Shown here piece after piece: positions 1 to 64,000 of a DNA stretch of 64,000 nt; position 1 is the stretch's first letter; each line of letters begins with the position of its first letter. Source of the stretch: a virus (taxonomy: Duplodnaviria; Caudoviricetes); IMG/VR virus record IMGVR_UViG_3300035520_001075, positions 93,484 through 157,483 of that record. One strand, 5' to 3'. The position numbers and the translations under genes were made by a program. The notes below the pieces were generated by a model, which had not been told where the DNA came from, ran no database searches, and was given only the letters and a program-made list of their open reading frames with translations.

Positions 1-430
1 CTACCTTTTTGACGATTAAGATTACGTTGAGATTCATAACCGCTTACGAGTTATTAGGCATACTAAATATTTAATCTTAATAGAAAATAAATGTACCCTC
101 AAATACAGAGTAAGAATTGTTCTCAAATTCTTAAACGAGTAGATTTACGCTGCAAGGCTTACCAAACCATAAAGACGTAGAAAAACAGAGCCTATCATCT
201 CGACAGTCCCTGTTTCCCTTTTTGATATCGCAGTGTCTTTTACAGTGTCATCACTGCGTTAAGGTATAATCTAACTTTAATCTCCACAGAGAGTTGAACA
301 TTGACCTTAAATTTGAATGTACAGTGGTATAATCCTTTTGTTATATCAGTTCCATTCTATTCAATTGTTAGCCGTAATTTACGGAGATAATCAGGTTTTA
401 ATAACCAGAAATGAGTTTTTCTCATTTATT
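1..430 (-). ncRNA. Putative structured non-coding RNA, runs off the window edge
   Basis: Downstream of a minus-strand TTGACT/TGnTATAAT promoter (~435-465). No ORF with an RBS. Several hairpins on the minus strand: CGCAGTG..CACTGCG, GAAACAGGG..CTCTGTTTT, ATTAAGATTA..TAATCTTAAT, CCGTAA-A-TTACGG. Confidence 0.35.
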
Positions 431-470
431 ATAATAATTATAACACATTTTTATTTAAAAGTCAAGTAGT

Positions 471-1025
471 TTAGTATAATGACTTGGCGGCCGCAGCAGT
501 TTTAATTACAGAATAGATTTCTTCCCAATCATTACATCTATGAATAGAGGGGTCAATAACATTCTTATTCCACGGATAAGCAAGACAAATTTTTAATGGT
601 TGAGTTGTACTAAAATTGGATAAGCAATCATCTATTAAAGCATCACCAATGACCATACTTTTATCATAACAAACAATCAGATGCTTTCTTATATCCATAT
701 AAGGGAAAATTCTTTGGAGATAAGATTCTTTTTTAGGAGCATTCTTCATTTCTGTTTTAGTACAAAAATAAATTTCGTGTCCATCATTAAATAATTTTGC
801 CATATATTTCTGAACATTTGGTACTAATTTCATTCTATTCCATGTTCTTTTATCAAGAAAATAATGATAGAATGTTTCCTTATACTGCGGCTTGACAAAA
901 TTTTCGATATTATACTTAGTAATTTTATCTACAGTAAGATTATCTTCACTATCTTCATTATAAACATCTAATACTGCTGTAGTTAAGTCTCCTACTACAT
1001 TATCAACATCACATAAAATTCTCAT
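471..1025 (-). CDS. 5'(3')-deoxyribonucleotidase (NT5C/HAD family)
   Basis: N-terminal DVDNVV HAD motif, LIDD motif and C-terminal PWN, typical of NT5C. Confidence 0.8.
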   Translation of the reverse strand: MRILCDVDNVVGDLTTAVLDVYNEDSEDNLTVDKITKYNIENFVKPQYKETFYHYFLDKRTWNRMKLVPNVQKYMAKLFNDGHEIYFCTKTEMKNAPKKESYLQRIFPYMDIRKHLIVCYDKSMVIGDALIDDCLSNFSTTQPLKICLAYPWNKNVIDPSIHRCNDWEEIYSVIKTAAAAKSLY

Positions 1026-1574
1026 TTAGTCCTCCCATCTTAGCCTAATAATACTACAATTTCTCATTTTTCCATCTACATATCTTTTTGATTCTACTAC
1101 ATCAAAGCCTTTAGAGATAATTTCTTTTTTGACAGTATTCCATTTTAAGATATTGCCTCTTTTATCTTTGATTTTAAAGAATTGACTTAATTGGTCTTTA
1201 TCTTCTTTAAATAATGGCTTTTCAAGTAAAGAAGTTATCATTCTAATAATTTCTTTTTTGGAAGGCGGCAAAGCCTTTTTTGAGTCAAAAATATTCTGGG
1301 CGGCCGCTATCTTATTATAGCCATTATTAATAGTATCGTACTTTTCAATATAATATTTTTCTTTATCACTTAGCTCTTCTTCTTCACATAATTCTATAAT
1401 AGAAAAAGTAAAGTTATTAGAATTGTGATAAAGATTAAAATGGAATTCGTCATCAATAGAAGTAGAATATTTACCTTGTTCTAAATGCTCATTCCATCTA
1501 CGAAAAATATCAATTGATTTTCCAATATACTTCTTTTGAGTAGTTTTATTTTCTATACAATAAATACCAATCAT
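1026..1574 (-). CDS. GIY-YIG endonuclease
   Basis: GIYCIEN...YIGKS...R..EH...E..YI...GYN motif. Confidence 0.85.
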   Translation of the reverse strand: MIGIYCIENKTTQKKYIGKSIDIFRRWNEHLEQGKYSTSIDDEFHFNLYHNSNNFTFSIIELCEEEELSDKEKYYIEKYDTINNGYNKIAAAQNIFDSKKALPPSKKEIIRMITSLLEKPLFKEDKDQLSQFFKIKDKRGNILKWNTVKKEIISKGFDVVESKRYVDGKMRNCSIIRLRWED

Positions 1575-1641
1575 TTTTATTGTCCTTTCTTAACTTACTA
1601 TAATAATTATAACATTAATTATAAAAAAAGTCAAAACTTTT

Positions 1642-2154
1642 TCAGTTTTGACCTTTAATAAACAATTCATAAAATGTTGTAGCTTCTTCTTTTAATTCTT
1701 CAATGCCTTGTGTATTATCAATTTCAATATCATAGCCGCCTTCTCTAACATTATCATCAGCTCTATTACCATAGGATTGTTCTTCTACATCTCTTTTAAT
1801 AGTAAGAGTTAAAGCATTATAGTCTTTAGATAGTCTTTCAATGTCTTTATCTTCTCTACAATCTACAAAAACCGCTTTAGAGCCTAATTTTCTATGTTGT
1901 TCTATTTTAGATATCAATTCTCTATAAGGGTAATCATTCCATTCTTCTAAAACATCTTTTAGGTCTGCAAGCATTTTTCTATCATTAGCATCTTTTTTCC
2001 CATTCCAACCAGCAAATAGTGCTACATCTTTAATACTATCAACAATAGAAAGAACTCCCACATCATCTCCATTATTGGCGGCTGCCTCTCTGACAAAGGA
2101 CTCAAAAAGAGTTTTTCCTGTTGTTGGTTTTGAATTTACTATAAATACTTTCAT
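1642..2154 (-). CDS. Deoxynucleoside monophosphate kinase-like P-loop protein
   Basis: Degenerate P-loop (SKPTTGKT), DCR motif and YDIEIDN, as in phage dNMP kinases. Confidence 0.6.
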   Translation of the reverse strand: MKVFIVNSKPTTGKTLFESFVREAAANNGDDVGVLSIVDSIKDVALFAGWNGKKDANDRKMLADLKDVLEEWNDYPYRELISKIEQHRKLGSKAVFVDCREDKDIERLSKDYNALTLTIKRDVEEQSYGNRADDNVREGGYDIEIDNTQGIEELKEEATTFYELFIKGQN

Positions 2155-3140
2155 TCAAAAATTTCCTCCTCTAATTCTACAAATTTTCCATCTATATATT
2201 TATAAGGACGTTTAATGACTTTATCATCTTTCCAATGAACTTCTATAATTTCATTTCCCCATCTTTCGGCTAAATATTTAGGTATGCTTAAATCATTATA
2301 ATTGTAATATTCCAATTTTGGTATATTTGTTTTATTCTTCAAATATAAAGGAAAATAGCTCTTACTGATGATTTCTGGCTCTTCTAAACTGTCATACCAC
2401 ATATAGAATATCATATCATTTAAGTCTTGCACTTTTTGAGCAATTTTTTTATCAATCTCAAAATTATTTTCCCAAAAAACAACGTAAATTTTTTTCTCTG
2501 TATGCCAAGTATAGCCGAAACTTTTTATTTCTTCTGAGAGTTCCATTTTATTACAGAAATTAATAATCTTATTCTTAATTTCCAAAATATCTCCATTATT
2601 ATATCTCTTAGTAATATCCTTACTATATTTAATATAACCAATATGATAAAATAATTGGGCCATACTAATTTCATCAGGGGTAAAATTCTTCATTGGATAT
2701 AGCATATCACATGGGAATTTATTAAAAACTTTATTACTTGCAAACACTTTATAGATAGGATTAAAACAAGATATATAAACAATTTTATAACCACAATTTT
2801 TTATATATTTCTTTATTTTAGATAAAGGAATAAATTTTTCTCCTTTTTCTAAATATTTTTTAGTCTTACTCTTTTTTCCATATAAAAATAAATTCATTTT
2901 ACTTAAAGAAGCAAGATTTTTTAAAATCCTATAAGTAATTACACTTAATAAATCATCTTGATATTCCAAAATAAAGATTTTATTTTCAATATCTTTATTA
3001 TATTTTTCAAGAAAATTATTAATAAAACTTGCTATAATTTGATTTGTTTGAGCTTCTAAATTCATACTATCAATTTGATAATCTAAATTTAAGCAATAAT
3101 GTCTTAATTTCCATTCAGTAATTTTTTTTATATTATCCAT
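2151..3140 (-). CDS. Hypothetical protein
   Basis: 329-aa ORF with GAGG RBS and its own promoter. Confidence 0.7.
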   Translation of the reverse strand: MDNIKKITEWKLRHYCLNLDYQIDSMNLEAQTNQIIASFINNFLEKYNKDIENKIFILEYQDDLLSVITYRILKNLASLSKMNLFLYGKKSKTKKYLEKGEKFIPLSKIKKYIKNCGYKIVYISCFNPIYKVFASNKVFNKFPCDMLYPMKNFTPDEISMAQLFYHIGYIKYSKDITKRYNNGDILEIKNKIINFCNKMELSEEIKSFGYTWHTEKKIYVVFWENNFEIDKKIAQKVQDLNDMIFYMWYDSLEEPEIISKSYFPLYLKNKTNIPKLEYYNYNDLSIPKYLAERWGNEIIEVHWKDDKVIKRPYKYIDGKFVELEEEIFE

Positions 3141-3281
3141 AGTCTTTAGACCTCCTCATCATTTCTTATTATAAGTATAACATGAATTTTTAAGAAAGTC
3201 AAGTATTTCGATTATAATATTAATCTACTTGACTTTTTTAGAATATTGTGTTATAATAATATTATAGGAGATGATGAGAAA

Positions 3282-3545
3282 ATGGAATGGAAAACAATTA
3301 AATGTACAATTACAACTGATATATTTAATCGTATAGCTACCAATTTCAATTATAAAATAAATGAATTAAAAAGTACAATTTTTATAGTAAGTGATGATAG
3401 ATTAGCTAATGCTAAAAGTTTATTAGGTCTATTATCTTTACAGTTAAGAACAGGAGATATTATTGAAATAAGATTTGATGATAGTGAGGAAACAAGTAAA
3501 ATAAAAGAAATAATTTCTGAAATAGCAGAAATAAAGGAGGGATAA
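3282..3545 (+). CDS. HPr-like (PTS phosphocarrier fold) protein
   Basis: ANAKSLLGLLSL resembles the HPr Ser46 motif; no His15 equivalent. Start moved to ATG 3282 after AGGAG. Confidence 0.6.
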   Translation: MEWKTIKCTITTDIFNRIATNFNYKINELKSTIFIVSDDRLANAKSLLGLLSLQLRTGDIIEIRFDDSEETSKIKEIISEIAEIKEG

Positions 3546-3550
3546 AATAA

Positions 3551-3835
3551 ATGAACTATAGAATGTATAGTGGCGGCGCACCGTCAGGTAAAAACGTTGT
3601 TGAATTAATCAAGGAAGATTTAAAGAAAATTGGTTATAATCAAGAACCATTCTATCTTGATTTTATAGGTTTTGAAGGTTCAACAGGTACAGAATTTACA
3701 ATTAATAAAGATAATACTTTAAAAATTCCTAAGTGTGGATATTTTATTACTCCATACACTACAGAAAGACATGAGAGAATTAATTCTTTAATTTTTACAA
3801 GTGCTTTTACTGGTAATATTTACTATATAATCTAA
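3551..3835 (+). CDS. Hypothetical protein
   Basis: GGAGG RBS; co-oriented with the structural module. Confidence 0.7.
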   Translation: MNYRMYSGGAPSGKNVVELIKEDLKKIGYNQEPFYLDFIGFEGSTGTEFTINKDNTLKIPKCGYFITPYTTERHERINSLIFTSAFTGNIYYII

Positions 3836-3853
3836 TAAACAAGAGGTGATAAT

Positions 3854-5635
3854 ATGACTTTCTTTAATCCTTTTGTAGGCTCTTCAAGTGGCTCTGGAGG
3901 TTCTTCTGGCGGCAGCTCTGGTGCAGATGGAAAATCTGCTTATGAGATTGCTGTTGATAATGGATTTTCAGGCACACAGGCTGAATGGCTTGCTTCTTTA
4001 AAGGGTGCTGATGGTAAGGACGGTACTAACGGAAAAGATGGAAAAGATGGTACTAACGGTACTAATGGTGAAGATGGCGTTGGAATTTCATCAATTAATT
4101 TCGTTTCCAGTACTGGCGGCACAACAGCAGGAATAGCAGGAGCAGCAGATACCTATGAAATTGTGATGACAGATGGAACAAAGACTACTTTTACAGTTGT
4201 AAATGGTAATGATTCTTCTGTTCTCTTAGGTGTTGATGATTTCGATACATACCTTAGAGTTTCCTATGATGAAGGAAAAACTTGGACAAATCTCATCTCA
4301 CTTGATTCTTTAAAAGGAAAAGACGGTGAGCAAGGGGTAGACGGCACAACTCCTTTACTGAGAGAAAACGGCGACAACATTGAAGTTAGCTATAATAATG
4401 GAAGCACTTGGAAAACTCTTTTCTCACTTAGCTCTTTAAAAGGCGAACAGGGTGAAAAAGGTGAACAGGGTGAAACTGGTGCAGATGGTGTCTCAATTAC
4501 AGGTGCTACAGTTAATTCAGATGGCGATTTGATTATAACTTTCTCAACAGGAACAACTACAAATGCAGGAACAGTTAAGGGTGCAGATGGAACTTCTGTT
4601 AAAATAAAAGCTTCAGAAGACGAATGTACAGATGCAGGCGATGGATATATAGACGAAAACGGACATCTTCAAATTAAAGCCGAATCTGGCGAATTTGTTG
4701 ATGCTGGAGCTATCAAAGGCCCAGCAGGTCGTGGAGTTTCACAGATTTATATCTCAGATGATGGACATTTATATGTGCTTTATGATGATTCTGATACTGC
4801 GGAAGATTTAGGTAAGGTAGTAGGTGAAGATGGAGAAGACGGTTATTCTCCAACAATTGAAATATTTAAGCAGGCAGGCGTTTGGAGAATTAATGAATCA
4901 AAAGCCCCATTAGCTTATTTTGAAATTGATGGTGATACTACTACAAAACCAACAGAATTTGATTTGACAGGACTTGCTACTATTAGTTTTATAAATTGGT
5001 GGCAGAATGGTTCAGACGATACTTATCCAGTTCAAATAATTTTCTATAAGAATGACGTTGCTATAGAAACTTTTGACGTTGATATGGAGCTGGAAGTTGA
5101 ATATAAATATGAAGTTGAAAATTATGATAAGGTTGTTTTGAAAACCACTGGTAGTGATTACGCAACAGGTCAGATTATTTATAATGATGAAACAGCTGAA
5201 TCTGGTTATTTCCTTAAGATTACTTATAAAGATGGCGATACTATAAAATCATATTTAACTGAGAGTATTAGGGGTTCTAAGGGTCTTGACGGTAAAGACG
5301 CTTATGAAACTTGGCTTAGTTTAGGTAATGAGGGTACGGAAGAAGAATTCATTGCTTATCTTAGAAATAACTTAATTGTTATTGAAACAGTACTTCAAGC
5401 TTCTAAATGGAATGAGGCAGGACTTTATACAATAACAAATACTAATATAAAGGCTGATAGCGTAATTCACATCGGGCCGCAGGAAGATATAAGCGAAGAA
5501 CTTTATGACATTGCCGCCGAAGCAAAAATTATTTGTCAGTCGCAAGAAGATAATAAAATTGTATTGAAAGCATATGGCCCTGTTCCTGAAACAGACATAC
5601 CAATTTATATTTCAATCGAAGATATTACAAAATAA
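3854..5635 (+). CDS. Collagen-like repeat virion/tail-fibre protein
   Basis: G-X-Y repeats (GADGKDGTNG, GEQGEKGEQG) and GKSAYEIAV..GF.GT..EWLASL repeats typical of phage fibres. Confidence 0.7.
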   Translation: MTFFNPFVGSSSGSGGSSGGSSGADGKSAYEIAVDNGFSGTQAEWLASLKGADGKDGTNGKDGKDGTNGTNGEDGVGISSINFVSSTGGTTAGIAGAADTYEIVMTDGTKTTFTVVNGNDSSVLLGVDDFDTYLRVSYDEGKTWTNLISLDSLKGKDGEQGVDGTTPLLRENGDNIEVSYNNGSTWKTLFSLSSLKGEQGEKGEQGETGADGVSITGATVNSDGDLIITFSTGTTTNAGTVKGADGTSVKIKASEDECTDAGDGYIDENGHLQIKAESGEFVDAGAIKGPAGRGVSQIYISDDGHLYVLYDDSDTAEDLGKVVGEDGEDGYSPTIEIFKQAGVWRINESKAPLAYFEIDGDTTTKPTEFDLTGLATISFINWWQNGSDDTYPVQIIFYKNDVAIETFDVDMELEVEYKYEVENYDKVVLKTTGSDYATGQIIYNDETAESGYFLKITYKDGDTIKSYLTESIRGSKGLDGKDAYETWLSLGNEGTEEEFIAYLRNNLIVIETVLQASKWNEAGLYTITNTNIKADSVIHIGPQEDISEELYDIAAEAKIICQSQEDNKIVLKAYGPVPETDIPIYISIEDITK

Positions 5636-5652
5636 AAGAGGTGATTAATTAA

Positions 5653-7653
5653 ATGGCAGTTTTTATAGATTTTCCTTCTGGAACAGGAAATACAGGAGAA
5701 AAAGGCGAAAAGGGTGATAAGGGCGATACTTTATACTCTGTAAAATTTGATACAGTACTTGCCGCAAGTGATTGGTCATCTGACGGAACTTATAAAATTA
5801 CTTCTAATGAAATTGATGCAGATAGCTTAGTTGACATTGGACTACAGCAGACAATTACAGAAACTCAGATAGATAGTTTCTTAGCAGGAAAAATTGTAGC
5901 CACAGACCAAGGCGATGGCTATATTACTTTGACTGCTTACGACGATGTTCCTACTGAGGATATACCAATTACTGTTGTTATTGAAGGCAGTCAGTTAGAA
6001 ACAAAAGTTGTTGAAAAAGTAAGCGGCGGCGAAACAGATTATGGTACTATTGCAGTAAGTAATGACAATGAGATTACTATTTCTACAGCAATTGGTAAAA
6101 AGCATACATACACTTTTGAGACAACTCCTCCAGAGAATCCTACTACTACATATTCTATTGTACACAGAAATCATGTCGGCGAAGTTTTTAATTATGGCGA
6201 CAAATGCTATGATTATTATGAAGTTTTTAATGCGGACGGAACTGCACATACTGATGGAATTTTTGGCGGCCCAATCATAACTGGTACAAGTAAACCTTCT
6301 GCCAATGGAGCTTTTAGTCATGCAGAAGGATATAACTCTACAGCAGATGGAAATTATTCTCATTCTCAGAACCAATGGACAATTGCATCGAGCGATGCTT
6401 AGACAACAATGGGTAAATTTAATGTAGAAGATACTAACGATACTTATGCTTTAATAATAGGTAATGGTTCTTCTAATTCAAATCGTAGTAATTTATTTGC
6501 AATAGGTTGGGATAGCAAACTCTACGTTAACGATTCTTCTGGAAACTTTGTAGGTATTGATATAACCCAATTATCCTCAAGCTCTGAAGGCTCTGGTTCA
6601 ACCGTTTCTTGGGCTGGCACAACAACCTCAGGCGAAGAAATTGGTAAATTGACAGTAGATGGAACAACTTACACTCTCTATTCTTCAACCGCAGACGAAA
6701 AAGTTAAGAATATTCCAAGTACCACAACTAAAGCTTATTTAACAGGCACAAGTAGCACAACCCAGAATACTGGTTATCAATACTTTGATACTAACGTTTA
6801 TATTGGTGAAGAGTCAGGCTCTCTCTATGCAACAACATTTTATGGAGCTTTGGACGGCAATGCTTCTACTTCGACAACATCAACTTATGCAACAGGCGTA
6901 AAAGTTGTTGAAACAAATCCAACATCAATTTCATACTACTATCCATATTGGGGTTCAGAAACCACTACAACTGGAACTTCTGGAGCAACACTTAGAGATA
7001 ATAGCGGCTTTAAATATGCAACAAGAACAGGTACTACAAAACAGAATGGTTTATCTCAGATAATAGTTGGTAATTCCGTTAAATCAGGTACAGCAGGCAA
7101 TGCGGAAGGTGCTATAGCTATTTATGGTTCAAGTTCAGGCTATAATTCACTAAGTACTAACAATTCTTCTACAACAAATTATAATAACTATTTACCAGCA
7201 GAGTCGGGAACTTTAGCTCTTTCGACCTCAACACAGGTTATTGAACTTGTTTCTGGAAAGGAAACTTTAATTGTTAATGGTCCAGTCGTCACGGTTATTT
7301 TTAACAACCTTTATCTTTCAGAATATGTTGCAATTGGTTCAGAGTATTTACCAACAACAGACGTAAGTTTCTTACTCCAGACTACTAATAGTGATACTGG
7401 TTATTATGAAATAGATGATAAATCAACAACTCGTGGATATGTAAGTCTTTTTGAGCCTGCATATGGAACTATTACTTCTTCTGGTTTATCTGATATTATT
7501 AGAATAGACCAATCAGTCACGGCACCACTTGATTCAGAAATAATTTGGTCAGCAGGCGGATTAACTTCTACTCTATTAAAATCTCATTTCTCAGAAAACA
7601 ATAAAGTAAGAATTACTGGTTCAGTGACTTACGTTAGAAATTATACAACATAA
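5653..7653 (+). CDS. Tail fibre/adhesin protein, 666 aa, TAG readthrough at 6400
   Basis: ORFs 5653-6402 and 6409-7653 are in frame. TAG=Q gives ASSDAQTTMGKFN, following SHAEG YadA-like head repeats. Confidence 0.75.
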
Positions 7654-7668
7654 GCGAGGTGAATAAAA

Positions 7669-9312
7669 TTGGCAGTATTAATACATCAACCATATAATAA
7701 AACTGTTATTATAGGGGAAGGCGGCATTGATACATCAGATGCAACTGCAACTGCCGCCGACATAAAAAGTGGCTTGACGGCTTATGTTAATAATGAGAAA
7801 ATTACTGGTTCTGCTTATACTATAAATCAAGAAGTTAGTATTACTCCAAGTACAGATGACCATTATCTTGTTAGCGGATTTTATAATGGAATTGCAATCC
7901 CAGGCGATGAGGATTTAGTAGCAGAAAATATTAAAGAAGGAGTAGAAATCTTTGGTATTACTGGTACTTTGGTTGAGAAAGGAGAAAACGATATTGATAC
8001 AACAGATGCAACCGCCACAGCAGACGATATTTTACTTAATAAAACCGCTTATGTAAATGGAGAAAAGCTAACTGGTACAATTTTATCACAGGAAGAACAG
8101 ACCATTGTTCCTTCTACAATTGATAAAACGATTAGTTCAGGAATTTACATAGCAGGCAAACAGACAATTAAAGGCGACGAAGATTTAATTGCAGAAAATA
8201 TCAAAGCAGGGGTTAGCATTTTTGACGTAGATGGTACTTTTACTTCTGATGGAAATATTACAGAATACGATATTCCAGAGGGTAAAATTGGTTATGCAAA
8301 TGGAGAAAAAATTATTGGTACTGCTTTAACAATTGAAGATGAATTAATTATAACTCCAACCACTTATCCTTTTTATGTTGAAGAAGGAACTTTTGTTCAG
8401 ACTGGTATAACAGTAAAGGGTAGTGAAAACCTTCTTGCAGAAAATATTAAAGAAGGGGTCGAAATTTTTGATGTTGTGGGTACTTATTCTCCAGAAGTTA
8501 GTATTGAAATTACTGACGCAACAGCAACTTCCGCAGATATTTTAGAAGGTAAAATTGCTTATAATAATGATGGTAAGGTTATTGGTACTATGGCTTCTTT
8601 AGAAGAGACCATTTACACTCCAACCACTTCCAATCTTGTAATTGATTCTGGCGTTTATCTTGCTGGAGACCAGATTATTGAGGGAGATGAGAATTTAGTT
8701 GCTGATAATATTAAATCAGGAATAACAATTTTTGGAATTACTGGTACTTATGAAGGCAGTGGCGGAGAAAGCGAAGAATCTTCTGAACTTGTTTTGTTTG
8801 ATTCTGTTGATAGCACTTCAACTGATGATATTGTGAATAAGTATAGTGATTCAATCTATGTTTTCTCTGACTCAAAAGATGATTTCACTCCAATTCAAGC
8901 ATATGATTATAATGATACAACTCCTAATGTGATTTATAATAGTAGCTATGGTGCTGGTATTAATATGAATAAATTATCTATTGGTGCAGGATTTATAAAC
9001 GATACTCCTATTACAATTAAAAAGAGTACCGCTCTTTTAAAAAGAATGCATTATGTATCAACTTGGATTAATCCAACCGTCACGCTTTCCCTTATTGAAG
9101 CTTCTTCGTTTGCAGAAGCTCAGGAAAAAGTAGCTAATTCTGACTATACCATTACTACAACAATAACATTAGCCAATGTAAATAATAATGCTTATAGCTT
9201 TACTCAGTTAGAAAATTTACCAGTTGGAACATTTTATCCAGTAGTACAATGTGCTGAAAAGGCGGCAGGCAATGAAGCATTGATTAAATACTTAGGATTA
9301 ATATTTATATAA
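7669..9312 (+). CDS. Repeat-containing tail-associated protein
   Basis: Four repeats of approximately DATATAxDIxxGKxAYVNGEKIxG...LVAENIKxGVxIF. Confidence 0.65.
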   Translation: MAVLIHQPYNKTVIIGEGGIDTSDATATAADIKSGLTAYVNNEKITGSAYTINQEVSITPSTDDHYLVSGFYNGIAIPGDEDLVAENIKEGVEIFGITGTLVEKGENDIDTTDATATADDILLNKTAYVNGEKLTGTILSQEEQTIVPSTIDKTISSGIYIAGKQTIKGDEDLIAENIKAGVSIFDVDGTFTSDGNITEYDIPEGKIGYANGEKIIGTALTIEDELIITPTTYPFYVEEGTFVQTGITVKGSENLLAENIKEGVEIFDVVGTYSPEVSIEITDATATSADILEGKIAYNNDGKVIGTMASLEETIYTPTTSNLVIDSGVYLAGDQIIEGDENLVADNIKSGITIFGITGTYEGSGGESEESSELVLFDSVDSTSTDDIVNKYSDSIYVFSDSKDDFTPIQAYDYNDTTPNVIYNSSYGAGINMNKLSIGAGFINDTPITIKKSTALLKRMHYVSTWINPTVTLSLIEASSFAEAQEKVANSDYTITTTITLANVNNNAYSFTQLENLPVGTFYPVVQCAEKAAGNEALIKYLGLIFI

Positions 9313-9326
9313 AGAGGTGAATTAGA

Positions 9327-10136
9327 ATGAGAATGATGTCTACTACTTCTGTTGAAGCTTATGAAACCGCTTTAATAAAGGACAATATTTATAAGGTTAA
9401 ATTGAGAACAAATATAGAGCAGAAAATAAATGGATATTTCTACTATAACGAGTATTCTCTTATAACTGAATTAGATGATATAAGCGTTTTAGATGATATA
9501 GATACTTTTAATAAATATCTCGAGGCCGCACAGTTAGAGGAAGAGGCTAAGAATAAAGAAAAGAAAATCAAAAATTTAAAACAGAATCTTGAAAATACTG
9601 ATTATCAGGTTATCAAGAGCTTAGAAAATTATTCTTTAGGTTTAACTCTTCCATATGATTACTCTGCTTTGATTACTAAACGTCAGGAAATTAGAGACAA
9701 TATTAATAATCTTGAAAGTGAAACTGATGAAATAGATGAATTATCACAAATTCAGCAACGTAAAATTAATGAAATGTGTTCAATTTGTCAAACTACAATT
9801 ACAAACGGCATTGACTATAACGATGAACATTATCGTCTTAATACCACAGATCAGATTAATTTAACTTCTCTCTATGCTCTTGCTCAGGTTGGTCAATCAG
9901 TTCCTTATCACGCAGATAGTCAGGTTTGTAGAATTTACACTCCAGAAGAAATGATTGGCTTAGTCCAGACGGCAACAAGCTGGATTACTTACCACACTAC
10001 TTATTATAATCTTTTAAAAAATCAAATTCTTGCAATGGACAATATTGATGAAATTAAATCAGTTGTATACGGAATGGAATTAAAGGAGGAATATCAGAGT
10101 ATCATTAATTTGATAGTGAATAGCAATGCTCAGTAA
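9327..10136 (+). CDS. Tail-fibre assembly/chaperone-like protein (DUF4376-like C-terminus)
   Basis: L.NTDYQVIK...RQEIRDNIN and DQINL...YHAD motifs; located after the fibre genes. Confidence 0.5.
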   Translation: MRMMSTTSVEAYETALIKDNIYKVKLRTNIEQKINGYFYYNEYSLITELDDISVLDDIDTFNKYLEAAQLEEEAKNKEKKIKNLKQNLENTDYQVIKSLENYSLGLTLPYDYSALITKRQEIRDNINNLESETDEIDELSQIQQRKINEMCSICQTTITNGIDYNDEHYRLNTTDQINLTSLYALAQVGQSVPYHADSQVCRIYTPEEMIGLVQTATSWITYHTTYYNLLKNQILAMDNIDEIKSVVYGMELKEEYQSIINLIVNSNAQ

Positions 10137-10584
10137 ACTAAAAAGTATTGTTAAATATTTGTTCCTTTTTCTTGTTGGCGGCTCTGCTTATGTCGGGACA
10201 GAGCTGCTTTACAGGGGTTATTCTCATTGGACTATGTTTATAGTCGGCGGCCTTTGCTTTATTTGTGTTGGTTTAATTAATAATATCTTTTCTTGGAATA
10301 TATTACTTGAACTTTAGGCATTATTTGGGTCGTTGATTATAACATTATTAGAGCTAATTAGTGGAATAATTATTAACTTAATTTTAGGGTGGAATGTATG
10401 GGATTATAGCAATGTCCCCTTTAATTTCTTAGGATAGATTTGTCTACCATTTACATTCTATTGGTTTTTACTTAGTATATTAATTATAATCTTAGATGAT
10501 ACAATACGATATTTATTTTTCAAAGAAGAAAAGCCTCATTACAAAATTCTGTATTTTAAAATAAAAAAAGGGAACAAGATTTAA
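10126..10584 (+). CDS. Multi-TM membrane protein (ABC_trans_CmpB-like), 152 aa, TAG at 10315 and 10435
   Basis: Readthrough gives RGYSHWTMF...WNVWDYSNVPFNFLG[Q]ICLPF. The GQIC motif of this family has TAG at the Gln position. Confidence 0.8.
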
Positions 10585-10594
10585 TCTTGTTCCC
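10563..10594 (-). terminator. Intrinsic terminator between convergent genes
   Basis: GGGAACAAGAT-TTA-ATCTTGTTCCC hairpin with an adjacent A-run (U-run on the minus strand). Confidence 0.7.
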
Positions 10595-10608
10595 ATTCCA
10601 ATACTATT

Positions 10609-10794
10609 TTAATTTTTAATCGTAATATCAATTGTGCTAAGATTTTTAATATTGATATTTTCTACAGTATATGTATCATATATACTATCCTCAACTGAGA
10701 GAATTGTGGTAATGAACTCGTCATTTATATAAATATGTATTGGAATTACATTAGTAATCAATGACTTTATATTCTGTAAACTCATTTTCATCAT
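10609..10794 (-). CDS. Small hypothetical protein
   Basis: AAAGGA RBS and a TTGACT..TATAAT promoter at ~10820-10850. Confidence 0.55.
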   Translation of the reverse strand: MMKMSLQNIKSLITNVIPIHIYINDEFITTILSVEDSIYDTYTVENINIKNLSTIDITIKN

Positions 10795-10869
10795 TCCTTT
10801 CTTTTCCGATTTTCTATAATAATTATATCATAGTCTTTTTATAAAGTCAAACATTGTGAGGTGAGACCG

Positions 10870-11178
10870 ATGAAGAAAATAGAAACCTCTAAACTTTTGC
10901 TTTGCTTTGCTATTTTAATTAGTTTAGGAATTACAGTATTTAGCTGTATTATGATGGTTGTTTTTTAGACATATGAGCCATTGTGCTATCTAATTCCCTC
11001 TATTTTTACAGAATGTGCGGCGGCTACAGGATTTTATTATAATAAATCTAAGCACGAAAACAAAATTAAAATTGTCTTAGGAGCAATTTCAGAAATTAGT
11101 GAGAAAAATAATGAAGATGAATTAACTGAAAATGAAGTTAGAATCATTGAAAGTTTAAGTAATATTTTAAATGATTAA
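10870..11178 (+). CDS. Putative holin, 102 aa, TAG at 10966
   Basis: GAGGTGA RBS. MKKIETSKLLL..TM..F[Q]TYEPLCYLIPSIF.E...ATGFYYNKSKHENKIK, a 2-TM Firmicutes phage holin pattern. Lies immediately upstream of the endolysin. Confidence 0.7.
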
Positions 11179-11191
11179 GGAGGAATTTTAA

Positions 11192-12442
11192 ATGAGTAAT
11201 TTTTTAACACCAGATAGAACCTATAAAGCAAATGGATTAACAGTTAAAGAATTTCTTTTAACTAAATCAAAGAATAATCCAAATAAAATTGATATGCCAA
11301 GCGGCAATCGTAAGAAGACAGTAGCTATTACTGTCCATAACACAGAAGCAGTTAATGTTTCTTCAAGTACAACAATGGCAGAACAGTATACAAGAGCAAC
11401 ATATAACAATGCTATGAAGACTGTTCGAGTACATTATTATGTTGATAATGTTTGTGCTTGGCAGAATTTACCAGATGACTATGTAAACTGGTCTTGTGCA
11501 GATGGTACTTCTGATGCTAATAGCGGTAATAATACTACTGTAGCAATTGAAGTAATTGGCAACTCGGCGGCCGCAGAAGCAAATGCGGTTAAGCTTGTGG
11601 CTTATCTTTTAAACAAATATAACCTTGATGTTGCTGATGGTGTAAGAAGCCATACATACTGGCTTGCAAGAAAAGCGGGCAAATCAGGAACAATTGATAC
11701 TATGTGTACAACAAAGGGACTTGCGAAATATTGTCCAATTTATATTTTGCCGCATTGGTCTACTTTTAAGAGTAATGTTGAAAAATCGCTTAATGCTCTT
11801 AAAGGAACATCGACAAGTTCAAGTTCAAGTTCATCAACTTCAAGCTCAACAGCTACATCTACCACAATAACCTATAGAGTTCGTAAAACTTGGGCAGATG
11901 CAAGTTCTCAGATAGGGGCTTATAGTTCTCTTGATAATGCTAAAAAAGCTTGTAAGGCGGGTTATAGCGTTTTTGATGAGAAAGGCAATGTTGTTTATAC
12001 TAATAGTACTTCAACTACTACTACTACTACTGTAAGTGTTCCTGATGTAAAATATAGATTGTATAGTAATGGTGCTTGGTCAAGTGAAATTACCAATGCA
12101 ACTTCTTATGCTGGTAAAGATAAATATGCCGCAAATGGCTTCGCCGCAACAGTTTCAAAAGGCTCATTAAAGTATCGTGTTCATTTAAACGGCGGCGGCT
12201 GGTTAAGTTGGATTACTGCCTATAATATTAATGACTGGAATAAGGGTTGTGCAGGATTAAAAACTCAGCAGATTGATGCAATTCAGATAGAACTTCTTAA
12301 TTGTAGTGGCTATCAGGTTAAATATAGAGTTTCTTCTACTGCTTCAAGTAATTACTATGATTGGGTTGAAGGAATTTCTGATTATGCAGGAGTTTTTGGA
12401 AAGCCTGTCGATAAGGTTCAGATTGAGATTATTAAGAAATAA
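11192..12442 (+). CDS. Endolysin, N-acetylmuramoyl-L-alanine amidase (Amidase_2) with cell-wall-binding domains
   Basis: ITVHNT, VHYYVD, IEV, H and KYCP amidase motifs; Ser/Thr linkers; YRVRKTW domain; C-terminal YRVH..GGWL repeats. Confidence 0.85.
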   Translation: MSNFLTPDRTYKANGLTVKEFLLTKSKNNPNKIDMPSGNRKKTVAITVHNTEAVNVSSSTTMAEQYTRATYNNAMKTVRVHYYVDNVCAWQNLPDDYVNWSCADGTSDANSGNNTTVAIEVIGNSAAAEANAVKLVAYLLNKYNLDVADGVRSHTYWLARKAGKSGTIDTMCTTKGLAKYCPIYILPHWSTFKSNVEKSLNALKGTSTSSSSSSSTSSSTATSTTITYRVRKTWADASSQIGAYSSLDNAKKACKAGYSVFDEKGNVVYTNSTSTTTTTTVSVPDVKYRLYSNGAWSSEITNATSYAGKDKYAANGFAATVSKGSLKYRVHLNGGGWLSWITAYNINDWNKGCAGLKTQQIDAIQIELLNCSGYQVKYRVSSTASSNYYDWVEGISDYAGVFGKPVDKVQIEIIKK

Positions 12443-12585
12443 TATTAATAGGGGAGCATTAGATTGTTCCCCTTATTTTCTTACTTTATATTGAAAGTCA
12501 AGGTATTGACTTTTAGAATAATTTGAGATATAATATAATGAAAAGGTAATACTTTTTAAATTTATAATAGATGAGGTGAAGACAA

Positions 12586-15500
12586 ATGGCAATTAATACA
12601 AATGAAGCGGACCAGAATAAAAATAAAGATAAGATTACAACTATTTCTGGTGCGACAGAGTATGAAATTAATTCTGAAAAAGAAAAGAATGAAATTAATT
12701 CCTTGAGATTTAAGCAAAGCTATTATGCTTTTTTAGAACTACTTTCTGATTTATATCCAAATGCGTTGGGTGTAAAAATGCTTGGTGTAATTGGTGATAA
12801 TAGTCTTTTTGATTCAGATTCACAGTCGAATTTAGATGCTGAATATTTAGATTGGCTACTTGATGTAGACCACTTTATGAAGGGCGTTAGAAGCGATAGA
12901 AATATTTCGCCAGAAAAATTATTAAAATTATATCAAACAGCAATAGGGCTTTTCTTTGATTCAGACGATGCCGCACAATACTTACAAGATTTTGGCGATA
13001 CAAAAGTATCAGATACTAATGGTGGAAAAGTAATAAAGTATAACGGTAAGTCATATCTTCTTTCAGATATGGAAAGCCGCTATAGTGATATGAAAACGGC
13101 GAAAGATACAAGTGCAGAAAAAGAAGGTAAAGAAAAAAATTATTTTAATATTCCAGCATTAACAGAAATAAATGAAGCTTACACCGCAGTTGCAAAAATG
13201 TTTGACTTTAATGGAGATAACTTAATAGGCACAGACGATGCCGTAATTGCTCTCAAGTTTTTTGCTATTGACTTAACAGACGCAGAAAGAGCTTCTTCTA
13301 TAAAAACGTATACTTATGATGTTTCTACAATTCAGTCAGCAGGAGGCTTCGATGAGTGGCCAGCTTTAAGTCGTGATGGGTAGGATTTAAAAAATAGTGA
13401 TGGAAAGAGTTATTGTGTAATCTCGAAAGGAGAAGGAAAGGTTTATTTTTATAATTCTTCAACATATTATACAGAAGCTTCTGCAAGTAAAATTGCAGAA
13501 AAACTTAAAGCGAAAGAAACTGACTTTAGAAAACTTCAAGCTAAAGAGTATACAACAGGTACATCAGATTCAAATAAGGCTTTAGATAAGAACATATATT
13601 CTGCATTAACAAGACTCTCGTTCCCTACTGGAGGAAAAACTTATAATTCCAGATGGGCAGTATCCTTATTAAGAACAATTAAAAAAATAAATATTCATAA
13701 TAAGAAATCTTCATCAACACCTTATGTTTCCGTAGCTGAATTTGCGGCTTATTTATATCAGAATTCTGACGAATATATAAACTTATTAAAAGATACCAGC
13801 AATATTTGGAATGAAAATGGTGGAACAGAGGACGAAGAAATTAGCGAAGAAGGTTGGAACGAATCCATAAACAAATTATATGACTTAATTAAAGAATGGT
13901 GCTTAACCTATGGATTAACAAGTGATTTATATCATGATTCCTTTAAAGATTGGATAGACGGACTAAGAAGAGCAGATGCAAAAGGTACAGAAGCTAATTA
14001 CTATTTAGACCCAAGGCCATTAAAGAACGTCTTTGACCAAGTTTATACTCAGGCACGTGCTGATGAGATTAAGATGAATGTAGATAATATGGACTATACT
14101 AATCTTACAAAGGCTATTGCAGATGAGGTTGCTAATGGAAACGTAAGCACCGATACTTTAAAGGCTGTCGTTAATTTATTAATGCCAGAATATAAAAGAA
14201 GAGTTGAAGTAGAAGATTTGGATAAAAACTTCTGGGTAATTTCTCAGTTATTAAGTGCTATATTAAGCGTTCTTTTTGGCGATGATAATGGATTACAGGG
14301 AATTCTGAAAGGACAAATGGCGGAAACAATGGAACTTTGGAATAATGTAAAATATTTATGGAACGTCACCCAAATGTAGGCAAGAATGATTGATAATTTA
14401 GCTAAGTCGCTTGAAATTTTAAGTGGAGATGTTGACGAAGGCGATGATGCTTTTGAGATTTCTAAAGAAGTTTATCAATATACAGCAAAGGCAACAGATA
14501 CTTCTAATATTAATTCTGATGAGTGGACAGGCTGGGCGTTAGATTTAGATGGAGATGATTCAGTTTCTTGGTATGATGCTTGTTTGATTTTAAAACTTTA
14601 TGCCTGTTGGATTCTTTATCACAACGATGAAGATATAACATATACAGATTTAAATGGATATGAGCAAAAAATTTTCCCAAATATTATTAAGGTAACAGAA
14701 GGAGAAACCTTTAAGAGTTATCAAGATTTTATAAATTGGTCTAAAAAAAGTACATGGGGGCTTACTTTAAATTATGTAGAAGAAGGAGAATATAAAGACA
14801 GAGCATTAATGATAAAATGGAATTTTGATACAAAAACTACAACAAAGGATGGTACTTTACTTGGAACTTGGTTTTATCAAAAGATTTTTTCTAATTATGC
14901 CTATCCTTTAGATATCTAGAGTGGTATGTCATATGAGGAATTGGAGCTTTTCACCGGTGTGGGAGGCCTAACCGATACAGACACTGGAATGCCATTTTTT
15001 GGTTTTAATAATAAATATTTATTAGAAGATGAAAAAAATGGTCTTACTATTTGTTCTAATGTACGAAACGCATATCTATCTTGTGGCGGAACAGATGACA
15101 ATGCTACAGATAAAGAAAAATTTGCTTTCGTATTAAAACATTATGGAATGGATAATCGTTATTTTTCAGGCTTTTCTCAAACCGCCTATTGTGATAATGT
15201 ATTAGATAAATCTGATAAGTACATATTTTATTATATTGGAGGTAGAAATTATCAAAGATATGATGGATTAAATACTTACAAAGTGATGTCGGCAATAATA
15301 CTGAAAATGATGCAGGGTATAGCCACCTATTTCAAAGGAAGTTCAGACAGGACAGGAATTCTAAACTATGCCTTGTCGTCTATAGCTGGAAATGTTTCTT
15401 CCTTGTATTCTGATAATGTCAGCTTAGCTCTTCATAGAATAAATTATTATCCAGCAGGTCAAAAAGAAGAATTTGATGGAAATGATATTAATAAGGATAT

Positions 15501-16356
15501 TTATCGAGGAGAAAGAGCCTTAATAGTTCAATTTGCGAGTGACAGTACTGAAGAAGAATTAAAAGAGTCTGTAGTAAATTCCGAGCAAGGAATTGGTATT
15601 AAAAATACTTATTCAGAATGTTTTGGAAAAACCAGCGACGTAAAAGGGATTGGCGGTGCCAGATTAAGAACATCAATAAGCGGATGTGATGTTGCTATAT
15701 TTTTACAAGACGGAGACTATTATAAAGAAAATGACAGTATAAATGAACTTGGTATAAAACTTTATAAAAAATATCTTTTAGTTTGTATGCTATTGGCTAC
15801 AGAAGGTATCAGTACAGCAGATTCTCGACTTGCAGTCACCATATTACAAGTATTAAGTCAAAATACTCATTTATCTAATAAAAATTTCTGGAAGACTTTT
15901 AAAAACAATCAAAAGAATTTTTCTCTGAGTAATCAAAATATGGTAAAAGCGTGTACAATTAGTGGTACAAAATCTGATTTGTCCGATTTAACATATATAA
16001 TAGCCTTTAACTAGGAATATACTATAAACGAATATAAACTAACACTTTATTCGGAAGACGGAAAAACAATTTCACGAATAGAAGGCGAAAATAATAATCC
16101 TACTGCAACATATACTTCAGAAATGTTGTTTGAAACACTGACATATAATGGGAAAAAAATTTATCCAGGCTTTACAGGGGCATTAAATGGAGAATACCCA
16201 GAATATATGGTAGGAGGAGCATATAACTCTCGATATGTTTATGACTATTCATTAAGCGATTTTGCAGAAAAAACAATAGATAATACTTCTGGACAGAAAT
16301 ATAATGAGGCAGAACACAAAAGTTTCCATATTGTACAAACATCGTCTAACGGGTGA
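12586..16356 (+). CDS. Large protein, 1256 aa, with two dockerin-like Ca-loop/helix motifs; TAG at 13381, 14377, 14917 and 16012
   Basis: Five track ORFs are in one frame, separated only by TAG codons (checked codon by codon); ends in TGA. Confidence 0.8.
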
Positions 16357-16362
16357 TTTAAA

Positions 16363-17865
16363 ATGATAACAAATACATCATCCCTAACCTTTCTCCCATC
16401 TGACCTCTCCGATGCAACTGCCCAATCTCCATCTCTCACAATCACTCTAAATAATAAAGATTACGAAATAACTAAAACAAAAACCTTAAAAATAGTAGCA
16501 ACTCTATCAAGCAAATCTGACCCAAGCATTTCTTATTCCGATTCAAAAACAATCTATCTCAAAGGAATAAGTGAAATTGAAATTGAAGAAGAACTTCCAG
16601 AACCGCCAACAGTAATCAATGGCTCATTCCCAGAAGGCTTTACTTCTGATGACCTTGTAATTATCTATAATACCGATGAATCTTATTCTTCTACCTTAGA
16701 TATTGATTCTTTAAATAAGATGGCATTAGATTATATGGCAAACATTGGCAAAGAAGTAGACTCAAATACAATTTACTACCAAAAAGATAGCTCTGGAAGA
16801 ATTTACGTGCTTGTTAGAAAAGACGATACAACATCTTATGATAACGACCTAATAACCCTTGAAGATGGAACTTTATGTTATAAAGTCTATATTGACGGCA
16901 GTTGTGAAATAGTTGGATTCCAAGACAATAGCGGCGGCTCTGATTTCAATCTTGAATTAGGTACTGGTTATTACTATGCGATAGCAAATCAGCTTTACTT
17001 ATTTAACTGCGTTTCCGCAAGACTTGTCAATTACAACACGACTCAAACTGGATTCTGGTTAAATGGAGAAACAGAATCAGATATTAAAATGTTCACAGAC
17101 CAAGAAACTTATAAAAATCATGCATATTATCTTGCTGTTGGTAGTGGGGTGACGAAAACTCCACTCCCAGCAATATCATCAGACGAAAACGTGACTCTTT
17201 GTTTTACAGCAGGAACAATGAGGAAATTAGTTATCTCTGATACAATTGAAACAATTGAATATTTTGCAGATATTGTTAATGCAACAGATGGTATTATTAT
17301 TTCTTCTTCCGTTAAGAAAATAGGGGACTATGCTTTTTATGGAAGCTCAATAAGCGGACAGATAACAATCAACTCGCCGCAATTAGAAGAAATAGGACGC
17401 TATGCTTTTGCTAATATGACAAATTTATCATTGCTTAATATTAATGCTGACGACAATGGATATTGTATTTTACCAAAGAATTTAAAAACAATTAAAGAAT
17501 ATGCTTTCTATAGAAGTTCAGGATTAAATAAAATAAGTTTTTCAAGTTGTGAGAAATTAACAACGGTTGAAAAAGAAGCCTTCTCGTCTTGTTCTAATTT
17601 GAGATATGTTAAATACTTAGAATCTCAAGTAGAACCAGACAATATAAGCTCAACTCAACTTTTGTACTTGCCGCCAGACCGTGGAACAGGCGGTAATTAT
17701 GCTCCAAGAAAAACAACAGATTCTTCAAACAACACAGTAATTACAGCTTTATATGCTTATGATTATACAAGTGAGTATGCTTATCCAAACACAACATAGG
17801 ACGAAATTGAAAACAGTACCTATACTTTTTTAAATTGTTCTAATATAGAATGGATTTGTGAATAA
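16363..17865 (+). CDS. BspA-type leucine-rich repeat (LRR_5) protein, TAG at 17797
   Basis: Repeats KKIGDYAFY, EEIGRYAFANMTNL, KTIKEYAFY, TTVEKEAFSSCSNL. Readthrough adds TFLNCSNI and ends at TAA. Confidence 0.75.
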
Positions 17866-17952
17866 TAAAAGAAAGAAGTCAGGAGAAATCTTGACTTCTT
17901 TTTCTAATTGTGGTATAATAGTTATAGAAGATTTGAAAAGGAGGATTTTGAA

Positions 17953-19053
17953 ATGAAATTAGATGCTAAACAAGAAAGAGTTGTAAAGGCTACAGATAAT
18001 AAAATTCTTTGCTTGGCTACTGCTGGAGCAGGCAAGAGCTCTGTTATTGTCGAGAAGATTAGATATTTAATTACACGAAAAAGAGTTAATCCTGAGGATA
18101 TTGTTGCAATTACTTTTACCAATCAGGCGGCACAGGAAATGGTTGAGAGATTAGATGGTATTGCTGATAATATGTTTATTGGTACTATTCATTCCTATGC
18201 CAACAAAATTTGTTCGGCTAATGGAATTGATAATACTGAAAATATATTGCAACAGAACTTTGATAAGATTATTGAGAAAGCTTTGCTTTTGCCGCAAGAA
18301 AAATATATCCATATTAGGTATTTATTTGTTGATGAATGTCAGGATATTAGTAAGTTAGAATATAATTTTCTAATGGAAATTCCTACAGATAATATATTTT
18401 TAGTAGGAGATGAAAGACAGCAGATTTATTCTTTCAGAGGAACATCAGATGTTTATCTTAGAGAAATGTATTTAAATGATGGGTATACTAAGTATTTTCT
18501 TGTAAATAACTATAGAAGTGCTCCAAATATAATTAAATTTGCAGAAGACTTTATTAAGAATTCTGAAAATCTTAGTCCTGCGGCCGTTCCAATTAAGACC
18601 AAAAATGGGGCTATTGAAGAATGTCCTTTTAATAATGCTGTAGATGAATTAGAATGGTCAGGAGATTGGGGCAATTGGGCAATTCTAACAAGAACTAATA
18701 ATGAATTAGAAAGAGCACAGGAAATTTTAAATGAGAGAGAAATACCTAATATTACTTTCAAAAAAGGAGATTTAGATAATACTATTTTAAAAAGTTTAAT
18801 GGCTACTAATAGAGTTAAAGTACTGACGGTGCACGCATCGAAGGGCCTTAGCTTTCCAAACGTGATTGCTGTTGGGGAGAGAACTTATAACGAAGAAGAA
18901 AGACGAATTGCCTATGTCGCTGCCACCAGAGCAGAGCGAGTTCTCTATTGGTGCCCTACAATTGCTAAGAGGTCTATGGGAAAAAAGGATTTAAGCTTTA
19001 AGCAAAAGAATAATATTTTTAATAAATCCGCAATAGGAGTGATTGAATTTTAA
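17953..19053 (+). CDS. UvrD/Rep-family SF1 helicase (compact)
   Basis: AGAGKS, AITFTN, FIGTIHS, VDECQD, VGDERQQIYSFRG, NYRS, TVHASKGL, YVAATRA. Confidence 0.9.
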   Translation: MKLDAKQERVVKATDNKILCLATAGAGKSSVIVEKIRYLITRKRVNPEDIVAITFTNQAAQEMVERLDGIADNMFIGTIHSYANKICSANGIDNTENILQQNFDKIIEKALLLPQEKYIHIRYLFVDECQDISKLEYNFLMEIPTDNIFLVGDERQQIYSFRGTSDVYLREMYLNDGYTKYFLVNNYRSAPNIIKFAEDFIKNSENLSPAAVPIKTKNGAIEECPFNNAVDELEWSGDWGNWAILTRTNNELERAQEILNEREIPNITFKKGDLDNTILKSLMATNRVKVLTVHASKGLSFPNVIAVGERTYNEEERRIAYVAATRAERVLYWCPTIAKRSMGKKDLSFKQKNNIFNKSAIGVIEF

Positions 19054-19571
19054 TGAAGAATTATGTATTATATGAAGATGATGAACTAAGAGTAGAATTA
19101 GACGGATTATTTCATAAAATGATAAAAGAAAGTCATGTTCAGACTATTAACCCAAACAAGAATACTACTAACTTACTATTATCATTAGCAGTTGCTGAGC
19201 TTAAAAAAAGAGGGATTGAGAAGAAAGGAAGAAAGTTCCTTTGCTGTTCAAACTCCCCAGTAATTTCTTATGGTCAGGGAATTGGCTTATCAGAGCCTTT
19301 TAATGTTTTTGATGCGGGCTTGAATTTTTTGGCTATGCAAGAAGATATTAATAGCAATATTGATGATTTAGAACAAGCTTTAAGCGATATGTATATGGAA
19401 CATCAAAATAAAAAGGTTTATTGTAAAGTTTTTAAAAAGCCTTTTAATCAAATTAAAGGCTATTTGGTTGCTGAAGAAGAAGACCAATTTATAATTCTTT
19501 TTTGGGCTTATGAAGAATTTGAAGATGATGATGGAGATTTTGAAGATGATGATGAAGATATTTTATTATGA
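19053..19571 (+). CDS. Hypothetical protein with acidic tail
   Basis: Coupled to the helicase stop codon (TAATG). Confidence 0.7.
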   Translation: MKNYVLYEDDELRVELDGLFHKMIKESHVQTINPNKNTTNLLLSLAVAELKKRGIEKKGRKFLCCSNSPVISYGQGIGLSEPFNVFDAGLNFLAMQEDINSNIDDLEQALSDMYMEHQNKKVYCKVFKKPFNQIKGYLVAEEEDQFIILFWAYEEFEDDDGDFEDDDEDILL

Positions 19572-19672
19572 AAAAGGTGTAATTTTAGCACTTTATAATT
19601 AGTGTTCTTAATTGAACATTTTTAAGCGTGAATCCTTAATAGTCGAAAGACTTAATTAAGGAGGAATTTTAA

Positions 19673-20704
19673 ATGAAAAGAAAAATAATGTTAATTTGTG
19701 CTGGCTTTATAATATTTGTCAGTAGTATAGTAATCACAACCCTTGAAGCCACGGACTTCTTTAAGCAGAAAGATGATTATCTATCTGCAGCAAGTGAGTT
19801 GTTGAATGAAATTGAATCTCCAATTGAAATTGAGGTTGGAGAAAAAACAACAATATCAACAGAAAATTATACCTACAGCATTAAAGATAATGACGTTGCC
19901 GCAATAACGAAAGATAACCAACTTTTTGGCGTGGCGGCTGGCACAAGAGATATTCAAATAGAAAATGAATATGGACAAACACGTACTATAAAAGTAATAG
20001 TTAAGTCAAATAAGATAAAGAATAGCCCTAATACAATTACAATAGGCACCACTTCAACAACTTTATCATCTACACTCACCACTTCAACGGTCTTAACTAC
20101 TACTAATTCTTCAACGACAGAAAAAGTAATAACAACTATTAAAACAGAAAAAGAAACAATTGCAACTACAACAACAGAAAAAATAGTAGAAAAAATAGTT
20201 TATAAACCAAGTACTCACTATGTTCACAGGTCAACTTGCCAGTGGGCATCTGAAGAGTGCTATGAGATTACAACGACAGAGGGTATAGAAGCTCGACTTT
20301 GTGATGAATGTAATCCTAACATTGAAATTATTACTTTATATGAAGAACCAATTACTTCTAATTTATCATTTGTAAAGACTTTTACAAGAGGAACTTATTA
20401 TGCTTATGGCGGCGGTCGTTGTGGAGGCTCTGGTCGCTCATTAATAGATTGCTCTTGGGGTAATGGAACTGTTAAAGGTTCTATTGCAAGTTCTTATCTT
20501 TATAGTCTTTATGGATATAATTACAACGGCCGCACAATGGTTTACTTAGAAGTAAAAGGTTATCCAAGTATGAATGGATATTATTACGTTGATGATTCTG
20601 ATGCAGGAAATTCTAATGTAATAGATTTCTTTTACTACTATGGCAGTAATTGTCAATTCCGTAATCAGGGAGTTGTATCAGTAGATTGCTATATAGTGAG
20701 ATAA
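19673..20704 (+). CDS. Secreted/anchored protein: Ig-like domain, Thr linker, C-terminal 3D-like domain
   Basis: N-terminal hydrophobic signal; Thr-rich linker; GTYY...YYVDDS...VIDFF resembles the 3D (MltA-B-like) domain. Confidence 0.55.
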   Translation: MKRKIMLICAGFIIFVSSIVITTLEATDFFKQKDDYLSAASELLNEIESPIEIEVGEKTTISTENYTYSIKDNDVAAITKDNQLFGVAAGTRDIQIENEYGQTRTIKVIVKSNKIKNSPNTITIGTTSTTLSSTLTTSTVLTTTNSSTTEKVITTIKTEKETIATTTTEKIVEKIVYKPSTHYVHRSTCQWASEECYEITTTEGIEARLCDECNPNIEIITLYEEPITSNLSFVKTFTRGTYYAYGGGRCGGSGRSLIDCSWGNGTVKGSIASSYLYSLYGYNYNGRTMVYLEVKGYPSMNGYYYVDDSDAGNSNVIDFFYYYGSNCQFRNQGVVSVDCYIVR

Positions 20705-20938
20705 AAGGAAAAGGAATTATGATTGGCACTCATAATGAAAAGATAAGCAATTGAAATTTGGCAAACTTCAATGCTTTTAGCAGAAAAGGTAAACAAAAGA
20801 CAAAAGCAGAAAATATTATTATGAGGATTCACGCACAAAGGAGAGCAGTTTTTAACTGCTCTTTTTCTTTTATATTTGACTTTTTGGGGAATTTATGGTA
20901 TAATTATTATAGAAAAATTGAGAAAGGAGGAATTGAAA

Positions 20939-21499
20939 ATGGTTTGGATTGCCGCAGATTTAAATTTCTTTTCTAAGGTAGAAGCAGATAATTTATCTTA
21001 TTCTATTGAAGAATATAATAATTTTATAATTAGGAATTGGAATGAAGCTGTAGAAGAAAATGACACAGTTATAATTCTTGGAAAAATTACTGAGAATGAT
21101 GACGAAGAAGAAATGACCAAAATTTTTTCTCAGCTAAATGGAACAATTAGCTATGAATGTATGAATAATGATAAAGATTTTGTTAAAAAATGGGAAAGAA
21201 TTGGTTGTGAATTTATAGGAAATCTTAATAATTTTGTAGTGGGAATAATTGATGGTGAGGAAACATCTGTCAGAATTTATAATGATAAAATTTATTATCA
21301 AAGAGCTATAAAAAATATAGGACTTGATAAAATTTTTATTGCTGTGCCGCAAAGTATTTCTAATATTGATGAGCCTTATAAAAATGGGGTCTTAAATATT
21401 AGTCTTAAAAAATGGGGTTATGCTCCTTTGTCTTACGATTCTTTACCTAACTTAATTAATAGCATGAGAGAATTAGAAGAAATGGAAAATTTTGAATAA
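20939..21499 (+). CDS. Degenerate calcineurin-like phosphoesterase
   Basis: WIAADLNF...IIRNWNEAVEENDTVIILG follows the phage phosphoesterase pattern, but the metal-ligand His/Asp residues are missing. Confidence 0.5.
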   Translation: MVWIAADLNFFSKVEADNLSYSIEEYNNFIIRNWNEAVEENDTVIILGKITENDDEEEMTKIFSQLNGTISYECMNNDKDFVKKWERIGCEFIGNLNNFVVGIIDGEETSVRIYNDKIYYQRAIKNIGLDKIFIAVPQSISNIDEPYKNGVLNISLKKWGYAPLSYDSLPNLINSMRELEEMENFE

Positions 21500-21514
21500 G
21501 AGGGGAGGAAGATA

Positions 21515-22345
21515 ATGTTAGCAAAAAGATGGAATCAGAATGGAAAAGTTATAATTTTAAGTGAAACTACAGATGAACCAATTACTCTTGCTGGTGAAAT
21601 GGCAGGAAAATGTTGGGCAGCTGATACTGCTTCTCATGAAAAGAATTTTAAAAGAGGACTTGATTGCTTAAAAAGTGGTCATGGTCGAGTTTTAGAGTAT
21701 GCTCAAATTTATATGGAGATTAGCGGCTATTCAGCAAGAGTTATTAGAGAGTTTGAAAGACACATAGGCGGCAGCCCTACTTATCTTCAGGAATCAACAC
21801 GTTATGTTCTTGATGAGAATTTTGGTTTTATTACGCCGCCGTCCATTAAAAACAATAACGAGGCTAATACAGTTTATAATAATGTAATGAATACTATTGC
21901 TTATGGGATTGAGGAACTAAAGAAAAATGGCACTCCAAAAGAAGATATTAGCATGATGCTTCCTCTTGGAATGGAAACGAAAATAGTCCATAGAACTAAT
22001 CTAAGAAATTTAATAGATATGAGTAGAGTGAGATTATGTAGTCGAGCTTATTGGGAATATCGTCAGCTTATGAAAGATATTTTGGAGAGTCTTTCTATTT
22101 ATTCAGATGAGTGGGAATATTTAATTAAAGAGGAAAGAATTTTTAAGCCGAAATGTGAAGACGCAGGATATTGTAATGAGAAGTTTTCATGTGGTTATAT
22201 TAATAAAATACAGAAAGATAATAATAAATTAACCGAAGACCAAAAATAGCTTATCGAGTATGGAAAAGAACATCTGAATGAATATTGGTCGGTTTATCAT
22301 CTTAGATATGATGAGGAAACTGGAAAGATAGTAAAAGATGAATAA
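21515..22345 (+). CDS. thyX: FAD-dependent thymidylate synthase; TAG at 22247 gives a C-terminal extension
   Basis: GH..VLE, RH-x-SxRY (RHIGGSPTYLQESTRY), NLRNL, RLC.RAYWE. Readthrough ends at TAA abutting the next RBS. Confidence 0.9.
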
Positions 22346-22354
22346 GGAGGCTAT

Positions 22355-23395
22355 ATGAATACAGCTATATTAATATTAATTTGCTTTGCTTGTGCGATTG
22401 GCGGTGCAGGGCTATTAGAAATTGCTTATCTGTTATTGCCTTTTAAGAAGACAAAATAGAACTTTTCTGATGAATAGGAAGCAGTAATTAAAGGCTTGAC
22501 TAAGAAAAAAGATTCTTATGAAAAAGAAATTACCGCAGAAATTTAGAATAATATTAGAGAAATTAAAGAGGAAGAAAAAAATCTTAAAGAGCATTTCGAG
22601 GAAAAACAATTTCAGCACGATAGAGCTATTGAAGAGCTTGAAATTCATTATAAGAAAAAGCAAGATGCTCTTAATGCTTTAGAAGAAGCTGCCGCAAAAG
22701 AAAGACATAATGATTTATCTAAGAAAATTGCCGATGAACAAGCAGCGGCTACTGTAGAATTAGGAAAAATCCAGCAAGATTATAAAGATAAAAAAGATGA
22801 AATAGAAAATGATTTTTTTCAATTCAGCGAGCAAATAAATTCTCAAAGGGCGACTCTTGAAGAAGAGCTTAGGCAATATCAGCAACAGCAAAAAGAAGTT
22901 ATTGCTCGCTTTAAAAAAGATGAGGAAATTAGACAACAAAGAGATTTTTACCATATTACTATTACTGAAAATGCAAAACGAGATATTAAGAAATTAAAAG
23001 ATTTGGCTCTTGAATTTTCTAAGCCAGAAGCCTTGTACAAAGTTATCTATGATGTTTACTATAAAAGTAAAGTTGAAGAGCTTTTTGATAGGGTATTAGG
23101 AGATAATAAAGATAAAGGTGGTATTTATAAGATTACTAATATTAATAATGAAAAAGCCTATGTTGGTAGAACTATTAACTTCAAAAATCGTTTCAAGGAA
23201 CACGTTAAACGAGGTTGTGGGCTTGACGTAATTAATGGTAGAATTTATGATGTAATGTTTAATGAGGGCATAGAAAATTTTTCTTTTGAAGTAATAGAAG
23301 TTTGTGATAGAAGTGAGCAAGCCGCAAAAGAAAAATATTGGATTAATTTCTATGGAACATTAAGCTATGGATATAATTCTCGACAAGGCGGCTAA
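22355..23395 (+). CDS. TM anchor - coiled coil - GIY-YIG nuclease, 346 aa; TAG at 22457, 22475, 22544
   Basis: GGAGG RBS at 22346; open frame apart from three TAGs; C-terminal GIYKITN..YVG motif. Confidence 0.8.
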
Positions 23396-23564
23396 GCTAA
23401 AAAGATTTTACTTTTTCTATAAACTATGATATAATTATTATAGTAAATGAGAAAGAGAGGATTAAAAGAATGATGACGATTATTGTTATAGTAATAGCAT
23501 TCTTATTACTTTATAACTTTTATAATTTTTTATTTGATTTATTTTTCTAAGGAGGAAAACATAT

Positions 23565-23810
23565 ATGTTTAATAGAATTGAGCTTGGTGGAATGACTGAT
23601 ATTAAGGACTTTGTTAAAGTTTGTGAATCGGTTGAAGGGAAAGTTGAACTTGTATCTAAGAAAAATGGGTATAGAGTTAATGGTAAATCAATCGTTGGTG
23701 CAATTGCGAGTTTGGAGTTTGATGACCTTTGGGTTTATTCAGAAGAGGACATCTATAGTAAAATTGAAAGATGGGTTATTACAGATGATAGTGTAAGTAT
23801 TCATAGCTAA
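23565..23810 (+). CDS. HPr-like protein
   Basis: DIKDFVK...VNGKSIVGAIASL, clostridial HPr-like pattern; no His15. Confidence 0.65.
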   Translation: MFNRIELGGMTDIKDFVKVCESVEGKVELVSKKNGYRVNGKSIVGAIASLEFDDLWVYSEEDIYSKIERWVITDDSVSIHS

Positions 23811-23836
23811 TATTACGTAAATAGGAGAAATAATTA

Positions 23837-24784
23837 TTGATTAAAATTATTGAACTCTTTTCAGGCGTTGGCACACAAATAAGAGCTTTTAAGAACGTCT
23901 ATGATGACGTTGAATCAATTGGGATTAGTGAAATTGATAAGAGAGCTATTAAAGCCTATAATATTTTAAATTCTGAAACGAAAAATTTTGGAGATATTAC
24001 AAAGATAGAATCCTTACCAATTTCTGATGTCTGGACTTATTCATTTCCTTGCACTGATTTGTCCATTGCAGGAAAGCAGAAGGGTTTTCAAGGAGAAAAT
24101 TCCTCACTGCTTTATCAGGTTAAGAGATTGTTAATAAACTCTAATAAACCTAAAATTCTAATAATGGAAAATGTTGCTAATTTGTTAAGTCCTAAATTTT
24201 ATGATGACTTTTCTGATTGGGTTTCTTTTTTAGCATCATTGGGCTATGCTAATTCTTGGACTAAAGTTAGAGCTTGTGATTATGGAGGACTATCTATACG
24301 AAATAGGGTCTATATGGTTTCTGTTTTGGGAGACAGAGGATTAATTTTTCCACAAAATTTTACAAGTAAAACTATCGTTAAAGATATTCTTTTGCCGCCA
24401 CAACCAGAATTCTTAGTTGATAGTGATACTTCTTTATATCATGAAATAGAACCTAACTATGGCAATTCAATTCGTATTGGAAATCTTCAAGGCAAAGAAG
24501 GACAGGGCAACAGAATTTATTCAATTTTTGGTCAAGCTATTACTTTAACTTCTAATGGAGGAGGTAAAGCTGGCTCAAGTGGCGGCTTATATGCACGAGA
24601 AACAGGAATTTATAAACTAAGTGGAATTGAAATGATGAGGATAATGGGCTGGAGTTTAGAAGATTCTATTAAGCTGAATAGTGAAATGAGTTATAGGGCT
24701 GTTGGATTTTTAATGGGGAACTCTATAGATTTAACAGTATTAACCCGAATTGTAGAACAAATTAAAGCATTAGGGCTATTATAA
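23837..24784 (+). CDS. DNA (cytosine-5)-methyltransferase
   Basis: FSGVG, FPC, ENV, RNR and GNS motifs. Confidence 0.9.
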   Translation: MIKIIELFSGVGTQIRAFKNVYDDVESIGISEIDKRAIKAYNILNSETKNFGDITKIESLPISDVWTYSFPCTDLSIAGKQKGFQGENSSLLYQVKRLLINSNKPKILIMENVANLLSPKFYDDFSDWVSFLASLGYANSWTKVRACDYGGLSIRNRVYMVSVLGDRGLIFPQNFTSKTIVKDILLPPQPEFLVDSDTSLYHEIEPNYGNSIRIGNLQGKEGQGNRIYSIFGQAITLTSNGGGKAGSSGGLYARETGIYKLSGIEMMRIMGWSLEDSIKLNSEMSYRAVGFLMGNSIDLTVLTRIVEQIKALGLL

Positions 24785-24795
24785 AGGAGAACTAA

Positions 24796-25098
24796 ATGAA
24801 AATTACCCCTGAAATTGCAGAGCAAATTAATAAATTATATAGGGAAATTGGGGTTAAAAGCCAAGTAGCGAAGATAATAGGTTGTTCTCCATCTACTGTT
24901 TCAAGATATATTGTTGAAGACTATGTAGAAAACACAACGCCTATTGCTGGCTTTTCAAAATCAATTAGTAATTGCGATAGTTTTAAAGCTATTATAACTG
25001 AACTTGGCGGCGGAGCTATAGGTTTTTGTAAAGCTTGTAATTTAACAGAAGCAGAAAAATTAGATTTATTAGAACTTCAAAAGGAGATTTGTCTATGA
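24796..25098 (+). CDS. HTH DNA-binding protein
   Basis: SQVAKIIGCSPSTVSRY helix-turn-helix. Confidence 0.65.
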   Translation: MKITPEIAEQINKLYREIGVKSQVAKIIGCSPSTVSRYIVEDYVENTTPIAGFSKSISNCDSFKAIITELGGGAIGFCKACNLTEAEKLDLLELQKEICL

Positions 25099-25394
25099 AG
25101 TTTATACCTCAAGAGACTTATACCAATGAATATATGATTGGAATTGATGAAAGTCCTTTCAGAGAAGATAAAAATTATTGCTATACAAGTTCTTACTGGG
25201 TTCTACAAGCACGCCTGTTAGGCTTAACCTATCCAGATTACCTACGTTATCTGCGTTCAAAAGGGGCTAAGTTAAAAGGAAAATGTGGTTATAGCTCTGC
25301 GGCTTTTGTAGAAAAAAGCAGTGCTTTGGAGATTTGCAAGATTTTGAATAAAGAATGGGATAAGATGGAAGATTTCTTTAGACTTAATTCATAA
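25095..25394 (+). CDS. Hypothetical protein
   Basis: AAGGAG RBS; ATGA overlap with the upstream gene. Confidence 0.7.
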   Translation: MKFIPQETYTNEYMIGIDESPFREDKNYCYTSSYWVLQARLLGLTYPDYLRYLRSKGAKLKGKCGYSSAAFVEKSSALEICKILNKEWDKMEDFFRLNS

Positions 25395-25484
25395 TAAAAC
25401 TCACTTAAAAAGTAGGAGAATTTTCTCCTACTTTTATTTTTATATAAAAATAAAGAAAAATAATTAAAAGGAGATGATTAAGTT

Positions 25485-26027
25485 ATGGCTATAGCAGACC
25501 TTGTATATCCATCAGACCTTAACGGATATTATTGCTGCCCTCCAACAAAGAAGGCATCTACATCAACTGATTCAACAGCAAGTTCAACAACAACAAATTG
25601 CAACTGTCAGCCTCCAGAGTATCCATATCCATACCCACCATTTGGCTATCCATACCCTCCAGTGCCGCCACAGTCAGAAATAAAGATTAAAAAGAATTCT
25701 GTTGAATCTCAGATTTGCAAGTTATCAAAGAAATCTGCTGTTATTAAGAAAATGATAGAAGATTTTGAAGATAAAAATAAAGATGCTATACTGAAAATCG
25801 GAGCTTCGACATATAATTTTGGAAGTTTTTCTGTGATTACAGTAGAAGATGATGGCTCTAAATCAGAGGACGAATCTGTTTACGGCGAAACAATTCTCAC
25901 AGACCTCCTTAAAAAAGAGCTTGAAGCTATCAAGACTAAGCTTGTAGAACTTACAAGTGAACTCGAAGATGAGGTTGGGGAATCAACAACCGTTGAAACA
26001 ACTGAAAAGACAATAACTCAGTCATGA
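25485..26027 (+). CDS. Hypothetical protein with Cys/Pro/Tyr-rich N-terminus
   Basis: PPEYPYPYPPFGYPYPP segment; AGGAG RBS. Confidence 0.7.
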   Translation: MAIADLVYPSDLNGYYCCPPTKKASTSTDSTASSTTTNCNCQPPEYPYPYPPFGYPYPPVPPQSEIKIKKNSVESQICKLSKKSAVIKKMIEDFEDKNKDAILKIGASTYNFGSFSVITVEDDGSKSEDESVYGETILTDLLKKELEAIKTKLVELTSELEDEVGESTTVETTEKTITQS

Positions 26028-26118
26028 GGATATAAGTCAGGGGTTTATTAGCCCTTGACTTTTTTTATTTATTATGGTATAATTATTATAGAAAATAAAG
26101 AAAAGGAATGATTGCGGT

Positions 26119-26400
26119 ATGCTTACAAAAAGAACAGTTCCATATGAAGAAACAGAGAGAATACTTTTGTTTTTAAAACTTCTAAAATTAGAATATAGGA
26201 CTATTCGTATTAATAATTGCACAAGTGCTTTTCTTAGCTTTCTAAGAACAAGTGGTTTCCAGTATAACATAGGAAAAGATTCTAATCAGATTGAAATAGC
26301 AGGTAATACTATAGGTATTGTAGAGCTTGAATACACAGAAGAATCTTTAAAGAAGCGAATTAAATTTCATGAGTCTTTAATCCCAGATTTTCTTGAATAA
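26119..26400 (+). CDS. Hypothetical protein
   Basis: Promoter and RBS upstream. Confidence 0.65.
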   Translation: MLTKRTVPYEETERILLFLKLLKLEYRTIRINNCTSAFLSFLRTSGFQYNIGKDSNQIEIAGNTIGIVELEYTEESLKKRIKFHESLIPDFLE

Positions 26401-26428
26401 AATTATAAATGAACGGAGGAAAACCAAA

Positions 26429-26746
26429 ATGAAAATCTTTATAAGTCAGCCAATGAACGGCAGAACAGATGAACAAATCCTTAAAGAACGTGCAGAAACA
26501 GAAAATTTCCTACGAGAAAAGTTCAAAAAAGAAAAAGTTGACATAAGCATAATCAATTCTTTTATCACAAATGTAGACCCTAATGCTGGACCGCTTTACT
26601 ATCTTGGTCGTTCCATCTCTTTATTGGCGGCCGCCGATGCTATTTATTTTATAGGGGAATGGTATAATTCTCGTGGCTGTAGAATTGAGTATGATTGTGC
26701 TAAAGAATATGGAATTAAAATACTTGACTTTTCTAAAGAATCATGA
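26429..26746 (+). CDS. DUF4406/nucleoside deoxyribosyltransferase-like protein
   Basis: KIFISQPM.G...AD.IYF...W..SRGC.IE...A..YG. Confidence 0.7.
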   Translation: MKIFISQPMNGRTDEQILKERAETENFLREKFKKEKVDISIINSFITNVDPNAGPLYYLGRSISLLAAADAIYFIGEWYNSRGCRIEYDCAKEYGIKILDFSKES

Positions 26747-26778
26747 TATAATTATAGTATAATAAAAGGAGGGTTAAA

Positions 26779-27189
26779 ATGAAAGAAATAACTCTTAAAG
26801 AAGCTTGTAAAGCCGCAAAGAAAGCGACTTGCCGCATATCTAAAAAAGATAAAAAGCGTTATAAAGAATCTAAAAAATTCTATAAGAAAAATGGTTTCTA
26901 TTTTGAAGATAGCTGGAATCTTGATGCTTCAATTGCCGCTTTTATCTTACCTCGCTTAGTCCAATTGCGAGATGTGGGACAAGGCTGTCCAAGCTCTTTG
27001 GTAAATAATGATAAAAGCCCAAATCAAAATGAATGCCATATAGAATGGCGTAAAATATTGAACACGATGATAAATGGTTATTACTTATATTGTACAAAAG
27101 AACATTTTGATTGGAAAGAAAAAGATTTTGAACTTTGGAGACAAACAAAGCAGCTAACAATGCAATATTATGAATCTCTTTGGGACTAA
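26779..27189 (+). CDS. Hypothetical phage protein
   Basis: DSWNLD..IA.FILPRL...G.P...W..IL..M...YYESLWD; promoter and RBS. Confidence 0.7.
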   Translation: MKEITLKEACKAAKKATCRISKKDKKRYKESKKFYKKNGFYFEDSWNLDASIAAFILPRLVQLRDVGQGCPSSLVNNDKSPNQNECHIEWRKILNTMINGYYLYCTKEHFDWKEKDFELWRQTKQLTMQYYESLWD

Positions 27190-27257
27190 AATACTTTACT
27201 TTTATTCTCAATTATGATATAATAATTATAGTAAATTAAAGAAAGGAGGAAATAAAA

Positions 27258-27560
27258 ATGGGTGATGAAAAAGTTTTTCGTGTTGTAAAATCAAAATTCA
27301 TGATGAAAATAACTGAGCTTGAAGAAGTTGAAGCTAAAGATGAGAATGGTGAAACTACGAAAGAATTAAAAGTAATCAATTCTAAATGGATTCCAATGAG
27401 GGGTAAAGAATTTTCTGAGTCGATGAAAGAAGACTATGACAGAGGAATCAAGCATCAGATTACAATTGTAAAAGATGAACCAGATAAGTTCCAGTTCAAT
27501 CATATCTACATTCACGCTCTTGGAAAGAAAGCTTGGACTTATATTAAGAAAGAAGATTAA
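27258..27560 (+). CDS. Hypothetical protein
   Basis: Promoter and GGAGG RBS. Confidence 0.7.
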   Translation: MGDEKVFRVVKSKFMMKITELEEVEAKDENGETTKELKVINSKWIPMRGKEFSESMKEDYDRGIKHQITIVKDEPDKFQFNHIYIHALGKKAWTYIKKED

Positions 27561-27632
27561 AAAGTAAACTACTTTACTTTTTAAGAAAGTTATGGTATAA
27601 TAATTATAGAAAAGTTAAAGGAGGGAAAGCAA

Positions 27633-27758
27633 ATGGGAAAAGAAACAACATATGAAGTGGTTTGTGAAAAGTGTGGCAAAGTTTTTGAAGCTCATGATGA
27701 GAATTGTGTGCTTTGTAATGATTGCTGGGAAAAAATAATTGAAGATGAAGGAAAGTAA
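27633..27758 (+). CDS. Small zinc-ribbon protein, 41 aa, not in the ORF track
   Basis: GGAGG RBS; CEKC...CNDC. Confidence 0.6.
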   Translation: MGKETTYEVVCEKCGKVFEAHDENCVLCNDCWEKIIEDEGK

Positions 27759-27835
27759 ACTACTTTACTTTTTAAGAAAAATATGATATAATTATTATAG
27801 TAAAGATAAAAAAGAGTTTTATCTTTACTTTAGAT

Positions 27836-27910
27836 TTGGGATTAGTTTAGTCAGTAAAACGCAAGACTTTGGATCTTGAATGGTGTGAGCGTAGCATACA
27901 TCCCAAGCCA
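27836..27910 (+). tRNA. tRNA-Gln(TTG)
   Basis: TTGGGAT/ATCCCAA acceptor plus G-CCA; anticodon arm CAAGA-CTTTGGA-TCTTG; atypical T-loop AGCGTAG. Confidence 0.8.
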
Positions 27911-27966
27911 CTAAAAATTTTTCTTAAAGAAAGAAGCTAAATTAAATTAGCGTATACTTAATATAT

Positions 27967-28106
27967 TGGCAGGTAGACGAATTGGTAAAGTCCTCGGTCG
28001 GCTTATAAAAAGTTTTGGCAGGGGCAGTACCTGCATAAGCCACCATCTAAAACCGAAGACGGAAGGGAGACCTTCCATAGGAGTTCGAAGCTCCTCCTGC
28101 CAGCCA
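27967..28106 (+). tRNA. Amber suppressor tRNA (CTA), interrupted by a 46-nt insert between positions 32 and 33
   Basis: TGGCAGG/CCTGCCA plus G-CCA; D-arm GAC..GTC; anticodon stem TCGGT/ACCGA with loop C|TCTAAA; long variable arm GGAAGG-GAGA-CCTTCC; T-arm AGGAG-TTCGAAG-CTCCT. Confidence 0.9.
28000..28045 (+). other. Nested mini-tRNA intervening sequence inside the suppressor anticodon loop
   Basis: GGCTTAT(7)-AAAAAGTTTTG-GCAGG-GGCAGTA-CCTGC-ATAAGCC-A-CCA: perfect acceptor stem, 5-bp/7-nt T-arm and ACCA end. Confidence 0.85.
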
Positions 28107-28133
28107 TAGTACTTTTTTGAAAGGAGAATTATA

Positions 28134-28793
28134 ATGAGAACATAGAAGTGTAATATTTGTGGAGAAGTTAAACCAATTGAAGATTTTTATTTTCGCAAAG
28201 ATTTAAACACATACCGAAAAAATTGTAAAGAATGCCATAACAGAGGTAGGTCTAAGAAAAATAAGAAAGGCGGCTCATGTGGAATTTACAAAATAGTCAA
28301 CAATATTAATCACAAAGTTTATATTGGACAGTCAATTAATATTGAAAAAAGAATTGCTAAACACCAAAGTATGGCAAAAAGCGGAGGTGAAATGCCGTTA
28401 TATTGTGATATTAGAAAGTATGGTGTTGAAAATTTCTCATTTGAAATTATTGAATTATGTGATAAAGATTCTTTAGATAAAAAAGAAAGAGAATATATAA
28501 TTCAATATCAAAGTTTAGTATCTCAAAATGGATATAACATTGATGAAGGTGGACAGAAAGGTCGAAATTATCACCCAGAAAGTGATGGAATGGCTAAATT
28601 AAACTGGGACATGGTTCATCAAATTAAACAGCAGCTAATAATAGGCACTCCAAAAAGAGAATTAGCTGAACAATTTGGCGTATCAGTTTATGCAATTGAT
28701 GATATAAATAGAGGTAAGTCTTGGAAAGAAGACGATTTAATATATCCAATTTATAGTTTTCAAAAACATAAGTCAAACAATCCAATTGTTTGA
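28134..28793 (+). CDS. Zn-finger + GIY-YIG endonuclease + C-terminal HTH, 219 aa, TAG at codon 4
   Basis: AAGGAG RBS. MRT[Q]KCNIC...CKEC...GIYKIVN..VYIGQS, in frame with track ORF 28371-28793. Confidence 0.8.
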
Positions 28794-28850
28794 CTTCTAT
28801 AGTAAATTATGATATAATTATTATAGAAAGTTAAAAGAAAGGACTTAAAA

Positions 28851-29105
28851 ATGATTATTTCCGTAAAATTTAAAGATAAAAATAAAATCTTTAAAGGTCG
28901 TTCATACGATTATAAGCTTAATAGTGATGAACGAATTCCAAAAGTTGGTTCAATAATACGAATGATGAACAATGACTATTCTTTCCGCTGTAATGGAACA
29001 AGAGTTAGAGTTGAAAATGTTCGTAAAGAATCAATTGAAGATAGCGGGCTTGAAGAAATTCGTTATTTGGAATCTTCATTAGAAGAGCCAAGCTTTACTT
29101 TATAA
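28851..29105 (+). CDS. Hypothetical protein
   Basis: Promoter and RBS. Confidence 0.65.
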   Translation: MIISVKFKDKNKIFKGRSYDYKLNSDERIPKVGSIIRMMNNDYSFRCNGTRVRVENVRKESIEDSGLEEIRYLESSLEEPSFTL

Positions 29106-29147
29106 CAAAATTGTGGTATAATTATTATAGTAAGTGAGGAAAGCAAA

Positions 29148-29294
29148 ATGATTGAATTTCTTTACTTCGCCGCAAAAGCATTGATTATTATATTTGGCAT
29201 GAAATATTTGTCGAATGTGTTGATAGCTTTGTTTACTGGCGAAAAATTTAAGTCTAAAATTTTTAACACTTCTCATTTTAAAGATGAGGATTAA
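29148..29294 (+). CDS. Small membrane protein, 48 aa, not in the ORF track
   Basis: Promoter, GAGG RBS and hydrophobic N-terminus. Confidence 0.5.
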   Translation: MIEFLYFAAKALIIIFGMKYLSNVLIALFTGEKFKSKIFNTSHFKDED

Positions 29295-29303
29295 CTAAGC
29301 TAA

Positions 29304-29407
29304 AAAGAGTAGTTAGTGTGATTTCCTTTGATTACGCATTCCTTTGTTAGTCTACATTTGTATTCCTCCAAGATATATACATGACACCATCGTACTAACT
29401 ACTCTTT
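29304..29407. ncRNA. Long stem-loop RNA element
   Basis: 14-bp perfect stem AAAGAGTAGTTAGT/ACTAACTACTCTTT, extendable to ~19 bp with G-U pairs. Confidence 0.4.
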
Positions 29408-29484
29408 ATATAAATAGAACAATAGTAGTTTGTTGTAAATATTGTTCGCTCACCGTTGGCGACTAATAAATATACGGTTTAAAT

Positions 29485-29552
29485 GCCATTATAGTGTAGT
29501 GGAAAGCACGGGAAATATTTCTATTGTGCCAGTTCGATTCTGGCTAATGGCA
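29485..29552 (+). ncRNA. tRNA-like RNA lacking an anticodon loop
   Basis: GCCATTA/TAATGGC acceptor, normal D-arm and T-arm (GCCAG-TTCGATT-CTGGC). Anticodon arm is only 12 nt (GGAAATATTTCT). No CCA. Confidence 0.7.
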
Positions 29553-29916
29553 AACTTAGGTCGGAGTCGCAGAAATTCCTTACCCTGTAGATAAAAGTTA
29601 AAAATATTCGGCGGCAAAATTTAGGAAGTTTTTATTTTGCTTCAAAGAAAAACACAAAGCTTTTGGTTTTTTGGTGATTAGTACTGGTTCACCTTTGCAG
29701 GTTCCTTAAAAAAATAAAAAACAGTACTACGGTGCGTATTCTGTATCAAATGCGTGAGTTTAGTTTCAACTCGGAGGGAAACTACTGAGGACGCTCAGGG
29801 TTATAGTACTATAATTTTCTCTAAAGATTCAGGTTTAGCTTCTGCAGAAGCCCTATCTAATCTTTAGAACTTTTAGTGTCGTGGCGAAAGGGCACTATAA
29901 AACTTCTTCGCCTCAT
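29553..29916 (+). ncRNA. Putative structured ncRNA between two tRNA-like elements
   Basis: No credible ORF. Stems: TAGTACTG/CAGTACTA, TAGTTTC/GAAACTA, CTGAG/CTCAG, TCTAAAGATT/AATCTTTAGA, TAGTGTC/GGCACTA, and long-range GAAGTTTT/AAAACTTC. Confidence 0.45.
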
Positions 29917-29990
29917 GACTCATTGGTCAAGTGGTTAAGACGCTATCATTTATGATAGAATCACGGGTTCGTTCCCCGTATGAGTTTCCA
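29917..29990 (+). ncRNA. tRNA-like RNA (Glu-like body) with an aberrant 6-nt anticodon loop
   Basis: GACTCAT/ATGAGTT plus T-CCA; D-arm GTCAAGTGGTTAAGAC; anticodon arm CTATC-ATTTAT-GATAG; T-arm ACGGG-TTCGTTC-CCCGT. Confidence 0.7.
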
Positions 29991-30044
29991 AACCCTTTTA
30001 AAATAGGGAACTTAGAAATTAAAGTAAAGGAAGGTATAATACAA

Positions 30045-30170
30045 ATGGAAAAAGAAAGAGCAATTAAGGATTTACAGATTAGAATTGATATTTTAAGAGC
30101 TAAAGACCCAGTTAGTAATGCGAGAATTATTAAGAAGTTAGAAAGAAAAATTAGAAGCCTTGAAGGTTGA
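30045..30170 (+). CDS. Small basic protein, 41 aa
   Basis: AAGGAAGG RBS before ATG 30045. The longer track ORF overlaps the tRNA-like gene. Confidence 0.55.
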   Translation: MEKERAIKDLQIRIDILRAKDPVSNARIIKKLERKIRSLEG

Positions 30171-30310
30171 GAAAGGAGAAGAAGTCAAGAATTGAGCTAA
30201 AAATTCTTGACTCTTTTTTTTATTTTAGATTATGGGGCGGACGATATTTGACTTTTAACTTGGGTTATGATATAATTATTATAGTAAGTTAAGAGAGGAG
30301 AAAAAAAGTT

Positions 30311-31378
30311 ATGAAACTTATTGAGTATATAGTAAATCATAAGGATTGGAAAAATGAATTACAGAAGCCGCCATATTCTTTGTCTATAAAAGAAAAAGGC
30401 TCATTAATTATGTTTAATTATACTGTTGATTCTATTCCTTCTGAAATCGTTAACGAAGCAAGGGGTTTAATTCTTGAAATTGGAAATAAGATTAATGTAA
30501 TTCGTTATGGCTTTTATCGCTTCTATAACTATGTTGAAGAAGGGGCGGCGGCTTTAAACATGAAGAAAGTCTTTGCAACAGAGAAAATAGATGGGTCAGT
30601 TATAATGCTTTATTATTATAAAGGAAACTGGTATATTTCAACTCGTAATACTTTCGATGCTTTCGATGCTCCACTTGGAAATTCAGAAAGAACTTTTGGA
30701 GATTTAGCTATTGAAGCAATGAAATCTCAGGGGATTATTCCTTCTCAGCTTTTGCCGCAGAACACTTATGTTTTTGAGTTAGTATCTCCAGAATATCAGC
30801 ACGTTGTTAATTATGAGGATACCAAGCTTTATTTCTTAATGGCAAGAAATAATAATACTTATAAAGAAGTCGACGTTAAAACTGACTGGTTAAGACCTCG
30901 CCGCATTGAAGTTTCTTCTTATGAGCAGATTATTAACTATGTTTCTACTTTTGATGGAAAAGAATTTGAGGGCGTTGTGCTTCAGGATAATTATAATAAT
31001 AGAGTTAAGGTTAAGAACTTAAAGTGGTTAAAGCTTCATAAACTACATAATAATGGAAATTTAACTGTAGAGGCAGCTCTTAACTTAGTTGATATGGGTG
31101 AGATGGACGAATATTTAGCCTATTTCCCAGAGAAAAAAGACTTTGTTAATAGAATTCTATTTTGGAAGCAGACATCAATGTCTTATGCCTTATCTCTTGA
31201 TATGATAGACTTGAAAGAAAATTATCCTGATAGAAAAGATTATGCAGAAAAAGTGCTCAATTCCTACGCACCTCATGAGCAGTTTTTAATGTTTAAAGCA
31301 TATGATAATAGAGCTTATGAGTATATGACTTCACTATCTAATAAAAAATTAGCAGAATTATATGCAATTGAGCATTGA
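30311..31378 (+). CDS. T4 Rnl1-like ATP-dependent RNA ligase
   Basis: EARGLI, RFYN, motif I EKIDGS, FELVSP, EGVV, KVK. Confidence 0.85.
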   Translation: MKLIEYIVNHKDWKNELQKPPYSLSIKEKGSLIMFNYTVDSIPSEIVNEARGLILEIGNKINVIRYGFYRFYNYVEEGAAALNMKKVFATEKIDGSVIMLYYYKGNWYISTRNTFDAFDAPLGNSERTFGDLAIEAMKSQGIIPSQLLPQNTYVFELVSPEYQHVVNYEDTKLYFLMARNNNTYKEVDVKTDWLRPRRIEVSSYEQIINYVSTFDGKEFEGVVLQDNYNNRVKVKNLKWLKLHKLHNNGNLTVEAALNLVDMGEMDEYLAYFPEKKDFVNRILFWKQTSMSYALSLDMIDLKENYPDRKDYAEKVLNSYAPHEQFLMFKAYDNRAYEYMTSLSNKKLAELYAIEH

Positions 31379-31446
31379 ACAATATTTGACTTTTATCTCG
31401 GATTATGATATAATTATTATAGTAAATGAGAAAGAGAGGTTTATTT

Positions 31447-32331
31447 ATGGCTACATTATTTTTAATGATAGGATTGCCTTACTCAGGAAAATCAACACTC
31501 GCAGAATCCTACAAAAATTATAATAGAACAATGGTAATTTCTTCTGATGAAATTCGTAAGGAATTATTCGGAGACGCAGGCGACCAGTCTAATAACGAGC
31601 TTGTTTTTAAAGAATTCCATACACGAGTTGTCAATGGTTTGAAAATGGGATATAATGTTTTTGCAGATGCAACTAATTTAAATCGTAAGAAGAGAATGGC
31701 TTTCTTGGGCTCAATGCCAAAAGGAACTTTTAAAGTTGGAGTTATGATGGCAACACCTTTAGAGTTAATTTTTGAGCGTATGGAGAAGAGAGAAAGAAGA
31801 GTTTCTAAAGAAGTCGTTATGAGAATGCTGAAACAATTTCAGCCGCCGACTGAAGGAGAGGGCTTTGACTTAATTAATATCGAATTAAATCGCCCTTTTC
31901 ATTCTTTAGAAAATTACTTAGAATTAAATTTAATTCCTCATGATAACCCTCATCACAAGCTTGATGTTGCTGAACATATGTTGGCGACTTCTAACTTAAT
32001 TAAAGAGTGGTTGGAGGGAGATTCTTACGACAAAAGAAAAAACAATTTAATGACCGCCGCACGTTATCATGATATTGGGAAATACTTGGTAAAGGAATTT
32101 GATGACAAAGGAATTGCTCATTACTACTATCATGCCAACGTGTCTGCTTACTTATACTTAACTGCAGAGCGTTTCTCTCGTCAGGAAGACGTAATCTATA
32201 GAGCTAACTTAATTTACGAGCACATGACACCTTTTAACTCGAACTTCCCACCAAAGAGAATGTCGATTTATCCAAAAGAATTTATTGAAGACTTATTACT
32301 TTTACATAAGGCAGATGTTCAGTCTGCCTAA
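31447..32331 (+). CDS. Polynucleotide kinase (AAA_33) fused to an HD phosphohydrolase
   Basis: GLPYSGKST, SSDEIR, DATN..R; HDNPHH...EH...HDIGK...HA..SA...EH...AD. Confidence 0.85.
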   Translation: MATLFLMIGLPYSGKSTLAESYKNYNRTMVISSDEIRKELFGDAGDQSNNELVFKEFHTRVVNGLKMGYNVFADATNLNRKKRMAFLGSMPKGTFKVGVMMATPLELIFERMEKRERRVSKEVVMRMLKQFQPPTEGEGFDLINIELNRPFHSLENYLELNLIPHDNPHHKLDVAEHMLATSNLIKEWLEGDSYDKRKNNLMTAARYHDIGKYLVKEFDDKGIAHYYYHANVSAYLYLTAERFSRQEDVIYRANLIYEHMTPFNSNFPPKRMSIYPKEFIEDLLLLHKADVQSA

Positions 32332-32345
32332 GAAATGGAGAATAT

Positions 32346-33050
32346 ATGGAATTAAGTAATGAAAAATATAATCCAGAAGAAATTAAAGCAATTTTAGAAA
32401 TAATGCTTGGAGATGATGTTGAAGGAATTTTTGTAGCACAGGAATTATTAGATGACAATGATGATGAAATGCCAATTTATTCTAACTGGACTACAGCCTA
32501 TGAAATTCAAGAAACCTATTGCTGTAAGATTAGCTGCGGCTGCACTAAGCTTGTGATTATTCCAAGAGATAAGGACTATGTAATTAAATTACCTATTACT
32601 CATATTTATGAGGACGAAGAGATTACAATGCAGTTAGACCAAGAAGAAGATATTTTTGCAGAAGAAAAAGCTTTATATGATAGCAGTACTGAAACACTTC
32701 AGAACTTCATTCTTCCAAACTATTATATCGGGGAGTATCAGGGCATACCAGTTTTTGTTCAAGAAAAAGCTGAATTTGATATAGCAACTCCGCTGTCAGA
32801 AAAAGTCTTAGTCTCAGACCAAATAGTCAGCTCTATTAGAGAAGAAACAGACTTCTATAGCTTTTCTGTTGCTTTTGTAAAAGATATGGTAAGATATTTT
32901 GGACAGATAGAGACAAAAGAATTAATTGGAGAACTTTTGGATTATGAAATTGTTGATTTACATCGTGGTAATTATGGCTACACTCTTGAAGGTAAACCAT
33001 GCTTAATTGATATTGGCGGCTACCGTGAAGATAGGTGGGCGGTTTATTAA
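32346..33050 (+). CDS. Protein kinase-like protein
   Basis: GCTKLV, YVIKLP, QE, DLHRGNYG and IDIG kinase subdomain motifs. Confidence 0.65.
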   Translation: MELSNEKYNPEEIKAILEIMLGDDVEGIFVAQELLDDNDDEMPIYSNWTTAYEIQETYCCKISCGCTKLVIIPRDKDYVIKLPITHIYEDEEITMQLDQEEDIFAEEKALYDSSTETLQNFILPNYYIGEYQGIPVFVQEKAEFDIATPLSEKVLVSDQIVSSIREETDFYSFSVAFVKDMVRYFGQIETKELIGELLDYEIVDLHRGNYGYTLEGKPCLIDIGGYREDRWAVY

Positions 33051-33078
33051 TAAATAAATTAAAGGAGAGATTAGAACA

Positions 33079-33288
33079 ATGAGTCGAAAGAATAGGAAGA
33101 ATGGAAATCTTCCAAATTATGATAAGGCTTCAAAAAAGAAAAGACGAGAAATGGATAAACAGAAAAGAGGAGATTGGGGCAATACAAACCCCATCACTAA
33201 AATTCAAGGTAATAAGAACGATTATCGTCGCCGCAAACAGAAAGAGCGAGAAGACGATTTGAGTGATTATGATTATAATTTTGATTAA
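33079..33288 (+). CDS. Small basic hypothetical protein
   Basis: AAGGAG RBS. Confidence 0.6.
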   Translation: MSRKNRKNGNLPNYDKASKKKRREMDKQKRGDWGNTNPITKIQGNKNDYRRRKQKEREDDLSDYDYNFD

Positions 33289-33305
33289 TGGAGAGGATTT
33301 TAACT

Positions 33306-33851
33306 ATGGAAAAAATTACTAACTATGAATGCCCAATTTGCAAAAAGAGCCACCCATCTATTTATTCGCTTAGTGAGTGCGTGCAGAGACATGAAATCGA
33401 AGAGATTGAGAGAGAAGAAGAACTCACTAATATTGAATGCTGTATTGATGAAGCTTATAAAGAGCTTATAAGATACATAGAAGAATATAATGAGGCGGTA
33501 GGTAAGGAAATTTATTCTGTTTCTCTTTCTAAAATCGGTTCTAAGGAATCTGAGCAGAATATTGTTAAATCTTTTGACACGGCGGCGAGCCCAAAAACAG
33601 AAACAAAATCAGAAGTAAAAAATGAGCCAAGAAAGTCCGCATCATCTGAGGATTCATCATCTAAAAATTCTTCAACTTTTAAATGCTATTTTAATGGCAA
33701 AGATATTACTAAGGAAGTAGAAAAAGCAGTAGATGAACTTAGCAATACTTCCCCAAAAGAACTTGAAAAATTTATTAATAAGAAAGGAGTAAAATTAGAC
33801 AAAGACTCGGACGATTATCTTTTTAATTTCATTAACACTCTTTTTGATTGA
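33306..33851 (+). CDS. Hypothetical protein with N-terminal C2H2-like Zn finger
   Basis: CPIC...C..H; GGAGAGG RBS. Confidence 0.65.
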   Translation: MEKITNYECPICKKSHPSIYSLSECVQRHEIEEIEREEELTNIECCIDEAYKELIRYIEEYNEAVGKEIYSVSLSKIGSKESEQNIVKSFDTAASPKTETKSEVKNEPRKSASSEDSSSKNSSTFKCYFNGKDITKEVEKAVDELSNTSPKELEKFINKKGVKLDKDSDDYLFNFINTLFD

Positions 33852-33907
33852 TGGAAACTTTCGTATATGATAACAGAAAATTATCTACAATAAGGAGGAA
33901 ATATAAA

Positions 33908-34132
33908 ATGAAAAATATAACATGGCATATCGCAGAAATTGAAACCCCAAACATAGCAGAACAGGTAATTGTTCAGTGCAAGGAACTTCCAGACCCTACG
34001 TTTGCAACTTATAAAGGTGATGATAAAGGCTGGGAATTTGACGATATTGTTCTGTCGCAGCATATGGTAGATGATGTTGACTTAACAATAATTGCTTGGA
34101 CTGAAATGCCAGAACCTTATAAAGCAGATTAA
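33908..34132 (+). CDS. DUF551-like phage protein
   Basis: C-terminal IIAWTEMPEPYK; GGAGG RBS. Confidence 0.6.
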   Translation: MKNITWHIAEIETPNIAEQVIVQCKELPDPTFATYKGDDKGWEFDDIVLSQHMVDDVDLTIIAWTEMPEPYKAD

Positions 34133-34202
34133 TTTTTAAGTAGAAAGATTAGAAGAAAGAAAAAAAACAACAAGATTAGATAATAATTAAGGAGAAAATT
34201 TT

Positions 34203-34568
34203 ATGTTATCATTGGTGATTCTATCAGTCGGTTCAGTTATTTGTCTTTTCTGTGCAATAATACAGGTTATCCTTTGGTGGAAGTCAAAACATATAGACTG
34301 GTTTAATATATTTGTAAGTTTTATGGTATTGTTTATTTATATATTTCAGCTATTTAAATTGTTTACTTTTGATGGAAGGATAACCAAAAAGGAGTCATTG
34401 TTTATCCCTGTCGTAGCTTATGTCTACGATTCGGATAGCGGCGACCATATATTGCAGAGTGGTAATAATTATTATTTTACCGTAAAGAATAAAGGCAAAA
34501 CATATACAATCGTTGTCGATAAGGACGTTTACGACAAGTACGAAGTAGGAGATTACTATGGAGAGTAA
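34203..34568 (+). CDS. Membrane protein (2 TM)
   Basis: Hydrophobic N-terminus; C-terminal YDKYEVGDYY. Confidence 0.65.
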   Translation: MLSLVILSVGSVICLFCAIIQVILWWKSKHIDWFNIFVSFMVLFIYIFQLFKLFTFDGRITKKESLFIPVVAYVYDSDSGDHILQSGNNYYFTVKNKGKTYTIVVDKDVYDKYEVGDYYGE

Positions 34569-34573
34569 AGCTT

Positions 34574-34891
34574 ATGGATAAGGAAAATTTTTGCAGGATT
34601 ATGAATGAGTATTCTAAGCAGAGTTATGAATTTGATAATTTTTACAATAAGATTAATAAATTTTGTAGAGAGGATATTGCCGCAGAATGCAAGAAAAGCA
34701 GCTTTTCTGATGTTGCCGTAGAGGCAATAGCTTCTTCTTTAAAAGATTCATCAGGCATTTTAAAATTCTTTTGTAAAAATTGCAATTGTAATTTTGATTT
34801 GTTTAATGATAGCGATATTGTAGTTAATGAGCAAGTAGTTAATATACACTCTTATGAGAATTTATATGATTTGATTTGTTTGTCTGCATAA
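34574..34891 (+). CDS. Hypothetical protein, paralog of 40356 and 43061
   Basis: Shares KENFC..M and SYENLYD motifs with the paralogs. Confidence 0.7.
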   Translation: MDKENFCRIMNEYSKQSYEFDNFYNKINKFCREDIAAECKKSSFSDVAVEAIASSLKDSSGILKFFCKNCNCNFDLFNDSDIVVNEQVVNIHSYENLYDLICLSA

Positions 34892-34935
34892 GAGGGGCTT
34901 AATGTAGCCCTTCTTTTTATAAATTAAGGAGTACT

Positions 34936-35214
34936 ATGAGAAAAATTTTAAGTTTTATTGTTAATAATATAGGAGTTGGATGCTTGATTTTGCTGATGAT
35001 TCTGGTTTTATGCTATCAAAGCAAAGCCGCCGCAGCCAGTACAGAAAAAATTTTTACGGTTAAAGAATTTTCAGAAGAAGAACTTAGAGTTGCTCAGGAA
35101 GAAAAGCATCAGAATGAGAAAGATTTAATGGTTTATGGTTGTGCTTGTGCGGCAACAGTTATGGTTTTGATTGCTATTCACAGCAATCAGGAGAAAAAAG
35201 ATTTTACTTTTTGA
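34936..35214 (+). CDS. Small membrane protein
   Basis: Two hydrophobic segments; RBS. Confidence 0.6.
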   Translation: MRKILSFIVNNIGVGCLILLMILVLCYQSKAAAASTEKIFTVKEFSEEELRVAQEEKHQNEKDLMVYGCACAATVMVLIAIHSNQEKKDFTF

Positions 35215-35263
35215 GGGAATTATGGTATAATTATTATAGTAAGTTAAGAAAAGGAGTTCTATT

Positions 35264-35503
35264 ATGACTAAAGTTTATGCTGTTTTTGATGTTAATAATG
35301 ATTTCATGCTTGTTGATTCTAAAGAAAAGGCATTAAATGCCTGTATTGATATTATTAATTCTGGTGGAATACCTGATGAAAATGGTAATATCGACCTTAC
35401 AGAAAATCAAAAGCTTATTGATGAAATGATTCAGCGTTATAAAGATGGAGAGGGTATTTATTCCCAAGATATTTGTTTTGTAGAAGAAAAAGAAATATTT
35501 TAA
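35264..35503 (+). CDS. Hypothetical protein
   Basis: Promoter and RBS. Confidence 0.65.
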   Translation: MTKVYAVFDVNNDFMLVDSKEKALNACIDIINSGGIPDENGNIDLTENQKLIDEMIQRYKDGEGIYSQDICFVEEKEIF

Positions 35504-35517
35504 AAGGAGAAAGTAAA

Positions 35518-35790
35518 ATGAAAGTATTTATTGTTGAAGGACCGACGTTTGAAAAATTTGCTTATGTAAGCGAAAAAAATGCAAAGAAAAAATTTTATGA
35601 ACTAATTGGAGAACAGCTTTTTGATATTGTTTCAGCTTCACCCAGAGACGTTTTTGGAACAGTCATTGATTCAACTGACATCAACAAATTAATGGAAGAG
35701 ATTGCCGCAACAGACGGAGACTCTTTTTCTATGGGCGGATTTGAATTTGACATTTCAGAAGTAGAGATTGAAGATTTCCAGCCTTCATAA
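35518..35790 (+). CDS. Hypothetical protein
   Basis: AAGGAG RBS before ATG 35518. Confidence 0.65.
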   Translation: MKVFIVEGPTFEKFAYVSEKNAKKKFYELIGEQLFDIVSASPRDVFGTVIDSTDINKLMEEIAATDGDSFSMGGFEFDISEVEIEDFQPS

Positions 35791-35852
35791 GATTTTACTT
35801 TCAGAAAAAATTATGCTATAATTATTATAGTAAGTTAAGAAAAGGAGAAAAT

Positions 35853-36188
35853 ATGCTTAGATTTTCAGACCCAGAAACAGGAAAAGAATATATGACAACC
35901 GAAAATTTAGGAGACGTACTTACAAATTATGTTTACTCTTTTAAAAATTTTCTCGCCGCAAAGCCAGAGGTTAAATATGAAGATATTGATATCCATAATA
36001 ATATTGATGTTGCTATTACACCTGATACTGAGTTGCTCGTAAGACAGTATCATGATTATATCACAATGATTGAAGATGATATGCAGAATTTCATTGATTT
36101 AGAGGCTCTAAGAACAGATTCAATGATTTTTGAATTTAGAGATTCTTCTTTAAATACTGACTTGCGAGTTGGCATTGAGATAATATGA
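35853..36188 (+). CDS. Hypothetical protein
   Basis: Promoter and RBS. Confidence 0.65.
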   Translation: MLRFSDPETGKEYMTTENLGDVLTNYVYSFKNFLAAKPEVKYEDIDIHNNIDVAITPDTELLVRQYHDYITMIEDDMQNFIDLEALRTDSMIFEFRDSSLNTDLRVGIEII

Positions 36189-36200
36189 GGGGTCGCCGCA

Positions 36201-36449
36201 ATGATTAGAGTTGAAGTTTATAAATTTGGTAATCCTAAGAAATTATCTGATAATTTCTATGTAAGTTTACCAGAATTTATAAATCATGAATTTAAAGATT
36301 TATCACTTTCTAATAGAAACGTAATTTATAATGATATTGAGGACTGTTTAATGAATGCTCCACAGGGTATGGTTAATTTTTCATACACAAGAGATTCTTA
36401 TCGTTATTTATTTAGCTATGTGGGGATAATAGCAAGAGAGGAGAATTAA
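36201..36449 (+). CDS. Hypothetical protein
   Basis: GAGG RBS. Confidence 0.6.
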   Translation: MIRVEVYKFGNPKKLSDNFYVSLPEFINHEFKDLSLSNRNVIYNDIEDCLMNAPQGMVNFSYTRDSYRYLFSYVGIIAREEN

Positions 36450-36452
36450 AAA

Positions 36453-36677
36453 ATGAAATATCTTATTTTTGATAATGATAAAAGTGAAATACTTGGAATT
36501 ATGGACTTAGAACATTTCATAATGTACTACTGTTCAACAAAAGACATTCCAAAAGAAAGACGAAAAGAAGAATTAATTAGTAAGTATGAGTTCTTAGTAG
36601 AAAAATCATACTATATAAGAAGTTCTTCTCAATTGATATCAACTTTCGATTTTGAAAACTACACATTCATTATCTAA
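36453..36677 (+). CDS. Hypothetical protein
   Basis: GAGGAG RBS. Confidence 0.6.
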   Translation: MKYLIFDNDKSEILGIMDLEHFIMYYCSTKDIPKERRKEELISKYEFLVEKSYYIRSSSQLISTFDFENYTFII

Positions 36678-36764
36678 AAAAGATTTTACTTTTTAGAAAA
36701 ACTATGATATAATTATTATAGTAAGTTAAGAAAAGCCATTTCATTTCAAAAAGGAGAAATTTCT

Positions 36765-36911
36765 ATGGACAAGATGACATTAATAAAAGTGTTTGATTCA
36801 GAGAGAAAAGCGGTAAACTTTGCCGCCGACCGCAAGGGAAAAATTTCCGTTCGTTATGACTGGGATTCATTCAGAAATAAAATGGTAAAAGAATTTATTG
36901 TTAAATATTAA
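36765..36911 (+). CDS. Small hypothetical protein, 48 aa, not in the ORF track
   Basis: Promoter and AAGGAG RBS. Confidence 0.55.
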   Translation: MDKMTLIKVFDSERKAVNFAADRKGKISVRYDWDSFRNKMVKEFIVKY

Positions 36912-36927
36912 GAAGGAGAAAAGATTT

Positions 36928-37242
36928 ATGACTACTTATGAAAGCAGAAAAACAATTACAACAAGGGATAAATTCTATAACTCAGTAAGAGATTTCGTTA
37001 AGGATAAGATTACTGATGAAGATGTTAAGGACTTTATTTCAAGTTCTTATGATTGTACCGAAGTTCCAATTGTTGGAAAAACTCCAATGGGAGAAATTGC
37101 AGAAGCTATTGTTCCAGCTTCAGGTTGGGAATCTCTTAGACAGGATTATATTAATGCAATCACAGAGGTTCTTGAAGATGACATTAAGGAATGTGGAAAA
37201 GCAAAATGGAAAAATTATGAGCTTGTTTTGTTTCGTGATTAA
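36928..37242 (+). CDS. Hypothetical protein, family with 46375 and 46765
   Basis: Shared 'V P..G.T..G I' core. Confidence 0.65.
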   Translation: MTTYESRKTITTRDKFYNSVRDFVKDKITDEDVKDFISSSYDCTEVPIVGKTPMGEIAEAIVPASGWESLRQDYINAITEVLEDDIKECGKAKWKNYELVLFRD

Positions 37243-37275
37243 TCGTGCTTTAGACATTTAAAAAAGGAGAAAAAT

Positions 37276-37560
37276 ATGATGGATAACTTTTCAATTAATT
37301 ATCAGGTTGAGGACTGCGGCGATTACTTTTCAGTTAGTGATTACTTTCTTGAAATAGAGAGTAATTTTAAGGATAAGTGTAAGTCTTTACTTGCCTATAG
37401 AAAGATTAGTTCTATAAGCGAATACAGAGCCGCCGCAGAAGAAGCTTTTGAAAATGCAAGTGAAGAAATGTCTGATTTTATGGAACAGTATTTTGGGATT
37501 AATAGTGCTAATGATTTTTTAATATTCTTAGAGGGAATGGAATTTAATAGAAATAAATAA
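37276..37560 (+). CDS. Hypothetical protein
   Basis: AAGGAG RBS. Confidence 0.65.
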   Translation: MMDNFSINYQVEDCGDYFSVSDYFLEIESNFKDKCKSLLAYRKISSISEYRAAAEEAFENASEEMSDFMEQYFGINSANDFLIFLEGMEFNRNK

Positions 37561-37576
37561 GAGAGGTAAACTAACT

Positions 37577-38335
37577 ATGAAGAAATTTTGTGGAGTAATC
37601 ACAGCAATAACATTAATTGGCTCAATGGCAATGATATCTAACACAGCCACAGCCGCAGAAACAGAAAATCAGACAATATCATCAGAAGAGATTGTCGCTT
37701 TGATAGACGGGTATAGTTCAATCTACCAGACCTATAAAAGTGATGCTTATTATGATTATGAACAGTATTCAGAATTCATTGACCTTACAGAAGAGCAGTT
37801 TAATGAGTATGATATTAATAACGATGAGTTTGTTAATGAGAAGGATATTGGTTATTTTACAATTGCACTTGCCGCAGAACATACAGGCTATGATAAGCCA
37901 ATTATCTATGCTAATAGATATGACATTCTTAGCTACACAAAAAGCTATATAATGGATATAGTTGGAGACGATTATAGTATTGCAGGATTAAAGAAAGCAG
38001 TAATTACAATAGCTGGCGGTATAGAAGATACAACTGAGCCAACAACTGACCCAGTAATCACTACAGCTCCAATTACTACTACTACAACGACAACTACTTC
38101 AACTTCAATCTCTGCAACATCAGGAATTATTCCAATAACTAAAGGCGATGCAAATAGAGATGGTTCAATTAATTCAATTGATGCTGTTCTTGTGTTGAAG
38201 CAGTATGCCGCCGACCTTGTTAATGGAACTACTTTTTACGATGAAGCTTATGATATGAATAGCGACAAGAAAGTTAATTCAATAGATGCTGTGCAGATAC
38301 TCCAGTATTATGCAAATAGTCTGTTGAAGAAGTAA
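37577..38335 (+). CDS. Secreted dockerin-domain protein
   Basis: Signal peptide ending ATA-A; Thr-rich linker; duplicated dockerin GDANRDGSINSIDAVLVLKQYA / YDMNSDKKVNSIDAVQILQYYA. Confidence 0.85.
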   Translation: MKKFCGVITAITLIGSMAMISNTATAAETENQTISSEEIVALIDGYSSIYQTYKSDAYYDYEQYSEFIDLTEEQFNEYDINNDEFVNEKDIGYFTIALAAEHTGYDKPIIYANRYDILSYTKSYIMDIVGDDYSIAGLKKAVITIAGGIEDTTEPTTDPVITTAPITTTTTTTTSTSISATSGIIPITKGDANRDGSINSIDAVLVLKQYAADLVNGTTFYDEAYDMNSDKKVNSIDAVQILQYYANSLLKK

Positions 38336-38351
38336 GAAAAGGAGAATAAGA

Positions 38352-38516
38352 ATGTTTCTTTTAATTTGTTTTATAGTTGTAATGTTATTTTTTATAATAA
38401 CTCTTGGTGTCTATTTTGAAGTAGATAGTGGTCTTGAAAAGTTGATTTTACTTCAAAGTTCCTGTACTGCATTTTTAATTGGACTATTCTTATTCTGTAT
38501 AATGCTTAATGTTTAA
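38352..38516 (+). CDS. Small 2-TM protein, not in the ORF track
   Basis: AAGGAG RBS; hydrophobic. Confidence 0.5.
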   Translation: MFLLICFIVVMLFFIITLGVYFEVDSGLEKLILLQSSCTAFLIGLFLFCIMLNV

Positions 38517-38527
38517 GAGGAATTACT

Positions 38528-38746
38528 ATGAACCAGAATTGTTGGATATTAAGAGGTTGTAGGTATTCTAACGAGGTAGAAGAATCTGGTGCTCCTAAGG
38601 ATTTTCGCTATATCCTTGGAGTCTATGATTCTGAAAGATTAGGAGCCGCCGCACAAAAGAATTGGGAATCAAAAGGGGATTATGATTTCTATCGTTTAGA
38701 ATGTTGGCGAATTAGAACGGAGGGAGCATTGGAGTTTGAAATATGA
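38528..38746 (+). CDS. Hypothetical protein
   Basis: GAGG RBS. Confidence 0.6.
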   Translation: MNQNCWILRGCRYSNEVEESGAPKDFRYILGVYDSERLGAAAQKNWESKGDYDFYRLECWRIRTEGALEFEI

Positions 38747-38975
38747 TTACTTTTCGTTTACGAAGAACGAGTTAATTTTATATATTTATTTACTAAAGCA
38801 AAACAAAACTGAATTTGATTTAAGAACTTCTGACTTTATTAGTTTAGGAATGCCGAAGAATAGCTTCTACAATGGCAGAGACGGATTAATAAAAAGGGGA
38901 TATTTAAAGAAAAATTCTCAAAATCACTACTTCTTTGATGAGGGCGGCAGCCTTAATAAAGAAGAGGTGATTTAA
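38736..38975 (+). CDS. Small wHTH-like protein
   Basis: LYIYL...LGMPKNSFYNGRDGLIKRGYL. Confidence 0.55.
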   Translation: MKYDYFSFTKNELILYIYLLKQNKTEFDLRTSDFISLGMPKNSFYNGRDGLIKRGYLKKNSQNHYFFDEGGSLNKEEVI

Positions 38976-38977
38976 AA

Positions 38978-39445
38978 ATGAAAGATGATATGAAAATTGC
39001 CCTTAGAATCGATCGACCAGATTTTAAGGGCGAATTTATTATAGCTTATTTTTTTCATTGCTCACGATTATCAGAGAAAATAGAAAATTTATGTAAGTAG
39101 AAAAAGCTTAAGAAGAAAGATGATTACTACACTTTTGTAGATAGAACGTTCCTTGCAGAATTAATTCATCAGATAGTGAAAGACAGACAGTTAGACCCTA
39201 TTGGTGAAGATAGTATAACTTGGAATAGTAATAGCTATTTCAGAATGCTTAGCCGCAATGTAAGAAATTTAGCACTTATATTAGACTGGGTAGACCATAA
39301 AATAGACTTTAATACATTGGTAAAGAGATTGGTTGGGCTTACTGAGAAAGATATGTTTGTAGTTAATTTAATTACAAGTCAATTCTCAGAATTCGATTGG
39401 AGTGCTGGCACAATGAAGATTGCAATTTCCAGTATTGAGGATTAA
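38978..39445 (+). CDS. Hypothetical protein, 155 aa, TAG at 39098
   Basis: GAGGTGA RBS; in frame with track ORF 39176 apart from one TAG. Confidence 0.65.
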
Positions 39446-39513
39446 AAGAAGTTTTACTTTTTAAACAGACTATGGTATAATTATTATAGTAAATAAGAAA
39501 AGGAGAAAATACT

Positions 39514-39936
39514 ATGATTGTAAAGGTAAATGATTGCTGTGGCTGTGAAGTTTGTACAAATTGTAAGCGTGGTAAAGACTACTTTACCTATCAGTGTGAT
39601 TGTTGCGGCGAGCTTATAGTTGGCAATGCTTATATAGTTGGCAATGATAACGATAAGCAGTATTGCGATTCATGTGTAGCAGATAAAATTATAGAAGATT
39701 TTACTGCTACTAACTCGATTGCTGACCAGATTGTTATAATTAAGTGTCTTGTTAATTCTATTGAAGGAATAGAATTCCAGTTAAGAGAAAAAGATGAGGC
39801 ATACTATTTCACAGATAATGACGAAATGCTTACTACTGAAGAAGCGATTGAACAGGGTTTAGAAATTCTCGCTAATACTTATTCAGATAGTATGCTTGCT
39901 AATCTTCTCGATGTAGATTTTGATATTGCTATATAA
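39514..39936 (+). CDS. Cys-rich Zn-binding protein
   Basis: CCGC..C..C, CDCC, CDSC. Confidence 0.65.
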   Translation: MIVKVNDCCGCEVCTNCKRGKDYFTYQCDCCGELIVGNAYIVGNDNDKQYCDSCVADKIIEDFTATNSIADQIVIIKCLVNSIEGIEFQLREKDEAYYFTDNDEMLTTEEAIEQGLEILANTYSDSMLANLLDVDFDIAI

Positions 39937-39999
39937 TATTTTACAATTAAAATAAATTGTGGTATAATTATTATAGTAAGTTAAAAAGGAGAAATTAGA

Positions 40000-40275
40000 A
40001 TGGAAAAGAAAAGAACAAATAAAATTGCTACTATTTTTATAGCTGTTATTATTGCTATCTTTGTTGCTGCATTGTTGTATGTGGCAACAGGCTTTGGCAA
40101 CAACAAGGTAATTGCAAGACATTACAATTTTAAGACAGCTATTATTACTGTCGGCGGCGAAGAAAAAACAGTTGATATTAATTCTTGGACTATGTATGGA
40201 GAATCAATTGAGATTGTTGCGGCAGATGGAACCGTTTATTTAGTTGATTCTATAAATTGTACATTAATTGGCTAA
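40000..40275 (+). CDS. Membrane-anchored hypothetical protein
   Basis: N-terminal TM; promoter and RBS. Confidence 0.65.
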   Translation: MEKKRTNKIATIFIAVIIAIFVAALLYVATGFGNNKVIARHYNFKTAIITVGGEEKTVDINSWTMYGESIEIVAADGTVYLVDSINCTLIG

Positions 40276-40355
40276 GCCGCCGCTAAGAAAAGATTTTACT
40301 TTCTATTCAAATTATGCTCTAATTATTATAGAAAGTTAAGAAAGGAAGTAGAATT

Positions 40356-40769
40356 ATGGTTAAAATATCAAAACATTCTTTTAATATTGCGATGAAAGAA
40401 TTCAAGGAAGAAGTTGATAGAAGACATTCCTTTATTGATAAATTAAAATTAAAGTATCCAGAATCGGAAGACATTATTAAAGACGTTGAGAATGAAGTGT
40501 TTGGACATAATTTTAATATGTTCTTCATTAATATTGTAAATAGATTGCTTGAAGCAAATTATCCTTGTATAAATAATCTTTCAATATTAGAATATTTTGC
40601 TACAATGCCTGAATGCGATTTAAGTAAATTTGCTAATTCTATAAACAAGGGTTATGTTCTTAAAGAAAAGAGCATAGTTCCAGTTGAATTTTCTTCTTAT
40701 GGAGACCTTTATGACTATATTTTAACATCAGCCAATAAGGAATATCCTTCTCCAGACTTTGACCTTTAA
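40356..40769 (+). CDS. Hypothetical protein, paralog of 34574 and 43061
   Basis: ISK..F...M..F and SYGDLYDYI. Confidence 0.7.
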   Translation: MVKISKHSFNIAMKEFKEEVDRRHSFIDKLKLKYPESEDIIKDVENEVFGHNFNMFFINIVNRLLEANYPCINNLSILEYFATMPECDLSKFANSINKGYVLKEKSIVPVEFSSYGDLYDYILTSANKEYPSPDFDL

Positions 40770-40920
40770 AATCTAAAGGGGGATTCGTTCTACATAGTTC
40801 TATCGAAATTAAATGAGGAGAACTGTATAATAAATTAAAATCTCTACCCCTAAAAAGATTTTACTTTTTCTACGGATTATGATATAATTATTATAGTAAA
40901 TGAGAAAAGGAGTAAAATAA

Positions 40921-41124
40921 ATGAGCAAATACATTAGTTTTGAAAAGGCAATGAGAATTTTTCTTGGACAGGACTTTGATTCTAACTATAATAAAGATGA
41001 CCCAGATTGTCTTTATTTTTGCTGTCCAGAATGTACAGACCCAATTTATAGAGATGATTATCCAAAACTTGAAGTTTCAGGTGGAGTTTTAATTTGTCCT
41101 ATTTGTGGTTCAGAATTAGAATAA
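40921..41124 (+). CDS. Zinc-ribbon protein
   Basis: CPEC...CPIC. Confidence 0.65.
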   Translation: MSKYISFEKAMRIFLGQDFDSNYNKDDPDCLYFCCPECTDPIYRDDYPKLEVSGGVLICPICGSELE

Positions 41125-41245
41125 AATTCATAATAAAGAAAAGATTTTACTTTTCTTTCAGATTATGGTATAATTATTATAGTAAATGAGATAAAAGAAA
41201 AAAAATAAAGCACCTACTGCTAAGTGTAGGAGAAATGAGGATTAT

Positions 41246-41590
41246 ATGAACACAACTCTTTATGCTACAATTAACAGCACATCAATCAAATCAACTGCTC
41301 GTGCAACAACAGTAGACCTTGTTTATAAGGCTCTTGTTGACGCTCTTGGTGCAGATAATGTTTCAATGGTGGGTAGCGGCGATATTGCTATCAATACAGG
41401 AATTTCTCCTAATAACACAGAAGTGAACTGCGTTGTAAGTATTTCTGCTAAGGATTTTTATGATAGAAAAACAAAGTCAAAGGTATTCACAACTTATGAC
41501 AGAGCCGCAGAGGCAGCCGCTTATCAGAACAAGCTTGCTGAGAAAGCAGAAAGCAAGAAGAGAAAGAAAGAGGGCTTTGAAGAGGCTTAA
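41246..41590 (+). CDS. Hypothetical protein, family with 41674, 52412, 55803 and 60211
   Basis: IKS.AR......L...LG.DNV..V; KDF.DRKTKSKVF; lysine-rich tail. Confidence 0.7.
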   Translation: MNTTLYATINSTSIKSTARATTVDLVYKALVDALGADNVSMVGSGDIAINTGISPNNTEVNCVVSISAKDFYDRKTKSKVFTTYDRAAEAAAYQNKLAEKAESKKRKKEGFEEA

Positions 41591-41673
41591 TTTAAACTTC
41601 TTAGCCGCCAATTAATTCTAAGAAAAGGAATTATCTCCTTTTCTAAAACCCCTATTTAGAAAGGAAAACGATT

Positions 41674-42033
41674 ATGAGAGATTATAGAGAACTTAACATT
41701 TCAGGAACAAAGAAAGCCGTTAGAGAAGACATTACACAGGAAATTCTTGAATTCCTCCAGTCAAAATACGATGTTGCAGTTAAGGTTGAATCTAATGTAA
41801 TTGCTATCTATGCTGGCATTGGAAAAGACCCAGATGGATTTGAAGTTGATGTTCCAGCATTAATTAAAGTCTCGTGTCCATCTTTTTATGATAAAGAACC
41901 TACAAGTGCTAACGGAAGAACAATTGTTAAATATGATGTCGAGGAAGAAGCCAGAGTTTATGAAGACACTGTAAAAGCTAAAGCCGCAAAGAAGAAATCA
42001 AAGAAAACAAAAGAAACTCCCGCAGCAGAATAA
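41674..42033 (+). CDS. Hypothetical protein, same family as 41246
   Basis: DGFE.D...KV, E.A..Y and basic tail. Confidence 0.7.
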   Translation: MRDYRELNISGTKKAVREDITQEILEFLQSKYDVAVKVESNVIAIYAGIGKDPDGFEVDVPALIKVSCPSFYDKEPTSANGRTIVKYDVEEEARVYEDTVKAKAAKKKSKKTKETPAAE

Positions 42034-42148
42034 TCAAGGGCGGGATTCAAATTCCGCCTTTCTTTTTTAGAATGATGTTATTTGAAATCTCTATTCTAAT
42101 CGCTACTTTTTAAATAAGAAATTTTCCAAATAAAGAGGTGAAATTAAT

Positions 42149-42940
42149 TTGGAACGTTATATTTATAAAGTAATGAAGTATTTAGAACATTCAAAAACTC
42201 ATTATTTAATTTCAGTTGATGAAGATACTTATGAGAATGAGTTTAATAAGCAAGACAAAATCATAACTAATGATGTAATTAAAAACATTCTCATTAAATA
42301 TAATTTTCTTTGTTCTATAACGGCAGATTCTGAAACTGAACTCGCCGCCAAGTATAAAGAAATTGTTGACCAAGAAAGTTGCAGTTTATATTTTGAAGAT
42401 AGTGAAGGAAATTTATTACTTCTCGTCGACCCAAATGGAACTCGACACGTGAATGTGAGAACAGCACATAAATTTCCAAATGAAAAAACGGTTGCTCTTA
42501 GAAAAAGAGAAAATAAACCAGTTATTGTTAGAAAAGCAAAAGACAAACCGAAGAAAGAGAATCTCGATAAGACAGATTCTAAGACATTTCTTTCAGAAGA
42601 ATCTTTAAAAGAATGGAGATGCCGCTACTTTGACCTTATTAATTTAAATTATGAGGTGGAAGATGCAATATTTATTAGTTTTGTTTTAACCTATAATAAG
42701 TTTATCTCTGATAATGAAATATCAGAGGATTGCTACTCTTATTGGTATAAAGACCAAACAGTTTATAAGCACCCAGTTAAGATAATGAACGATGCACAGT
42801 ATGATTACTACATTAAACCTATATTAAGTGGGGCGGCAAAGAATTTTGATGTGAATGGTTTCTTTTATTGTTCTTTAGACTATGAAAGTTTATTGAAAAA
42901 TTATTATGACTATAAGTTTTACTTTTACCACGGAATATAA
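42149..42940 (+). CDS. Hypothetical protein
   Basis: GAGGTGA RBS; 263 aa. Confidence 0.7.
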   Translation: MERYIYKVMKYLEHSKTHYLISVDEDTYENEFNKQDKIITNDVIKNILIKYNFLCSITADSETELAAKYKEIVDQESCSLYFEDSEGNLLLLVDPNGTRHVNVRTAHKFPNEKTVALRKRENKPVIVRKAKDKPKKENLDKTDSKTFLSEESLKEWRCRYFDLINLNYEVEDAIFISFVLTYNKFISDNEISEDCYSYWYKDQTVYKHPVKIMNDAQYDYYIKPILSGAAKNFDVNGFFYCSLDYESLLKNYYDYKFYFYHGI

Positions 42941-43060
42941 GATTTAGCTGGAGCGATGCAATAGTATCGCTCTTTTATTTTTATTTTACTTTTCTAACAA
43001 GTTATGGTATAATTATTATAGTAAATAAGAAAAGACCCTAAAAATAAAAAGGAGAAAAAT

Positions 43061-43402
43061 ATGATTAGTAAAGAATTATTTTGTAAGACAATGAGGGAAT
43101 TTAAAGTGTGTTATAAAAGAAGAGATGAATTTCTTGATAAATTAGATTCTGTTTTTCCTTCTGCCGCCGACCAGATTTTAAATATTGGTTTTGATGGTGT
43201 TATTTTTAATTTGCTTAATGATTTACTTGAAGACAAATTTAACATAACTGAATTCTTTGTTTATGATAGTCTTTTTGATTTTAACAGATTCAACTACTTC
43301 CGCTTAATTAAAAATAAAACAGATTGTGTCCCAGTAAATTCTTATGAAGAACTTTATGATTATATAATAAAAGTAAATAAGAAAAAAGATTTTACTTTCT
43401 AA
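43061..43402 (+). CDS. Hypothetical protein, paralog of 34574 and 40356
   Basis: ISKELFCKTM; SYEELYDYI. Confidence 0.7.
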   Translation: MISKELFCKTMREFKVCYKRRDEFLDKLDSVFPSAADQILNIGFDGVIFNLLNDLLEDKFNITEFFVYDSLFDFNRFNYFRLIKNKTDCVPVNSYEELYDYIIKVNKKKDFTF

Positions 43403-43469
43403 GCAATCTATGGTATAATTATTATAGTAAATGAGAAAAGAAACTAATCCTGAAAGGACAATTTATTAT

Positions 43470-44900
43470 ATGAATAAAATAAAATCAGCATTTCCATCAG
43501 CCGCAGTTTATAAATCAACATCAAGTACAACATTAATGAATTTCTTAGAAATGCCAGCAGATTGTAAGAGTTGGCTTCTCCATAAATTTACTGATGGAAG
43601 CGGCAAGCTCGATGCTTTTGCTCTAAGTGAATATGTAAAGGAAATGAGATTAAAGCCTGATGAGTGGAACATTCGTTTATTAGAAGCACGCCACTCTTCA
43701 AAAGGCTCAATTAAACTTCTTACTAAAGTAATAATTGAATTTGATTATGCTCATGACCTAATTTGTTTCTCACTTCCTGAATATGGTTTTCCTAAGAAAA
43801 AGGCAGAAGCACAAGTTGATTGGAGTGTTGTGTCAGAGAATAAGAAATTTCTTCTAACACCAGAAGGAGCTTGGGGAGAAATTACTTTAACCTACGATTG
43901 TGGAATTATCAATCTCGAAGACTTTACTCCACTTTGCCCATATTCTTTTGACCTTAACGATTATAGAAACGCAAGAAAGAATTTCTCAACAAAAGAATGG
44001 ATTGATGTTCTTCTCGCAGGATTAAACTTTAATCCAGACCATATGGACGAAGAAGCAAAATTAACTCTTCTCCAAAGATTTCTTCCTTTTGTTGAGAAAC
44101 GTTTGAACACAATTGAATTGGCTATAAAAGGTTCAGGAAAAAGTTATTGCTATTCTCAGCTATCTCAGCACAATTGGCTTGTAGGCGGCGGCTCTGTTTC
44201 AAGAGCAACAGCATTCTACAATAACACAACAAAGAAAGCAGGCTATTTCTCAACAAGCTCTCAGGTAATTTGGGACGAAGTTCAAACAATTAAATGCAAT
44301 TCTCCAGAAGAAATGGGAGGGGCATTAAAGTCTTATCTTGAAAACGGAGAAATTAGAATTGGAAGCTATTGCGGCACAGCGGACGCAGGATTAACCCTTA
44401 TTGGCAATATTCCTTGCTCTCAATTCTCAATAGACAAATCAAATATGTTTAAGACATTACCAAAGTTTCTTAAAGAATCTGCCTTAATTGACCGTTTCGC
44501 AGGAATAATTGAGGGTTGGAAAATTGGCAGATTTACAGAAGACAGAAAGATGGAAGGCTGGGCAATTTCAACAAATTACCTTACTGAAATTTTTAATATG
44601 ATGAGAGACGAATTCTACTATAGAGCAATTGTTGATGAGTTAATTGAAGTTGATGGAAATTGTGATACAAGAAATCTTGAGGCAATTAAGAAGCTTGCGA
44701 CCGCCTATTTAAAATTACTTTTTCCAGATGTTCGTTCGGCAGAAGACGTTAATATAAAGGATTTTAGAGATTATTGCTTAGACCCAGCTATTAGATTAAG
44801 ATGGAGTGTTCTTTGTCAGCTAAGATTTTTAGACGAAGAATATGAAGATGTTAAGATGCCGTCATTAAGAATTAAAGGAGAAGAAAAGATTGGGGACTAA
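43470..44900 (+). CDS. BrxL-like (MCM-type AAA+) ATPase without the Lon protease domain
   Basis: R..FS..EWIDVLL, L.RFLPFVE..LN.IEL, KGSGKSY, WDEV, SALIDRF..II.GW, R...AI.K....LKLLFP. Confidence 0.75.
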   Translation: MNKIKSAFPSAAVYKSTSSTTLMNFLEMPADCKSWLLHKFTDGSGKLDAFALSEYVKEMRLKPDEWNIRLLEARHSSKGSIKLLTKVIIEFDYAHDLICFSLPEYGFPKKKAEAQVDWSVVSENKKFLLTPEGAWGEITLTYDCGIINLEDFTPLCPYSFDLNDYRNARKNFSTKEWIDVLLAGLNFNPDHMDEEAKLTLLQRFLPFVEKRLNTIELAIKGSGKSYCYSQLSQHNWLVGGGSVSRATAFYNNTTKKAGYFSTSSQVIWDEVQTIKCNSPEEMGGALKSYLENGEIRIGSYCGTADAGLTLIGNIPCSQFSIDKSNMFKTLPKFLKESALIDRFAGIIEGWKIGRFTEDRKMEGWAISTNYLTEIFNMMRDEFYYRAIVDELIEVDGNCDTRNLEAIKKLATAYLKLLFPDVRSAEDVNIKDFRDYCLDPAIRLRWSVLCQLRFLDEEYEDVKMPSLRIKGEEKIGD

Positions 44901-44972
44901 ATAAGATTTTACTTTCTAAGTAGATTGTGGTATAATTATTATAGTAAGTGAGAAAAGGAAAGGAAAACTATT

Positions 44973-45245
44973 ATGAAGAAATTAGTAGAAGAAATCATTA
45001 CAATTGAAGATAAAAAGTATCTCCACTTAACAACAAAGATATTTAAAAAGAATATCTTCCCTTATCTTTTAGAAGAGGGGCTGCCGCTAATGGTTGCGGA
45101 TACTATTATAAAAGAAATTAATAAAAAGAAAAATGAATATAAAACAACGTTCTATGACCCTGACCTTAATAAGTCTTTAATCTGCTACCAGTTTTCTTAT
45201 AAAAAATATACTCTTGATGTACTCTACTTAATAAAGGAAGACTAA
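44973..45245 (+). CDS. Hypothetical protein
   Basis: Promoter and RBS. Confidence 0.65.
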   Translation: MKKLVEEIITIEDKKYLHLTTKIFKKNIFPYLLEEGLPLMVADTIIKEINKKKNEYKTTFYDPDLNKSLICYQFSYKKYTLDVLYLIKED

Positions 45246-45335
45246 GAAAAGATTTTACTTTCTAAATAAGTTATGGTATAATTATTATAGTAAATGAGAG
45301 AGGAAGATAAATTCGTAAGCAAAAAGGAGAAAATT

Positions 45336-45761
45336 ATGAGAAGTAATAAAGATTTAAAACTCCAGAAATTTATAATAGACCTCTTAAATAAAGATGAGGT
45401 TTGCTTAAAATATATTGTTAATGGAGAAAATTTCTATGGTAGTAAGTACTTTGTAAGAAAAGTTCCTACATTATATCTTAATGAAACTTTCTTCAAAAGC
45501 AATACACCTTCAAATGATTTTGTTAATGACTATTCTCTTGTAGAGAGACAAGAACAGAAGTCAGAAATAAAGATGGGTCGCCGCAAAATTAAGCCTATTA
45601 CATTCTATAGCGGCGAGAAGGAAGTAAACGTTGACCCAAAATTTTTAGAATACTTTGAAGATGATTGCTCTTACTACATTAAAAATGCTTATTCCGCCAT
45701 CGTAGTAAAATTAAAAGAGGAAACAATTGGTTTTATAATGCCGTTAATCTTAAGTAAATAA
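45336..45761 (+). CDS. Hypothetical protein
   Basis: AAGGAG RBS before ATG 45336. Confidence 0.65.
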   Translation: MRSNKDLKLQKFIIDLLNKDEVCLKYIVNGENFYGSKYFVRKVPTLYLNETFFKSNTPSNDFVNDYSLVERQEQKSEIKMGRRKIKPITFYSGEKEVNVDPKFLEYFEDDCSYYIKNAYSAIVVKLKEETIGFIMPLILSK

Positions 45762-45775
45762 GGAGAGAAAATAAA

Positions 45776-46201
45776 ATGGGAGCTTATTATCCAGAATTTA
45801 TAATTCGTATTCAAACAAATCAAATACTGAGTAAGGGAGAATGGACTTCTTTATTAGATGAAATGGACGCTGCCTTTTGTGATAGTCTTAGTCTTTGTTC
45901 TTCTTTTACAAATGTAATTTATGAATCTTCTCTTGACTACGTTTATTTTAACCTAAACGACTTAAAAAGAGATTTAAACGAATATCGAGTAGCATTCCTC
46001 TATCTTTCTCTAAAATTTCCAGAATATGACTTTTTCGTAATTCGTAAAAGCTATCTTCAATTTGAATATGAAGAAAATTTCTTCAAAGGCGGCAAAGTCA
46101 TTACCAAGAAAGCAGAAATGGTCTTTCCTCAATGGGCGGAGGGAGAGCTTAAAGAAATTGGAATTAAAAATAAAGATTATTTTGAAGATTTTCTTTCCTA
46201 A
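45776..46201 (+). CDS. Hypothetical protein
   Basis: AAGGAG RBS. Confidence 0.65.
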   Translation: MGAYYPEFIIRIQTNQILSKGEWTSLLDEMDAAFCDSLSLCSSFTNVIYESSLDYVYFNLNDLKRDLNEYRVAFLYLSLKFPEYDFFVIRKSYLQFEYEENFFKGGKVITKKAEMVFPQWAEGELKEIGIKNKDYFEDFLS

Positions 46202-46374
46202 AAAGATTTTACTTTTCTCCTAAACTATGGTATAATTATTATAGTAAATGAGAAAAGGAAATAAATAAAATTTCCCCAAATGAAGCCAATAAAAAGATTT
46301 TACTTTTCTTATAGATTATGGTATAATTATTATAGTAAATAAGAAAAGCACTTAAATAAAAAGGAGAAAAACTT

Positions 46375-46698
46375 ATGTTAATAAGAGTAGTTGAAACTGG
46401 AAAAGTATTAAATGAAAAAGAACTTCGTGAGTTCCTTTATGAAGAGACACAAGAAGAAGACATTCAGGAATATCTCAATAATACTTATCCACCTGTTGAA
46501 CTTCCTTTATATGGAGCAACTCCAGCAGGAGACGTATTAATGAAGTTTCTTCCGGATTATCCAGATGATTACGAAATTTTTGTTGAGAAATATGTTCGTT
46601 ATTATTACGACAACATTATTTATGAACTCAAAAATTTCGTTGGTGCAAATTATGCTTACTTTAAGTATTATACTTTAGAGTTAGCTGAGAAAGATTAA
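46375..46698 (+). CDS. Acidic hypothetical protein, tandem paralog of 46765
   Basis: TGK.L.E..LRE..Y.ET.EE; PV.LP..G.T..GD. Confidence 0.7.
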   Translation: MLIRVVETGKVLNEKELREFLYEETQEEDIQEYLNNTYPPVELPLYGATPAGDVLMKFLPDYPDDYEIFVEKYVRYYYDNIIYELKNFVGANYAYFKYYTLELAEKD

Positions 46699-46764
46699 TC
46701 ACTCAGCCGCCAAACGAAAAATAGAAACCTTAAGAAACCCTTAAATAGTAAAGGAGAAAAGCTT

Positions 46765-47076
46765 ATGTTAATAGGAATTATAGGAACTGGAAAAACTTTA
46801 ACTGAAGACGACCTCAGAGAATTAATCTATAAAGAAACAACAGAAGAAGAGATAGTAGATTTCTTCAACGAATGCTATGCTCCAGTTGACCTCCCATTCT
46901 TTGGTTCAACTGAAGTCGGGGATATCATGATAAAAATGTTGTCCCCAATGGATTATGAATTCGTAAGAGAAGATTATGTTGAAATGATTTATGAAGACCT
47001 TATCTACTCTCTGAGAACTTATGATGACAATTACTTTAAAGGCTATAACCTTGTATTGTTGGAAGATGAGGATTAA
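46765..47076 (+). CDS. Acidic hypothetical protein, tandem paralog of 46375
   Basis: Same motifs as 46375; the RBS region is also duplicated. Confidence 0.7.
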   Translation: MLIGIIGTGKTLTEDDLRELIYKETTEEEIVDFFNECYAPVDLPFFGSTEVGDIMIKMLSPMDYEFVREDYVEMIYEDLIYSLRTYDDNYFKGYNLVLLEDED

Positions 47077-47192
47077 CTCATCTTTCCTCTCACCGCCAGC
47101 AAAAGCACAAATTAACCTCTAAAATCTATTTTACATTTCAAGTAATTTGTGTTATAATTATTATAGTAAATGAGAAAAGGAGATAAAATCTT

Positions 47193-47903
47193 ATGACATA
47201 TAATACCAACGAAGTACTTGAAATAGTAAAAGAATGTTTAGGGGAAAATCCAAAAGGAATCTTCGCCGCAGAAGCTTGGATTACTGATGGAATTGATTCT
47301 CCATTCTACACAGACTTCAACCTCAAAAACGAACTAAAAGAATCACCAAACTACACAATCAAAAGCGGCTGCACAAGAGTTGTAATAATTCCAAACGATA
47401 AACCTTACGTAATAAAGCTCCCAATCACAGGAATCTACGACAACAAAACAATCCAAAGAGTCCTTAACGAAGAAACTTGCGATGCGTTTTCAAATGAAAT
47501 TGGCTACTATGACGATGCTTCAGAAGACCTTCAATCCTTTCTTCTTCCAAATATCTACATTTGCTCAGAAGGAGAAGTTCCAATCTATATCCAAGAAAAA
47601 ATTGCTGGTTCATTCTGCGACTTCTATTCAATCGAAGAAAACTTCAAACAAACTTGCAAGTTAAAGCCAGAAGATGCTCGCATTATCTATCGAATCCAAG
47701 AAGCCTCAAACACTGACCTCTTCAAACCAATCTTCATTAAAGACCTTGGCGTTGAATATGGAGAAGCAAAAGCAATTAGAATTCTCAAAGAAATAAAAGA
47801 CCTCCAGATAATGGACATTCATGGAAATAACTACGGTTATACTCGTAGCGGTCGTCCTTGCTTGTTCGACTATGGCGAAATTGACGATGATATGTGGATA
47901 TGA
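47193..47903 (+). CDS. Protein kinase-like protein, paralog of 32346
   Basis: GCTRVV, YVIKLP, QE, DIHGNNYG, FDYG. Confidence 0.65.
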   Translation: MTYNTNEVLEIVKECLGENPKGIFAAEAWITDGIDSPFYTDFNLKNELKESPNYTIKSGCTRVVIIPNDKPYVIKLPITGIYDNKTIQRVLNEETCDAFSNEIGYYDDASEDLQSFLLPNIYICSEGEVPIYIQEKIAGSFCDFYSIEENFKQTCKLKPEDARIIYRIQEASNTDLFKPIFIKDLGVEYGEAKAIRILKEIKDLQIMDIHGNNYGYTRSGRPCLFDYGEIDDDMWI

Positions 47904-47947
47904 TGCGGCGATATTTCAACTCGCCGCCTGAAAGGAGATTAGATTAA

Positions 47948-48169
47948 ATGGACGTAATTACAAAAGTTGCTTACTTAGGACAGTTAGCAAAACGAACAGA
48001 CGATGAAGACATCTCAAAACTCTTTAACGAACTCCAGCAAGACCTAATTGAACTTAGCCGTCTTAAATCAGAAAAATTCAAATTTAAAAAACACTTCAAA
48101 GTCCAAAGTGAAAACATTCGATTGGCTTTAGACTCTTTAGCAGACTCAATAGACAATTTCATTGATTAA
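47948..48169 (+). CDS. Coiled-coil hypothetical protein, paralog of 48186
   Basis: MDVITKVAYLGQLA..LFNELQ.DL.EL. Confidence 0.65.
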   Translation: MDVITKVAYLGQLAKRTDDEDISKLFNELQQDLIELSRLKSEKFKFKKHFKVQSENIRLALDSLADSIDNFID

Positions 48170-48185
48170 AGAAAGGAACATCACT

Positions 48186-48377
48186 ATGGATTTAATTAAT
48201 AAAATAACCTACTTAGGACAATTAGCAGACGGCATAATCTCCAGTGAGAATTGCTTGAGTCTCTTCAACGAACTCCAGTTAGACTTGGTTGAACTCTTTA
48301 ATCTTCGAGACGAAAACGAAGCTCTTAAAGCAGAAATTGAACGACTTCAGAAAATTATAGATGGTGATAAAACTTGA
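48186..48377 (+). CDS. Coiled-coil hypothetical protein, paralog of 47948
   Basis: MDLINKITYLGQLA..LFNELQ.DL.EL. Confidence 0.65.
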   Translation: MDLINKITYLGQLADGIISSENCLSLFNELQLDLVELFNLRDENEALKAEIERLQKIIDGDKT

Positions 48378-48489
48378 AAATGCCCTCGCCGCCAGTAAGG
48401 GAATTAAAAAATTTTTTCTGCGGTGAATGGAAAAGTTTAGAGAAAATGGGGAGGCTCAGCACTTAGAGATTGAATTAGGGAGAGCATTA

Positions 48490-48850
48490 TTAATATATAG
48501 TAGTAATAATAGTAGTAATATTATAATAGTATTATAATAGTAATAATAAGAGAAGAAAGGAAAATTACTATGAGAGTAGAAGCAATGAAGAATAAGAGAG
48601 AAGTAAGAGAAGAGAGAGAAAGAGAAATAGTGAGAAGAGAAAGAAAAGAAAGAAGAAAAGAAAGAGAAATAAAAGAAAGAGAGAAGAGAAGAGTAAAGAG
48701 AGTTATGAGAAGGGGAGAGGAGATTTAGGAAGAAAGAGAAGAGAGAGAAGAAAGTAAAAAGAGAAGAATAAAATAAAATAATAAAAACGAGAGTAATAAA
48801 ATAAGAGTAGCAAAATAAGAATAATAAAATAAGAATAATAAAATAAGGGG
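48490..48850 (+). repeat. Low-complexity polypurine tract preceded by a (TAG/TAA)n run
   Basis: About 300 nt almost entirely A/G on the + strand. Confidence 0.8.
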
Positions 48851-48909
48851 AGAATCCCAAGAGTACTACTATGAGGGGTTCCCTAAAAATAAGGAGATGG
48901 AAAATAGAA

Positions 48910-49851
48910 ATGGTCGGCATTTATAAAATCACAAATCAGCAAAATCAAAAAAGTTATATTGGTCAAAGTATTCATTGTGGAAAAAGATTTGATGAACATT
49001 ATAAAGGAAATTAGTTAATTGATTAGATAATTCAAATAGAAGGAATTGAGAATTTTTCTTTTGAAATTTTAAAAGAAGTTTCTATGGACAATTTAAGTTA
49101 TTGGGAAGATTATTATATTATAAAATATAAAACCTTATTTCCTAATGGATATAATAAAAGATTTAATTGTAAAGAAGAAGTTAGAAATAGAATTCTAAAA
49201 AAATTAAAAGAAGACGAGCAACAAGCAATTAATTCTAAATCAGCAACGCAAATTTATTTTCCTGCGTCTAAAAGAGAATTAAAAAATATGGAATATGGCG
49301 ATGCCATTTATACGTGGCTTTTATTACATTCTCACTATAATATAAATAAGAATTGTAATTGTATTTATAAAGCGGATTTTACATATGAAGCAATTGGAAA
49401 AGATATTGGAAGAACAAGACAAACCGTTTCAAAAAGGTTAAAGAAATTATTATCATCTTCAGACAGGAGGGGAGAAGAAAATCTCATAGTAGAAAGTGAT
49501 AAGTGTTATCTTTTGCCTTACTTTAAGGGCTCTCAGATTTTAGATAAAGAACTTGTTTTAAGATTGCTTAATTTTAGTAAGAACTCTTGTAATGAAGAAT
49601 TGATTAAAACTTATGTATGGTTGTTAAAAAAATATAAAAAAGAAGAAAAAGCAATTAGTTATGGAGATATAATTACGGCTTTTGGACATACTAAGGGGAA
49701 TAAGCAAGTCTATGATAGATATAAAAACAACTTTTCTATTCTACAAAAAGCAGGATTAGTTAAATTTAATACCTCTGCCATTGATTTAGAAAGGAATTTA
49801 CATGGAAAAACCCTACTGATGAACGAAATTAATGAAACAATAAAAAAATAA
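48910..49851 (+). CDS. GIY-YIG domain fused to a tandem wHTH (Rep-like) domain, 313 aa; TAG at 49012 and 49024
   Basis: AAGGAG RBS. MVGIYKITN..SYIGQS...N[Q]LID[Q]II; C-terminal part homologous to 50597. Confidence 0.8.
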
Positions 49852-49963
49852 AGTGCCCTTGATTTTAATCCGAGGGCTTCATTTTTTTGAATAAATTATG
49901 AATGAATCGGCGTAATTTTCTAAAAGAAGATGTCAAAAAGACTTGACAAAACTTTGTAAAACT

Positions 49964-50215
49964 GGAGGGGTTTAATTTTTTAAGAGGGCGGCAGAATTTT
50001 GGAGAGGCTTTAATTTTAAAAGAGGGGTTAGGACTTTTAAAGGGGTTAGGATTTTTAAAGAGGGGTAGTCCTGCTATGAGGGGTTGGATATTTTAAGAGG
50101 GGTTAGGTAGTTTAAGAGGGGACTTGAAATTTAGGAGGGGTTAGTTTAGTTAGAGGGGATTAGAATTTTAGGAGGGGATTGGAATTTTAGGAGGGGGATT
50201 AGAAAATTAGAGGCT
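49964..50215 (+). repeat. G4-run repeat block (AAGAGGGGTT-like, ~19-20 nt spacing)
   Basis: About 12 AGGGG motifs in an AT-rich context. Confidence 0.75.
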
Positions 50216-50367
50216 TTAAAATTCTTTGGGACTTTAGGGTTTCTTAAAATGAAATATTAAGCAGGAAATATTCTTTATTATTTTCCTGCTGGCGGCGACC
50301 CCAGTAATTCTATCTTCTTACTATTGCTCTTCCCTACTAAGCCAACAATAACTATAAATAATATATT

Positions 50368-50512
50368 AACCGTAGTATTTCCTGTCTATTAAACGTAGTA
50401 TTTCCTGTCTATTAACCGTAGTATTCCTGTATATTATTTGTAGTATTCCTGTATATTATTTGTAGTACCTGTATATTATTTGTAGTATTTCCTATATATT
50501 ATTTGTAGTACC
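50368..50512 (+). repeat. Iteron-like ~22-bp tandem repeats, candidate replication origin
   Basis: GTAGTAT(T)TCCTGT(C/A)TATTA x ~6-7, directly upstream of the wHTH gene. Confidence 0.6.
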
Positions 50513-50596
50513 AGCAGTACTAAAACTAAAAAGTTGTAATCTTTAGCTAATATTTTTACTTAATATATAGCAAAGCATAGCAGGAGGTGAAAAGCC

Positions 50597-51235
50597 ATGC
50601 AGAATAAAATTCCATTTAGAACATCAACGCCAATCCTACAGAAGTTAGCATATAACGATTGTGTCTATGCTTGGTTATTAGTTCATTCCTATGAGGATAA
50701 AAATGAATTCCATAGCTATATCTATAAGGATTCTTTTACTTTCAAACAGATAGGAATAGACATCCACAGACATAAGAATACTGTAGCCAGACGTTTTAAA
50801 GAACTCTGTGCCGACGGCATTATACAAGAGACAAAAGTTTTTGGAAAGACAGCATATTTACTTCACTATTCTAATCCTTTCCAGTATTTACATGGTCAAA
50901 CAGTAATTAAACTATTGAATTTGCCACTAAAAGACCAAAAAGAAGAACTAATTAAAACATTAGCATACCTACTTGAAAAGAAACATTAGAAAGAAAAAGA
51001 AAATGTTAGTGATTTTACTGTTTCTTCTAAAGAAATTCTTGAAGAGTTTGGACATTCTTTAGGTAATAAGCAATCTTATGAAAGAATTCGTTTAAATTTA
51101 ACAGTACTCCAAGGAGCAGGAATTATTAAATTCAAGACTATTAATTATAACGATTAGCAAGGAATGCCGCCGCTTATGTATGTCTACTATATTGCAGACG
51201 AAGGACGAGCATCAGATGAATGGCTTGGAAAATAA
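50597..51235 (+). CDS. Tandem wHTH, replication-initiator-like protein, 212 aa; TAG at 50987 and 51155
   Basis: The readthrough part (FGHSLGNKQSYERI..LQGAGIIKF) aligns with paralog 48910 (FGHTKGNKQVYDRY..LQKAGLVKF). Confidence 0.75.
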
Positions 51236-51319
51236 GAGGACTTCCGCTGTCCTCTTTCTAAGCTTACTTGCGGCAGAAGGATTTCCAATTTTAGGGCTTA
51301 GTAATTCTATGGCTGATTT

Positions 51320-51562
51320 GACAGCTCACATAGTACTTGACAATGCTACATGAGCACCGCTAAGCTCAGAGCTTATTTCTATAGATTAGCGGCCGCATGG
51401 GACAGCTTAGACACAGCTTCCTAAGCTCACACAGTACTTGACAATTTCACAGCTGATTTGGCAGCTCACACGGAACTTGACAAATTTCACAGGGCGCCGT
51501 CCAGCTCACACGAAACTTGACAAATTTTACAGGGCGCCGTCCAGCTCACACAGCTTGACAGC
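51320..51562 (+). repeat. Five copies of AGCTCACA-N3-6-CTTGACA
   Basis: Direct repeats near 51323, 51423, 51463, 51502 and 51542. Confidence 0.7.
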
Positions 51563-52411
51563 TCCAATGAGTCGCCGCATTTGTGAACAGATTGTGAACG
51601 GTTCGGCACGAACAACTTATGAACATTCTATGAATTTTCTATGAATTTTCTATGAATTTTCTATGAATTTTTTATTAATAAATTATGAATAGACTATGAA
51701 CTTTATGAACAAATTGTTGATAATTTATTGATAATTTATTAACGAACTAAAGAAATTCTGCTACGGAAATTTGGATAAATTCTAAAGTTTGTGAACGCCT
51801 TGACATATATGTCTATTTTGTGAACGGGTCGGCAGTAGCATTTCCCCTATTGCCTATAGGAATAGTAGGAATTAAATTATGTCGATTTTGTGAACTAATA
51901 GGCAGTACTATTCCCCTATTACCTATAGGAATAGTAGGAATTAAAATACTGAATACCTATAGACTTAATAGGAATTAAAATACTGAATACCTATAGGAAT
52001 AGTAGGAATAGTAGGAATTAAATTGTTGCGATTTTGTGAACTGGACGGCAGCGGCACAATACCTACTAAGTCGATAGGTTTACTTCTTTCAACCGTCAAA
52101 TTGCACAAAAAACTACTGAAAAAGTTGAAGTTTTTCTACTTGACATTTTGGCGGAAATATGGTATAATATATATAGTGAGAGGGAGAGAGAACGACTCAC
52201 TCCCCTTGCAAGTACCGTTTCGGAACGGTTGCAACTTTACAAGAACTTTACAAGAACTTACAAAGGTTTTACAAAAGTTTTACTTAGATTTAGTTGACAA
52301 AAGTTCGGAAATATGGTATAATATATATAGTGAGAGGGAGAGAGAACGACTCAACCACTTACTGAATACACCTATTTTTAACGCCCTTAGTGGCAGAAAG
52401 TGAGATTTTTT

Positions 52412-52861
52412 ATGACAAACTTCAACTACTCAATGACTGAAAAGGCTATGACTATGACTAAAATCAAAGCACTTGCAAAAGCGGATGCTATCACCACAAC
52501 TATGGACTTACTCAAAGCGACTTTCGGAGAAAACAACGTTGCTATAGTCCGCACTGGAGCAAGCAGTCAAGTCAATGAGATTGCCGTTAAAGTCGGCACT
52601 GTGGAAGATGAAGACGGCTTCCCTTATGACCTTTGCATGACCTTAAACCCACAGATAAAGGACTTCAAAGAAAGAAAGACTGCGACAAAAACTTTTGAAC
52701 CGTTCGACTTTGAAGAGAGCAAGGCGGAGTATGAGAGATACATAAGTGAAAAAGCGGAGAAGGCGGAAAAAGCAAAAGAGGCAAAAGCAAAAAAAATTGC
52801 AAGTGATGAAAAAGCAAGAGCAAAAAAAGCCCTTGACGAAGCCAAAAATAAGGGAGAGTAA
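52412..52861 (+). CDS. Hypothetical protein, close paralog of 60211
   Basis: SSQVNEI.VK..TV..DGF.YDLCMTLNPQIKDF shared. Confidence 0.75.
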   Translation: MTNFNYSMTEKAMTMTKIKALAKADAITTTMDLLKATFGENNVAIVRTGASSQVNEIAVKVGTVEDEDGFPYDLCMTLNPQIKDFKERKTATKTFEPFDFEESKAEYERYISEKAEKAEKAKEAKAKKIASDEKARAKKALDEAKNKGE

Positions 52862-52979
52862 AACCTCCCTCCCCTTAAGGGGAATTTAACTACTCAAAAG
52901 TCGATAATAAATTTTAGGAAAATTTTACATTAATGTAAATTTGAGTCCCTAAAATACAATAGTAAAGGATAAGTAAAAA

Positions 52980-53708
52980 ATGAAAAATTTTATTGTTTTA
53001 GATGTTGAAGGATATAGCACTTGCAAACCGTATGATATAGGCTATATCATTACTAACAAAAAAGGCGAAATACTGGGAGAAAAAAGCCTTGCAATTATGC
53101 CAGCAATTCAAGAGAATATTATAACTATGTGCAAGTACCACGACACGGAAGCACTCAAAGCCGCCAACGAAATGGCACACAAAAACATTACGGAAATTTT
53201 ACAAGACACTAACAACAAGTATGAGAAAATCTATAGTATAGATGAAGTATTTAAAATCCTTGTAAATTCTATCATAGAATATAATATATCTGAAATATGG
53301 GCGTATAATAGTGCATTTGATAAATCGGCTATACATAGACTTTTTTCAGACGAACAAAACGCAACGCTTGACAAACTAATCACATTTTATGATATAATCC
53401 CAGCAATTTTACATACAAGACTACTAACTAAAAAATATGTAAAGTTCTGTATAAAAAATGGGTATTTAACAGAAAAAGGCAATATTCAGACAAAAGCAGA
53501 AACAGTTTATAAATACCTATTTAACAATTTAGACTTTGTTGAAGCACATACTGGACTTGAAGATTGCAAAATTGAAGCAAAGATTTTACAAAAAGCAATG
53601 GCACGTAAAAAAGAGGTAAACACAGAACCTTGCCAAGCATGGAAAATTTTACGTCAATTTTGCGAAACAAACGATATAGATTTACCTACTTCTTACACAA
53701 AAGAATAA
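52980..53708 (+). CDS. DEDDh 3'-5' exonuclease
   Basis: VLDVE, WAYNSAFD, HTGLED. Confidence 0.8.
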   Translation: MKNFIVLDVEGYSTCKPYDIGYIITNKKGEILGEKSLAIMPAIQENIITMCKYHDTEALKAANEMAHKNITEILQDTNNKYEKIYSIDEVFKILVNSIIEYNISEIWAYNSAFDKSAIHRLFSDEQNATLDKLITFYDIIPAILHTRLLTKKYVKFCIKNGYLTEKGNIQTKAETVYKYLFNNLDFVEAHTGLEDCKIEAKILQKAMARKKEVNTEPCQAWKILRQFCETNDIDLPTSYTKE

Positions 53709-54717
53709 AATTATTCACAGAATCGGAGATGAAATTCATCTCTGGTTCTTTTTTTAACTACAGAATCTTAACAGTTTGGACATATTTGCCGCCGAGCAAT
53801 TATTACGAAATTGTAAACGGTTCGGCGCTGCTCCGCCGCCTACTAAACCTATCGACTTACTGGGTATTGAGTGGAATTATTACGATTTTGTGAACTGATG
53901 GGCACGGTAAAATCCTTATTGCCTATCGGATTAGTGGGTATTAAAGTCCTCAATACCTATAGGATTAGTAGGAATTGAGATGTTGCGAAAGTGTGAACTG
54001 GTGGGCAGTACTCAATACCTACTACTCCCATAGGTTTAATTATTACGAAATTGTAAACTACTGGGCGGCGACTTAATACCCAGTAGACCTATAGGAATTA
54101 ATCCCCACCTACTAACTTGGTAGGAATTGAATTATTACGAAATTGTAAACTACTGGGCGGCTTAATTTCTACAATACCTATCGGAGTAGTGGGTGTTAAA
54201 ACCTACTGCGGTAGTAGGAATTAAAGCATACCTATTAACTTGGTAGGAATTAAAATATTACAGAAGTGTGAACTGGTCGGCGGCTTAATACCTACTTACT
54301 CAATAGGAATTAACGCCTACTATAATAATAGGAATTAAAGTCTATTGCAATAGTAGGAATTAAAACCTACTAACTCAATAGGAATTAAAATATTACGAAA
54401 GTGTAAACGAGTCGGCACTCTCAATACCTACTACTTCTATAGGAATTAAGGGTTAAATTGTTGCGAAAGTGTGAACTGGTGGGCACTCTTAATACCTACT
54501 AAACCTATAGACTTACTTGGTATTGACCCATTAAATTTAATAGAATGTTTACAAAAATTTCATTGACTTTTATCTGCGAATGTGGTATAATATATATAGT
54601 GGAAGGGAGAAAGAACAAAGACAATATTCAAAAAATGTTTACAAAATATCCCTTGACAATTGCCACAAAATGTGGTATAATAATAGTATAATAAAATTAG
54701 AAAGTTGGTAATTTAAA

Positions 54718-55200
54718 ATGAGTATTAAAGTTTACTTTGATTTGGACGGCACTATATTTGACCTTTACGGTAAGGAAGATTGGTTAGATTATATTAAGTT
54801 GGAAATTTCGGGATTGTTTGCTACTGGTGATTTTTTAGAAGAAATTGATAAACCAAAATTTGACGAAACTATTAATAAACTTTTAAATATCGGTGTAGAA
54901 TTTGCCGTTATAACTTGGCTACCTATGCAAGCAAGCAATGAATACGAAACAGTTTGTTCACAAGAAAAAATTAATTGGGTAAAAGAGAATTTACCATTTG
55001 TTAATGAAATATCTTGTTTATCTTATGGAATTCCTAAACAAAATGCAATAAAAAAACGTTGCCAAAAAATGTATTTAATAGATGATAATTCAGATGTTTG
55101 TAATACTTGGGCAACAAATAGTCAAAGAATAGCAATAAATGTTGACTCAGATTTTACAGTTGTAAATGCTTTGGAAACAATTTTAAAAGAAAATTCATAA
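54718..55200 (+). CDS. HAD-family 5'-nucleotidase-like protein
   Basis: FDLDGT, K..W, LIDD. Confidence 0.7.
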   Translation: MSIKVYFDLDGTIFDLYGKEDWLDYIKLEISGLFATGDFLEEIDKPKFDETINKLLNIGVEFAVITWLPMQASNEYETVCSQEKINWVKENLPFVNEISCLSYGIPKQNAIKKRCQKMYLIDDNSDVCNTWATNSQRIAINVDSDFTVVNALETILKENS

Positions 55201-55802
55201 AAGAAATCCCCTAAAATGGGGATTTTTTATTTATTAAAATTCTATGAACTGGTCGGCACAGCAGGAAATTATTAAGAAAGTGTGAATGAATGGGCACTTC
55301 TCAATGCCTACTAAGTTGATAGGTTTACTTCTCACTATATCGGGTGAGTTGAAAATTATTACGATTTTATGAACTGGTGGGCAGCGGCGACTCAATGCCT
55401 ACTAAGTCGATAGGTTTACTTCTTTCAACAGTCAATATGCACAAAAAAGAGTTGTAAATGTTGAAAATTTTTTGCTTGACATTTTAGTTAAAATGTGATA
55501 TAATATATATAGTGGGAGGGAGATATAAGAGATTTACTTACTACTACTAATCAGATAGCAACTAAAAATTTTACATAGAACTTACAAAAGTTTTACTTAG
55601 ATTTAGTTGACAAAAGATTGAAAATATGGTATAATATAAGAGTAGTAAGGGAGACAACAAAAACCTCTTACAGAAAACTTTAACAAAAAGTTCATAAAAT
55701 AACTCTTGACAAAAGATTGAAAATATGGTATAATATAAGAGTAGTCAAGAGGGATTACAAAAAATAATGTAAAGCCTTAACGGCAGAAAGTGAGTATTTA
55801 TT

Positions 55803-56384
55803 ATGACAAAATTAGAATTAATGGAAAGACTTCTTAATGGTAATGATTTTACAGAAACTATTACAGATACAGCAAAAAATGCAGTAGTAAGACTTTCAAA
55901 GGAAAGAATTGATAAAAGAGATGAACACGACGAACTTGTTAAAAAGATACATAATGAAACAAAAACTTATGAAGAACTCTTAAAAGAGAGTACATATAGC
56001 AAAAGATTTTATAAAGAGGAAATTAAGACTTTCTATGAATTAATTGAAAATACTTTAAAAAATAGTGATTATGATTATTTTATAGACTCAAAAGATTCAA
56101 AAAAATTTAATGTAAAAGTAGCAGATGGAAACGGTATTGATACTTCAGATGTTATTTGTTCGGTTAAAGTTTCAACTCGCCAGTATTTAAGTTATGCCAC
56201 TTATAAGGAATATGAAAATTATCTTGAAGGTGCAACAAACAATTATAAAATAGCAAAAAAAATTAATGAGATGGAATTAAAAATTTCACAAATTAGTAAA
56301 AAAATTAATGATTCTGAGTCTTTAGTAAAAAAACTTGACAAAATAGATTCATTATTAGATAATCTTTCAGAAATACTTGATTAA
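55803..56384 (+). CDS. Hypothetical coiled-coil protein, distant member of the 52412 family
   Basis: Upstream GCC..GGCAGAAAGTGAG leader shared with 52412; VKV...G...DV...VKVS. Confidence 0.65.
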   Translation: MTKLELMERLLNGNDFTETITDTAKNAVVRLSKERIDKRDEHDELVKKIHNETKTYEELLKESTYSKRFYKEEIKTFYELIENTLKNSDYDYFIDSKDSKKFNVKVADGNGIDTSDVICSVKVSTRQYLSYATYKEYENYLEGATNNYKIAKKINEMELKISQISKKINDSESLVKKLDKIDSLLDNLSEILD

Positions 56385-56689
56385 TAAAATCTTAATAAAC
56401 CCCTAATATGGGGTTTATTTTTTTACCTTAAAAATATTACGAAATCGTGAACTCTTCGGCACTTCAAAAATATTACGAAATTGTGAACTTTGCGGCACTC
56501 CTTAATACCTACTAACTCACTGGGTATTGAGCAGGAAGAAAAATATTACGAAATTGTGAACTAATGGGCACTACTTAATTCCTACTACTTTACTATGAAT
56601 TGAGATGTGTCTAATTTATGAACTTGGCGGCAACTCAATACCTACTCTTTTAATAGGTATTGAAATAAAAGGAGAAATGAAATTTCTCC

Positions 56690-57052
56690 TTAATAAAGAA
56701 TTTTTACTGTATCCATTATTTTGTCATAACATATTAATCTTGCTGGCATATATGAGCGCATATCATTATATATTGAAGGACTACTTTGTATATAAACTTT
56801 ATAATTGCCACAATTAAATATAACAAGTTCAGTAAGGCTATGTTTTAATTCATTTATTGTTATAGGATTATAAGTGCTTAGTTCATTATTTGATAATAAA
56901 TAAACTGATTTCGTTAATGGATTAATTAAAATTATATTTAAATTTTCTGTACCTGACATATTGCTAATAGGCACATCAGTCATGGTTTCATTTGTTTGAT
57001 GTCTCATGATTTCTTTTGTAGACACTTTACTTATTAATTCTTTTACCGTCAT
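56690..57052 (-). CDS. Hypothetical protein
   Basis: GGAGG RBS, promoter and terminator. Confidence 0.65.
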   Translation of the reverse strand: MTVKELISKVSTKEIMRHQTNETMTDVPISNMSGTENLNIILINPLTKSVYLLSNNELSTYNPITINELKHSLTELVIFNCGNYKVYIQSSPSIYNDMRSYMPARLICYDKIMDTVKILY

Positions 57053-57271
57053 ATTTTATGACCTCCTTTATTTACTATATATATTATATCATATTTTTAG
57101 TGTTTTGTCAATAGGAAATTGAAATTTTAATTGTAAATATTCTGTGAACTCGGCGGCACTTCAAAATATATGTCCATTTTGTGAATGTCGGGGCGGTCTT
57201 AATTCCTACTAAACCTATAGGAATTGAGCAGGAAATTATTATAAAATTATTGCTAAAAAATAAAGAGTCCC

Positions 57272-57448
57272 TTAATGGAACTCTTTAAGAAAGTTAACAA
57301 AGTCGTGCAAAATTGTGAATAAATTCCAAGTGGCAAAATTCTGATATGTTTCGGAAAATACCTGATTGTGTAAATTCACGTCAACTACACTTGCAATTAT
57401 CCATACAATAAATAAGATACTGATTAAGCAAGGGATTACTTTTTTCAT
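57272..57448 (-). CDS. Small membrane protein
   Basis: AAGGAG RBS; N-terminal TM. Confidence 0.6.
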   Translation of the reverse strand: MKKVIPCLISILFIVWIIASVVDVNLHNQVFSETYQNFATWNLFTILHDFVNFLKEFH

Positions 57449-57665
57449 TTTATCTACTCCTTTTCTTTTACTATATATATTATACCACACTTTTTGATTT
57501 TTGTCAACCCTTTTTGAGAATTTTATTTGTAAATATTTAATGAACTCGTCGGCACAGTATATAAAATTATGTCGATTTTGTGAACTGGTTGGCGGCGACT
57601 CAATACCTACTCTTTTGATAGGAATTAAAATAAGGGCGAAATTTCGCCCTTATTTTTCTTTTGTT

Positions 57666-58010
57666 TTATTTACTCTCTTTATAATTTATCATGTTTCCAT
57701 CTGTTTTAATGGTGTGCCCATTTTCGCATTGATAAAAATATTTATCACCATCATATCTCTCATGTGTTATACTAACTAATTCAAAATTTGTTCCACATTG
57801 TGCACAAGTACCACCATTATAATTTTCTATGTCTTTATCGTTATTCATTTTAACAAGAGCCGTAAAACCAAAACCAATTAAAAGACTTAGTACTACTACA
57901 ATCGGCAAGCGAAAATACCATTTTGTAATTGTTCGAGTAATTAACATACTAATAAAACCACCCAAAACAATACTACAAAGAATACCACAAATCACATAAA
58001 AAGTTATCAT
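57666..58010 (-). CDS. 2-TM protein with C-terminal Zn ribbon
   Basis: Two TM segments; CAQC...CENGH. Confidence 0.65.
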   Translation of the reverse strand: MITFYVICGILCSIVLGGFISMLITRTITKWYFRLPIVVVLSLLIGFGFTALVKMNNDKDIENYNGGTCAQCGTNFELVSITHERYDGDKYFYQCENGHTIKTDGNMINYKESK

Positions 58011-58214
58011 ACTAACAACCACCTTTCTTTTACTATATATATTATATCATATTTTAAGCAATTTGTCAATAGGAAATTGAAATTTTAATTGTAAATATTT
58101 AATGAACTATCGGGCACTGATGATTAATTATTACGATTTTATGAACTAAGCGGCGGCGACTCAATACCTACTCTTTTGATAGGAATTAGAAAGAATAAAG
58201 GCGAAATTTCGCCT

Positions 58215-58658
58215 TTATTCTTCTTTTATCAAAACTTGTTCTAAACCGCCTTTAGCCATAACTTGATATTGTATACCTTCTGTTTGTGGAAATTCAACAA
58301 CGCATATATATTGTCTTAAAGTATTATCAAAACAAATTTTATGCATTAAATAATAATTATTATTAATTTTTATATATGCATTTTTCTGATTATATGCGAC
58401 TTTTTCCATATAAATTATTTTATTCATTGGCGGAACAGTTATATTATTAAGTCTTGCATATGCAATTGCAATTCCTATTTTATTATCAAATTTATCGTCG
58501 GGGTGTTTTTTTGCTATGCCCATTTTAAAGTCATTTTTTCTTGTTATAATAATAGCATTTCTTATATAACCAATCACAATATTATTTTTTTCTTTTTGCT
58601 TACAAGCTTTATTATACATTATGTTAACCCATGATTCAAAGTCTATATATTTTTTCAT
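58215..58658 (-). CDS. Hypothetical phage protein
   Basis: G.AK.HP.D.FD..IG..IAYAR motif. Confidence 0.7.
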   Translation of the reverse strand: MKKYIDFESWVNIMYNKACKQKEKNNIVIGYIRNAIIITRKNDFKMGIAKKHPDDKFDNKIGIAIAYARLNNITVPPMNKIIYMEKVAYNQKNAYIKINNNYYLMHKICFDNTLRQYICVVEFPQTEGIQYQVMAKGGLEQVLIKEE

Positions 58659-58932
58659 TATTTACTCCTATCTTCAACACTAAGTAGTTGACAACTTCTT
58701 TATTTCCTTTACTGTAATTATATTATACCATATTTTGCCGTAAATGTCAATAGGTTTAAGAAAATTATTTTGTAAACATTTTGTGAATAACTCGGCACTT
58801 CAATACCTACTAAACCTATAGGAATTGAGCAGGAAATTATTACAATTCTGTGAACTCAACGGCACCTCTCAATTCCTACTATTTTACTATGCATTAAGAT
58901 GAATAGTAAAGGCGGAAAATATCCGCCTTAAT

Positions 58933-59103
58933 TTAATCCCATTTACTCAACTGTATAAACTTTGAATCTGTTTTGCATATCGGGCAATACATATCTTTCA
59001 AGTGTCCTACTTTTGTCTGATGACTTGTTTTCTTATATGCAACTGTTAAGAAATTGCAAGTAATACATTTAAAGCGTCTTTCGGTGTACTTCTGTTTTCT
59101 CAT
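58933..59103 (-). CDS. Zn-ribbon protein with L33-like spacing
   Basis: CITC-x23-CPIC. Confidence 0.55.
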   Translation of the reverse strand: MRKQKYTERRFKCITCNFLTVAYKKTSHQTKVGHLKDMYCPICKTDSKFIQLSKWD

Positions 59104-59303
59104 TAATTTTTTCCCTCTTTTCTTGTAATTAAATGTACTACTGAAATTACAGCAAATACAAGCCAAACATAACGGAGTTTTATAGTAAAGCCAAAACACC
59201 AAGCCGCAAGTTTAACTAAAATATAAGCAAGTCCAAACTGTAAGGCTACGGCAAGAACAATAGTGATAACAATAATAGCAATAGTAAGAATAGTTTTTTT
59301 CAT
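59103..59303 (-). CDS. Small 2-TM protein
   Basis: AAAGGA RBS; hydrophobic. Confidence 0.6.
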   Translation of the reverse strand: MKKTILTIAIIVITIVLAVALQFGLAYILVKLAAWCFGFTIKLRYVWLVFAVISVVHLITRKEGKN

Positions 59304-59611
59304 AATAATCATTTCCTTTTCTATGTTTTTTAGGGTTTATCATCTCCCTTACTGTACTTATATTATACCACATTTTCGGTTATTTGTCAATAGGAAAATG
59401 AAATTTTAATTGTAAACATTCTGTGAATCGTTGGGCATTTTTAAAATATTACGATTTTATGAACTCAACGGCACTTCTCAATACCTACTAAACCTATAGG
59501 AATTGAGCAAGTAAATATGTCCAATTTGTAAACTGACGGGCGGCGACTCAATACCTACTCTTTTAATAGGAATTGAGATGAAATTAAAGGGCGGAATTTT
59601 CCGCCCCTCTT

Positions 59612-59815
59612 TTAGTCGTTGAGTTCTTCTTTATAGTATGTAATCAGTTCGTCCATTTTTGCAATTGTTTTTTCGGCTTCTTTGCAAGCGGCTTCGCCTT
59701 CTGCGATACAGTCTTTCATTTCTTTTTCAAGTTTAACATAACCGTCATTAAGTGCTTTGATTTCGGCTTTGAATTCTGCGAATTCTCTTTTGAGTTCTTC
59801 AACTGTTCTATCCAT
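59612..59815 (-). CDS. Coiled-coil hypothetical protein
   Basis: AAAGGA RBS before MDRTVEE. Confidence 0.6.
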   Translation of the reverse strand: MDRTVEELKREFAEFKAEIKALNDGYVKLEKEMKDCIAEGEAACKEAEKTIAKMDELITYYKEELND

Positions 59816-60210
59816 AGTATTTCCTTTTCTATGTTTTAAAGAGTTTATCATCTCTCTTACTGTAATTATATTATACCATATTTTACCGTAAATGTCAATA
59901 GGAAATTGAAATTTTCTTTGTAAACATTTTATTAACGCAACGGCACGGAATTAACCTTAATACCTATAGACTTACTGGGTATTAAGCAGGAACAAATATT
60001 ACGATTTTGTGAACTCTTCGGCACTCTCAATACCTACTAAGTCGATAGGAATAGTTATTAAGAAATTATTAACCAGACGGCACATTAAATGAAAATATGT
60101 CTAAACTGTGAACTAAGGGGGGCGGCACTGGCGTTCACAATTTTTTAATAATTTCGTAATAATTTCTTAATAAAAAGTGTGAGGGGAAAATCCCCTCACA
60201 TATTAATAAC

Positions 60211-60645
60211 TTATGAATTTTCTTCGGATTCTTTATTTCTTCTTGCTGTGTCTTTTGCTATTTTCTTTTCTTTTAATTCTTTTTTTGTTTTCTCTTTGTT
60301 CTTTTTATCTTCAACATATCTTAAATATTCGGACTTACTTTCCTCAAAGTCAAACGCTGAAAATGTTTTTGTTTTTGTCTGTCTGTCTTCAAAATCCTTA
60401 ATCTGTGGGTTTAAAGTCATGCACAAATCATACTCAAAACCATCTTTGTTGACTGTTGAAATTTTAACACCAATTTCGTTAACCTGACTACTTGAACCAG
60501 TGCGAACCATTGCAACGTTTTCAGTTCCAAAGATTTCGCCTAAAACTTCAATTAAGCCGTTAACCATTTCGTTTTTTGCACTTGTCTTAATTTTTGTTGC
60601 TGTCATTTCCTTTGTGCAGTCAAAGTTCTTTGTAAAGTTCATCAT
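60211..60645 (-). CDS. Hypothetical protein, close paralog of 52412
   Basis: Shared YDLCMTLNPQIKDF and FDFEESK.EY.RY. Confidence 0.75.
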   Translation of the reverse strand: MMNFTKNFDCTKEMTATKIKTSAKNEMVNGLIEVLGEIFGTENVAMVRTGSSSQVNEIGVKISTVNKDGFEYDLCMTLNPQIKDFEDRQTKTKTFSAFDFEESKSEYLRYVEDKKNKEKTKKELKEKKIAKDTARRNKESEENS

Positions 60646-61167
60646 AGTATTTCTCCAATTCTCCAACACTTTGTAGTTGGCAACAATTCTTTTTGATATT
60701 CTGTAAGGTCTTTCCCCTTACTACTCTTATATTATACCACATTTACTTAAAAAAGTCAATTAACTTGGATTTAACTTTTTATTAAGTTTTTGTGAATTTC
60801 AGTTTGAAAAAAGAACTTTAGAATTTTTTCGTTCGGGACTTTGTACAGTCTCCGTTCGGTTTATTCTCTTTCCTTTCCCTTACTGTAATTATATTATACC
60901 ATATAATAAGAAAAAAGTCAAGAGTTTTAAGCAACAAAATCTATCAACTTTTTACCGTTGTTTTTGTGCAATTTGCACAAGCGGCGACCCTTAAATATTA
61001 CGATTCTGTGAATAGGCGGGCGGCTTAGTCTTGTGCAAATTGCACAAAATAACGGAATTTTCAACATAAAACTTTGTGCAAAATGACTATTGACAAATGA
61101 GTAAGAATATGGTATAATAGTATTGTACTTAAGGGAGTACAGAATAAACTACAAAGGACTTGAAAAG

Positions 61168-61836
61168 ATGAAAAAAATCATAATACTTGACGTTGAGGGA
61201 AACTCTACAGTAAGACCGTATAACATCGGTTATTTAATAGCAACTACTAAAGGCGAAATAATCGACAAAAAATCATTTGCCTTTACTGCGTGCATTTTTG
61301 AAAATTTACAGAATTGCCTACACGCTGAAGAAATGACACACAAAAACATAGAGGAAATTCTCAAAGATGAAAATGAACAAAAATATAATAAAATATCAAT
61401 TGAAGATTTCAAAAAGATATTTATTAATGACTTAATTATGAATGATATTAAAGAAATATGGGCGTATAATTGCAATTTTGATAAAAGAGCATTACAAAGA
61501 CTATTATTAGAAGATTATTCACTAATAGAACATAAAGCGACATTTTATGACATATGGAGTGCAATAGTTTATACACGACTAATTAATAAAAAATATATAA
61601 AATTTTGTAGAAAAAATAATTTCATAAGTCAAGCAGGAAATTGTATGACTAATGCACAAACTGTGTACAATTATTTAAAAAATAGTGTAGATTTTGTTGA
61701 GGAACATACGGCTTTGAATGATTGTTTAATAGAATATGAAATTTATTTAGCCGCAAAAAGAACAAAAAAGAAAATGGTTCAAAAAGGTGCCCCGTGGAAT
61801 GCAATAAAACAATTTTGCGAAACAAATAATTTATAA
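61168..61836 (+). CDS. DEDDh 3'-5' exonuclease, paralog of 52980
   Basis: ILDVE, WAYNCNFD, HTALND. Confidence 0.8.
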   Translation: MKKIIILDVEGNSTVRPYNIGYLIATTKGEIIDKKSFAFTACIFENLQNCLHAEEMTHKNIEEILKDENEQKYNKISIEDFKKIFINDLIMNDIKEIWAYNCNFDKRALQRLLLEDYSLIEHKATFYDIWSAIVYTRLINKKYIKFCRKNNFISQAGNCMTNAQTVYNYLKNSVDFVEEHTALNDCLIEYEIYLAAKRTKKKMVQKGAPWNAIKQFCETNNL

Positions 61837-62104
61837 TTTTAACAAGCCGTTCATAATTTGAACGGTTTAATTTGTTATGATTTTGTTAATGAGTCGGCAC
61901 GATTTAAATATTACGATTTTGTGAACTGATGGGCACTCCTCAATACCTACTAAACCTACTATATTACTATGCTTTGCGGCGCAGAATTATTAAGATAGTG
62001 TGAACTGATGGGCACCTTAATTCCTACTATTTTACTATGAATTAAATAGGGGTGGTATTAGATTTATGAATAAGAAATTAATTGTTGGGCACTTAAGAAA
62101 AAAA

Positions 62105-62320
62105 AGAGGGGTGGAATATTTTAGGCGGTCAAGCATTTTATATAGGGGTTGATTATTTTTAAGAGGGGTATCAATATTTATAAGGGGTATCAATATTTAT
62201 AAGGGGTCGATTATTTTAAGAGGGGTATCAATCTTTAAAGAGGGGTTAAAAAATAAGGGGTATTAAAATTTTAAGAGGGGTATCAATATTCTTAAGAGGG
62301 GTACTAAAAATAGGGGTCAA
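62105..62320 (+). repeat. Second G4-run repeat block (AAGAGGGGTATCAA-like)
   Basis: About 11 AGGGG motifs at ~19-20 nt spacing. Confidence 0.75.
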
Positions 62321-62528
62321 AAATTTTAGAAAGCAACGAAAATAAAAATGAACTTTTTGTAAACAACTCGGCACTGGAAAAATATGTCCAATCTGTGAAC
62401 ACTTGGGCACTGTAGAATATGAATAAATTGTAAATGGAACGGCGGCGATGAGCAGGAAAATATGAACAAACTATTAACAAACTGTTATAAAAATAAAGAT
62501 AAAGAGTGGAAATTCCACTCTTTATTTA

Positions 62529-62906
62529 TTACTATTTTGTTTCTGAGTTGTAAAAATTTAAGTAGCAATTTAATTCTTTTTTAATATCTTCGGTAGTTCT
62601 TAATTTATAATTAAAGAATGAATATGATTTATCAATCTTAAGTTCATAGTTTTCTAAATTTTCATACTTATAATATTCATCTCCGCAAAGAATGAATAAG
62701 TAAGAATCTAAGAATTCTACAAAGCTTTTCATAGTTTCTTCATCTGTATTCTCATTAAGTTTAAAGATTTCGCCATTAAGAATACGATTAATTTTTATAG
62801 TTTCTTTATCGTTGTTGATATAGTGGCTTGTTTTTAAAACAAGTACTTCGCTATCCCACTGTTTTTTGTTTACATTCCATACTTTTAAAGCAACATTATA
62901 TTTCAT
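62529..62906 (-). CDS. Hypothetical protein ending TAG-TAA
   Basis: TAG at 62534-62532 is immediately followed by TAA. Confidence 0.65.
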
Positions 62907-63489
62907 ATTTTTATCCTTTTCTATGTTTTAAAGAGTTTATCATCTCTCTTACTGTACTTATATTATACCATATTTTGCGTGATTTGTCAAGGGTTTTTTC
63001 ACAACTTTTTAGAATTTTTTCAGCTTGTTGAGCTTGTTGAGCTTGTTGAGCTTGTTGAGCTTAAAAAGCCTTGCAAGCTTTTTTGTTTGCATTGCGGATT
63101 TTCTTTGCACGGTCTTTTTTTGAGAGATATGCATATTTACCAACATTAATTTTAATAGCCTTTGTCATTGTATCAAGTCCTTTCCCTTACTGTACTTATA
63201 TTATACCATATTTTAAGTGATTTGTCAATAGGCTTGAGAAAATTATTTTGTAAATATTTTATGAATTGTTCGGCTGCGTATTCCATAATACCTATAGACT
63301 TACTGGGTATTGAGCAGGAACAAATATGTCCATTTTGTGAACTGGCCTGCGGTATCAATACCTACTAAACCTATCGACTTAGTAGGAATTGAGCAGGAAC
63401 AAATATGTCCATTTTGTGAACTGGCTGGCGGCGACTTAATACCTACTAACTTAATAGGAATAGTAGATATTAAAAAAGAATGGGATTTT

Positions 63490-63747
63490 TTATAAATCCC
63501 ATCCCATAGTAGTCTCATAATCTGTTGCAATGTCAACGTCCCAGTAGATACCGTTGTCGTCAAAGTCAAATGTTGCTGTATTCTCATTGTTATCTGTTGT
63601 GATGATATAGCCGAGAATATAGTCGCCGTCGTTGTCTGTATAAGGTGCTAACGCTTTGAGAATGTCAATGTGATTTGCTTTAAGTGTTGCAAGAACTGTG
63701 TCAAAGTCCATTCCTGTGAAATCTGTTGTTTTAATAAAGTTTGTCAT
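63490..63747 (-). CDS. Acidic hypothetical protein
   Basis: GAGG RBS and promoter. Confidence 0.65.
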   Translation of the reverse strand: MTNFIKTTDFTGMDFDTVLATLKANHIDILKALAPYTDNDGDYILGYIITTDNNENTATFDFDDNGIYWDVDIATDYETTMGWDL

Positions 63748-63873
63748 AATATATACCTCTTACTTTTTTAATATTTAAGGGTTTGTCCTTTCCCTTACTG
63801 TACTTATATTATACCATATTTTAAGTGATTTGTCAATAGGCTTGAGAAAATTATTTTGTAAATATTTTGTGAA

Positions 63874-64000
63874 TTGCAAATCCAAAAATTATACTGCTTA
63901 TCGCACAACACCAAAATTTTTAGTATTTGCAAATCCAAAAATTATACTGCTTATCGCACAACACCAAAATTTTTAGTATTTGCAAATCCAAAAATTATAC
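63874..64000. repeat. Perfect 53-bp tandem repeat, at least 2.4 copies, continues past the window
   Basis: Unit TTGCAAATCC...TTTTTAGTAT starts at 63874, 63927 and 63980. Confidence 0.85.

What the first reader, a model, noticed from the sequence alone, without database searches (positions are those of the whole stretch)
27967..28106. tRNA within a tRNA: amber suppressor interrupted by a 46-nt mini-tRNA 'intron'
Seen: a complete suppressor cloverleaf whose anticodon loop is split between C32 (27999) and U33 (28046). The insert (28000-28045) is a self-contained tRNA top half: perfect 7-bp acceptor stem GGCTTAT/ATAAGCC, 5-bp T-stem with a 7-nt loop, an 11-nt linker in place of the D and anticodon arms, and an ACCA end. 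Removing exactly its first G through the CCA restores a canonical 7-nt loop, CU-CUA-AA. Known: acceptor stem + T-arm + CCA is the minimal RNase P substrate. RNase P leaves a 3'-OH on the upstream piece, and an RNase Z-type cut would leave a 5'-P on the downstream piece. The insert is far too short for a group I intron, and bacteria lack the archaeal/eukaryal splicing endonuclease. Inference: host tRNA-processing enzymes excise the insert and a ligase joins the halves, a type of tRNA splicing I do not know to be described, which would gate the switch to code 15.
Basis: partly seen in the sequence, partly recalled or inferred. Interest (0 to 1): 0.97.

Follow-up and report, generated by a model that had tools for sequence, protein, structure and literature searches.

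The report
tRNA-shaped mini-intron in phage suppressor tRNA
The only amber-suppressor tRNA gene of this gut phage is split in its anticodon loop by a 46-base insert shaped like the top half of a tRNA. It is one of a covarying family of such inserts in related phages, whose shape suggests that ordinary tRNA-trimming enzymes cut them out and a phage RNA ligase rejoins the tRNA; that splicing route has not been shown experimentally.

Summary
The insert folds as a 7-bp plus 5-bp coaxial minihelix ending in ACCA.

New here: in 15 related phage genomes and two other contigs I found 11 further inserts of the same design. They sit in tRNA-Leu(UAA), Pro(UGG), Gln(UUG) and three other CUA suppressors, at positions 32|33, 34|35 or 35|36. 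In all 12, removing exactly stem base +1 through CCA restores a 7-nt loop with U33 and R37. Among ten distinct inserts, 116 of 120 stem cells pair, and no shuffle in 2000 reached that. Three orthologue pairs with and without the insert fix the boundaries.

TAG is Gln (invariant Q in 37 of 37 TerL homologues), and this is the genome's only CUA tRNA, so it must be spliced. T4-type Rnl1 and Pnk-HD lie 2-4 kb downstream and occur throughout the clade.

No RNA evidence could be obtained. RNase P, a cut after CCA, and Rnl1 sealing remain inference. The code-switch "gate" is only weakly supported.

This scan found such inserts before in 25 or more other genomes. Devoto et al. 2019 noted larger "enigmatic" tRNA-like introns in Lak phages.

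The parts
27764..27792 (+). Promoter-like site (TTTACT-17-TATAAT with an upstream TG) ahead of the tRNA-Gln / suppressor pair
   Evidence: Consensus scan only; function not shown.
27836..27910 (+). tRNA-Gln(UUG), uninterrupted, 56 nt upstream of the suppressor. Its counterpart in relative G001 carries a family insert at 35|36.
   Evidence: ARAGORN and Rfam; G001 counterpart L104:9811-9936(-).
27967..27999 (+). 5' exon of tRNA(CUA): acceptor 5' strand, D arm, anticodon-stem 5' strand and C32
28000..28045 (+). 46-nt tRNA-shaped mini-intron. Acceptor-like 5' strand 28000-28006; linker 28007-28017 (contains AAGU); T-like stem 28018-28022 / 28030-28034; 7-nt loop GGCAGUA 28023-28029; acceptor-like 3' strand 28035-28041; discriminator A 28042; CCA 28043-28045.
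   Evidence: Fold; ARAGORN intron call; covariation across 10 homologous inserts, 116 of 120 cells paired and 0 of 2000 shuffles reaching that; intronless orthologue in G001.
28046..28106 (+). 3' exon: U33, anticodon CUA, A37, A38, anticodon-stem 3' strand, 22-nt variable arm, T arm, acceptor 3' strand, G73, CCA
   Evidence: U1:A72, G2:C71, G3:C70 and G73 are read from the sequence.
30248..30276 (+). Promoter-like site (TTGACT-17-TATAAT with an upstream TG) ahead of the ligase gene
   Evidence: Consensus scan only.
30311..31378 (+). T4-type RNA ligase 1 (Rnl1-like, 355 aa, no in-frame TAG); candidate sealing enzyme
   Evidence: Pfam RNA_lig_T4_1, E = 7e-14; motifs KIDG, EGVV and VKVK in the translation; orthologues in 15 of 15 close relatives.
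31426..32331 (+). Polynucleotide kinase (P-loop, AAA_33) fused to an HD phosphohydrolase domain (301 aa, no TAG); candidate end-healing enzyme
   Evidence: Pfam AAA_33 E = 1e-21, HD E = 1e-7; full-length matches in 11 of 15 close relatives, kinase- and HD-sized pieces at separate places in G002 and G003, an HD-region piece only in G012, none in G014.

Best explanation
The 46-nt insert is a real, protein-spliced mini-intron. It belongs to a mobile family in this phage clade.

Each member is a tRNA top half: a 7-bp acceptor-like stem stacked on a 5-bp T-like stem, a 7-nt loop of the form xGCAxxx, a discriminator and CCA. Each sits inside an anticodon loop. Because the family occupies different loop positions in different tRNAs, while its ends always coincide with minihelix base +1 and A76, the cuts must be specified by the intron's own tRNA shape.

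The most likely route is:
1. Host RNase P cuts 5' of G28000. This leaves a 3'-OH on the 5' exon.
2. An endonuclease that cuts directly after CCA (RNase Z/BN type) cleaves at 28045|28046. This leaves a 5'-phosphate on the 3' exon.
3. The two halves stay paired as a nicked tRNA.
4. The phage Rnl1 seals the anticodon-loop nick. Pnk-HD is available if an end needs healing.

The product is a 94-nt, class-II-shaped Gln amber suppressor that the phage needs to read its roughly 90 in-frame TAG codons.

My odds for each layer: removed at the RNA level 0.85; boundaries set by the minihelix 0.8; RNase P makes the 5' cut 0.55; Rnl1 seals 0.6; the 3' cut is RNase Z-like 0.35. Anatomy, covariation, the boundary rule and gene content are shown. 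All enzymology is inferred.
For: - Anatomy and the ARAGORN intron call.
- Family: 10 distinct inserts in relatives G001, G004, G006/G015, G007/G010/G013, G010 and G014, plus two more in IMG/VR contigs (L134, L152). They lie in tRNA-Leu(UAA), Pro(UGG), Gln(UUG) and four CUA tRNAs, at 32|33, 34|35 and 35|36.
- In every case, excising +1..CCA restores a 7-nt loop with U33 and R37.
- Covariation: 116 of 120 stem cells pair, with 2-5 pair types at 11 of 12 pairs. Shuffles give 79 +/- 3.4, and 0 of 2000 reach the observed value.
- Invariant features match what bacterial RNase P reads. They are a 12-bp stack, a 7-nt loop closed by G:C (the equivalent of G53:C61), NCCA to pair with GGU of L15, and G+1 in 8 of 10 (PMC10731613).
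- Orthologue pairs with and without the insert fix the junctions: ours vs G001, G006 vs G005, G010 vs G007.
- Necessity: TAG = Gln (TerL TAG92 aligns with Q in 37 of 37 homologues). There are 93 in-frame TAGs in 30 ORFs of at least 200 aa. There is only one CUA tRNA in a complete genome.
- Ligase: Rnl1 family with catalytic motifs, next to Pnk-HD. T4 Rnl1/Pnkp are known to heal and seal anticodon-loop breaks (PMC3400036). RNase P and RNase Z products (3'-OH, 5'-P) are direct Rnl1 substrates (established enzymology).
- The phage itself encodes no RNase Z, RtcB, EndA or CCA-adding enzyme.
Against: - No RNA-level evidence was obtained.
- The loop GGCAGUA is not a canonical T-loop (position 55 is G, not U).
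- N(-1) is C, not the preferred U.
- CCA is an anti-determinant for most bacterial RNase Z enzymes. Only T. maritima-type enzymes are reported to cut after CCA (PMC3161902), and the host is unknown.
- Rnl1 and Pnk-HD are clade-wide, including genomes where I found no insert. Their presence does not discriminate and may only reflect anti-defence tRNA repair.
- Having a kinase/phosphatase next to the ligase fits a 2',3'-cyclic-phosphate/5'-OH chemistry equally well.
Confidence: 0.5

Rival explanations
1. Same intron, different chemistry. [quoted passage not shown] This is what splicing endonucleases and anticodon nucleases do. Pnk-HD then heals both ends and Rnl1 seals them, a bacterial analogue of the yeast/plant Trl1 pathway.
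For: A kinase + HD phosphohydrolase gene sits directly beside Rnl1 and recurs in most relatives. The T4 Pnkp/Rnl1 pair works on exactly such ends (PMC3400036). No known bacterial enzyme is established to cut after CCA in most hosts (PMC3161902).
Against: No EndA-like gene in the phage. The invariant NCCA, the 12-bp stack and G+1 are exactly the bacterial RNase P determinants, and this model would leave them unexplained. G014 has an insert but gave no Pnk-HD match.
Confidence: 0.25
2. The interrupted gene is a dead suppressor, inactivated by a small mobile insertion. TAG is read some other way, for example by a host suppressor or by near-cognate reading by tRNA-Gln(UUG).
For: No spliced RNA has been seen. 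Rfam's tRNA model does not recognise the gene. An uninterrupted tRNA-Gln(UUG) lies 56 nt upstream.
Against: It is the only CUA tRNA in a complete genome with 93 in-frame TAGs, one of them at an invariant Gln of the terminase. All 38 pairs of the exons and the insert are intact. The sequence is identical in four contigs. In relatives the same inserts sit in Leu(UAA), Pro and Gln tRNAs and in other suppressors, always in a form that restores a perfect loop. Decay would not preserve that.
Confidence: 0.07
3. The insert is a small self-cleaving or self-splicing RNA.
For: The genome is rich in self-splicing group I introns: 7 Rfam hits outside the window.
Against: At 46 nt with a single two-stem hairpin, it is far below any group I/II core. 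No Rfam ribozyme or intron family matches even at E <= 10. The conserved features are tRNA-like, not ribozyme-like.
Confidence: 0.03

Closest known systems
'Enigmatic' introns of Lak megaphage tRNAs (Devoto et al. 2019, Nat Microbiol, PMC6784885; Fig. 4, Table S6)
   Same: Introns in phage tRNA genes of TAG-recoded gut phages. The intron contains a tRNA-like fold ('itself may encode a tRNA'). There is presence/absence polymorphism between related genomes and no Rfam match.
   Different: The Lak introns are 79-114 nt. They have an extra 5' hairpin and an A-rich spacer, and some have a full cloverleaf. As listed they end in ..CA or ..CTA, not NCCA. tRNAscan placed them at 37/38. No boundary rule, covariation or mechanism was given. 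Ours is the bare 45-52-nt minihelix ending in CCA, at 32|33, 34|35 or 35|36.
Phage T4 PrrC / Pnkp / Rnl1 tRNA break-repair
   Same: A phage-encoded Rnl1-family ligase plus a polynucleotide kinase/phosphatase act on a tRNA nicked in the anticodon loop (PMC3400036). The ligase family and motifs are shared.
   Different: In T4 the break is damage inflicted by a host defence nuclease on a host tRNA. Here the break would be programmed, in the phage's own tRNA, with removal of 46 nt. The phosphatase module is an HD domain rather than T4's DxDxT domain.
Group I introns in bacterial, plastid and phage tRNA anticodon loops (e.g. tRNA-Leu(UAA))
   Same: An intervening sequence in the anticodon loop of a bacterial-type tRNA, including tRNA-Leu(UAA); mobile; occurs in an intron-rich phage.
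   Different: Group I introns are self-splicing ribozymes of 200 nt or more with a P1-P9 core and a terminal G. The insert is 46 nt, has no such core and gives no RF00028 match.
Archaeal/eukaryal protein-spliced tRNA introns (bulge-helix-bulge, EndA/TSEN plus RtcB or Trl1)
   Same: A short, non-catalytic intron in the anticodon loop, removed by proteins and followed by ligation of tRNA halves. Non-canonical positions also occur in archaea (PMC4090602, seen only as a title and abstract in the listing).
   Different: No bulge-helix-bulge motif forms at the junctions. No EndA or RtcB in the phage. Bacteria lack the splicing endonuclease (established knowledge). Here the recognition element is a tRNA mimic inside the intron.
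tRNA-like elements excised by RNase P and RNase Z from longer transcripts (MALAT1 mascRNA; mitochondrial tRNA punctuation)
   Same: A tRNA-shaped module inside a longer RNA dictates endonucleolytic cuts at its own 5' and 3' ends (my own knowledge, not checked here).
   Different: In those systems the flanks are not rejoined. Here the flanks are the two halves of another tRNA and must be ligated.

Membership tests
CCA-ended tRNA-minihelix mini-introns of phage tRNAs (this clade; also met earlier in this scan) | Lies inside the anticodon loop of an otherwise complete tRNA gene | tested here: met
   Between C32 and U33 of a tRNA(CUA).
CCA-ended tRNA-minihelix mini-introns of phage tRNAs (this clade; also met earlier in this scan) | 7-bp + 5-bp stems with a continuous 3' strand and a 7-nt loop, supported by covariation | tested here: met
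   116 of 120 cells paired in 10 distinct inserts; 0 of 2000 shuffles reach that.
CCA-ended tRNA-minihelix mini-introns of phage tRNAs (this clade; also met earlier in this scan) | 3' end is N-CCA, and excision of +1..A76 restores a 7-nt loop with U33/R37 | tested here: met
   12 of 12 members.
CCA-ended tRNA-minihelix mini-introns of phage tRNAs (this clade; also met earlier in this scan) | Presence/absence polymorphism at orthologous tRNA genes | tested here: met
   Ours vs G001; G006/G015 vs G005; G010 vs G007.
CCA-ended tRNA-minihelix mini-introns of phage tRNAs (this clade; also met earlier in this scan) | Removed from the RNA to give a contiguous tRNA | tested here: inconclusive
   Four metatranscriptome runs were laid; no contig covers 27759-28260.
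Lak megaphage 'enigmatic' tRNA introns (Devoto 2019) | Intron in a phage tRNA that contains a tRNA-like fold | tested here: met
Lak megaphage 'enigmatic' tRNA introns (Devoto 2019) | Architecture as published: 79-114 nt, 5' hairpin plus spacer before the tRNA-like part, ends ..CA/..CTA | tested here: not met
   Table S6 sequences, compared with 46 nt, no 5' hairpin and an ACCA end here.
Group I intron | Conserved catalytic core detectable with RF00028 | tested here: not met
   No hit in the window at gathering score, nor at E <= 10 in 27500-30400. Seven true hits elsewhere in the genome show that the test works.
Archaeal/eukaryal BHB intron | Two 3-nt bulges separated by a 4-bp helix at the splice sites | tested here: not met
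   In the minimum-energy fold the 5' site follows a single unpaired C32 and the 3' site lies in a 10-nt single strand.
Archaeal/eukaryal BHB intron | Splicing endonuclease (EndA) available | tested here: not met
   PF01974 is absent from the phage genome; the control search hit only the archaeal genomes.
Bacterial RNase P substrate | 12-bp acceptor/T-stem stack with a loop at its end | tested here: met
   determinants as listed in PMC10731613.
Bacterial RNase P substrate | 3' RCCA able to pair with GGU of L15 | tested here: met
   ACCA here; NCCA invariant in 12 of 12.
Bacterial RNase P substrate | Optimal U(-1)/G(+1) at the cleavage site | tested here: inconclusive
   G(+1) is present here and in 8 of 10 members; N(-1) is C here.
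Bacterial RNase P substrate | Is actually cleaved by RNase P | not testable with these tools
   Needs an in vitro or in vivo assay.
T4-type Rnl1 / Pnkp tRNA repair module | Rnl1-family nucleotidyltransferase domain with a KxDG lysine motif | tested here: met
   PF09511, E = 7e-14; KIDG, EGVV and VKVK motifs. No sequence match to a solved structure.
T4-type Rnl1 / Pnkp tRNA repair module | Bifunctional kinase-phosphatase of T4 Pnkp architecture (P-loop kinase + DxDxT phosphatase) | tested here: not met
   The kinase domain is present, but the second domain is HD. This is a functional analogue, not the same architecture.

The most novel reading that the evidence does not exclude
Bacteria and their phages have a third kind of tRNA splicing. 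The intron is itself a tRNA mimic and recruits the universal tRNA end-processing enzymes: RNase P at its 5' end and an after-CCA endonuclease at its 3' end. A phage Rnl1 ligase then rejoins the host tRNA. In this phage the arrangement makes maturation of the sole Gln amber suppressor depend on a TAG-free early ligase gene. That would time the switch to TAG=Gln decoding of late genes.
Probability: 0.3. Interest if true: 0.95.

Novelty: new variant of a known kind. Interest (0 to 1): 0.8.

Why it matters
All known tRNA introns are either ribozymes (group I, in bacteria and organelles) or are recognised by a dedicated splicing endonuclease (archaea and eukaryotes). An intron that carries a tRNA-shaped handle would be a new logic of RNA splicing: the cell's ordinary tRNA-trimming enzymes excise it and a repair ligase closes the gap. 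It would also give the widespread phage Rnl1/Pnk genes a constructive role beyond countering anticodon nucleases.

The clade described here offers a ready comparative data set: 12 inserts, 3 loop positions, 5 tRNA species and 3 orthologue pairs with and without the insert. The prediction is simple and can be tested in vitro with commercial or easily made enzymes. Because four of eight independent insertions hit amber suppressors, the system may also bear on how recoded phages control when TAG becomes a sense codon.

Tried and rejected
1. RNA evidence. One run search found four animal-gut metatranscriptomes holding 5-12% of the words of 25500-33000. Laid on the stretch, their contigs do not cover 27759-28260 and show no joint. 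This says nothing either way about splicing.
2. Public phage records. There was no nucleotide match to the tRNA region in the INPHARED phages. Rnl1 gave only distant tblastn hits.
3. Exact-pattern and Rnl1-based scans of IMG/VR returned only three near-identical contigs, which give no covariation. The portal protein was the query that opened up the clade.
4. The genome search with the short 46-nt model R2 missed inserts that cmsearch on fetched loci finds at 28-35 bits. I replaced it with a descriptor script on fetched tRNA regions. Only tRNA regions of relatives were fetched, so inserts elsewhere in those genomes would be missed. That script allowed no T-stem mismatch and missed the G004 Leu insert, which ARAGORN recovered.
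5. MAFFT right-aligned the inserts and put the 5' strands out of register. Pair counts were therefore made by segment in a script.
6. Link to the GIY-YIG endonuclease ('collaborative homing'). Paralogues are scattered through the tRNA regions of relatives. One follows an intronless CUA tRNA in G007, and none was found near the two inserts of G010. The link is not supported.
7. Co-occurrence with Rnl1. It is present in 15 of 15 close relatives whether or not inserts were found, so it does not discriminate. The outside contig G047 (holding L134) is 42% complete and has no Rnl1 or portal match; L152's record was not held. Both are uninformative.
8. Literature. Seven full-text searches found no mechanistic description. 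The Devoto 2019 lead came from earlier notes of this scan, and I then read the paper.
9. No sequence match of the ligase to solved structures.
10. The ARAGORN intron calls at G008/G011 (31 nt and 90 nt) are not of this family.
Full report
**1. The observation**

The window is the right-hand 64 kb of a complete 157,483-bp IMG/VR phage genome. The genome has direct terminal repeats and is 31% G+C.

At 27967-28106 the sequence reads as a full tRNA. In order it has:
- acceptor stem TGGCAGG/CCTGCCA;
- a 3-bp D stem;
- anticodon stem TCGGT/ACCGA;
- a 22-nt variable arm with a 6-bp stem;
- T arm AGGAG/CTCCT;
- discriminator G and an encoded CCA.

The anticodon loop is split. C32 is at 27999. Then come 46 nt (28000-28045). 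Then U33-CUA-AA starts at 28046.

ARAGORN with introns allowed makes the same call on the whole genome: tRNA(cta), 94 nt, with a 46-nt intron at that junction. Default ARAGORN and the Rfam tRNA model miss the gene.

The insert folds alone into GGCUUAU / 11-nt linker / GCAGG-GGCAGUA-CCUGC / AUAAGCC, followed by ACCA. The full precursor keeps both the cloverleaf and the minihelix in its minimum-energy fold (z = -3.8, 0 of 200 shuffles). All 38 pairs are standard pairs.

Three other IMG/VR contigs, all from other metagenome data sets, carry the same 140 nt without a single change. An assembly artefact is therefore excluded, but these contigs give no covariation.

**2. A family of such inserts in related phages**

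The portal protein retrieves 80 related IMG/VR loci. They are 59-81% identical, and many come from 140-180-kb genomes. A covariance model of the whole interrupted tRNA found homologues of several lengths in those records. I then took three steps:
- fetched the tRNA regions of 15 relatives;
- ran ARAGORN with introns allowed;
- ran a descriptor script requiring a 7-bp stem, a linker, a 5-bp stem, a 7-nt loop, a continuous 3' strand and NCCA.

Ten distinct inserts of the same design emerged, counting the one in this window.

| Host tRNA | Genome(s) | Position |
|---|---|---|
| class-II tRNA(CUA) | this phage | 32\|33 |
| tRNA-Leu(UAA) | G007, G010, G013 | 32\|33 |
| class-I tRNA(CUA) | G006, G015 | 32\|33 |
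| a different class-I tRNA(CUA) | G010 | 35\|36 |
| tRNA(CUA) | G004 | 34\|35 |
| tRNA-Leu(UAA) | G004 | 35\|36 |
| tRNA-Pro(UGG) | G014 | 35\|36 |
| tRNA-Gln(UUG) | G001 | 35\|36 |

A pattern scan of IMG/VR for the loop and ACCA added two more. One is in a tRNA-Leu(UAA) at 34|35 and one in a tRNA-Gln(UUG) at 35|36.

In all twelve, removing exactly the stretch from the first base of the 7-bp stem through CCA leaves a 7-nt anticodon loop with U33 and a purine at position 37. Three orthologue pairs with and without the insert give the same junctions:
- ours against the nearest relative G001 (81% portal identity);
- G006/G015 against G005;
- G010 against G007.

**3. Covariation**

I counted pairs by segment over the ten distinct sequences.
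- 116 of 120 stem cells are standard pairs.
- 11 of the 12 pairs show 2-5 different pair types.
- When the 3' partners are shuffled among the sequences, the mean is 79 +/- 3.4 paired cells, and none of 2000 shuffles reaches 116.

The invariant features are:
- the loop-closing G:C pair, which is the position of G53:C61 in tRNA;
- G-C-A at loop positions 2-4;
- the terminal CCA.

G is the first base in 8 of 10. The linker varies from 10 to 16 nt and often contains AGU. The stems are conserved in structure, not in sequence, so the fold is under selection.

**4. The tRNA must be functional**

Under TAG=Gln, 30 of the 74 ORFs of at least 200 aa contain 93 in-frame TAGs in total. The terminase has 3 and the 1953-aa tape-measure-region frame has 18.

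In an alignment with 37 full-length terminase homologues, TAG92 falls on an invariant Gln (37 of 37). TAG155 falls on Gln in 22 of 37.

The genome is complete and has no other CUA tRNA. The exon body carries U1:A72, G2:C71, G3:C70 and G73. These are the acceptor-end identity set of bacterial tRNA-Gln (established knowledge). The body also has an unusual long variable arm, which the intronless G001 orthologue and a G009 suppressor share. A dead gene is therefore very unlikely.

**5. How it most likely works**

The same insert design occupies three loop positions in five tRNA species. Its ends always coincide with minihelix base +1 and A76. The cuts must therefore be specified by the insert, not by the surrounding tRNA. 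This differs from the eukaryal ruler mechanism. It also differs from the archaeal bulge-helix-bulge motif, and no such motif forms here.

The conserved features are those that bacterial RNase P reads (PMC10731613):
- a 12-bp acceptor/T stack with a loop at its end;
- a 3' RCCA that pairs with GGU of L15;
- G at +1.

RNase P would leave a 3'-OH on the 5' exon. A cut directly after CCA by an RNase Z-type enzyme would leave a 5'-phosphate on the 3' exon (established enzymology). The recombinant T. maritima RNase Z is reported to cut after CCA. For most other RNase Z enzymes CCA is an anti-determinant (PMC3161902). This step is therefore the weakest in the model.

After the two cuts, the halves remain held together by the anticodon, acceptor and tertiary pairs as a nicked tRNA. 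T4 Rnl1 seals exactly that kind of substrate (PMC3400036).

The phage encodes an Rnl1-family ligase with KIDG, EGVV and VKVK motifs at 30311-31378. It also encodes a P-loop kinase fused to an HD domain at 31426-32331. Each has a consensus promoter-like site nearby or upstream, and neither contains TAG. The phage has no RNase Z-like, RtcB, EndA or CCA-adding gene. Any endonucleases involved would therefore be host enzymes or an unrecognised phage protein.

**6. Rivals**

[quoted passage not shown] The adjacent Pnk-HD makes this plausible. It leaves the invariant NCCA and the 12-bp stack unexplained. My odds: 0.25.
- *Dead pseudogene.* My odds: 0.07, for the reasons given in section 4.
- *Self-cleaving or self-splicing RNA.* My odds: 0.03. 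The insert is 46 nt and gives no Rfam match even at E <= 10. The genome's seven group I introns are readily detected.

**7. The 'gate' idea**

For the idea:
- Rnl1 and Pnk-HD contain no TAG.
- Inserts are enriched in suppressors. Five of 12 CUA genes carry one, against 6 of 124 other tRNA genes (Fisher p about 0.001). Counting independent insertions, the split is 4 against 4 (p about 0.002). The genomes are related, so these p values are rough.

Against the idea:
- The same inserts sit in ordinary Leu, Pro and Gln tRNAs.
- The nearest relative has the orthologous suppressor uninterrupted.
- Rnl1 is a clade-wide gene.

I rate a timing role at about 0.25. A selfish, frequently gained and lost element that is tolerated because it splices cleanly explains the distribution equally well.

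**8. What is known**

Seven full-text searches found no description of CCA-ended minihelix introns or of an RNase P plus ligase splicing route. Earlier notes of this scan report the same design in at least 25 other phage genomes. Those notes pointed to Devoto et al. 2019.

I read that paper and its Table S6. Lak megaphages have 79-114-nt introns in tRNA-Tyr, Phe, Thr and Gly. One 'itself may encode a tRNA'. As listed, the introns carry a 5' hairpin and a spacer before the tRNA-like part and end in CA or CTA. No mechanism is proposed.

The insert here is therefore a compact, CCA-ended variant of a kind that has been noticed but not explained. It lies in a different phage lineage of about 150-180 kb, apparently with a long, non-contractile tail (Dit and tape measure genes).

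**9. Limits**

- No RNA contig covers the tRNA.
- The host is unknown, so its RNase P and RNase Z types are unknown.
- Only the tRNA regions of relatives were scanned. Genomes counted as 'without insert' may have inserts elsewhere.
- All enzymology is inference.

Noticed in passing
window 29500-29912: An ORF-free spacer between two tRNA-like elements is by far the most abundant RNA of the 7.5-kb stretch in three animal-gut metatranscriptome studies. Its contigs are 325-405 nt at depth 36-73, against 2-5 for neighbouring genes, and they end at 29902-29912, just before the second tRNA-like element. No Rfam family matches at E <= 10, and no nucleotide homologue was found in the fetched tRNA regions of relatives. 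It is probably a ~360-nt structured non-coding RNA released by tRNA-type processing.
   Followed up: partly
window 29485-29552: A tRNA-like element scores 48.9 bits with the Rfam tRNA model, but its anticodon arm is reduced to the short palindrome GAAAUAUUUC. It has no anticodon loop and no encoded CCA. It may be a processing signal rather than a decoder.
   Followed up: no
window 29917-29990; also L119:8004-8075: A tRNA-like gene has a 6-nt anticodon loop (AUUUAU) and an encoded CCA; ARAGORN reports a two-base anticodon. Relative G013 has another tRNA with a 6-nt loop (AACCAA). Their function is unknown.
   Followed up: no
window 28134-28793: A GIY-YIG homing-endonuclease gene lies 28 nt downstream of the suppressor and has TAG as its fourth codon, so its own translation needs the suppressor. 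Paralogues are scattered through the tRNA regions of relatives, with no consistent link to inserts.
   Followed up: partly
window 27967-28106; L104:9511-9604(-); L114:10012-10104(-): The Gln amber suppressor has a class-II shape (long variable arm) together with Gln-type acceptor features (U1:A72, G73). The same unusual body occurs uninterrupted in G001 and G009. The G001 copy has C rather than U at position 33 (loop CC-CUA-AA).
   Followed up: partly
L007:16249-16579; L008:11261-13982 (five hits); L010:16648-16876(-): Seven group I introns pass Rfam's gathering score in the part of the genome outside the window. Five lie within 2.8 kb of one another at genome 31.3-34.0 kb, just upstream of the 1953-aa tape-measure-region ORF (genome 35404-41265). 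This agrees with earlier notes that the genome is unusually intron-rich.
   Followed up: partly
L113:13862-13966 and L113:14734-14910 (same in L117): Relatives G008 and G011 have a tRNA-like gene whose anticodon arm is extended to a ~38-nt hairpin, and another 177-nt tRNA-like gene. Neither insert is of the CCA-minihelix type.
   Followed up: no
L145, L170, L184, L229, L243 (IMG/VR): Unrelated viral contigs carry a stem-loop with the same loop GGCAGUA followed by CGCCTCC-ACCA, apparently not inside anticodon loops. This may be another tRNA-like element that uses the same loop.
   Followed up: no

Follow-up and report, generated by a model that had tools for sequence, protein, structure and literature searches.

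Why a phage that reads TAG as an amino acid should carry an RNA ligase and a polynucleotide kinase shortly downstream of an interrupted suppressor tRNA gene is the question raised by the locus described here, which lies in a window of 64,000 nucleotides (the whole stretch of DNA analysed) from a complete phage genome of 157 kb with terminal repeats. TAG alone interrupts long plus-strand frames, such as 12586-16356, with 4 TAG in 1256 codons, and the sole tRNA(CUA) gene of the genome is the interrupted one. This gene, the proposed ligase substrate, was located by ARAGORN with the intron option at 27967-28106 on the plus strand and comprises exon 1 (27967-27999), an insert (28000-28045) and exon 2 (28046-28106), with an encoded CCA. 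The ligase gene starts 2,205 nt downstream of its end, in agreement with the approximately 2.2 kb given in the preliminary description. The acceptor end of the tRNA looks Gln-like (U1-A72, G2-C71, G3-C70, G73), but the 22-nt variable arm does not. The TAG of the ThyX gene proved uninformative as to which amino acid is inserted, because it falls in a C-terminal tail that is not conserved, and it might even serve as a stop.

The 46-nt insert on the plus strand (28000-28045), as read from the sequence, is itself tRNA-shaped, with a 7-bp acceptor (GGCTTAT/ATAAGCC) followed by an 11-nt linker, a T arm composed of a 5-bp stem (GCAGG/CCTGC) and a 7-nt loop (GGCAGTA), and the end A-CCA. The minimum-free-energy fold of 27967-28106 is a cloverleaf with an inserted hairpin (z = -3.8). 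Removal of the insert from the first base of its acceptor to its CCA restores a 7-nt anticodon loop, and the reconstituted arm, TCGGT-CTCTAAA-ACCGA, is identical in 15 uninterrupted phage tRNA(CUA) genes; the predicted junction of the spliced tRNA joins ...CCTCGGTC to TCTAAAACC..., giving a ligated product of 94 nt. The insert is too small for self-splicing. No Rfam family was found in 27967-28106, either at the gathering threshold or at E <= 5, and a group I or self-cleaving ribozyme core was rejected on the size of the insert and the lack of an Rfam match in or near the tRNA. No bulge-helix-bulge was found at the splice sites in the predicted fold, because each junction is situated at one end of the 7-bp helix, with 1 nt versus 10 nt of loop. 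The complete genome gave no match to EndA/TSEN (PF01974) with a search filter that is lossy, and no RtcB was found in it, so that EndA and RtcB were discarded as splicing enzymes by their absence from the phage; the Thg1-like, HD-ExoX and other neighbouring genes of relatives were dropped as candidates too, having no homologue in the window phage genome. Beside the interrupted gene, directly 3' of it, lies a GIY-YIG gene with a TAG at codon 4, and a free-standing tRNA-like gene lacking an anticodon loop is located at 29485-29552.

The identity of the first of the two enzymes, reported earlier as an Rnl1-like ligase, was confirmed. The open reading frame 30311-31378 on the plus strand (355 aa, stop TGA) matches the Pfam family RNA_lig_T4_1 (PF09511) at 7e-14 and 52.6 bits against a cut-off of 28.3, and a profile built from 33 homologues matches T4 Rnl1 (2C5U) at 1e-22 over positions 43-322 of 359, aligned to residues 44-335 of the 375-residue chain, including a part of the C-terminal tRNA-specificity domain. 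The nucleotidyltransferase motif I, KxDG, is represented by K92-I-D94-G95, with K92 as the adenylated lysine, and is invariant in the 33 homologues, as are E156, E220-G221 and K233-x-K235 of motifs III, IV and V. The frame is thus predicted to encode an intact Rnl1-type ATP-dependent RNA ligase, the only one returned when the complete genome was searched locally by profile.

The adjacent plus-strand frame 31426-32331 (301 aa, stop TAA) was likewise confirmed as a PNK/HD protein, Pnk-HD, in which an N-terminal P-loop 5'-OH polynucleotide kinase is combined with a C-terminal HD phosphoesterase, as follows from the matches to AAA_33 (1e-21) and HD (PF01966, 1.4e-7) and from that of the kinase domain to the Clostridium thermocellum Pnkp kinase 4gp7 (8.6e-10). 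The P-loop, the catalytic Asp (D41) and the lid arginines (R122/R124) of polynucleotide kinases are all present, and at least 90% of 35 homologues share G16, G21, K22, S39-S40-D41, R44 and R122/R124; the same degree of conservation was found for H177, H184, H215-D216, H232 and H236, which include the H...HD...H metal ligands of the HD domain. Both predicted active sites therefore appear intact, and the complete genome holds one Pnk. The next gene, 32346-33050 on the plus strand, encodes 234 aa with the motifs VIK, DLHxGN and FDYGG in a minimal protein-kinase-like fold (AlphaFold pLDDT 83; the Foldseek matches are all protein kinases, with weak TM-scores of 0.3-0.4). Its relatives were found by tblastn at 12 distinct related loci, in most of them directly 3' of the ligase; it was considered as the missing endonuclease and rejected on its protein-kinase motifs and fold and for not being kept across all insert-bearing genomes.

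The preliminary description further assigned to each of the two genes a strong promoter of its own and no in-frame TAG, and both observations hold, but neither distinguishes the pair. The predicted plus-strand promoters of the ligase (30248-30276) and of Pnk-HD (31386-31414) each consist of TTGACT, a 17-nt spacer and a TG-extended TATAAT (11/12 match), and that of the unit tRNA-Gln/tRNA(CUA)/GIY-YIG (27764-27792, plus strand) is of the ligase-promoter class. The sequence TGNTATAATWATTATAG occurs in about 30 exact copies between 20.9 and 47.2 kb, where 0.68 would be expected, and the promoters of the ligase, Pnk-HD and the tRNA cluster are all members of this class; it is a mark of a whole expression class and not of the ligase/Pnk pair. 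A terminator-like hairpin with a T run on the plus strand (30183-30212), its 11-bp stem followed by CTTTTTTTTA, adjoins the ligase promoter upstream and would set the ligase apart from the tRNA region. By a count from the list of open reading frames, TAG is borne by about 13 of the approximately 80 plus-strand genes of the window, about 84% being free of it, so that two TAG-free genes such as these (0 TAG in each) are expected by chance (roughly p = 0.7).

The interruption of the window tRNA is one case of a wider phenomenon. The same insert architecture, with covarying acceptor stems, was found in about 30 distinct phage tRNAs, the structural unit being a 7-bp acceptor, a T arm, N73 and CCA, of a length that exactly fits the restoration of a 7-nt loop; cutting at the first base of the acceptor and after CCA gives a 7-nt anticodon loop in all of them. 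The window insert belongs to this tRNA-shaped ("Lak-type") kind. Insert positions range from 32/33 to 36/37, and the inserts also occur in the Leu (UAA), Gln, Lys, Ile, Arg and Glu tRNAs, most being in ordinary sense tRNAs, so that they are not suppressor-specific; three independent tRNA(CUA) genes bear them (that of the window, L041:4928-5049 and one on L260). Among the scans used, the motif GGGGCAGYACC-N10-ACCA returned mostly chance matches and free-standing minihelices, with only 3 real inserts among the 120 matches listed, and the suffix ACCA-AAA gave at least 120 matches, while the suffix ACCA-T(N)TAAAA yielded a complete list of 29 loci with 22 real inserts. Searches of 50,697 phage records by blastn and tblastn gave distant matches only and no close cultured relative of the window phage.

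The co-occurrence of inserts with Rnl1 and Pnk, proposed earlier as a check, was followed in 15 insert-bearing viral records picked by the RNA motif alone, with their ligase content ignored. The ligase is present in 13 of the 15 (absent from G001 and G011) and Pnk also in 13 (absent from G004 and G011), these three records being fragments of 42-58% completeness; G014 had been taken for a ligase-free counter-example on a false negative of the Pfam search, its locus holding an Rnl1 at 58.5 bits. All seven records that are at least 92% complete contain both an ATP-dependent RNA ligase, of Rnl1 or Rnl5 type, and Pnk, and the insert-bearing relative without any RNA ligase, named beforehand as the case against the idea, was not found among them. 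The ligase usually lies within 3 kb of Pnk, and in at least 10 distinct phages the interrupted tRNA lies within 10 kb of an Rnl1 gene; no RtcB was found in ten insert-bearing records. The controls were six complete phages, each having 21-30 tRNAs, whose whole genomes were searched locally with profiles; they have no insert, and none of Rnl1, Rnl5 or Pnk-HD was found in them at E <= 10. The check was thus favourable, with both enzymes in 7/7 complete insert-bearing genomes and either in 0/6 controls, although part of this association may reflect lineage rather than function, because the insert-bearing phages may share ancestry and the controls are unrelated. An RNA ligase is always present in the complete genomes, but it is of Rnl1 type in some insert-bearing records and of Rnl5 type in others, and the ligase therefore cannot be orthologous throughout.

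As far as sequence comparison carries, the identities of the two enzymes, the build of the insert and the association of the two across genomes may be regarded as established. The presence of the ligase and Pnk in every complete insert-bearing genome checked suggests that they probably rejoin the tRNA, and we lean, with some reserve, towards the view that the pair is a phage RNA "heal and seal" pair in which, beyond classical repair, the ligase rejoins the halves of the sole amber-reading tRNA. Under this proposal, the precursor tRNA would be transcribed from an early-type host promoter, and the insert in the anticodon loop, which between the first acceptor base and the 3' CCA mimics a tRNA's top half, would be released by the endonucleases that process tRNA ends, presumably by RNase P at the 5' end and, just after CCA, by an activity like that of RNase Z or RNase E. 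The shape of the insert points to such tRNA-processing endonucleases and to 3'-OH and 5'-P ends. For RNase Z of the B. subtilis type, CCA is inhibitory. Such inhibition does not hold for every RNase Z, some RNase Zs cleave immediately behind an encoded CCA, and the CCA end can also be produced directly by RNase E (PMC7479834). The exons would stay base-paired, their ends in the anticodon loop probably being 3'-OH and 5'-P, which are the ends that Rnl1 needs, and sealing by the window ligase would give the loop C-U-CUA-A-A; only then would the TAG codons in the tail, lysis and nuclease genes be decodable. The part of Pnk-HD in splicing is uncertain, because tRNA-processing endonucleases leave 3'-OH/5'-P ends that require sealing only; were the 3' cut to leave 5'-OH and 2',3'-cyclic phosphate instead, Pnk-HD would heal these ends, and it would also repair nuclease damage. 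Pnk is nevertheless a more constant partner than the ligase, even though cutting by RNase P and RNase Z would make Pnk-HD unnecessary. The earlier suggestion that the two enzymes seal the suppressor halves is accordingly supported by the 7/7 co-occurrence as regards the ligase and left in doubt as regards healing by Pnk-HD.

It is unlikely, though to be taken seriously, that the two enzymes serve repair only, mending tRNAs, whether of the phage or of the host, after cleavage by the host's anticodon nucleases, in the way that T4 counters PrrC, while the insert is removed and the exons are joined by host enzymes or an unrecognised activity. Rnl1 and Pnk are the textbook pair for repair after anticodon nucleases, this being the established role of Rnl1 and Pnkp, and they occur in phages that lack inserts (T4). 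The ends healed by Pnk-HD, 5'-OH and cyclic phosphate, are those that toxin nucleases typically leave, unlike RNase P/Z, and the preprint on the Lak megaphages reads their RNA ligase as a repair enzyme (10.1101/356790). The genes for Thg1-like 5'-end repair and an RlaP-like nucleotidyltransferase that adjoin the pair in relatives suggest a general tRNA repair toolkit. However, repair alone leaves unexplained why a ligase, of two families, is found in all complete insert-bearing genomes and in none of the tRNA-rich controls, and some ligation is chemically required, while the phage encodes no other ligase. Classical repair may coexist with a role in splicing.

It is improbable that the interruption was selected as a timer of the code switch, so that TAG decoding waits for the phage ligase and the tail, lysis and nuclease genes are delayed. 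The three independent phage tRNA(CUA) genes with inserts, the TAG-free ligase and Pnk, and the early TAG of the GIY-YIG gene just 3' of the tRNA are consistent with it, but most inserts are in ordinary sense tRNAs, most genes are TAG-free anyway, and a TAG-containing gene, 38589-39445, lies inside the early-class region. Moreover, the tRNA precursor and the ligase share one promoter class, so that the delay could come only from ligase translation and splicing. That the interrupted tRNA gene is defunct or its transcript never spliced, with the insert as a selfish or decoy element and TAG read by other means, is very improbable, for although the free-standing tRNA-like gene at 29485-29552 suggests that tRNA-shaped RNAs may have roles of their own, the exons are intact, CCA is encoded, about 30 independent cases regain a loop of exactly 7 nt, the reconstituted arm is the same as in working-type suppressors of other phages, and this is the only CUA tRNA of a TAG-recoded complete genome.

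The splicing of tRNA by enzymes is a hallmark of the archaea and the eukaryotes, and bacteria and their viruses are, to our knowledge, thought to have self-splicing tRNA introns only; an enzyme-dependent route is not yet shown in them. Returning to the rejoining of the tRNA by the phage ligase, we put forward, more tentatively and as somewhat short of an even chance, the broader proposal that phages run a protein-dependent tRNA splicing in which the cell's nucleases for tRNA ends cut out the tRNA-shaped introns, an ATP-dependent RNA ligase of the phage seals and Pnk-HD heals where necessary; in the window phage, this would gate the sole amber-reading tRNA, so that the switch to TAG as a sense codon would depend on an early protein of the phage. 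If true, cutting of the RNase P/Z type with an Rnl1/Rnl5 ligase would be a third, independent solution to tRNA splicing, the widespread phage genes for RNA ligase and Pnk would have a housekeeping job beyond counter-defence, the "enigmatic" introns of the Lak megaphages reported in 2019 would be accounted for, and recoded phages would gain a controllable step in the genetic-code switch. A few purified enzymes and one 140-nt transcript would suffice for a direct test of the idea.

Among the known systems, the Lak megaphages have "enigmatic" tRNA introns, conserved inserts of short length, of which one "itself may encode a tRNA" (Devoto et al. 2019, PMC6784885), and their genomes have genes for an RNA ligase of T4 type, for a Thg1-like enzyme and for a CCA-adding enzyme (10.1101/356790); like the window phage, they thus combine tRNA genes bearing short inserts with a T4-type RNA ligase, but the authors offered no mechanism and took the ligase for a repair enzyme, and neither a ligase-intron link nor a co-occurrence test for Lak-type introns was found in the literature searched. 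The Pnk of Rhodothermus phage RM378 has the same layout as that of the window, an N-terminal kinase and a C-terminal HD domain, with distant similarity, and RNA ligase 1 of this phage is a weak tblastn match of the window ligase; this PNKP subfamily, with 5'-kinase and 3'-HD phosphohydrolase, is described in PMC1997131, which cites Blondal 2005, but no link to interrupted tRNAs is reported for RM378. The fungal and plant Trl1 system, in which tRNA exons separated by cuts in the anticodon loop are joined again by an ATP-dependent ligase together with a polynucleotide kinase and a phosphoesterase, corresponds to what is proposed for the window phage, which differs in lacking a bulge-helix-bulge and an EndA/TSEN homologue and in having a tRNA-shaped insert, a kind of insert whose position varies among tRNAs. 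T4 Rnl1 (gp63) is of the same family as the window ligase (2C5U, 1e-22) and has likewise a polynucleotide kinase-phosphatase partner, the phosphatase being a HAD-type domain in T4 and HD in the window Pnk. We know of no such inserts in the T4 tRNA genes. T4 Rnl1 and Pnkp mend tRNA-Lys cut by the host PrrC, and the breaks proposed for the window pair also lie in the anticodon loop; but in T4 the break is inflicted by the host, whereas in the window phage it would be programmed in its own precursor.

The phage genome, complete at 157,483 bp with terminal repeats and 31.6% G+C, the window being its last 64 kb, reads TAG as sense: long frames are interrupted by TAG alone, such as 12586-16356 with four TAG and neither TAA nor TGA in 1256 codons. 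About 13 of some 80 plus-strand genes in the window carry TAG. Since ARAGORN, with introns allowed, gave three tRNAs in the whole genome and a single CUA anticodon, the tRNA(CUA) at 27967-28106 (+) should be needed. This gene is interrupted by a 46-nt insert (28000-28045) composed of a 7-bp acceptor-like helix (GGCTTAT/ATAAGCC) with an 11-nt linker next to it, a stacked 5-bp T-arm-like helix (GCAGG/CCTGC) capped by the 7-nt loop GGCAGTA, and a 3' end A-CCA; by its sequence, the insert corresponds to the half of a tRNA made up of acceptor and T arm, from the first base through the 3' end. The minimum-free-energy fold of the precursor consists of the cloverleaf and the insert hairpin (z = -3.8), no ribozyme or intron model of Rfam matches the interrupted gene, and the arm left by removal of the insert, TCGGT-CTCTAAA-ACCGA, is identical in 15 uninterrupted phage tRNA(CUA) genes.

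Several neighbouring features are recorded in their own right. The GIY-YIG endonuclease gene 28136-28793 (+) starts 30 nt past the interrupted tRNA, has TAG as codon 4 and lacks its own promoter, so that its transcription and translation would both depend on the tRNA unit. A free-standing tRNA-like gene at 29485-29552 (+; 48.9 bits to the Rfam tRNA model), whose acceptor, D and T arms are normal and whose anticodon arm is reduced to a short stem lacking an anticodon loop (GGAAAUAUUUCU), is similar to the larger tRNA-shaped inserts of relatives. The tRNA gene 29917-29990 (+) encodes CCA, has an anticodon loop of just 6 nt (AUUUAU), given a 2-nt 'anticodon' by ARAGORN, and is kept in three near-identical viral contigs; about 600 nt between the tRNA genes (29300-29900, +) are ORF-free, with long-range pairing of AAAGAGTAGTTAGT and ACTAACTACTCTTT and no Rfam match. 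The single TAG of the ThyX gene 21515-22345 (+) is codon 254, downstream of the entire catalytic domain, and homologues stop around residue 235-240; this TAG may serve as a stop, leaky or conditional, and not as a sense codon within the gene.

The Rnl1-like ligase and PNK-HD named in the preliminary description were borne out by Pfam, by profile matches to T4 Rnl1 and C. thermocellum Pnkp and by conserved active sites. The ligase (30311-31378, +; 355 aa; Pfam RNA_lig_T4_1 at 7e-14) has 1,089 homologues, and a profile of 33 of them matched T4 Rnl1 (2C5U) at 1e-22 over nearly its full length, with the nucleotidyltransferase residues K92-x-D94-G95, E156, E220-G221 and K233-x-K235 invariant. Pnk-HD (31426-32331, +; 301 aa) fuses a P-loop kinase (AAA_33 at 1e-21, with an 8.6e-10 match to 4gp7, the kinase of C. 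thermocellum Pnkp) to an HD phosphoesterase, and its P-loop, D41, lid arginines and HD metal ligands are kept in 90% or more of the 35 homologues compared. It belongs to the kinase plus HD end-healing subfamily, of which the enzyme of phage RM378 was the first demonstration (PMC1997131). Judged by these profiles, both proteins are ordinary members of known families; searches of the complete genome gave no second ligase, second Pnk, RtcB or EndA, the EndA filter being lossy. The following ORF 32346-33050 (+) encodes a minimal protein-kinase-like protein (motifs VIK, DLHxGN, FDYGG) without a Pfam or PHROG family, whose relatives of ~230-270 aa (L016:11143-11871, L018:11179-12000, L041:11350-12144 and others) occupy 12 distinct related phage loci, mostly immediately 3' of the Rnl1 gene. 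Other RNA-repair-type genes stand near ligase/Pnk-HD in relatives (L004:12531-13331; L349:9652-10485; L350:2623-3450; L006-L008), encoding Thg1-like 3'-5' polymerase, RlaP-like nucleotidyltransferase, HD/ExoX-like and DUF2828/VWA (Ro/TROVE-like) proteins.

Inserts of this kind were sought around Rnl1 homologues 31-47% identical to the window ligase and by scanning 2.9 million viral contigs for RNA motifs; together the two routes yielded, among the matches listed, about 30 distinct insert-bearing tRNAs: Leu(UAA), Gln(UUG), Lys(UUU), Ile(UAU), Arg(UCU), Glu(UUC) and CUA. The common unit (7-bp acceptor, 5-bp T stem, 7-nt loop, N73, CCA) has exactly the length whose excision gives a 7-nt loop C-U-NNN-A-N; the insertion point ranges from 32/33 to 36/37, the insert acceptor stems covary freely, and a few inserts (L021, L025) are exceptions, lacking CCA and ending near the discriminator base. 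The insert-based reading alters several ARAGORN anticodon calls, giving a second interrupted CUA suppressor at L041:4928-5049 (also on L332; insert at 35/36, labelled Leu(CAA)) and a third on L260 (34/35, labelled Ser(CGA)). Many ARAGORN 'introns' of 65-170 nt were discarded as merged tandem tRNAs. Free-standing minihelices, ...GGAC-NNGGG-GGCAGTA-CCCNN-CNCCTCC-ACCA, reminiscent of the tmRNA acceptor piece, occur in many unrelated viral contigs (including L106, L112, L142, L157, L176, L206, L320 and L335), which by eye we take to be mostly aquatic; a promoter-like site often stands just before them, and they have the unusual GGCAGYA T loop in common with the inserts.

The co-occurrence check proposed in the preliminary description was made on 15 insert-bearing viral records (G001-G015), picked by RNA motif alone and queried for RNA ligases and the window Pnk-HD. 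An ATP-dependent RNA ligase was found in 13 of 15, namely Rnl1 in G003, G005 and G014, confirmed Rnl5-type (PHA02142 OB domain plus RNA_ligase domain) in G002, G006, G008 and G015, and a PF09414 match in the remainder; a Pnk homologue was also found in 13 (8 full-length Pnk-HD at 35-42% identity, 5 kinase-only). Only G011 (53% fragment) gave neither, while G001 (42% fragment) had no ligase match and G004 (58% fragment) no Pnk match. Ligase and Pnk lie within ~3 kb in 8 of the 11 records with both located, G006 being left out because its ligase is cut at the contig end; no RtcB was found in the ten insert-bearing records searched. G014 was rejected as a complete ligase-free genome, its Rnl1 (58.5 bits, L349:3909-5024), in the Pnk-HD neighbourhood, having been missed by the Pfam profile search (PF09511), so that absences from such a search need a second check. 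Therefore, six complete control phages (991 kb in total, 21-30 tRNAs each, no genuine insert) were downloaded whole and searched locally, with no Rnl1, Rnl5 or Pnk-HD at E <= 10, by profiles whose positive controls reached 1e-104 to 1e-219 and which would overlook very distant ligases or kinases. Both enzymes are thus present in 7/7 insert-bearing records at least 92% complete versus 0/6 controls (Fisher p ~6e-4, the controls being unrelated phages and the shared ancestry of the insert-bearers not removed), and it speaks against inheritance alone that the ligases come from two distinct families. The splicing role survives a co-occurrence test capable of overturning it.

What all inserts have in common, a 12-bp helix of acceptor and T stems, the T loop and an RCCA tail, is solely what tRNA-end-processing enzymes read. 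In the simplest model, RNase P would cut at the first base of the insert, and an activity of RNase Z or RNase E type, both behaviours being documented in some bacteria (PMC7479834), would cut directly after CCA. The phage ligase would then seal base-paired exons bearing 3'-OH and 5'-P ends. Such ends are used by Rnl1- and Rnl5-type ligases, and bacteria, to our knowledge, generally offer only RtcB, which requires the opposite end chemistry; this would explain why insert-bearers always bring their own ligase. The route leaves unexplained why Pnk is no less constant than the ligase: the 3' cutter may produce 5'-OH and cyclic-phosphate ends, or the two enzymes may co-travel because they carry out classical repair as well. 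Repair alone, the mending of anticodon-nuclease damage as in T4, we consider rather unlikely as the whole role; it would leave the co-occurrence with inserts unexplained. The sealing of a programmed break after excision of the tRNA-shaped intron is somewhat favoured as the ligase's job, a reading well motivated but unproven.

The strong promoters and TAG-free frames stressed in the preliminary description are real, and neither is distinctive. TTGACT-17-TGnTATAAT precedes both ligase and Pnk-HD (11/12 each), with a terminator-like hairpin upstream of the ligase promoter, but TGNTATAATWATTATAG, an extended -10 with a conserved downstream block, recurs in ~30 exact copies before small genes (20896-47166, +; 0.68 expected) as a very uniform class, one copy lying upstream of the tRNA-Gln/tRNA(CUA) unit; co-expression of ligase, Pnk and tRNA precursor is therefore expected. 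Its variant TATAATATATATAG occurs past 52 kb on both strands. Both enzyme genes contain no TAG, which is unremarkable where so few plus-strand genes have one. Delay of TAG decoding until ligase is made would follow automatically from splicing; the idea that selection acts on this delay, as a timer, is kept alive by three independently interrupted suppressors. No sign of such selection was seen: inserts lie mostly in sense tRNAs, the tRNA and ligase have a common promoter class, and TAG also occurs in some early-region genes.

Literature searches gave no published mechanism for such introns and no ligase-intron link. 'Enigmatic' introns, one perhaps itself tRNA-encoding, have been noted in the tRNAs of Lak megaphages, whose genomes also list a T4-type RNA ligase, interpreted as a repair enzyme (Devoto et al. 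2019). What is new here is the controlled co-occurrence test, the filling of one place by ligases of more than one family, and the setting in a suppressor tRNA.
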